The position numbers and the translations under genes were made by a program. Below are positions 1 through 32,000 of a stretch of DNA of 32,000 bases, one piece after another. Within the stretch, counting starts at the first letter, position 1. Each line of letters opens with the position of its first letter. The notes beneath the pieces were generated by a model. The model was not told the origin of the DNA and made no database searches. It was given only the letters and a program-made list of their open reading frames with translations. Source of the stretch: Candidatus Absconditicoccus praedator (GTDB lineage: Bacteria > Patescibacteriota > Gracilibacteria > Absconditabacterales > Absconditicoccaceae). The stretch lies in the NCBI RefSeq assembly GCF_021057185.1, contig NZ_CP054059.1, positions 420,001-452,000 of the forward strand. Direction: 5' to 3'.

Positions 1-881
1 TTCCAAGCTTCGAAAAGTTTTTCTTCATTTAACCAATCAAGTCACCTTCTTTTCTCCAAAAACTCTAAATTTTCTGTCCAAGGAAAGTTTATAGCTATAT
101 GATTCCAAAACTCTCTCCAAGCTATTTCAGACAAAAAAACATCATTATCACAATTTGATTTTTGGATTGCATCATAAACTTGCCTAATAGACACCAGACC
201 AAATCTGACATAAGGAGACAACTTGCTTGTTCAGTCTTGAAACGGATAGTTTCTGGTATTTTCATAATTACAAAAATCAAAATTTTTTAATATATTGTCT
301 CATTCATGCACATCCCACAAATTCTCAAAATCAAACTTATCCAAGTAATCAACAACAGTAGACAAGCTAGTAGACATTGTAGAAATTTTTTTGTCTATAT
401 TTAAGATTCAAGAGAACTCAAAAACATTTTTCCATTGTTTATAAAAAGGAGTAAACACTTTTCTTACAGGCACATTTTCAGGCTTTACCAAAAAAAAGTC
501 TTCAAACTGACAAAATTCAGCATTAATAGATTTTTTAATATTTGTATCCCTAGTAGTTCAGTATGGTCAATAAGATCTATTTGTGTATACTGCATCTATA
601 TTGTTTTCTTTTACTATTTGGGGCAACAATTTTTGTGGATCTCCAACTGCTGAATATAGTCTTGATCATTTTTCTTGCAGCTGAGAATCAAGCCTAATAA
701 GAGCATCCTTTAGAAATCATAGTCTTTTGTCGTTTTGTGGAAATCTATCTAGAATTTTTTCATCAAAAATAAAAACTGGCAATACATTTTCTCAGTCTTC
801 AATTGCATTCCATAATCATACATTATCAAAAACCCTAAGGTCTTGTCTAAACCAAAATAAAATATTTTTAAACTTTCACAT
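1..881 (-). CDS. phr: Deoxyribodipyrimidine photolyase / cryptochrome family (N-terminal part; the 3' end runs off the window start)
   Basis: Table-25 translation from ATG at 881-879 gives MGKFKNILFWFRQDLRVFDN, then KVFTPFYKQWK, DGTSKLSPYVRFG and EIAWREFWNH. These are classic photolyase motifs. The in-frame TGA at 231-233 falls on the conserved Gly of G-T-S-x-LSPY. Confidence 0.85.
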
Positions 882-1215
882 CCAAAATTTTACGATATTT
901 CATAAAAACAAACCAAACTCTTATAAGTTCTTGCTTTGTACATCTTTCAAGATAAAATTCTAGTTTTTCTATGATTACTCATAAACTCACATATAATTGT
1001 CAGCTATACACATCAAAATGGTTGTCCAAAGCTATGAGATAATAAAAAAACGATAAAGAATTCAAGAAAGCTTCCAGATCTTTTTCAGGATTAAATTCTA
1101 TTATCTCAAAAATCCTATCTGACTCTATGTCAGAAAACCTTATATTTACTAAATCTTCTGTCATATACTGCAAACTATGGTGATCTACTTGAGTTCTTGA
1201 AATTAATTTTTCCAT
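868..1215 (-). CDS. Hypothetical protein (115 aa)
   Basis: ATG at 1215-1213 with TAA at 870-868. The standard-code ORF 1000..1215 continues through two in-frame TGA codons. It overlaps the photolyase start by 14 nt (operon-like). I recognised no motif. Confidence 0.45.
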
Positions 1216-1538
1216 TTTTATTGCTTATTTGAATTTTCATCTAAATTATTCAAGTTGTTGTCAAAAAAATACCTTCTATCATCCAAAAAACACATTGTGA
1301 TAGCAATTATCCATCACACAAATGTCCACCCTGTAAAAATATTCACTACAATTATGTGCAGAAGTATTTTTTTTCATTTTATTAAAGCTATTATCGTTGG
1401 CAACATATATAAAGTAAAAACAGAAAATATGGTAACAAATCAACTTAATCATGGCTCTACTGCTGTAGCTTGCATATCAAAAAATTATATTATAAATGTA
1501 ATTCAACTTATACACAATAAAACTCAAAATTCAAGAAA

Positions 1539-2081
1539 TTAATCCCAAGTTTCCATCTGTCTTGATGCTTCTGGGATATCATCAATTTCTATAACATCTC
1601 AAGGCTGAAATTCATTATCTTCTTCTTGGGTAGTATATGTTTTTTCTTCTGTTGTTTCTGGAACTTTGTTTTGAAATCATTCTATAGAATAAACTATTTG
1701 AATTGTTAAATGCACATTATCAGCATTTTCTGGATGTACAAACCTAAGTCAGTTTTTGAGTATATACAACATATCATCTACAGTTCAAGGATAATTTTTA
1801 ATAAAATCTAATGCTCAATCTGCAGAATTATTTCCTATATTTTGGACCAAATAGTTCAAGTTTTGTACAAAAAAATCCCTATTCTCTCGCATATTATAAG
1901 GGTAATGATCCATAGATACTTCTCTTACTCAGATTTCATCAGGACTATAATCCATTGATTTTACATCTTTTCAATATATTGAACAACTAAGGACTCATAT
2001 TAAAGCTAATTTTGTAAGATCTTTAAAAGAATAAGAGTTGCCAAAACCATAATTCTCAAAATACTCTGGAGTTTTTAGCAT
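1539..2081 (-). CDS. Hypothetical protein (180 aa) with an acidic C-terminal tail
   Basis: ATG at 2081-2079 and TAA at 1541-1539. It is an uninterrupted table-25 ORF with about 8 in-frame TGA codons (MLKTPEYFENYGFGNSYSF...RFVHPENADNVHL...). It is invisible in the standard-code track. No family recognised. Confidence 0.55.
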
Positions 2082-2254
2082 AAAAAGTAAAATTAAGATT
2101 TAATTAAAACACTATATAAAAATTTTTTACCAAAAGTCAACTCAAAAACAAATTACCAATAAAAAATATAAATAACTTTTTTGAAAAAGTACTTAAAATG
2201 TTTATAATTAGAACTCAAATCTTAATATTATTTAAATATTTAAAAAGAAAATAA

Positions 2255-2503
2255 ATGATAAAAGACAAAAGAACTATGGAAATAGTTACTGAAGTAATGA
2301 AACTTTTTGTTGGGATGGTTATTGCTTTGGCTTGGGACTGAGCAATAAGAACAATAATAAGCATAATAAAAGAAAGTTTCCCATTTGCATGAATACTGCT
2401 GAGCTTTCTATATGCTATTTTTATCACAGTAGTAGCACTTTTTATAGTTGTCTTTATCCTTAAAAAAATTGATAATACAGAGAAAGAATCAGAAAACAAT
2501 TAA
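2255..2503 (+). CDS. Small membrane protein (82 aa)
   Basis: ATG 2255, TAA 2501-2503. Translation is MIKDKRTMEIVTEVMKLFVGMVIALAWDGAIRTIISIIKESFPFAGILLSFLYAIFITVVALFIVVFILKKIDNTEKESENN. It has two hydrophobic helices and a charged tail. I prefer it over the antisense ORF 2104..2499, which starts on TTG. Confidence 0.5.
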
Positions 2504-2534
2504 TTTTTTCTTACAAAATAGCTATAAAAAAACC

Positions 2535-2562
2535 TTGACAACATAAAAATAAAAAATATAAA
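2535..2562 (+). promoter_or_regulatory. Sigma-70-like promoter candidate for the GGDEF gene
   Basis: TTGACA (2535-2540), a 16-nt spacer, then TATAAA (2557-2562). It sits about 30 nt upstream of ATG 2593. Confidence 0.35.
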
Positions 2563-2592
2563 AAACTATATTTACTCATTATTTTCTTTTAG

Positions 2593-3852
2593 ATGAATTT
2601 ACCAGAAAGTTTTTCTTGTAAGTGAGTTATGAAAGAATTGAAAAATCATGGTATAGAAAAACAACAAAGAAAACAAATAATGAAAGCTCTTGATTCTTAT
2701 AGAAGAAAATCTATTTTAGTCGAAGAAAAAAAGCTAAAAGAGAAATACTCAGAAATTATACAAATTCAGGAGTCATTTATGGATGAGTTTGAAAAAATAT
2801 TCCAAGAACAAGAATGTTATGAACTTTTGAATTTTTTTGAAATTCTTATGAACTTTTTCAACAACAAATTTTCTACAATGGAATTAGAAGTTTATGAAGT
2901 CACAGAAAATATTAATTGAATAAATAATTTAAGGTTCTGCAAGCCTAGAAAAACCTCTCACAAAAAACAAGATAAAACCACAGACGAAATAAGCTACTTA
3001 GAAGAAAAAGCTTTGAATTCTGAAAACAAAGAACTGATATACAAAATTACTGATATATCTAAAAAACAAGAAGATATAGCTTGAATAAAAATTCAAACCA
3101 ATTATAAAGAAACTTTTTTGATTACCATAATTTTATCAGAGAACTTAAATTCAAGCAACTATCAAACTTTTTTGGAAGAATTTGTAAGTTTAAAAAATAT
3201 TTTTGAGGTTAGTAGATTGAGTTTTTTGTTGGAAGAAAAAATTGCTGCTCTTAATAGTTCATTTAAAGATAGGTTAACTGGACTATTTAATAAAGCATAT
3301 TTAGACACAAAGCTTGATGAAACATGATGGAGTGCTATTTATATTGATATAGATAGCTTTAAAGAGCTAAATGATACTTATGGACATTGTGTATGAGATT
3401 ATGCATTACAGCTTCTTTCAAAAGCATTAAAAGAATCAGTAAGATATGAGGATAAAACTTGCCGTTTATATTGAGATGAATTTATGATTCTTGTAAATAC
3501 TTATAATGGCGAAGAAGTGAAAAAAATTTTAGAAAGAATTAGGCAAAAAGTAAATGGGATATCTTTTGAAACTGAAAACAAAAAAAACAAACAAATAGAA
3601 ACAGTAGATTTATCAGCTTCTTTATGAATTGCTATTTGAGACAACAAGAAGACAGTTAAAGAACTCTTAAAAGAGTCTGATGCCTTAATGCTTGGAAGTA
3701 AAACCACCTCTTGAAGTCTTTATAGGCTTCGCCAACAATTAGAGTCTTGCAAAGAATCTGACAGAGAAGAAGTTGTTGAGAATTTATTGGATGTAATATC
3801 TTACAAACAGTTGGTAAGAATTCTTGCAAAAAAAATTTTACAAAAAGAATAG
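2593..3852 (+). CDS. GGDEF-domain protein (putative diguanylate cyclase) with YGDEF motif, RxxD I-site and an N-terminal domain of unknown function
   Basis: The ORF runs from ATG 2593 (alternative ATG 2629) to TAG 3850-3852. Motifs are DRLTGLFNKAYLD, IYIDIDSFKELNDTYGHCVGDYAL, RYED (3442-3453) and RLYGDEFMILV (YGDEF at 3469-3483, with Gly encoded by TGA). Confidence 0.85.
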
Positions 3853-3858
3853 CATAAT

Positions 3859-6800
3859 TTATTCTTGTTTTCTGAAAAACTTAGTAATCCATCCCAAAAA
3901 TCTTCTAATAAATCATTTCTTTTCTTTGATAAAAAACTCATAATAAATAGCTGGTATTACAAACAAAGTCATCAATCATCCAAATGCAAGTCCAAAAATT
4001 ACGGTAAATCCAAGACTTGCCCAGAACTCATCCTCCAAAGCCAATGGTAGAATACCAAAGATTGTAGTTAATGTAGTCAAAATTATTGGTCTAAGTCTAG
4101 ATCTTCAACTTTCTAACAATGCTTTCATATTGTCTTCTGTGTTTTCAAGATTCGAACTTATCCTATCTATTAGAATAATAGCATTATTTACCACAATTCA
4201 TGCCAAGGCAACAAAACCAATACCAAAAGGCATACTATAAGGGTTTCAAGTAGCCCAAAGTCAGACATTTACTCACAAAACAGCCAAAACCACTGAATAT
4301 AGTATCATCAAAGGTTTTGAGAATGAATTGAACTGCAAAACCAAAATAGAAAATATTGCCAACATTCAAATTACAAATGCTTCAACAACTCATATTATAA
4401 GTTCTTGATTTTCTTGGGCTTCTCAAGCTTCTTCAAAAGATATTCATTCTGGATAGTCATACTCTTGAGCAAACTGCCTGAAATCTCATTGAATTTCTGC
4501 TGTTCTTGCTTCATATCCCCTTGCTAAGTCTCATCATATAGAAAGCACAATATTTTGATCTCTCCTGTTGATTTCATCTACAGCTCTATCTAACTTGACT
4601 TCAGCAACATCTCCAAACTGCACACCTTCTCATACTGGAATATTGTCTACATCAGCTGGATTAATTTTATCTCAGAACTGATCAGATTTTACCACAATAT
4701 CAAACTCATCTTGTCACCTTGATATAGATCAAATTTTATTTCAATCTAAATATGAAAAAACCTGATTACTTACTACATCCGGAGTAAGATCAAATTCTTC
4801 CAAGGCATAATTGTCAAAACTATAAACATACTGTCCTGGCAACTCATCAGAAGATATGCTAATATCTCAAATTCATTCTCTTCTTTCTAGCCAATACTCA
4901 AAATCATCACCCACTTCCAAAAGTTTGTCAAAATATTCTATTGAGTCAGCAACAAGCCTAACTCATATAGGCTCTGAGTCTTGGGGTGGTCATCCATCTT
5001 GTATCTGAGTAGATATAGACATTCATTTGTTTTCTAAGTGTTGGAGTTTTTCTAGTACTTTTTCTTCTACATCATATACATTTCAAAGATTCATATTTTC
5101 CCTTTCACTTACAGACAACAGATTGATATCCAGTCATATAGTATCCGAATCCACATAATAAGAGTAATCTTCAATTTCCATAATATCATTGAACTTGCTT
5201 TCAAATCAAGAGGTATACTCACTCATGTACTCACTACTAATACCACTTGGTCATTCTATGCTTACTTGCATAAAATCTGTATCAGAACTTGGAAACAAAG
5301 TAAAACCTATCCTTGGTGAAAGAAAGATGAAACTCAAAACAAGTAAAACCACAGGGATCCATATAGTAGTAAGTCTGGTAAATTTATTCCTCATTATGAT
5401 TCACAATAGGTTTGCATATCAGTCTTGCAAAAAATCAAAAAACACATCTTTTTTCTGTTTTCATTCAGTTTTTTCGTATTTTCATTTCCTATCATGCTCC
5501 AAAAGTTCTCTTTCCTGCTTTGACAAAAGCTCTTCTGCTCCAGGATTCCCAAAATAACATTTTGGATCTTTGTTTAGTTTATAAAAAATTGCTGAATTGA
5601 GGGTCAAAGACAAAAGCCAAGCTGCAAAAACTACCGAAAATACAGTGACTGGTATATAAGCTAAGAAATTTCACATCATTCCCGGCAAAAATATCAAAGG
5701 CAAGAAAACAGCCAAAGTAGTAGCAGCTCAAGAAGTCATAGGTCTCCAAAGATCTCTAATTGCCAAAAGTATAGCGTTTTTGGGTGAGTATCACAGCCTA
5801 ATTTTTTGACTGGCTCACTCTACTATCACAATAATAACATCTATAGCTATTCAGAAACTAAGAACCAATGAAAAATTTGTTAAAAAGTTCATTGTATACC
5901 CCAACTGATTTAGGACAAAAAAAGTAATCATAAAGGCAAGGGGCAATGCCAAACTTGCCAATATTGACTGTTTGAATCATATAAACAAAAACAACAAAGC
6001 AAAAACAAGTACCAAAGTTATTAGTCAATTTTCTGCCAAAGTTTCATAATCTTCTATAATAAGAGCTGCCAAATCTGATGTATAAAAATAATTGATTCAA
6101 GCAAATTCTGTAGAGTTTATTAGTTTGTCTATCTCAGACTTTGCAAAATTTGAAGCTGCAAAAATACTGGTTTGTTGGTCTTTTTCAAACTCCAAACTTA
6201 CAGAAGAATATCTTTTGCTATCCTGAATAAGTCAGGCAAATCTTTTGGCATCGTCATCGTATTTTTTCTGATAAGAAGCCACATCTTGTAATTTCACATA
6301 AGATCAATCTTGACCATGAATCACCAAATCCATCAACTCTTGGATATCATCAACTTCTCACTCTATCCTAAAATCATAATCAAAATCGTCTACTGTATAA
6401 TTTCAAAGAGGGGTGTTTGTGTGATAAGCTTCAAGCACATCAGAAATATCATTTATAGAAAGTCATATACTATCAAGTTCATCTTGGTTTACATTGATTT
6501 CATAATCATAATCTGCTGATCATACAACATCTATGTTTGCTACACCTCATCTTCATTCAAATTGATCTCTAACTTCTCTTGCTTTTTCTTTGAGTTCATC
6601 TTGGGAATAGTCTTGTGAATAAAGAACCAAATTGAATATAAGTTGATTTTCGGTTGTGATATCTGAAACTGATGGATCATCAGCATCCGAAGGTAAATCT
6701 ACTTGATCTACCTCATCTTCTACAGTTATAAGCTTTTCTCTGGGGTCGATATTGTCAAAAAGTTCTACAGTAATACTAGAAACTCAAAGACTACTTGTAG

Positions 6801-7071
6801 CATCTATTTGCCTGATTCAATCAACTCACTGCAACTGTCTTACAATCTTATCTGTAATCAAAGAGTCTATATCATCTGCATTTACTCATGCATAAGATGT
6901 GTTTATTTGTAGTACTGGAATTTCTATTTCTGGAGTACTTTCTTTGGGTATTTGATATATTGCACTACCACCAAGAAATACTATTAAAACCACAAACAAG
7001 AAAGACAGCTTATAGTTTTTTACCCAAAATCCAAAAAAGCTATTTTCCAAAGATTTGACAAACTCTTTCAT
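3859..7071 (-). CDS. RND-family efflux permease (AcrB/HAE-like, 1070 aa)
   Basis: ATG at 7071-7069 and TAA at 3861-3859. I checked every in-frame triplet and found no TAA or TAG. The N-terminus is FFGFWVKNYKLSFLFVVLIVFLGGSAIYQIPKESTPEIEIPVLQINTSY. The C-terminus is WASLGFTVIFGLAFGGLMTLFVIPAIYYEFF. Both are typical of AcrB-like pumps. Confidence 0.9.
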
Positions 7072-7096
7072 AAAAATTTTTTAATAAGTTAAATAA

Positions 7097-9193
7097 CTAT
7101 TGCTTTTGTAGGTAAAAGTCTTCTTCATTGTATCACCTAACATTACTTGTGATAATTTTAGTTCATTCTTCAATAGGAGTTTTTAGCAAAACTCACTTTC
7201 ATACAACCTGTTGTATTTCTACTTCTTTCTGCCTAAGTTCACCATTCTCGTATATATTTATATTGGCTTTGTTGTCTTGTACATTGCTTAAAATATTTAC
7301 TGGAATTATAGGATGTTTCATATCTACAAAAACTAATACAGTGACAAAATCTCAAAGTCTTGGGATTTCTTCCTGCAGTCTAACTCTAGCAGAGTAGTTC
7401 AGATTTTCATCTGCAGTTTGAGATATAGAGTAAAGTTTTCATATATATGATTCTCCTTGGTGCAGAATCTCTACATCCATTCACTCTCTAACATAGTCCA
7501 TTTCTCTTTCTCTAAAAGAAATTCTTATTTCATTTTCTGCTTTTCATGAAATCTCAAACAAAATATCTCACTCAGATATTTCTTGTCATTCATTTACATG
7601 AACCTGTCATATCTTACCATCTATTGGTGCTTGTACTGTTAGGTCATTTACTGCATCTGTTGCTTCTTGATACTCTATTCTTGCTGAATTCATAGCAGCT
7701 CTGGCTGCTTCTATATCCAGGTCCAAGTCTTCTTGGGCTTGTTGATAGTCATCTTCTGCTCATTCCAGTCATATTTGCGCATTTTCTATACTATTTTCCA
7801 AAGATTCCATTGTATATTCTTTGTCTTGTTTGGCTTGTTCAAGGTCGTCTATTGCATTTTCAAGAGCAATTTCAGCATTTTCAAGAGCTTCTTTTTGCTG
7901 AAGCAAAAGTCTTTCGTATTCTACCCCCAAATCATAGTCTGCTTGGTCTAGCTCATCTTGGAGTATACCTTTTTCTGACTCCATTCTTTCTATATCTCTT
8001 TTTAGAATTCTTTCTTCTCTAATATAATTTTCAAAAAATGAATCTACCTCATCTCTTAGGGTTCTTGTTTCTGATAGCGTTGAGCCAATACTTGTTCTAT
8101 ATCATCCAAACTGTTCTTTGTATCCATCAATTTCTGTTTGAGTAAAAGAAGATGATGTGATAGAGTTTCTCAAAGTTGATTCTATCTCATCTAGCATATC
8201 TCTGGTTTGCACTAATCAATCAACAAGATCTTGCACTTTTCATTGAATATTTTCTTGAGATAGATCATCAAAATCTTGTTCTTCAAGGTTTTCATACTTT
8301 CTTATGCTTTCTCTAAGTTTGTTTTCAGCTCTTATTCTTGTACTATTGCTTTTGGCTCACAAGTAAGTATCAAACCTATTGTTGTAATTTCTATTTTCAC
8401 TTGTCACACCTAATAGCTTGTCTGCTTCATAATTGATTTCATCCACCAAACTTAAATAATCGTCATAAACATTTTCTATGTTTGTTGAAAATGAGTTGAT
8501 TTGTTGCTGATTATTTGTTTCCAAACTTTCAAGTTCATCTCTTGCGTTTTCAAGTTCTTTTTCCAAATTTTCTAGTTCTCTTCTAGCAATCGAACTATCT
8601 GCTTGCATATCTCTAAGAGATCTTTCGTATTCTAACTGTTCTACTTGTTTTTCAAAATCTTGTTGAGTTATTTCATAGTCAAGTTTAGCCTGTCTCTTTG
8701 CTCTTTCCAAAGACCTAATGTTCTTTTCTAAGTCTGACTGTGTTTGTCTTTTTTCTAAATCTGCAGACTGATAGTCAAGTTCTGACTGTTCTATTCACCT
8801 TTGTAAGTCTCTTAGGTTTTTGTCCAGTTGTCTTTGGGTTTGTTCATATTCAATTTCTGCCTGTCTTAGGTTGTTTTGAGCAAGTTGTTGTTGTAATCTA
8901 TAATTTGCAACAGAGTCTTCCATTTCCAACAAGGTTTGTCATTGTGTTACTTGATCTCATTCTTTGACATTGATTGAAGATACCCTACCTGCTACTTGAG
9001 ATCATTTTTCAATATCTTTTGCTGACTGCACCCTTCCATTTTTTTTGAAATATGCTTCAGAATCAAAATCTTGTATTTTTTGTGTATCTATACTATAAGG
9101 TCTTTGTTCTTCTTCTATGTCTTCTTCTCAATCTTCACAGCCATACAATCACAATACAGTAACTAATAAAATTGCCAAAATAGCTTTTCTCAT
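7097..9193 (-). CDS. HlyD/MFP-type periplasmic adaptor lipoprotein with a very long coiled-coil insert (698 aa)
   Basis: ATG at 9193-9191 and TAG at 7099-7097. The signal peptide with lipobox is MRKAILAILLVTVLGLYGC. Lipoyl half-motifs are GRVSSINVKEGDQVTQGQTLLEMED and LTVQAPIDGKIGQVHVNEGQEISEGDILFEI. They are separated by about 420 aa rich in E, Q, L and R with heptad character. The gene lies 25 nt upstream of the RND gene. Confidence 0.85.
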
Positions 9194-9220
9194 AGAATTT
9201 TTCTTATTTTATAAATTTGA

Positions 9221-9538
9221 TTAATTTTGTTTGTAGCGATTTAGAGTGTTTTCTAATTTTTCTATATCTTCATAAGCTTGTTTTTTCATGTCTTCTTGTC
9301 TTAGTTTGTCTTTTTCTTCTATTTCTTTTTTCATCCTATCTGAAAACTCATTTATATCTTCCGGTTTGATTACCCATACTACTTTCCCGTGTTTTGTTCA
9401 AACCATTACATTGTCTCCAGGATTTAGATCCAACATTTGTCTAACTTCCTGAGGTATTACTATTTGTCATTTGGGTCATACTTTTGCAGTACCATGAATT
9501 TTTACCCCACAAGTTTCTTGATTGGTTAGTTCGTCCAT
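9221..9538 (-). CDS. AbrB/MazE/SpoVT-family DNA-binding protein (105 aa)
   Basis: ATG at 9538-9536 and TAA at 9223-9221. GPKGQIVIPQEVRQMLDLNPGDNVMVGTKHGKVVWVIKPED is a SpoVT-AbrB swapped-hairpin motif. It is followed by a charged helical tail. This is the first gene of the adaptor/RND gene string. Confidence 0.8.
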
Positions 9539-9550
9539 TTTTATTTTTTT

Positions 9551-9595
9551 GAGTATAAATAGTACAACTAGTATAACTAGTATAACTAATAATGC
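9551..9595. repeat. Tandem 9-bp repeats (TAGTATAAC-like, about 5 units) in the divergent abrB-like/queA intergenic region
   Basis: The units are gagtataaa, tagtacaac, tagtataac, tagtataac and taataatgc, read directly from the sequence. The array starts 13 nt upstream of the abrB-like ATG. Confidence 0.6.
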
Positions 9596-9687
9596 AACTT
9601 AATTTTTGAGAAAATTATTTAATTCTTTCTTTAAAAATTGGAGCAAATAATTATTATCCTATGGTTTATCCAATTTTTTGTTTGAAA

Positions 9688-10842
9688 ATGTATAAAACCA
9701 AAGATTATGATTATGATCTGCCTGAAAGTCTTATTGCACAAAATCCTGTACAGCCTCCGGACAACTCTAAGCTTTTGGTTTGTCAAAAACAATCAAGCTG
9801 ATACAAATACATGCAGGGTTTATTCAAAGACATTTCAAACTTTCTTAGCAATGAAAGTGTTCTTTTTTTCAACAACTCAAAAGTGGTAAAAGCACAAGTT
9901 TTTCTTCAGCAAAAAGAAATTGTTGATAAAAACAACAAACACAAGTTTTTGAAATCAGGACAAGTGTTTTTCTTGGATAATCTGTGAGACAACAGATTTG
10001 AGGCGATGGTTTTCCCAGGAGACAAATTTATTGTATGAGCCAAAATCTATATAGAAGAGGATATTTTTATAATGGTTGAAAAAATAACCATAGCCTGAAG
10101 AATTCTAAGACTGCACGGGATGAGTATACATGATTTTCTTGAAAAACACTGAACTATTCCTCTGCCTCCTTATATACAAGAAAACTCAAACAAAAAAGAA
10201 CTGTATCAAACAAATTTTGCGCAAATAGATGGCTCTACAGCAGCTCCAACTGCCTGATTGCATTTTACAAACAATCTTATGTCAACTCTTCAATCTCAAT
10301 GAATTATTTTTGAATACCTAACATTGCATATATGAATATGAACATTCAAACCTATTATTACAGAAGACATTAGAGAGTATGATATTCATCAAGAAAAAGT
10401 AATCATAGACAAGCAAATTTTTGAAAAAATAGCAGATTATTATTATTGCTGAAAAGATATTGTATGAGTAGGGACAACTTCTACAAGGGTGTTGGAAAGC
10501 CTGCCATATTTATGGGATGAGGTTAGAAAGAATTTCAAATTTGATCAACAAACTATCAAATTCCGAGATTTTGTCAAAAAACAGTCAAATAATGAAATTC
10601 AAGGCTTGAAGTTTAACGAAAATCAAATTGAATTTTATACCAAAGTTTTTATATATCCCTGATTTGAATTCAAAATAGTACAAAACCTAATAACAAATTT
10701 TCATCTACCTCAAAGTAGTTTGTTGGCTTTGGTGGCATGATTTATGGGGTATGAAAACTTGTTTGATGCATACCATTTTGCTATCCAAGAAGAGTATAGA
10801 TTTTTTAGTTTTGGGGATGCCATGTTTATCAAGAATAAGTAA
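9688..10842 (+). CDS. queA: S-adenosylmethionine:tRNA ribosyltransferase-isomerase
   Basis: ATG 9688, TAA 10840-10842. Motifs are [69 protein letters not shown] and [19 protein letters not shown] checked all in-frame triplets. Confidence 0.92.
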
Positions 10843-10874
10843 TTTTTTTGGATATTTGGGGTGCTTGAAATCAC

Positions 10875-10903
10875 TTAGAAAAAAGTTCTTTTCTAATTTT
10901 TTT
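10875..10903 (+). terminator. Weak intrinsic terminator candidate after queA
   Basis: An 8-bp stem (ttagaaaa / ttttctaa) with loop aagttc is followed by T7. The stem is almost all A/T, so it is weak. Confidence 0.3.
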
Positions 10904-10941
10904 GATAATTTTTAATACTATTTACCACCCCTAATTGTTTT

Positions 10942-11009
10942 CGCCGTATGTAAATATATACAATACTATTACATACGCCGTATGTAAATATATCGGATAT
11001 CCTTACATA
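10942..11009. repeat. Two tandem 34-nt units, each able to form a hairpin (TATGTAA...TTACATA)
   Basis: Unit 1 (10942-10975) is cgccgtatgtaaatatatacaatactattacata. Unit 2 (10976-11009) is cgccgtatgtaaatatatcggatatccttacata. The first 18 nt and last 7 nt are identical and the central 9 nt differ. Unit 2 contains the palindrome GGATATCC. Confidence 0.7.
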
Positions 11010-11172
11010 ATACAAAAATACAATCGCAAGCACAAGCATAAATTCAGCTAAATTTTTTTGAATTTAAGCTTTAAAAATAAATTTTTCACAAACAAAAAAT
11101 TTAAACACAGCTTGAATTTTGTGGGAAAATACTTAATTATTGTAGTAAGTTTAATTTGATATTCAAAAACAA

Positions 11173-11613
11173 ATGTTAAGAAACTGCAGAAACAAAATAT
11201 GAGACTTACTACTTCGAATCTATGAAAAAATTGTAGGAAAAAAACCATGTGCTATATATAAAAGAAAACCAACTCCATACGACAAAAAAGCTCAAAAACC
11301 CAACCATGATGGTTTTGCTTCCAACTGTCCAATGTGCAACGGCAATTACGAATTAATAGAAGAATACAAAAACTTTCTTGTAATAAAAAACTGATACCCA
11401 TACCCAAAAACAAAAGAGCATTTGATGATAATACCTAAAAGACATGTTATTTGAATATATGATTTTACCCAAGAAGAAAAACTAGAATGGGCTGATATTT
11501 TCTCAAAATACTTAAATCAATGATATTTGATCTTCAATAGAGAGTTCCCCAAACATCCTGACTCAACCTTAGAACATTTCCATACTCAGGTAATTAAAGA
11601 AAACTATTATTAA
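11173..11613 (+). CDS. HIT-superfamily protein, GalT branch (HxHxQ), Ap4A-phosphorylase/nucleotidyltransferase-like (146 aa)
   Basis: ATG 11173, TAA 11611-11613. Motifs are CAIY...CPMC (a possible Zn site), FLVIKNGYPYPKTKEHLMIIPKRHV and LEHFHTQVI. The last is H-x-H-x-Q rather than H-x-H-x-H. Confidence 0.65.
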
Positions 11614-11838
11614 AAAACCCAAAGAAAGATTTTTAGCAATTATGTTTTTAAAACCTATATTATCATACAAAAACTTGGCTTAAAATTTTTTAGCTTGAGT
11701 TGTTGCTCTTATATTTACAGATTTTTTATTGAAAAATAACAGCACTCCTTATTTAATCTATCATAAAAAAATTATATTTGAGTTGAAAAAAAACTCTAAA
11801 AGTTTATCATTGGCTAATTTTAAACCCTACAAGACTAT

Positions 11839-14343
11839 ATGGAAACTAATCTTACCATGCACCACACGAACAACTCCTTAGATACAAATACAGATCTTTT
11901 TAGAAGTTTTTTTGATGCATTAAAAATTTTTGAAAAAATAGCAAACCAACATTTTAGTAAAAGCCAACTTCAAGAAATCAAAAATCCAAACACAAAAGAA
12001 TTTTTAAGACTTTTCATGTTATTTAAAAAAAAATACAATACCGACATCTCTTCTCTTGTTGATAACATTAGCAATGTTAATGAAAATGATCTATTAAATT
12101 TATTGGAATTTTTATCAAGAACAATCCAGGAAACAAATGATTATGAAGTGCAATGATTTATACAACATATGAAAAACGAACTAGAGGAGAGTTTATATCA
12201 TGAAAGCATTGGTAATGTAAACGAAGAGATCAAAACAAAAACTATAGAGAACATAATACATATTCAAAACCAAATAAAAAAATTTTTAGAAGAAAAATGA
12301 ATTGATTTCACTTCAATAGAGGAAGATTTAGACAGCAAAACATATAAACTATGTAAATACGTATTAGAAAACGACAACAAAAAAATAGTTAAGCTGATAA
12401 ATGAAATTTTTGATATGCTTTGAATAAAAAATGATACTGTTTTACAAAAAAACTTTTTAACTATAGTCAATGATTTTTTACAAGATCAAGCAAACAGTAC
12501 AAACTTAGAAAAAACTGAAAACCTTACAGTTTTGAGATTTATTTTTGTACAAATATCTAAATCCCAAATAGCAAACTCTTTAGAAGAAGCTTATAAAAAT
12601 ATCTTTAAAGAAGATGAAAGCTTACTAAATTTTAGCAGACAAGATTATTATTCCAACCAAAAAAAGGCTATTTTTCTACTAAACAACCCAAAGAAAATCT
12701 TAAGTTCTTCAGAAAAAAAATCTAACATACTATATGTTAGCAACAAAGAAAACATTTACTACAAAGTTTTCAACAACTGGGATTTAGCTCTAAGTTTTTT
12801 AAAATTAAATATTTTTGATGTGTTTAAAAATCAGCAAACAGACAAAATTACACTAGCCAACAAAATCAAAGAAGGGTTAGACTCTAAATGAGTATATTCA
12901 GAAAGATTGGAATTTTTTGCTGAGGACCTATGAGAGTCATGTTTTTTTAACCTTAAGATTTCAAAAAAACATGATAACAATAATTGATGAGAGCTTATTT
13001 CAATAATTTTAACAAAAGACAATAGCACAAAAAAAACCCAAAACACAAAAGAAACGACAACTACTACTGCCAACAACTTACCACAACAAACTAATGAAGG
13101 CGAGGATTTTCTTGATAGCAGTTGAGTTTTAAGATTTGAAAGCCTGGAAGAGGGCGAGTCTACCAAACAGGTTGCTGTTATGAAGATAAGTGACTTTTCT
13201 ATAATAAACAAAAAATATTGAGTAAAATTGTGAAATATAATACTTCAAAGAATATCAAAAACAATACAAAATTATGTTAAAAAATTTAATTATCTTGATG
13301 CTAAAAAATTGTCCACCCTAGAGTTTGCTATTATAAACAAACAAAACAGCAGTGAAACTATAGAAGATCTATTTGAAGAAATGCTAGGAGCCAAAAATCC
13401 TACTGAATGAAAGTTTTATATTAGAGAAATTTGAGAGGATATAGAAATAGATTTTAGTTGTTGAATTTTCAACAACGAAGAAAACTTAGATGTATTAGAA
13501 GCATTTGAAAAAGCACTTATGGCAATGTACCATGCCAAAAAAAACTGATCTTGAGCTTATTATTCTCCACAAATAGAACAACAAGAAAAATCTAATATAG
13601 AAAATTATTTGAACTGGAAAAGAGTAATAAGACATGCCCTAAAACAAAACAACATCACACCATTTTTACAATGAATATACGATGCACAAGATAATAATAT
13701 GCTACAGTATGAAGCTTTGATGAGACTGTATAACACTGAAACATGAGAAATTTGTTCTCCATGACAATTTTTAGACTATCTACCTATATTTGACAAAAAA
13801 CATAAAGCTTTTATGCAGGTAGTTATCAAGGCAATTAATTTTATCAAAAATGATAATAGAAAAAAAATTTTTTTGAATTTCACATCAGAACAGCTTAAAA
13901 ATTTACAAATTTACCAAATAATATCTAATCTTTTAGTATCACACAAAGTTAAATGAGAAAATGTAACAATAGAAATCCCCGAAGAAACTCTTGAGCAAAA
14001 TCATGATTATATCGACAAGTACAAAAAACTTGGCATAAAAATAGCAATAGATGATTTTGGTAAATGATACTCCAATCTAAAAAAACTATTTGAACTTTCA
14101 GACAAAATAGATTATCTAAAAGTAGACGGGTCTATAATAAGATGAATTGCCAATGACAAGTCAAAACAGGAAACCCTAAATTTAATAATGTTTTTTTCTA
14201 AAAATCACGATTTTCAAATAATTGTAGAATTCATAGAAACACAAGAAGATTATCAATACCTCAAAAATCTATGAGTTAGATATTTTCAATGATTTTTATT
14301 CTCAAAACCCAAACCGATTGAGCAAAGATTCATACAAAATTAG
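11839..14343 (+). CDS. Degenerate-GGDEF + EAL domain protein (putative c-di-GMP phosphodiesterase, 834 aa) with an N-terminal region of about 430 aa of unknown function
   Basis: ATG 11839, TAG 14341-14343, with all triplets checked. EAL motifs are QYEALMRL (EAL at 13711-13719), FLNFTSEQL, IEIPEE, IAIDDFGKGYSNL, YLKVDGSIIRG, VEFIETQED and YFQGFLFSKPKP. The GGDEF-like fold upstream is VAVMKISDFSIINKKYGVKLGNIIL...STLEFAIIN, with no GG[DE]EF. Confidence 0.88.
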
Positions 14344-14524
14344 CAAAAAATGTATTATCAGCCTAATTTTTATTGCAAAAAATATTAATATGTTTTTATA
14401 ATAGATTGATATATTTTTCAAAATCCCCAAATTTTATCCTTGGACATTCTTTTATTTCAAAAAATCTTGTTTTTGTGATTTGTATATTTATAAATTTTTT
14501 GAATTTACGGGATAATTACAAGTT

Positions 14525-14923
14525 ATGTTTTTAGATATTATGGTTAGCACAACAAAAAGAAACGAATTTATTGATATCACCAACCGGATAAATCAAAAAA
14601 TCAAAGAAAATGAAATTCAGGAGTGAATTTGTACGGTATATACTCCTCATACTACTTGTTGAATAACAATAAATGAATGAGCTGATCCTGATGTAATGGA
14701 TGATATCCAAAGATTTTTGGACAACAAAATCTGGTCAGATCCTATTTATAAACATGCAGAATGAAACTCTGATTCTCATATCAAATCATCATTACTTGGA
14801 GTAAGTCAACAAATCATTATCTTCAATCAAAAATTATTACTTGGAACCTGGCAAAAAGTTTTTTTTGGTGAGTTTGATTGACCAAGACAAAGGAAGGTAT
14901 TTCTAAAGTTAATTAATTGATAA
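14525..14923 (+). CDS. yjbQ: YjbQ/UPF0047 family protein (secondary thiamine-phosphate synthase-like)
   Basis: ATG 14525 (alternative 14540), TAA 14921-14923. Motifs are FIDITNRI, TVYTPHTTCGITINEGADPDV, KHAEGNSDSHIKSSLLG and LLLGTWQKVFFGEFDGPRQRKV. Confidence 0.85.
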
Positions 14924-14949
14924 GATTTTTTAGAAACTAAAAAAATTTT

Positions 14950-15834
14950 ATGAGGAATGGTATAGATCAAAATTTTGGGAAAAGTAATTCAGATCTTTTA
15001 TTAGAAATGATGTCTACTCAAAATACAATTTCTGAAAAAATTGGAATAATATACTGGAATGAGTATGATTTTCTAAACAATCCTGAACTTGCTATACAAA
15101 CAGGGGTGTTTTTATACAATGCATACAAACATATACAACAAACATCTCCAGAAAAAATTGATTGAATTTGAGTTCTTGGTCTTTCTGGAAGAATTTATTA
15201 TTATCTTTTGAATCTTTTTGTTTTTATGATAGAGCAAAAATACATCCCAGAATTCCCAATAGATGATATAGAAGATATACAAAAAGCAGATGAAAAACTA
15301 TCAACACACAACAAAAAATATCCTTCTCCTGAATGATCAAAAGATGATTATAGTGAAGCTATTTTTGGTAGCAAAATGTTTGGTAGATACTGATCAATTG
15401 GATACTTGGATGATGCTTATTTTGATAGCAAAAACATTGTATTAATTGATTCAGTGCTAAGATCATGAAAAACTGTAACAAAAGCATCTGAAAGATTAAA
15501 ACCACTAAATTGTACAATTTCATGAGGGATATTCAATATAAACTTTGATAATATTTCCAGCAAACACAAAAATGAAGCAAATATTCCTTTGGTTACCTGA
15601 GTGGATTTCACAAAGTTATTGGATAGTTTGTGAATTTGTTTGGGCAAAAAGCAGATAGTACATTATCATCCTTATAATATGTATGATTGAGAATATGTTA
15701 TGAAATATTTTGAGAATTTATTTTGATATTCAGTAAATGAGTTTTTTGAAAAAATAAAAGGTAAGATAAACACTTTTGAAATCCAACAAGAAGCTTCAAA
15801 AACAAGACTTACTGAAACACTAGAGAGCAGCTAA
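14950..15834 (+). CDS. Phosphoribosyltransferase-like protein (294 aa)
   Basis: ATG 14950, TAA 15832-15834, triplets checked. KNIVLIDSVLRSGKTVTKA resembles the type-I PRTase PRPP loop, but with D-S where D-D is usual. The rest is unrecognised. Confidence 0.45.
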
Positions 15835-15922
15835 CAATCAAATAAATTTACACCTACAATTTTTTTTGAAATAGTTTTATTAAATTTGCTTTTATGAAAG
15901 TTTTTATTTTTATGTAATTAAA

Positions 15923-15946
15923 AAACCCACTTCAAAGAGTGGGTTT
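15923..15946. terminator. Intrinsic terminator between convergent genes
   Basis: A perfect 9-bp stem (aaacccact / agtgggttt) with loop tcaaag. There is an A-run on the left, which gives a U-tract for the minus-strand Kazal gene, and A/T-rich sequence on the right. Confidence 0.6.
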
Positions 15947-15966
15947 AAATATATATTTTGTAAATT

Positions 15967-17457
15967 TTAATCTTCTATAATCTCAAAAGATTCTACTACA
16001 ATTTCTCAATTATCAAATCCAATTTCTACTTGTGCATACATTAGTATATGACCATCTTCGTATTCTACTACTGCTTTTTGATCATCTATCCATTCTATAT
16101 CGGTCACAAACCAGTTACCACCAAGCACTTCCTCTTCTGGAGACAAATCTGCTATATTGTCTTTGATGTAAGGTTCATAAAAATTTCTTTGAGCATAACT
16201 TTCTAGAATATATTGTATTTTTCAGTAAATAGCAAATTCTGAATCCTGAAAAGTATAGTTTTGTTTTCTATTCTCCGCTCTGTCAGCTACTCTTTCCAAA
16301 TACTCAACTTTGTCTTGAATTGTTTCGTATCTGTTTGTTTCAAATATTTCATTCAAAGCCTTATTGAACGCATTTGTTAGTCTAATTCTTAGGATTGGTG
16401 ACAAACATTCTCATTTATAAGCTACTTGTACATTGTTTTGTTGTTCGGCAACACACTGATTGCTATAAGTTTCTCTGTCTACACCACAAACAGGATTGTA
16501 TTCCATAGTACAAGCTACTTGATCATCTTCTGAATCTTGATCATCTTGTTCGTAATCATTACAGTGGCTTATTTCTTCATTTACAGATATATCTACTTGG
16601 TCAGCAGTTATATCTTCTTTGATTTGAATTATTTTGGTTGGATAAGTAAGTGCTTGAGTTACCATACATCAATCTCAAGGAGAAATATGGTTCAATTCTA
16701 TATTGATGTTGCCTTCGTTATCCTTAGTAATATTTTCCAAGTTGATTTGATATCATCCTGTACTTCTTTGTCACATTGATGATACTACTAAAACACCTTC
16801 TAAGTCAGTAATATACTTTTCAAAATTTTCTGATGACATTCACAATTTATCTTCAATTTCTTCTTTGGTTTCTATAACATAGCTTCCTGGAGTAATTCAT
16901 TGATGTGAATACTCATTATAATGAGTTTCATAGCTTATATCCTCTTTATGGGCATCATCAATATGCTGAGTACATTTTCGCTCTTCTTGTCAATCTTCTC
17001 AATAAACATCCTCACAGTACATCTGAGTCATTCCAGCAGCTTCTCAATCTTTTATCATAACTGTATTACATCAATCAGTTGCTGCTGCACAATATTCACC
17101 ATGAGCTTCCAAGAAATCATCTTTATTATCAAAAGTTCTTGGCTCAAAGTAGTTAGTTGTATGATCACAAGTTCAATCTTGCTCACAGTCATTTATTCAA
17201 TCTCTGTTCATATCCCAAGTCCAATGCATTTCACCTTCTTGATCATAGTAAGCTTCTTCTACTTCGCACTCTCAATGATGCTTTATTTCTACATTATTTT
17301 GTTGTGTTGCAACACATTCATTTGAATATGTTTGTCAGTCTACACCACATACTGGATCCCATTCCATAGTACAAGCCACCTCATTTGCCTGAGCTATAGA
17401 ATACAATCAAACAAGATAAAATAAGGACAAACTCAAAAATAAAATAATTTTTTTCAT
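15967..17457 (-). CDS. Secreted multidomain protein: signal peptide, Kazal-like domain, Cys-rich acidic region, PrcB_C-like domain, second Kazal-like domain, C-terminal domain (496 aa)
   Basis: ATG at 17457-17455 and TAA at 15969-15967. The signal peptide is MKKIILFLSLSLFYLVGLYSIAQA. Kazal 1 (17266-17377) is ACTMEWDPVCGVDGQTYSNECVATQQNNVEIKHHGEC. Kazal 2 (16405-16514) is ACTMEYNPVCGVDRETYSNQCVAEQQNNVQVAYKGEC. The PrcB_C-like part is SSMGQRSTGGYQINLENI...PGDGCMVTQALTYPTKII. Confidence 0.8.
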
Positions 17458-17648
17458 TTTAGTTTTTTTAATTTATAAATTTTTTGATGACCTAATATAT
17501 AATACGACTAATTTTTTAATTTATTACAAATTTTAATCAAAAAAACTAAAACCCATATCAAAACAAACTTTAAGATCAAACATGTTGAATTTTTTCAAAA
17601 TAAAATTATAAAATATTGTGTTTTTGTCATACTGTAGGAGTTTGATAT

Positions 17649-17861
17649 ATGAGCAAAAAAACTCAAAAGTTGATTTTGGGAGTAGTACTTATTGGAGTAT
17701 TAAGTTTACTTGTAGGTATTTCCTTAATTGACGACAGCTCAACCAAAACTAAAAATAAGTCTGATTATCAAACCAAAACAGAAGAAATCTCTCAAAAGCT
17801 AAACCAAATAGAAGGTAAATTTGAAAAAAGATTAAAAAGGCTTAAAAGATACTCCGAATAA
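17649..17861 (+). CDS. Small membrane-anchored protein (70 aa)
   Basis: An AGGAG Shine-Dalgarno sits 8 nt upstream of ATG 17649. The stop is a true TAA and a terminator follows directly. There is an N-terminal TM segment (LILGVVLIGVLSLLVGISLI) and a basic helical tail. Confidence 0.65.
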   Translation: MSKKTQKLILGVVLIGVLSLLVGISLIDDSSTKTKNKSDYQTKTEEISQKLNQIEGKFEKRLKRLKRYSE

Positions 17862-17890
17862 ACCTCGTTGATTTTCTTCGAGGTTTTTTA
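17860..17890 (+). terminator. Intrinsic terminator
   Basis: Stem aaacctcg (17860-17867) pairs with cgaggttt (17879-17886), followed by TTTTA. Confidence 0.6.
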
Positions 17891-17954
17891 AGTTGGTGTT
17901 GAAATTTAAGAATAAAATAAATATAAAAGCTTTAATTTAATTTTAACAAAAAAA

Positions 17955-19037
17955 ATGCACAAATACATATTTTTAGCAAGTTTTCTTGTTTTAAATTTTT
18001 TTGGTTTTTACTTGTTTCATACTTGAAAACAAGACCTTGTAGAATGAAAAACTCATACACATAATATATCAAACAATATAGACAAGGAAATGCTAACCCA
18101 AAATCCTTTGAGTATTGTGCATGAAAAAAATCAAAAACTTGAATACAAGATAAATGACAACAAAATCAAATTAATTTTCAACAACGACAACAATATTTAT
18201 GAAAACATTAAAGAAATTTCCGATAAAGACGACATAAAACAACTACTAGACAAAACACGGGAAAAAAAACACCACAAAATAGGTAAAGATTATATAAATG
18301 AAACCAGCTGCAACAAACTAAAAAACAAAAACCCTATCAACAATCCAGCTCAAATCATACAAGAAAAAATAATTCCTCAAGAAGACATTAAAAAATTCAT
18401 TTGATGCTATATATACTCAAATCCTGACCACCAAATAAAATCCAAAATTCAGACAAGTTATGAAGAATATAGAGATGTAAATATTTGATGATGACTTAGC
18501 ACCCTAAAAAATAAAACATGGGAAAAATGAGAAGTAATAAGTATTTATGATTACTTAAAGCTATTTAATTGATATATTGAATGAAGAGCCACAGTAAATG
18601 GAGAAAAAGTAATGATATGATGGTGAGGAGTTTGTGGAGTAAGTACTGCAGCATATCAAGTATTTGCTGAAGCAGTAGACATAAAAATTCTAGAAAGACA
18701 CAATCACAATATTTTAAATATAGATTCATTTGGCAGAAAATGATTTGATTCTAGTGTTTTTGGAGACTGAACAAATCCAGATTTAGATCTTGTAGCTCAA
18801 AACCAACATTGAAAAATATTTGTAGACATAATAGACAAAGCAAACAAAGAACAAAACAAGTATTCTTACTGAATGAAGCTATACTCGTGGAAACCTTTTG
18901 AAAAATATGACATCAGTTTTTCTGAAGAGTATGAAAAAAATTGAAGAACTTGTGTAGATAAAATAAAAGAACACCCAAAACAATCAAAAACCGTTACTAG
19001 CTGTTATATAGATATAATTCAAGAAGATGATATCTAA
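17955..19037 (+). CDS. VanW-family protein with an N-terminal membrane anchor (360 aa)
   Basis: ATG 17955, TAA 19035-19037, triplets checked. The TM anchor is MHKYIFLASFLVLNFFGFYLF. The VanW-like core is IGWGGVCGVSTAAYQVFAEAVDIKILERHNHN...GFDSSVFGDG...DLVAQNQHGKIFV. Confidence 0.7.
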
Positions 19038-19581
19038 AAAGTTTTGGAGCCAACAAGCAGAAACTTTATGAAAAAATATACTTGGAAAAAAACTAACAAA
19101 AAATAGTTTGGAATGAATAATTAGTGAAGTTGAAGTATACAAATGAGAGAATGATCCTGCATCTCATGCATACAAATGAAAAACAAAAAGAAATCGACCA
19201 ATGTTTGATGAATGATGAATAATATATGTATATTTGATATATGGAATACATTACTGTTTTAATATAAGCCTTGGAAATCAAGTATGAGCTATCTTAATAA
19301 GAAGCATCATTCCCACCAAGTGAATTGAAAAAATGAAAATAAATAGGAAAACAAAAGACATTAAAAATTTAAGCAACTGACCGGGGAAGCTAACACAAGC
19401 CTTACAAATATGAAAAGAATATAATTGAAAAAGCTTGTATGACAAATCAAACGACATTATAATAAAAGACTGAACCCAAGATTTTGATTACACAAAAACA
19501 AGCAGGATTTGAATAAACAAATGAAAAGACAAAAAACTAAGATTTGTAATTACTAATATTGATCCAAAATATTATTCATAA
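19027..19581 (+). CDS. mpg: DNA-3-methyladenine glycosylase (Mpg/AAG family)
   Basis: ATG 19027 overlaps the vanW-like 3' end by 11 nt. TAA is at 19579-19581. Motifs are ILGKKL, GIISEVEVYKGENDPASHAYKGKTKRNRPMFDEGGIIYVYLIYGIHYCFNI, GAILIRSIIP and NGPGKLTQALQI. Confidence 0.88.
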
Positions 19582-19900
19582 GATCATTCAAGTCAGCATT
19601 TGTATCTTGTTTTATTTTTGTGACAGCAAAATCAGCTCATTTTTTCAACAACTCTTGATTACAATCAGGAACAGAAGAAAATCATATTATAATATCTGCT
19701 TTAAGTTCATGTATAACATCTTTTCAAGTTAATCAATCTTTATCAAGATAATAATCCAAAAATAAGATATCAAATTTTTTGTTTACTGCTTTTTTGTATG
19801 TGTCAAAATATTCAAAATTATACTGGAAATAATCTGGCATAGAATTTTTTATCTGCAATATTCAATAATCCTTATCATCCACCAAAGCTATTTTTTTCAT
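19553..19900 (-). CDS. Stand-alone response-regulator receiver (CheY-like REC) domain protein (115 aa)
   Basis: ATG at 19900-19898 and TAG at 19555-19553. Motifs are KIALVDDKD, FDILFLDYYLDKDGLTGKDVIHEL, IIIGFSS and GADFAVTK. The 3' end overlaps the mpg 3' end by 29 nt (convergent). Confidence 0.8.
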
Positions 19901-20142
19901 TTTTTATTACATTTATTAAATAAATTTTTTTAATTAATTAAAATCTAGTTTCTTGAAAATTTAAAATAGTTTTTTTGTGTTAATTAAACATATATATAAT
20001 TTAGAGCATTAATGTAAATTCTTTTAAATAATCTTGAATAGACAAATTCAACATTGAAATAATAAACAGAACAAGAAATATTGCAACATATCTAAAAATA
20101 ATTATATTGTCTGTAAATATATTTATTTATTTTTTTACAATA

Positions 20143-20946
20143 ATGCAAGTAAACCACATTAGAAGGAACTTAAACCTACCCAAACCAGAAGAATGAACAG
20201 ATATATTAAAAAAATTTATATCAGATAAGTTATCAACAATATTATTGGAACATGAAATAAGAAGAAAAGAAATTTATATACCCAGACTATGAGACCACAC
20301 TACCAATATAGTACACATTCCTTCAACACAGCAAGCAAGAAATGAGTTTTTACATATAACAAATATAAATGGACAAAATTTCTCTCAAAGAGAAAAAACA
20401 GATTGAGTAATTTTAACAAATGAAACCTTAATTGAATGATGAATTCTACAAATAGTTTGAGATTGTGCAGTAATCTCATTTGAAGATAGATGAAAAGAAG
20501 TAGTATGAAGTATACATTCTGGCTGGAAATGAACAGCAAAAGACATAACTTGAAACCTAGTAGAAAGATTGAAAGATTTATTATGAAATAAGTCATTAAA
20601 AGATATAATTTTTGAAGTATCTCCCCATGCAATGTCTTGTTGTTATGAATTCTGAGAACAAGATTTTCTTCAGAATTTTAAAAAAAATCCTTTAGAACCT
20701 GAACTTCCATGACTACTTGAAAGATATTCAATAAAACCAGAAGAAATAGCATATAAAGCTTCAGAATGAAAAGTTAAACTTGATATATTAAAAACATTAC
20801 TACTTGTATTACAAAAAAATTGAGTTGATACTAGAAATATAAGTAGTAAAAATATTTGCACTATATGCAGATGACATAAAAAATGATACTACTCTTCAAG
20901 AAAAGATATAAATAAGAGATTTTGAGTTCTCACATATAGCACTTAA
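20143..20946 (+). CDS. pgeF: YfiH/PgeF (DUF152, Cu-oxidase_4) family protein
   Basis: ATG 20143, TAA 20944-20946. Motifs are TDGVILTNE, VGDCAVISFED, VGSIHSGWKGTAKDI, VSPHAMSCCYEFGEQ and ICTICRGHKKGYYSSRKD. Confidence 0.85.
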
Positions 20947-21042
20947 ATTTCTTATAATCAACCAGTATTCTTTTTTAAAAATTGCCCTAGATTACAGAAC
21001 TTTCAATTTTTTTTGAAGCAGATAAAAGATAATATATAAAAC

Positions 21043-21873
21043 CTAAGATAAATTAATATCTACTAACGGAATCTGATAAATTCAATTAACTGCAGCATAA
21101 ACTCTAACTACATCAATATCAATTCATATATCATGTTTGGCAAAAATAGACTGGATTTTTTTATCTTGTTTTAGGGGCTTTAGTCACTTATATTTGAAAA
21201 CAGTTAGATGTGGCTCTCGCTCTCTTTTGTCCCTAGACAACCCCAAAAAATGATTAAAATTTTTTAAATAATTTTTTAGCAATTTTTTTTCAACTTTGGA
21301 ACAGGTGATATAATACACCCTACCATCAAAACTATCAAATACATCCAATGGAATAGTTTTTCACTTTAATTGAAAATCTTTCTGAAAATACTCTTCTAAC
21401 TTACTTACTAATGTAGGCAACTTAGAAGGCTCCATATCTCATATAAATTTAATAGTGATATGAGGAGTTTTTGGATTTTGATAAATTATATTTTTTTTAC
21501 CTATACGAAATTTCAACTCTTTCTGAAAATTCTCAAAAAAATCTTTATTTTTTCTATTCATTGGAAAAGCAATAAAGTAATTGAAAATCTTTATTTTCCA
21601 AAAATATTTAGTAGGTATCTGTTTGTTTTCTAATTGTATTCAATCATTTTGAAGTCTTTTTATTTTTTCATCAACACCTAGATTATAACCTCAAACATTT
21701 CTATTAGTATGAACTACCTTATAACAAGGCACATCTTGTCTTGTATTTTGAGAAAGTATATATGCAATTTTTCTTGGAGAAACTCAAAACAATAAAGATA
21801 AATCTTTATATGTTACAACTTTATTTTTGGGGATTAATTGCAAAAAATTATATATATTTTCTTGTATCTGCAT
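21043..21873 (-). CDS. Fusion protein: MGMT-type DNA-binding domain (PCYK in place of PCHR) plus a LigT-like 2H phosphoesterase (two HxT motifs), 276 aa
   Basis: ATG at 21873-21871 and TAG at 21045-21043. The N-terminal part is IPKNKVVTYKDLSLLFGVSPRKIAYILSQNTRQDVPCYKVVHTNRNVGGYNLGVDEKIKRLQNDGI. The C-terminal part has PHITIKF and PHLTVFKY, the 2H superfamily signature. Confidence 0.75.
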
Positions 21874-21883
21874 AATAATTTTT

Positions 21884-22780
21884 TTAGGTATTTATGTATC
21901 ATTTTACAACTTCAAGCCAGTTTTTTTTATAATCATCATCCATAGGACACAAAGGCAATCTAAAAATCTCCTTGATATCTCAGGTATATGAAAGTGCTGT
22001 TTTAATTGGCAAAGGATTGGTTTGTATTCACTCATTATCAAAAAACTCCTGGAGATACTTAGACCAATCTTCAAAATCCTGCATATTTCAGGACAGTCAA
22101 CTATTAACAAATTTGGTAGTCTCTTGTGGTAATAAATTAGACGCAACTCCCACAGCTCAATCTCCTCAACTTTTTATAGTATGATATGTCATTCAATCAT
22201 CACCTGCAAGCACTACAAAGTCGTTGGGAGTTTGCTGGATAACATCTGATATTTGCTTTATGTCTCAACTTGCTTCTTTTACTCAAACTATATTGTTGGT
22301 GTCATTAATTAACTGTAATAAAGTAGAAGTTTCCAAGTTAACTCAAGTTCTTCATTTTATATTATAAACAATTATAGGTCTGGATGATTCATCTGCAATA
22401 ACTTTGAAATGCTTATAAAGTCATGACTGAGTAGGTTTATTATAATATGGATTAACCACAAGATAAGCATCTATACCAGGTATATTTTCATATTTTTTTA
22501 GGTTTTCTAATGTTTCATAAGTACTATTAGTTCATATATTTACCATAACTGACGCATTTTGATTTATTATATCAATACCTCTCAAAGTAATTTGAGTATC
22601 CTCTTCTCGAGAAAGTGTTGGATATTCTGCTGTAGTACCAAGCAACAAAACTCATTTAATTCAAGCATCAACTTGTTTTTGTAGCAAATTATCAAAAGCA
22701 TCTCGGTCAATTGACTCATATTCTTCAAAAGGAGTTATAAAAGCAGTCCAGTTTCAAACAAAATCTTCTTTATTAAACAT
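21884..22780 (-). CDS. dapA: DapA/NanA-family class I aldolase (4-hydroxy-tetrahydrodipicolinate synthase-like)
   Basis: ATG at 22780-22778 and TAA at 21886-21884. Motifs are LLLGTTAEYPTLSREE, VVNPYYNKPTQ, IIVYNIKGRTG, VGVKEASGD (Schiff-base Lys), LAGDD and NPLPIKTAL. The standard-code ORF 21904..22146 is in a different frame. Confidence 0.8.
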
Positions 22781-22942
22781 TTACTTTTTTAAATTTATAA
22801 AATATATTATTTAATAATTAATAAAAAACACCAATATTTCAAGAACAAACTGATAAAAATCTTTTAAAATTTAAAACCATATTGACTTTTAAAGAATATT
22901 ATTTATATATTAAAGTAATTTATATATTTTATCAATCTTACG

Positions 22943-23650
22943 ATGAATACAAGAAGAGAACAAATAGGGCCTATACATATTGATGAATGAACAGCTTGGC
23001 AGAAAGAAGTTTTAACAAAACTACAAGAATCACTTAGATGAAATGAACAGATCACTGCTTGAGACATAGAATCACGATATTTTAATTATATCAAAATAAT
23101 TATTAAGCAAAAAATCAACAAAATAAAAGAAACATTTGAATGAAAAAAAGGAATAACTTTTAAAAATCATGACCAAAATATTACTTTAATGAATAGTGCA
23201 GCATATTGATTGAATACTGAAGGATTATGAGAAGACGAGAAATATCAAGTAGCATTTGCATTTGAACAAATAAAAACACTTCCTTCCCAAGAAGCAATTT
23301 CTAGAGCTGAAGAATATATAAAAGAACAAGCTAAGCTTGGTAGCAATGAGCCTTTACCCTATCAAAGCAAAGAAATAGTAATGCAAGCACTAGAATTATG
23401 ATTATTAGTTGAACAAATAGACAAATTAAACACTAAGACACACCTAGAAGCATATAAAGTTGGTATTAAATGACTTGTAAATCAAGAACATACAGACATA
23501 GAAAATATTCGTCAAGCCTTGCTGCATGCCTGGGCTCGCAAGGATATAGATAATCTTCCTTGTGATAAAAAACAAGTTGCATTAGATGCATTAAAAGAAT
23601 GATATGAGCCAATCCAAGCTTATGCTAAATGAATCAACTCAAGAAAGTAA
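22943..23650 (+). CDS. Hypothetical protein (235 aa)
   Basis: ATG 22943, TAA 23648-23650. It is a table-25 ORF with many in-frame TGA codons and is followed by a terminator. No motif recognised. Confidence 0.55.
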
Positions 23651-23679
23651 AAACTTTTCCCACAAATCCAACAAAAAAA

Positions 23680-23699
23680 GCCTGTCAACTAAGACAGGC
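23680..23699. terminator. Bidirectional intrinsic terminator between the hypothetical gene and leuS
   Basis: Stem gcctgtc / gacaggc with loop aactaa. It is flanked by A7 on the left and T6 on the right, so a U-tract exists on both strands. Confidence 0.6.
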
Positions 23700-23704
23700 C
23701 TTTT

Positions 23705-26782
<3,078 letters not shown>

Positions 26783-27092
26783 ATTAATTTAATTTAAAAA
26801 TATAAACCCTTTCCCTTTTTTTAAGGATTTGATAAATCTTTTCAAGTTTTTATAGAAAACAATAAACCTTATCTAAACTTATATTAGGCTTTAGAGATTA
26901 TATTAAGTTAAAACCTTATGCTACCAAACCAAAATTTATTATAAAATAAATCACATCTTTTTAAGAAAACAAAATATTTGTTTGTTATTGAAATACAATA
27001 AAATTATCTTTACAAATAATTTTCATTTGAAAACACTGCCAAAATATTTATAAATATTTTTATTTTTATTTATTATATTAAACTTTTTTAGA

Positions 27093-28874
27093 ATGCTTAG
27101 AACACACAACTGTTGACAACTAAACGAAACAAATATTGAGGAAGAAGTAAAACTATGCTGATGGGTATCAAACAGAAGAGACCATGGAGGAATTATTTTT
27201 ATCGACCTTAGGGACAGATACTGAATTACTCAGATTGTTTTTGACCCAGAACATGACAAGAATAGTTGGGGAGTTGCTGACTCAGTCAGACCAGAATATG
27301 CTATCCAAATAAACTGAAAAGTAAGATACAGACCACAATGACAAGAAAACCCAAAACTTAATACTTGAAAAATTGAAATTATATGCAATGACATACAAAT
27401 ACTTTCAAAGTCAAAAACGCCACCTTTTGAAATATCCGATTATAGCGATATCAGCGAAGATGTAAGATACAAACAAAGATATCTAGATCTTAGAAGAAAC
27501 AGTGTGCTTGAAAATATAAAATTTAGAGCAAAAATGAATCATTTTGTAAGAAACTGGTTTGTACAAAAAGATTTTTTGGAAGTACAAACACCACTTTTCA
27601 CTGTAAGTTCACCAGAATGAGCAAGAGACTACATAGTACCTTCTCGTTTGCACCCTGGTAAATTTTATGCACTACCTCAAGCCCCACAAATATACAAACA
27701 GCTTTTGATGGTAGGAGGAGTAGACAAATATTTTCAGATAGCACCATGTTTTCGTGATGAAGACCCAAGAGCAGACAGACACAGTTGTGAGTTTTATCAA
27801 ATAGATGCTGAATTAAGTTTTGTAGAACAAGAAGATGTACTACAAATATGTGAAGATTTTATCAAAGATTTGATAAACAATATTGCACCTCACAAAACAA
27901 TAAAAGACAACAAAATTCATAGGCTTACTTATCAAGAAGCAATAGAATATTATGGGTCAGATAAACCTGACATCAGGTATGATATGAAAATACACGATCT
28001 AAGTGATATCTTCTCAAATACAGAATTTAGTGTATTCAAACAAGCTTTGGAAAAAAACTGAGTAATAAAAGCTTTAAAATTTGAAAAAACTCTAACTAGA
28101 AAAGAAATAGACGAAATCACCCAAGTAGCTCAGGATAATGGAGCAAAATGACTTGCTTATATAATATATGAAGAAGATGGCCCAAGATCTCCTATACTCA
28201 AATTTTTCTCTGATGAAGAACTACAAAAACTTGAAGAAACTATGCAGCCACAAACTTGAGAAATGATTTTCTTTTGAGCAGACACAAGAAAAATAGTAAA
28301 TAAAGTACTTGGGACAGTAAGAACAGATCTGGCAAATAAATATTTAAGTTTGGATGATAGTGAGTTGGCTTTTTGTTGGATTACAGACTTTCCATTTTAT
28401 GAGCTTGATGAAGACACTTGAAAAATAGACTTTTCTCACAACCCTTTTGGTATGCCTCAATGAGGAATGGAAGCCTTGGAAAATCAGGATCCACTAGAAA
28501 TAAAAGCTTACCAATATGATTTGGCATGTAATGGTTATGAACTACTATCTTGAGCTATAAGAAACCACAGACCTGATATATTAGTAAAAGCTTTTGAACT
28601 TACTGGAAAAGATGAAGATTATGTAAAAGAAAAATTTGCAGTATTATTTGAGGCATTCCAGTATGGCCCACCTCCACATGGATGATTTGCTTTTGGTTTT
28701 GACAGATTAATGATGCTTTTGGTGGACAGAGAAAATATAAGAGATATTTATGCTTTCCCAAAATCTGGTAAAGCTCAAGATATGATGGTATGAGCTCCTT
28801 CAAAAATAGATGAAAATCTACTTAAAGAACTAAAACTTACAGATATTATCAAAAAATATTACAGGGATAATTAA
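27093..28874 (+). CDS. aspS: Aspartyl-tRNA synthetase (bacterial type, 593 aa)
   Basis: ATG 27093, TAA 28872-28874. Motifs are [27 protein letters not shown] (Gly is TGA at 27618-27620), [31 protein letters not shown] and [15 protein letters not shown] (Gly is TGA at 28683-28685). Confidence 0.95.
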
Positions 28875-28931
28875 TTTCAATAATTTTAAAATTTGCTAAT
28901 TTTATTACTAGGATAAAAATTAAATTAATTT

Positions 28932-29210
28932 TTAGTTACATTTTTTACAGTTTTTCCTGTGTTGTTTTGCCCAATTTACCAAAGAAAAAGTAGACACATT
29001 AAATTTTTTAGCTAGTTTTCTAGCTGATACTTTTTTGTGACAATAAAAATCAATTATTTTTTCTTTAAACTCTGGTGTATAAGTTCATCTTGTTCATCAT
29101 TGAGTATAAGTTTTGTTACAAGAAAAACATCTATATCTTTGTCATCAAGATTTTAGCTTTCAGTTTTTATTAAGTTTGTTTCAACAATTGAAGCAATTTA
29201 TTAAGTTCAT
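28932..29210 (-). mobile_element. IS1 InsA-like / IS1595-like zinc-ribbon + HTH protein (92 aa). It is a solitary ORF with no adjacent catalytic ORF, so it is probably an IS remnant or a domesticated regulator.
   Basis: ATG at 29210-29208 and TAA at 28934-28932. Motifs are CFNCGNKLNKNGKLKSGGQRYRCFSCNKTYT (Cys4 ribbon) and VSARKLAKKFNVSTFSLVNWAKQH (HTH). Confidence 0.6.
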
Positions 29211-29331
29211 AATAAATATTTTAAAATAAACAATTGTATATTAAGTTTTTATTTCATAATTTCAACAAAAAATTGTGTTGATTTTGTGTAAAATTTATAT
29301 ATATTATTTTTTTTAATTGTTAGTATAATAT

Positions 29332-30252
29332 ATGAAAATAGCTTTTGTATGAAAATGATGAAGTGGGAAAAGCACTATATCAAGCTTGTTTACAAAATTT
29401 TTATTGGATAAAGATCTTCCAGTATTATGATTTGATGCTGACATAAATATTAATTATTTTCAAAATATGAATTTGGAAGCTAAATGAAATTTAGCACTAT
29501 CAAACACAGACAATACATATAATATTAAAAAGTATTTGATATGAAATAATGATAAAATACAATCACCAAGTCATTTTGTAAAAACAACTCCACCATCAAA
29601 ATGATCAAGTTTTTTAAAAATAAATGATGAAAATTATATTATAAAAAATTATTCACAAAAAATATGAAGCTGATACTTTTTTTATGTATGAAAATATGAA
29701 AGTGATTGAATCTGAACTAGCTGTTATCACAACAATTTATCAATATTTGAAAATATACTATCTCATACAAAACTAGAAAAAGAGCAATATTTAGTTGCTG
29801 ACATGTCAGCTTGAACTGATGCATTCTCAAATAGTCTACATGCCCAATTCAATAAAATAATACTTATAGTGAACCCAACCCAAGAATCTATAAAAGTTGC
29901 TAAAGATTTTATAAACTTAGCAAAAGATGCAAAAACATATGACAATGTTTATGTTGCAATAAATAACTATGAAGATGAAGAAGAACTTGAGCATATCCAA
30001 GATCAAATTTGAAAAAAAGCAGAAATATTGTTACAAAAAAACAAGATAATAAGACAAAAATCACTTTTTGGAAAATATTTATACATAGATGATACAAATT
30101 ACAAAGATAGTTTTGAAAAAATAATAAATACAGAGAGTGATTATAAAGATAAATGTATATTAGAAAACCTAAAAAATCTACACATAAAATATGCACAACA
30201 AGCATATGTGATAAGAAGAGTCTGAGATATAACTTTACAAGCAAAAAACTAA
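29332..30252 (+). CDS. CooC/MinD/ParA-class (SIMIBI) P-loop ATPase (306 aa)
   Basis: ATG 29332, TAA 30250-30252, triplets checked. The deviant Walker A is KIAFVGKGGSGKST, with three of its Gly encoded by TGA at 29350-29361. Other motifs are GIGTSCYHNNLSIFENIL and LVADMSAGTDAFS. Confidence 0.75.
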
Positions 30253-30256
30253 ATGT

Positions 30257-31663
30257 ATGGAAAATGTATTCAGATGACCAGATAGCATTAAAAATTATCT
30301 AAATCCTCAAAATCATACGACACCATTGATTCAACTACCACAAACTATAAATAGATATGAAAATGAATGAATTCATATATATGCTAAACTTTTACAAAAC
30401 TTGCCATTATATAATGTAAAATCAATTCCAGCATACAATATGATTACAAATGAAAATGATAGCACTAGAATTATAGTAGAAAGTTCTTCTTGAAATACTG
30501 CTTATTCTCTATGTGTAATGGGGAAAGTTATGTGATATCCATGAATGATTAGTTATGCATCAGAAGAAGTAGGCCAAGGTAAGCTTGATATGCTTAGATT
30601 TTTTGGCTCCAAAGTAATTATAAATCAAGAACCTATATGCCCGAATCCAAATGATAAATCAAGCTCTATAAATATAGCAAAAAAACTTTGAGAAAGTGAA
30701 GAATACATAAACTTTGGCCAGTATGAAAACAAACATAATCCACAATGACATTATGATTATACCTGACCACAAATTTATGAACAAATGGAATGAGAAATTA
30801 ATTATTTTTGTGCTTGAGTAGGTACTACATGAACATTTTTATGAACAATTGAATATTTAAAAGAAAAAAATAATAAAATAGAATCTATATGAGTTGTAAG
30901 AAAACCAAATAACCCAATACCTTGACCAAGAACTGAAAATTTGTTGAATCAAATATCATTTAATCGATCTGAAAAATTAGATTATCTGGAAAGTGTTTGA
31001 ACCAAAAGAGCATATATGCAAAGTTTAATTTTATCAAGAAACTGAATAATTTCATGACCCAGTTCATGAATGAACTTAGAATGAGTGTTTCAATTTATAA
31101 AAAATAATTATGAAAAAATAATTGATTTAAAAGAAAAAAAATGAAGTATTAATATTGTTTTTGTTTGTTGTGATTTACCTTTTTTATATATAAAAGACTA
31201 TTTTAAATATTTAGATGAAGAACTTTTTCCTGATATAAAAAACAAGCATTTATTAAAAAGTTTTGATATTAAAAATATAGAAAAAAATATACAAATAGAT
31301 AGCAAAAAATTTTTTAACATATTTTTTAAAGAAACAAATAATAGTATATGGGAAAAAATTAAGAATAAAGAAAATATAAAAACAAATATTAATTGTATTT
31401 TAATTGACATAAGAAACAAAAAACAATTTAAACACTTTAAAATACCAAATAGCATTAATATTGAACCCAAAGATATAGAAGACTACTTAACCAATAAAAA
31501 AAATAAAGAAATCTATTTAATATGTGAATATGGATGAAAATCAAATGAAATAGCATCTAAACTACAAAATAGATGATATAATGCTTATAGCATAAAATGA
31601 TGAACTATAGAATGGTCAAAACTATGATTGGCAAGAATTAAAGATGATTCTTGTAAAATTTAA
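30257..31663 (+). CDS. PLP-dependent cysteine-synthase-family (CysK/CysM-like) enzyme fused to a C-terminal rhodanese domain (468 aa)
   Basis: ATG 30257, TAA 31661-31663, triplets checked. Motifs are TPLIQLP, NVKSIPAYNMI (PLP Lys), ESSSGNTAYSL, QYENKHNPQGHYDYTGPQIY, AGVGTTGTFLG and GIISGPSSG. The rhodanese part is ILIDIRNKKQF...IYLICEYGGKSNEIASKLQNRGYNAYSIKGGTIEW, with an active-site Cys loop. Confidence 0.8.
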
Positions 31664-31696
31664 GGCTCTAGGTTACAATTTTAAATAAAAAGTATC

Positions 31697-32000
31697 CTAT
31701 TTGAAATAAATTTTAATCAGTTTAATCATTTTCTTCTCTATTTCAAGTTCTGTCTTTCAATATATAAACTCACATTCTTTTAGGTGTGCTTCAAAATTAA
31801 CTTTAAATCAATTAAACTTGCTTAATCTTCTCTTTGTGAATCCCCAAAAGTTTTCCATTCAGTTTATATGAACTCATCATCACTTACCAAACTCATTATC
31901 TCAATGTTTCACTCTATAATGCTTATAATATCATACATCTACCAGTCAATCATATCACTTCCAATAATCACTATGCACACTTGATTCTTTATCAACTTTA
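31697..32000 (-). mobile_element. IS1595-family (ISXO2-like DDE) transposase, C-terminal part (the 5' end lies beyond the window end)
   Basis: TAG at 31699-31697. Translation is SDYWKGYDGLVDVGYYKHYRVKHGDNEFGKGGGVHINGMENFWGFTKRRLSKFNGFKVNFEAHLKECEFIY. This matches the conserved IS1595 C-terminal block (H..VNH...F......HTN.IE.FW...KR.......L.E.EFR). Many of its Gly are TGA. Confidence 0.75.

Follow-up and report, generated by a model that had tools for sequence, protein, structure and literature searches.

A candidate RND efflux adaptor with a predicted long, capped hairpin in Candidatus Absconditicoccus praedator

A 32,000-nucleotide stretch of the genome of Candidatus Absconditicoccus praedator (contig NZ_CP054059.1, positions 420,001 to 452,000; referred to here as the window) encodes a protein, P0001, which is very probably an RND adaptor whose single long hairpin bears a cap. 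The host, a CPR bacterium of the Absconditabacteria/Gracilibacteria class, has a single membrane and a peptidoglycan wall and translates TGA as Gly, and P0001 would act there as the lipid-anchored periplasmic adaptor of a two-component RND efflux pump. As to what the hairpin is for, we lean slightly towards an oligomer of P0001 that builds a duct or stalk across the wall zone independently of TolC.

The adaptor gene was recovered as a single open reading frame (ORF) of 698 aa under both table 25 and table 4, with 23 in-frame TGA codons, and a table 11 reading of the region was rejected, since it broke the ORFs into fragments. When the 23 TGA sites were compared with three standard-code homologs, Gly occupied 30 of the 64 aligned cells, against a Gly background of 4.7%, and Trp occupied none. 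Because the sites aligned to Gly, and in no case to Trp, code 4 (TGA = Trp) was dropped for code 25, and the alignment supports the reading of TGA in P0001 as Gly. The length of the protein is not an assembly artefact, as a 77%-identical homolog of 697 aa lies on an independent contig and the homolog of Ca. Vampirococcus lugosii has 705 aa. The features of the gene and of its operon are collected in Table 1.

Table 1. Predicted features of the adaptor operon (coordinates are positions in the window)
Feature	Coordinates	Strand	Basis
Adaptor gene P0001	7097..9193	-	698 aa under code 25; coordinates include the stop codon
Signal peptide and lipobox (residues 1-19, LYGC; Cys19)	9137..9193	-	Sequence; conservation of Cys19
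N-terminal strands (membrane-proximal, beta-barrel) and lipoyl half 1, residues 31-97	8903..9103	-	AF2 strands 31-92, pLDDT 91-95; Biotin_lipoyl_2
Ascending hairpin arm, residues 98-261 (helices 98-194, 202-261)	8411..8902	-	AF2 DSSP, a/d heptads, arm-length covariation
Conserved tip module, residues 262-351 (90 residues)	8141..8410	-	Conservation, AF2
Descending hairpin arm, residues 352-516	7646..8140	-	AF2 DSSP (one continuous helix); heptads
Lipoyl half 2, beta-barrel, membrane-proximal domain, residues 517-698	7100..7645	-	PF13533, PF13437, PF16576; pLDDT 87-96; Foldseek
AbrB/MazE/SpoVT-type small DNA-binding protein P0002, 105 aa	9221..9538	-	TIGR01439, PF04014; first operon gene, 27 nt upstream of adaptor
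RND permease P0003, 1070 aa	3859..7071	-	PF00873 ACR_tran, 468 bits over 17-1044; 25 nt downstream of adaptor

All four adaptor domains (membrane-proximal, beta-barrel, lipoyl, and alpha-hairpin) are kept in P0001. The TIGR01730 (RND_mfp) profile scored 102.5 bits against a cut-off of 94.9, with the match extending to profile position 311 of 322, and PF13437 (67.8 bits; cut-off, 22.2) and PF16576 (34.4 bits; cut-off, 30) also scored above their thresholds. In the Pfam searches, Biotin_lipoyl_2 matched twice, at residues ~61-94 and 519-548, corresponding to a split lipoyl domain, and HlyD_3 covered residues 519-609. The helices of the AF2 model were confined to residues 98-516, between the two lipoyl halves, and the beta-barrel and membrane-proximal domain were modeled as strands at 31-57 and 554-697 with pLDDT values of 89-96. 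Foldseek matched the model to AcrA, MacA, MexA, and EmrA at E values of 1e-12 to 1e-9 (1.6e-11 for EmrA), as well as to CusB, BesA, and Spr0693, with alignments covering full-length AcrA, MexA, and MacA. An earlier sequence-only reading of the window had proposed an operon of AbrB, adaptor, and RND genes in which the adaptor is a lipoprotein of the HlyD/MFP type; this is borne out by TIGR01730, Pfam, and Foldseek, and the neighboring genes are those named there. Membership among the EmrA-type adaptors was rejected: TIGR00998 gave 57.6 bits against a cut-off of 390.8, and P0001 instead combines a membrane-proximal domain with a lipobox and an RND partner.

An N-terminal lipoprotein anchor is predicted from the sequence, with acylation at Cys19. 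This residue is at least 90% conserved among 93 homologs, and genes for Lgt and LspA were found in the genome. The Tyr at position -2 of the lipobox is non-canonical.

The helical insert between the lipoyl halves had been put at ~420 aa, and the count agrees with this value, positions 7643-8914 corresponding to residues 94-517, or 424 aa. P0001 is proline-free from residue 33 to 522, and the insert has a classical heptad core in which the a/d positions are 71-81% hydrophobic and the other positions 3-27%. DSSP assigned helices 98-194, 202-261, 283-304, 313-342, and 352-516 in the AF2 model, so that the arms are near-equal in length, with 164 residues up and 165 residues down. The expectation of a single extended antiparallel hairpin, and not of several short bundles, was upheld by the prediction of the down-arm as one 165-residue helix and by the covariation of the arm lengths. 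Over 89 homologs, up-arm and down-arm lengths were correlated with r = 0.81 and a slope of 0.83, and the clade of P0001 has 32 and 31 additional residues on the two arms. The dimensions given earlier, arms of ~200 residues and a hairpin of ~30 nm, were too large: the predicted arms of ~164-165 residues correspond to ~25 nm, a value calculated from residue counts at 1.5 Å per residue, as in the EmrA crystal structure, and not measured on the model. Since pLDDT is 56-72 in the proximal halves of the arms and the pTM of the full-length model is 0.43, the exact register and the straightness of the hairpin are uncertain.

It could be argued that the extra length is a near-neutral expansion of a coiled coil in AT-rich, fast-evolving genomes and that only the membrane-near domains matter, as in any Gram-positive adaptor. 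Heptad insertions are tolerated by coiled coils, and the weak sequence conservation of the arms (22% mean column identity) would fit such a history, as would their pLDDT values. Length, however, is tightly held across the class: among the 89 homologs the median arm lengths are 134 residues up and 148 residues down, and the down-minus-up difference is 13-14 residues in 49 of them. Insertions are moreover matched on both arms, the module at the tip is conserved, and 1-Mb genomes under strong reductive pressure still keep two such genes. We therefore consider neutral expansion highly improbable.

The module at the tip is the best-conserved part of the P0001 insert in the homolog alignment. It is laid out as a loop (LGVT..N.NYNN.F.TYLGAK), helix 283-304, helix 313-342, and a second loop (NS..S..F.Q(T/S).ID), and its length stays steady at ~86 residues in the 89 homologs while the arms vary. 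Its pLDDT was 83-97 in the full AF2 model, and when folded in isolation it reached a pLDDT of 93.6 and a pTM of 0.84. Together with the ends of the arms, the module is predicted by the model to form a four-helix bundle that caps the hairpin. The "polar break" at 8330-8410, previously taken for the hairpin tip, does fall at the tip, where it corresponds to residues 262-288 and the most conserved loop, but it is not a bare turn and belongs to the 90-residue four-helix cap module.

Searches with the tip module returned only subthreshold coiled-coil noise in Pfam, no match below an E value of 0.1 among PDB sequences, and none at E ≤ 1e-3 with Foldseek. VIA-align found generic four-helix bundles only, the best being the MFN2 helical bundle with a Z score of 14.3, which is in the range that the tool flags as common for helical bundles. 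On these sequence and model comparisons, we would claim no specific relative of the module and none in Pfam or the PDB. The RLS motif (R-x3-L-x6-S), which serves TolC docking, was not found anywhere in P0001 and was present in the central region of only 3 of 93 family members.

The genome is closed, 1.13 Mb in size, and rated 100% complete. That the operon contains no outer-membrane factor (OMF) gene had been noted before, and the same holds for the entire closed genome, in which PF02321 (OEP/TolC) gave no match above the cut-off and neither Omp85 nor secretin was found. The only OEP/TolC match, of 16.5 bits and inside the coiled coil of a paralogous adaptor, was below the cut-off; we attribute it to coiled-coil background and not to a fused segment of TolC. 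The genome encodes four Mur ligases. The paralogous adaptor belongs to a second adaptor-RND operon, and a long adaptor accompanies each of the genome's two RND pumps (698 and 633 aa).

With no OMF encoded and a conserved tip module standing in place of the TolC-binding RLS turn, the cap might dock on an unrecognised outer component, such as a pore of the S-layer or fibrous envelope or a prey-contact structure in an epibiotic predator, to give a three-part conduit, trans-envelope or cell-to-cell, whose third partner is not TolC. Some relatives, Vampirococcus among them, do live as epibiotic predators; their envelope is complex and "fibrous," with numerous unknown surface proteins (PMC8080830). 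No candidate partner gene was conserved beside the operon in the ~1.5-kb flanks examined, however, and many class members that use the standard code have the family as well; we regard this purely speculative idea as improbable.

According to the reading that we favor, the four canonical domains of P0001 would clasp the RND pump. Taking the hexameric tubes of MacA, AcrA, and Spr0693 as a guide, we infer that several copies would assemble on the RND trimer into a long helical duct or stalk, through which substrates might be carried from the pump across the gap that separates the membrane from the wall or surface layers, the job of TolC in double-membrane bacteria. The cap could serve as a distal gate, or an outer envelope layer could be its partner by contact. 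The tube is an analogy, since the predicted structure is that of a monomer only. If every protomer carries a four-helix cap, closure of a 12-helix barrel of the MacA type might be hindered at the tip, and tight lateral packing could be opposed by the strongly acidic arms (net charges of -16 and -29). In a heptad test for barrel-type packing, which would be marked by extra hydrophobic positions, only a/d positions were enriched and no extra hydrophobic seam was seen, so that the sequence by itself speaks neither for nor against a tube. RND proteins of groundwater Gracilibacteria went undetected in one metaproteome (PMC11452946), which we counted against the duct or stalk reading.

Plain two-stranded heptads of the a/d type with no barrel seam would also suit a hairpin that works as a stalk, ruler, or anchor rather than as a duct. 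Its four-helix cap would position or tether the pump relative to peptidoglycan or a surface layer, or would fix the membrane-to-wall distance, and substrates would leave at the top of the pump. Acidic arm surfaces are suited to a solvent-exposed rod, and the conservation of the cap above the rest of the insert suggests a specific binding partner. We nonetheless think this explanation unlikely, because hairpins build a tube above the pump in all solved adaptors of the fold, including the OMF-less Gram-positive Spr0693, and because the strict linkage of adaptor and RND genes argues for a role in transport. The duct reading can also be given a more specific, class-wide form, which we put forward tentatively and hold to be somewhat doubtful. 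Six hairpins would form a free-standing helical exit duct of 20-25 nm that has no TolC-like partner, and a ring of six lineage-specific four-helix bundles would close or anchor its distal end. The duct would span the wall and the surface layers, making the system a self-sufficient "two-component tripartite pump," and in epibiotic predators it might open at the prey interface.

In all 11 homolog loci the adaptor gene was followed by an RND gene, and in 5 of the 11 it was immediately preceded by an AbrB-like ORF. In the window, this upstream protein (P0002) matched TIGR01439 with 42.3 bits (cut-off, 28.3) and PF04014 with 31.5 bits (cut-off, 24.7) and is built of a swapped-hairpin domain at residues 17-53 followed by a charged helical tail. 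It is a plausible, putative local regulator of the operon, which would then be under AbrB-type regulation. A role as MazE-type antitoxin of a type II toxin-antitoxin system was rejected, since no toxin-size small ORF is adjacent: the adaptor gene lies downstream and a divergent QueA gene upstream, across an intergenic region of 53 bp. A promoter and terminator scan yielded counts equal to those of shuffled sequence.

The adaptor family was present in 139 of the 151 sampled genomes of the GTDB class, the best-scoring members having a median length of 636 aa. A long adaptor is thus the norm in the class, and P0001 is not exceptional there; adaptors of 500-650 aa are also common in other Patescibacteria. 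The sequence-only reading had let its case depend on whether similarly long adaptors are routine in many bacteria, and the answer is divided: they are routine within its own lineage, but not among characterised bacteria. In the literature on CPR and Patescibacteria adaptors, we found no paper describing a long capped hairpin. Class genomes, though only ~1 Mb in size, often have two or more adaptor copies.

The usual view of adaptor hairpins is that they serve to dock on TolC and that their length fits the Gram-negative periplasm. Here, an almost uncultured, reduced-genome class without an outer membrane keeps adaptors with predicted hairpins of ~20-25 nm and a conserved cap. If the duct reading is true, these adaptors would represent a third independent way for RND substrates to cross the wall without TolC, beside the coiled-coil tube of MmpL5 and the MacA-like nanotubes of Gram-positive bacteria, as well as a molecular ruler for the CPR cell envelope. 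Since P0001 is soluble save for its lipid anchor, the length of the rod and its oligomeric state are directly testable.

AcrA and MexA, the top Foldseek matches, share with P0001 the lipoprotein anchor, the four domains, and the position of the gene directly upstream of an AcrB-family permease. Their hairpins are 5.8 nm (AcrA) and 4.7 nm (MexA) long (PMC4158417), compared to ~25 nm predicted for P0001, which further differs in its predicted four-helix-bundle cap in place of a tight turn, in having no RLS motif and no OMF in the genome, and in its single-membrane host. The longest solved adaptor hairpin is that of Aquifex aeolicus EmrA (PDB 4TKO), which measures 127 Å, has helices of 84 and 80 residues, and was described as "exceptionally long" (PMC4158417). 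As in P0001, the heptads of EmrA are broken by stutters (PMC4158417), whereas its arms are only about half as long, it has no membrane-proximal domain and a TM-helix anchor, and it partners with an MFS pump and docks to TolC via an RLS tip.

Closer in cellular setting are the MacA-like Spr0693 and YknX (Bacillus), which like P0001 are OMF-free adaptors in single-membrane cells. Spr0693 of Streptococcus pneumoniae forms a hexameric nanotube, which has been proposed to lead substrates into the wall zone (PMC5768738). In contrast to P0001, these adaptors work with an ABC (MacB-like) partner, and they have a helical barrel only 56 Å high and no tip module. In MmpL4 and MmpL5, it is a long antiparallel coiled coil of the RND pump itself that builds an OMF-independent tube of ~13 nm across the wall (PMC12501195). 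That coiled coil is inserted in the permease, with six helices per trimer, and is not a separate adaptor; it is not homologous to the coil of P0001, and the MmpS adaptor is unrelated. A helical bundle is also found in CusB, whose helical domain departs from the two-helix hairpin (PMC4446572). There, however, a short hairpin folds back over its whole length to make a small bundle, while the bundle predicted for P0001 caps only the distal end of a very long one.

Translation with table 11 split the region into short open reading frames (ORFs); with tables 25 or 4, in which TGA is a sense codon, long genes extended across the window. The ORF of P0001, the adaptor under study, occupies exactly 7097-9193 (-), encodes 698 residues and contains 23 in-frame TGA codons. 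In three homologs whose genomes have no in-frame TGA, glycine occupied 30 of the 64 cells aligned with these codons, against a glycine background of 4.7%, and tryptophan occupied none. We thus conclude that code 25 is the right reading, and code 4 (TGA as Trp) was ruled out for P0001. The genome is closed, 1.13 Mb in size with 28% GC, and rated 100% complete. Among named homologs the closest comes from Ca. Vampirococcus lugosii (705 aa, "HlyD family", 39% identity), and a 697-aa protein from an independent contig is 77% identical to P0001. A further ORF in the window, of 834 aa at 11839-14343 (+), likewise has 23 in-frame TGA codons.

That P0001 belongs to the RND adaptor family is established. 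It scored 102.5 bits with NCBIfam TIGR01730 (RND_mfp; cut-off 94.9), and Foldseek matched its AF2 model to AcrA, MacA, EmrA, MexA, ZneB, BesA, CusB and Spr0693 (E-values of 1e-12 to 1e-8). Its N-terminal signal peptide terminates in LYGC; across 93 homologs, conservation of Cys19 is at least 90%, and genes for Lgt and LspA are encoded in the genome. The sequence-only reading had described an adaptor with an insert of about 420 aa between its lipoyl halves, and this observation is real: the single ORF carries an insert of 424 aa (residues 94-517). Its view of the kind of system also held, and its arm length, tip and presumed rarity needed revision.

Features of P0001, its operon and the paralogous operon
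Feature	Position	Detail	Source
Lipoyl halves	residues ~61-94 and 519-548		Pfam
HlyD_3 / HlyD_D23	residues 499-609		Pfam
Ascending arm (up-arm)	helices 98-194 and 202-261	164 residues	AF2
Loop	residues 262-282		AF2
Tip helices	283-304 and 313-342		AF2
Descending arm (down-arm)	352-516	single unbroken helix, 165 residues	AF2
AcrB-family permease	25 nt after P0001	1070 aa	
AbrB/SpoVT-type gene	27 nt before P0001	105 aa	
Paralogous operon	G000:C1:994873-1000212	P0016 (633 aa, same tip motif), then 1106-aa RND permease	

Proline is absent from residues 33 to 522. Within the insert, heptad positions a and d are 71-81% hydrophobic and the other positions 3-27%, with register shifts every few heptads and a mean period of ~3.6. 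In the AF2 model (93-sequence alignment, mean pLDDT 82.6) the two arms are equal in length, shorter than the ~200 residues each proposed earlier, and the insert therefore fits a single antiparallel hairpin. Confidence was high for the membrane-near domains and residues 210-400. Since the proximal arm halves reached a pLDDT of only 56-72 and the full-length pTM was 0.43, the hairpin topology needed an independent test. Among 89 homologs carrying both anchor motifs, up-arms of 113-166 residues (median 134) and down-arms of 127-179 residues (median 148) varied together (Pearson r = 0.81, slope 0.83), p-values for this relation overstating independence because the homologs are related. The tip module, of 73-100 residues (median 86), showed no such relation to the up-arm (r = -0.04). 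Arms in the P0001 clade measure 166 and 179 residues, +32/+31 relative to the modal 134/148, and those of two further long homologs are extended by +21/+28 and +16/+20. Both arms were thus lengthened in step, as a single hairpin requires, in at least three separate events visible among the homologs.

The mid-insert stretch NRNYNNRFDTYLGAKSNSTR, previously read as a polar break that looked like the hairpin tip, lies within the best-conserved block of the entire insert. The block is shared with P0016, the paralogous adaptor of the same genome, and its consensus reads D-x-(I/L)-L-G-V-T-x2-N-x-N-x-N-x-F-E-x-Y-L-G-A-K and, in its later part, L-x-N-S-x2-S-x2-F-x-Q-(S/T)-x-(I/L)-D. Folded alone, from an alignment of only 13 sequences, residues 205-405 gave a confident model (pLDDT 93.6, pTM 0.84) of four helices of 56, 23, 27 and 53 residues. 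Structural searches returned only generic antiparallel four-helix bundles, namely the mitofusin helical bundle (Z 14.3), and designed bundles and talin rod domains (Z ~10-11); Foldseek gave no match at E<=1e-3, and Pfam and PDB sequence searches gave none. The conserved block, the confident model and the lack of specific relatives together indicate that the hairpin ends in a predicted lineage-specific four-helix cap and not in a tight turn. P0001 lacks the RLS motif, the TolC-docking signature of tripartite-pump adaptors, and 3 of 93 family members have it.

The genome encodes exactly two RND permeases, each with a long adaptor directly upstream (698 and 633 aa). At all 11 homolog loci the adaptor is followed downstream by an RND gene, and five of them have an AbrB-like gene upstream, in recoded and standard-code genomes. 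The paralogous operon has a 191-aa ORF without Pfam match in place of the AbrB gene. Since no toxin gene adjoins the AbrB-type gene, its product is more plausibly a local regulator than an antitoxin.

Next to the RND gene on its downstream side, the opposite strand encodes a 419-aa protein (2593-3852 (+)) with a GGDEF diguanylate-cyclase domain (104 bits); c-di-GMP signalling is notable for a 1.1-Mb CPR genome. Residues 36-413 of the 416-aa QueA (9592-10842 (+)) match the whole 322-position Pfam profile and so include ~55 extra residues as insertions. In the 1025-aa leucyl-tRNA synthetase (23705-26782 (-), code 25), a NUDIX hydrolase domain (residues 382-500, Pfam 50.6 bits) is inserted just past the editing domain, a fusion unusual for this enzyme. 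ORFs of 235 aa (22943-23650 (+)) and 151 aa (26939-27394 (-)) have no Pfam match.

Searches of the closed genome, whose positive controls worked, found no OEP/TolC, Omp85/BamA or secretin, and four Mur ligases are encoded. This gene content indicates a cell walled with peptidoglycan and lacking an outer membrane. A faint OEP/TolC profile match inside the coiled coil of P0016 (residues 106-189; L001 889-2790 (-); 16 bits, cut-off 22) is probably coiled-coil background.

When 1.84 billion cluster representatives were searched exhaustively with a profile, 1,776 matched at E<=1e-30; the best 150 of these were almost all end-to-end, and their median length was 636 aa. Tryptophan exceeded 2% in 105 of 154 analysed sequences, most of which were also glycine-depleted, a pattern that marks genomes with TGA=Gly when code 4 is used to translate them. 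Named members come from Ca. Gracilibacteria and Vampirococcus. Within the same GTDB class, 139 of 151 sampled genomes had a match, many full-profile in ORFs of 580-780 aa, in TGA-recoded and standard-code genomes alike. Across the phylum, 75 of 201 genomes matched (ORFs of 345-724 aa, many 500-650 aa); outside the class most matches covered lipoyl and barrel parts only, and a few families also spanned the centre. For other phyla, a limited and biased set of 25 adaptor loci gave ORFs of 331-592 aa and none above 600 (Proteobacteria mostly 383-450, Clostridia 373-491, Saccharibacteria 474-536 aa). In this class, extreme length combined with a cap is therefore the norm and not peculiar to P0001, contrary to the rarity first supposed, and the class forms the upper end of a wider long-hairpin tendency in CPR and some other lineages. 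As leads only, language-model look-alikes comprised adaptor clusters of 504-782 aa from Altimarinota (Gracilibacteria), Minisyncoccota, Peregrinibacteriota, Chloroflexota, Bacillota, Actinomycetota and Armatimonadota. The family members P0064 (824 aa), P0088 (834 aa), P0089 (818 aa) and P0076 (796 aa), matching the whole profile, are 100-140 residues longer than P0001.

The best-supported reading, by analogy, is that the adaptor hairpins build a long helical duct or stalk replacing TolC. P0001 hairpins would assemble above the pump trimer, and the resulting structure would stand in for TolC in a walled, single-membrane cell, where the cap might serve as a distal gate or contact an outer layer. 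Precedents are the hexameric nanotube of Spr0693 from a Gram-positive bacterium (PMC5768738) and MmpL5, whose coiled coil forms a 13-nm tube (PMC12501195). The insert heptads are of plain a/d type and both arms are acidic, which leaves room for the hairpin being a stalk or anchor.

Hairpins measure 58 Å in AcrA, 47 in MexA, 52 in ZneB and 67 in MacA, and that of aaEmrA, with helices of 84 and 80 residues and called "exceptionally long" by its authors, measures 127 Å (PMC4158417). At the aaEmrA rise per residue, ~165 residues would give P0001 a hairpin of ~25 nm, below the ~30 nm first estimated, and residue counts suggest ~20-22 nm for the modal family member. In the modelled Spr0693 assembly the barrel is 56 Å and the apex 154 Å above the membrane (PMC5768738); on a similar base, the P0001 cap would lie roughly 30-35 nm above it. 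We found no description of a capped long-hairpin RND adaptor in the literature searched, and as far as that literature shows it is an undescribed variant within a known family. In length, P0001-type capped adaptors go well beyond every characterised adaptor.

Follow-up and report, generated by a model that had tools for sequence, protein, structure and literature searches.

In the Kazal family of serine-protease inhibitors (Pfam PF00050/PF07648; MEROPS I1), the third domain of ovomucoid (OMTKY3) carries Asn33, which stabilizes the reactive loop. Members with a hydrophobic P1 residue (Leu or Met) form a class that binds subtilisin, chymotrypsin, and elastase. The Kazal-like domains of follistatin, agrin, SPARC, and RECK are non-inhibitory, and non-inhibitory Kazal-like domains usually lose the residues of the reactive loop. 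GmSPI-2 of Galleria is an extracellular, strong inhibitor of subtilisin and proteinase K, with the disulfides Cys5-Cys24 and Cys13-Cys39 (PMC4169406). EPI1 and EPI10 of Phytophthora infestans block the subtilases of the partner organism (P69B; cited in PMC9904509). PrcB, a subunit of dentilisin in Treponema denticola, is a 23-kDa lipoprotein encoded in the operon prcB-prcA-prtP (PMC8167434). In the literature, no report of a biochemically characterized bacterial Kazal inhibitor was found, nor any paper mentioning both Kazal domains and the CPR. The locus described here encodes a protein of 496 aa in which a PrcB-like domain lies between two Kazal domains.

The gene is located on the minus strand of the window, the whole 32-kb stretch of DNA analysed (Table 1). 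In table 11, the frame is broken into pieces of at most 84 aa, and TGA codons are the sole interruptions. In genetic code 25, where TGA is read as glycine, the same stretch is one intact ORF. Across 24 genes of the window, 364 in-frame TGA codons are found, and the stop codon is always TAA or TAG. One TGA codon of the present gene occupies the invariant second glycine of the PrcB-family 'TGGY' motif, and GGA and TGA are swapped between orthologues of the protein. An identical 496-aa protein is present in the database, together with orthologues of 60% and 87% identity. The gene and its genetic code are established by these observations. Standard table-11 annotation misses this gene and others like it, so similar families are under-counted. 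The neighbouring genes encode a UPF0047 protein, an unknown 294-aa protein, a VanW-like protein, and an MPG glycosylase. No second gene with a Kazal domain or another module of the family was found elsewhere in the window. The mature protein has 472 aa (54 kDa) and is highly acidic, with a pI of 4.1 and 104 Asp and Glu residues against 30 Lys and Arg residues.

Table 1. Features of the locus; positions are those of the window.
Feature	Residues (aa)	Position	Strand	Details
Complete CDS, code 25	1-496	15967..17457	-	496 aa plus TAA stop; 18 in-frame TGA (Gly)
Predicted Sec-type signal peptide	1-24	17386..17457	-	MKKIILFLSLSLFYLVGLYSIAQA|NE; hydropathy, motif scan, and inspection
Kazal domain 1	26-64	17266..17382	-	C29, C37, C48, C64; loop A-C-T-M-E-W; P1 Met31, codon 17365-17367
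2-Cys module	77-104	17146..17229	-	MHWTWDMNRDGINDCEQDGTCDHTTNYF; DxNxDGxxD loop; found singly in other family proteins
4-Cys module	105-163	16969..17145	-	FLEAHGEYCAAATDGCNT...MYCEDVYGEDGQEERKC; lineage-specific; four tandem copies in P0004
PrcB-like domain	172-300	16558..16944	-	Motifs MGQRSTGGY and SPGDGCMVTQALTYP; AF2 model mostly beta, pLDDT 90
Pfam PrcB_C core (PF14343)	224-280	16618..16788	-	54 bits (cut-off 24), E 1.9e-14
Acidic linker	301-312	16522..16557	-	NDYEQDDQDSED
Kazal domain 2	313-351	16405..16521	-	C316, C324, C335, C351; loop A-C-T-M-E-Y; P1 Met318, codon 16504-16506
C-terminal lineage-specific domain	352-496	15970..16404	-	AF2 pLDDT 93
Intrinsic-terminator-like hairpin		15923..15946	-	AAACCCACT-CTTTGA-AGTGGGTTT, then T run; 21 nt past stop

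Both Kazal families of Pfam recognize the protein far above their gathering thresholds, which bears out the Kazal-like pattern noticed in the sequence-only reading. Kazal_1 (PF00050) matches in two stretches with 78 bits (cut-off 21, E 5.2e-22) and Kazal_2 (PF07648) with 54.1 bits (cut-off 22.8, E 1.7e-14). That reading was right in counting two Cys-patterned modules, but their spacing is C-x5-PVCG and not C-x6-PVCG. The classical Kazal pattern has six cysteines joined as I-V, II-IV, and III-VI. Both domains lack Cys I and Cys V, and with four cysteines per domain, two disulfides are expected instead of the three on which the Kazal assignment had been made to depend. The assignment stands nevertheless: GmSPI-2 shows the same four-cysteine pattern and is an active inhibitor of known structure (PMC4169406). 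The four cysteines of Kazal-1 are in register with those of GmSPI-2 in a phmmer alignment (query 27-64 with 2m5x 3-39). Both heads are therefore assigned to a non-classical, GmSPI-2-type pattern with two predicted disulfides.

The two domains are clearly related, with 27 of 40 residues and 87 of 120 nucleotides identical in a 40-residue comparison window, as had been observed earlier from the DNA. A recent internal duplication as the origin of this likeness was rejected, since Kazal-2 shares 27-29 of 36 residues with Kazal domains of other family proteins and 25 of 36 with Kazal-1. The orthologue of 60% identity already carries the pair. The similarity of the two domains reflects old domain sharing.

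The reactive loops are canonical, ACTMEW in Kazal-1 and ACTMEY in Kazal-2, each accompanied by TYSN-x-C. Since both loops read C-T-M-E-W/Y, the P1 residue is Met, preceded by Ala at P4, Cys at P3, and Thr at P2 and followed by Glu at P1' and Trp or Tyr at P2'. The third domain of ovomucoid aligns with ACTMEYNPVCGVDRETYSNQC of the present protein, and the loop-stabilizing asparagine is shared (N33 in ovomucoid, N46 and N333 here). The canonical loop and this asparagine recur in 51 Kazal loops of the family, taken from 28 related CPR proteins. Met is the commonest P1 residue among them (33 loops), ahead of Arg (10), Ala (4), Lys (3), and Glu (1). Many of the related proteins have one head with Arg or Lys at P1 and one with Met, a pairing also seen in multi-specificity inhibitors. 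Conservation of Met at P1 is strong in this family, unlike in the classical ovomucoids, where P1 is hypervariable. A replacement of this residue was observed once. Compared with L005, the orthologue of 87% identity, Kazal-2 differs in a single amino acid, the P1 residue, which is Gln in L005. Only three nucleotides differ in the 123-nt Kazal-2 region, one in the P2 codon (ACT to ACC) and two in the neighbouring P1 codon (ATG to CAG), whereas about 14 differences are predicted from the rate in the next 435 nt (P = 3e-4). Relative to the 60%-identical orthologue, conservation is highest in the 2-Cys module (96%) and Kazal-1 (90%), followed by the 4-Cys module (80%) and Kazal-2 (79%), and is lower in the PrcB-like domain (59%) and the C-terminus (43-48%).

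The N-terminus consists of MKK, at least 15 hydrophobic residues, and AQA|NE, as seen by hydropathy and inspection, and it is the sole hydropathy peak of the protein. A motif scan of the 496 aa found neither a lipobox Cys nor LPXTG. The 16 cysteines occur in even-numbered sets per module. This lone signal-like segment and the even cysteine sets fit an exported, disulfide-bonded protein, and secretion is predicted here, as it was in the earlier reading.

The remaining modules are less familiar. The DxNxDGxxD loop of the 2-Cys module looks like a calcium-binding loop. Searches of PDB and Pfam with the 4-Cys module gave no match, and PDB-sequence profile searches with the PrcB-like domain, the C-terminal domain, and the Cys modules were empty or at chance level. 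The AF2 model of the C-terminal domain has three helices (aa 354-438) packed on a four-stranded antiparallel sheet (aa 450-494), and the domain carries the conserved motif YIxxNIxxLSP..VLGGxWYV...YEDGHI. Foldseek against PDB gave no significant match to this model. A cystatin-like inhibitor at the C-terminus is unsupported, because the best matches, de novo "cystatin-fold" designs, reach an E-value of only 0.16. The non-Kazal, non-PrcB modules are specific to Gracilibacteria and Absconditabacteria, where they are shuffled among many Kazal-bearing paralogues. We propose accessory roles in binding, scaffolding, or localization for the PrcB-like domain, the Cys modules, and the C-terminal alpha/beta domain.

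Kazal homologues were found in Gracilibacteria, Vampirococcus, Falkowbacteria, Parcubacteria, Yanofskybacteria, Myxococcales, and one archaeon, and several already carry the NCBI name 'Kazal-type serine protease inhibitor family protein'. The initial view that Kazal domains are uncommon in bacteria is overstated, because they recur across CPR bacteria. In CPR/Patescibacteria, they are recurrent in surface proteins, and in Gracilibacteria and Absconditabacteria, among them the predatory Vampirococcus, they make up a growing family that shuffles its modules. The order Kazal-PrcB_C-Kazal was seen only in a small clade of closest relatives. The fusion is retained in at least two diverged orthologues, and a third is known in part.

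The most likely function, and the one we favour from the sequence, is that of a secreted double-headed, standard-mechanism serine-protease inhibitor shielding the cell. The protein would be a soluble, highly acidic mosaic whose two Kazal heads act as independent Laskowski-type inhibitors. In each head, a rigid reactive loop would enter the active site of the protease like a substrate and be cleaved extremely slowly. The methionine at P1, together with the close similarity to GmSPI-2 and to the third domain of ovomucoid, points to subtilisin-, proteinase-K-, chymotrypsin-, or elastase-like proteases as candidate targets. The likely role of such an inhibitor in an epibiotic CPR bacterium of the Gracilibacteria lineage would be to protect the cell surface from extracellular proteases, which may originate from the host or prey, the surrounding community, or the bacterium itself. 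The inhibitory activity, the target class, and this ecological role are all predictions. If the heads are active, proteins of this family are candidate determinants of the survival of ultra-small epibionts against host and community proteases, or of the control of the epibionts' own. No gene for a target protease is present in the window, and no plausible one was found near the orthologue P0002 or near three family members including that of Vampirococcus; the partner subtilisin-like protease that the sequence-only reading envisaged was likewise found neither in the window nor beside the relatives checked. A PrsW-type intramembrane protease is encoded 6 kb from the Vampirococcus gene and is an implausible target for a Kazal inhibitor.

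A non-inhibitory surface or adhesion protein, in which the Kazal units are merely structural or binding modules for a possibly calcium-dependent attachment to the host or matrix, is the best of the alternatives and still rather unlikely. Freely shuffled small modules like those of this family are typical of adhesins and surface proteins, the DxNxDGxxD loop and the pI of 4.1 would suit such a role, and PrcB_C is usually accompanied by SLH or Cu_amine_oxidN1 domains in proteins of the cell surface. Non-inhibitory Kazal-like domains are known from follistatin, agrin, and SPARC; these and RECK are among the Kazal-like matches of the protein. However, the loop residues at P4, P3, P2, P1', and P2' and the stabilizing asparagine match those of active inhibitors almost exactly. 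The best matches are true inhibitors, whereas follistatin and agrin lie close to the cut-off (E 1e-3 to 4e-3). Furthermore, the only amino-acid change in Kazal-2 between close orthologues falls at P1, and an anchor motif is absent.

The PrcB-like domain bears on a second alternative. The earlier reading recognized a PrcB_C-like module, which the Pfam score confirms, at about 16600-16850, an extent that proved too short. The family motifs G-x-x-x-T-G-G-Y and S-P-G-x-x-C-x-x-T-Q-A-x-T-x-P and the C-terminal Cys are present. In a PrcB-only alignment of 40 sequences (A4), the invariant G67, G68, P93, and P106 are all kept, and C264 and C299 align with the conserved Cys pair of the family. Foldseek against PDB with the AF2 model gave no significant match, the best being ribosomal proteins (E 0.47, TM <0.2). 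The protein was rejected as an orthologue of dentilisin PrcB. It scores 34.5 bits with the equivalog NF033596, against a cut-off of 125 bits. Its signal ends in AQA|NE without a lipobox Cys, its mature size is 54 kDa versus about 23 kDa, and neither a prcA/prtP operon nor any peptidase is present in the window or in the flanks of the orthologue P0002.

In this second alternative, the PrcB-like domain would bind or stabilize a subtilase secreted by the bacterium itself, and the Kazal heads would keep the enzyme latent until its release. Such a complex would serve for self-protection or for immunity and delivery, with a predatory enzyme as its cargo. In Treponema, accumulation of the subtilisin-family protease PrtP requires PrcB, which interacts with it (PMC8167434). 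The nearest characterized Kazal inhibitor, GmSPI-2, targets subtilisin-type enzymes, so that the Kazal and PrcB-like domains alike suggest subtilases. The retention of the fusion in diverged orthologues fits the idea, as do the numerous peptidases reported for the relative Vampirococcus (PMC8080830). We nonetheless consider it improbable. The suggestion of a protease-complex partner had been drawn from the name PrcB_C, and the equivalog score and the lack of protease neighbours, lipobox, and prcA/prtP all argue against it. An exhaustive HMMER search found PrcB_C in at least 807 representative proteins, mostly in tandem arrays that also contain Cu_amine_oxidN1 or SLH. In 133 architectures, no peptidase or inhibitor domain is fused to PrcB_C. 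All four sampled neighbourhoods of single-domain PrcB-family genes are without a protease. In these 133 architectures and four neighbourhoods, PrcB_C is a widespread extracellular domain with no general link to proteases. The PrcB-like part is also less conserved than the Kazal heads, and no solved PrcB_C structure that would support the binding mode was found in PDB.

A bolder proposal, and a slightly more doubtful one, is that PrcB_C is a general subtilase-docking module. On this view, the protein would act as a three-point clamp on a specific subtilisin-family protease, either a lytic enzyme of the bacterium's own held latent or a host defence enzyme. If true, PrcB_C would for the first time become functionally accessible outside the oral treponemes, and so would the management of extracellular proteolysis by code-25 epibionts. 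The fusion of Kazal domains with PrcB_C offers a rare "Rosetta-stone" clue to the function of a domain with at least 800 representative proteins, none of them structurally solved. Finally, a stop-riddled pseudogene or chance ORF in AT-rich DNA, as the short table-11 fragments could suggest, is refuted with near certainty, since the interruptions are all TGA as in all 24 window genes (including LeuRS, AspRS, and AcrB), invariant Gly positions carry TGA, the identical protein and both orthologues are known, HMM E-values go down to 5e-22, and a terminator follows the stop codon.

Compared with known systems, the inhibitor proposed here is closest to GmSPI-2, the best match among solved structures (2m5x/4hgu, E 2.7e-8). 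The two share the four-Cys pattern, with two disulfides predicted here, and a near-identical loop and core (CTTEWDPVCGKDGKTYSN and CTMEWDPVCGVDGQTYSN). However, GmSPI-2 is a single insect domain of 36 residues with Thr at P1, whereas the present protein has two P1 Met heads set among four other modules in a bacterial mosaic of 472 aa, and its inhibition is predicted only. OMTKY3 has a similar canonical loop (ACTLEY...TYGNKC versus ACTMEYNPVCG...TYSNQC), and ovomucoid and ovoinhibitor also carry multiple heads per chain. OMTKY3 has six cysteines and three disulfides, while Cys I and Cys V are missing here, and ovomucoid consists only of Kazal domains. EPI1 and EPI10 are likewise secreted multi-Kazal proteins and follow the ecological logic proposed for this protein. 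They differ in being from an oomycete, in having experimentally known targets, and in lacking PrcB-like and CPR-specific modules. PrcB of T. denticola shares PrcB_C with the GGY and PG..TQA.T.P motifs, but here the domain lies inside a Kazal protein without a lipobox or the operon. The Kazal mosaics of Gracilibacteria and Absconditabacteria, such as P0003 of Vampirococcus lugosii (40% identity over 55% of the query), contain the same 2-Cys DxDxDG and 4-Cys modules, the YIxxNI...YEDGHI beta module, and the CTMEY head. Their module order is shuffled, none contains PrcB_C, and most combine one Met head with an Arg/Lys head that has a 6-Cys insert.

The 496-aa protein encoded on the minus strand at positions 15967-17457 is, as judged from its sequence features, fairly likely to be a secreted, double-headed serine-protease inhibitor of the non-classical two-disulfide Kazal type. 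Its two Kazal heads would act by the standard mechanism, probably against subtilisin- or chymotrypsin-like proteases, and would be borne on a mosaic scaffold specific to the lineage. The signal-like N-terminus is the single hydrophobic segment, and neither a lipobox nor an LPXTG motif was found in the protein. The mature protein has a pI of 4.1, and every module that contains Cys has an even number of them (16 in total).

Modules of the protein in order from the N- to the C-terminus, with identity to the 60%-identical orthologue P0002 (G/W counted as a match)
Module	Residues	Positions (strand)	Identity to P0002	Basis or feature
Signal-like N-terminus	1-24			MKK, hydrophobic core, AQA/NE (slash, putative cleavage site)
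Kazal-1	26-64	17266-17382 (-)	90%	Pfam and Cys pattern
2-Cys module	77-104		96%	DxNxDGxxD loop
4-Cys module	105-163		80%	
PrcB-like domain	172-300		59%	
Acidic linker	between PrcB-like domain and Kazal-2			
Kazal-2	313-351	16405-16521 (-)	79%	Pfam and Cys pattern
C-terminal domain	352-496			
C-terminal helical part			48%	
C-terminal beta part			43%	

Pfam Kazal_1 matches two stretches of the protein (E 5.2e-22, 78 bits, cut-off 21), and Kazal_2 matches it at E 1.7e-14. The two modules proposed by the sequence-only reading are thus supported, and their coordinates and motifs were essentially correct, apart from the spacing, which is C-x5-PVCG and not C-x6-PVCG. Over a 40-residue comparison window, the modules share 27 residues and 87 of 120 nucleotides, bearing out the relatedness of the two DNA copies. 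Each contains four Cys instead of six, classical Cys I and Cys V being absent. The best match among solved structures is the Galleria inhibitor GmSPI-2 (2m5x/4hgu; E 2.7e-8), whose alignment matches up all four Cys. GmSPI-2, a solved and active inhibitor, has the same four-Cys pattern (PMC4169406). Incompatibility with the three Kazal disulfides, which the earlier reading took as grounds for rejection, does formally apply here; it leaves Kazal identity intact, since Kazals with four Cys are an established sub-type with inhibitory activity. Both reactive loops (ACTMEW and ACTMEY) can be aligned position for position with ACTLEY of the ovomucoid third domain, and therefore P1 is Met in both heads. 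The TY-x-N-x-C segment with the loop-stabilising Asn is retained. In established Kazal biochemistry, P1 Met or Leu fits the S1 pockets of subtilisin-, chymotrypsin-, and elastase-type proteases, and by analogy both heads would suit such pockets. No target protease of the heads was identified in this analysis.

Compared with the 87%-identical partial orthologue, the 123-nt Kazal-2 region has just three nucleotide differences. One is a silent change of the P2 codon (ACT to ACC); the other two lie in the neighbouring P1 codon and replace Met by Gln (ATG to CAG). At the rate of the next 435 nt, which contain 49 differences, a 123-nt stretch should hold about 14 (P = 3e-4). The single amino-acid change in Kazal-2 is thus at P1, the primary specificity residue. 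A sole replacement at P1 would be expected of a working inhibitor head, a small signal drawn from one comparison. That the protein is instead a non-inhibitory adhesion or scaffold protein seems rather unlikely. Kazal-2 shares 27-29 of 36 positions with Kazals of other proteins and 25 with Kazal-1; Kazal-1 shares 33 of 36 between orthologues. Kazal-2 is as close to the Kazals of other proteins as to Kazal-1, and the internal duplication proposed earlier was not a recent tandem event.

The PrcB-like domain matches Pfam PrcB_C at residues 224-280 (E 1.9e-14, 54 bits, cut-off 24), in agreement with the sequence-only reading. An exhaustive HMMER search found 807 representative homologues at E <=1e-3. 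In a 40-sequence alignment of the family, the domain spans about 130 aa and has an invariant GG, two invariant Pro, and a conserved Cys pair (C264 and C299 here). The AF2 model of residues 168-304 has high confidence (pLDDT 90.4) and consists mostly of beta structure, with no significant PDB neighbour by Foldseek (best E 0.47); the family profile matched no PDB sequence. Since the only functional precedents for either domain type, Kazal or PrcB_C, involve subtilisin-family enzymes, the protein could be a PrcB-style partner that docks onto a cognate subtilase and keeps it silent. Authentic PrcB, a lipoprotein of 23 kDa encoded in a prcB-prcA-prtP operon, binds PrtP, a member of the subtilisin family, and stabilises it (PMC8167434). 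In contrast, neither our protein nor its window shows these features, the score against the dentilisin PrcB equivalog model is 34.5 bits (cut-off 125), and the 32-kb window revealed no prcA/prtP or peptidase as partner. Nor did the sampled family members show a protease association: Pfam scans of 133 of the other 149 top matches found no peptidase catalytic or inhibitor domain, and none of four sampled single-domain genes had protease neighbours. Co-occurring domains were Cu_amine_oxidN1 (22) and SLH (3), with one protease-related match, a P_proprotein (proprotein convertase P-domain; E 6.2e-5). The other 149 top PrcB-domain matches lack the Kazal motif. A PrcB-style partner role is accordingly improbable. 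By sequence, the protein belongs to the PrcB_C family and is distinct from dentilisin PrcB, and the PrcB_C name by itself is little evidence for a protease-complex role.

The middle region consists of two separable family modules (2-Cys and 4-Cys), for which profile searches found no PDB match. The C-terminal 145 aa are predicted to form three helices packed on a four-stranded antiparallel sheet (pLDDT 93). Foldseek, suggested earlier for this domain, gave no significant PDB match (best E 0.16, designed "cystatin-fold" proteins), and a profile search of the PDB gave none. The C-terminal domain and both middle Cys modules are lineage-specific.

Under the standard bacterial table, the frame yields only short ORFs, interrupted solely by TGA. 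Code 25 (TGA = Gly) gives a single protein with a TAA stop, followed by a terminator with a 9-bp stem. The 24 window genes, including LeuRS, AspRS, an AcrB-type pump, and QueA, contain 364 in-frame TGA and stop exclusively at TAA or TAG. TGA is their commonest Gly codon (181 for all GGN combined), at a window GC content of 22-34%. Three observations identify TGA as Gly and not Trp: it supplies the second Gly in the PrcB family's invariant TGGY motif, it supplies the Gly in the Kazal motifs VDGxTY and GEC, and it is exchanged with GGA between orthologues. An identical 496-aa protein (P0001) is encoded on a 1.13-Mb contig in a public collection, and an artefactual ORF can practically be dismissed.

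Other window genes include LeuRS (23705-26782, minus strand; 1025 aa in code 25), in which a NUDIX domain (PF00293, E 2.6e-13, aa 382-500; NUDIX box of 23 residues) directly follows a truncated editing-domain match (aa 220-366, profile positions 1-146 of 185), an unusual insertion for an aminoacyl-tRNA synthetase. GGDEF (2593-3852, plus) and GGDEF+EAL (11839-14343, plus) proteins, encoded less than 12 kb apart in this reduced CPR-type genome, suggest cyclic-di-GMP signalling. An AcrB-family RND transporter (3859-7071, minus; E 6e-140) adjoins a 698-aa HlyD-like adaptor (7097-9193, minus) with a very long Glu/Gln-rich, coiled-coil-like segment between the lipoyl and barrel-sandwich domains, an odd pair in a lineage that is thought to have no outer membrane. 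The divergent neighbour of the inhibitor gene encodes a signal-bearing VanW-like protein (17955-19037, plus; PF04294, E 8e-11); between them lies an ORF of 70 aa with a segment that resembles a membrane anchor (17649-17861). A small Cys-rich ORF with HTH_Tnp_1, a transposase-type HTH (28932-29210, minus; E 4.6e-7), between the AspRS and ParA/MinD-like genes, may be a mobile-element remnant.

Searches of 5.8 billion clusters (word index) and 1.8 billion representatives (exhaustive) found the Kazal-PrcB_C-Kazal architecture elsewhere only in cluster P0002 (483 aa). A genome scan added the 87%-identical partial orthologue; this one and P0002 each derive from a MAG with the label "uncultured Candidatus Peribacteria bacterium". 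A third match in that scan, a more distant Gracilibacteria relative, aligned at residues 107-168 alone (51% identity). Next in relatedness come code-25 proteins of Gracilibacteria and Absconditabacteria, one of them from Vampirococcus lugosii, which share the small modules in shuffled order without PrcB_C. In 28 related proteins, 51 Kazal loops have P1 Met (33), Arg (10), Ala (4), Lys (3), or Glu (1), and many have one head with P1 Arg or Lys and another with P1 Met. Kazal domains also recur outside the family, in Parcubacteria, Falkowbacteria, Yanofskybacteria, Myxococcales, and one thaumarchaeon, so that "uncommon in bacteria" was too strong a statement for this part of the tree.

Other CPR proteins (P0016, P0027, P0082, P0104, and similar ones) repeatedly combine Kazal with DUF333 (PF03891, 'putative hemolysin') and PF18915, architectures that may mark further extracellular inhibitor-like proteins. 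Paralogues of the family cluster, a second Kazal protein lying about 1 kb downstream of the relative P0014 (L013, 8001-10548). The gene of another relative, P0013, adjoins a Cas12a (Cpf1)-type CRISPR locus with cas1 and cas2 on a Gracilibacteria-like contig (L012, 9680-15774).

Both domain types are already known and directly recognised by Pfam, and relatives have been machine-named as Kazal inhibitors; that of Vampirococcus lugosii is the NCBI "Kazal-type serine protease inhibitor family protein". New here are the Kazal-PrcB_C-Kazal architecture, confined to one small clade in the collections searched, the recognition of a module-shuffling family in code-25 CPR bacteria, and the P1-focused change between orthologues.
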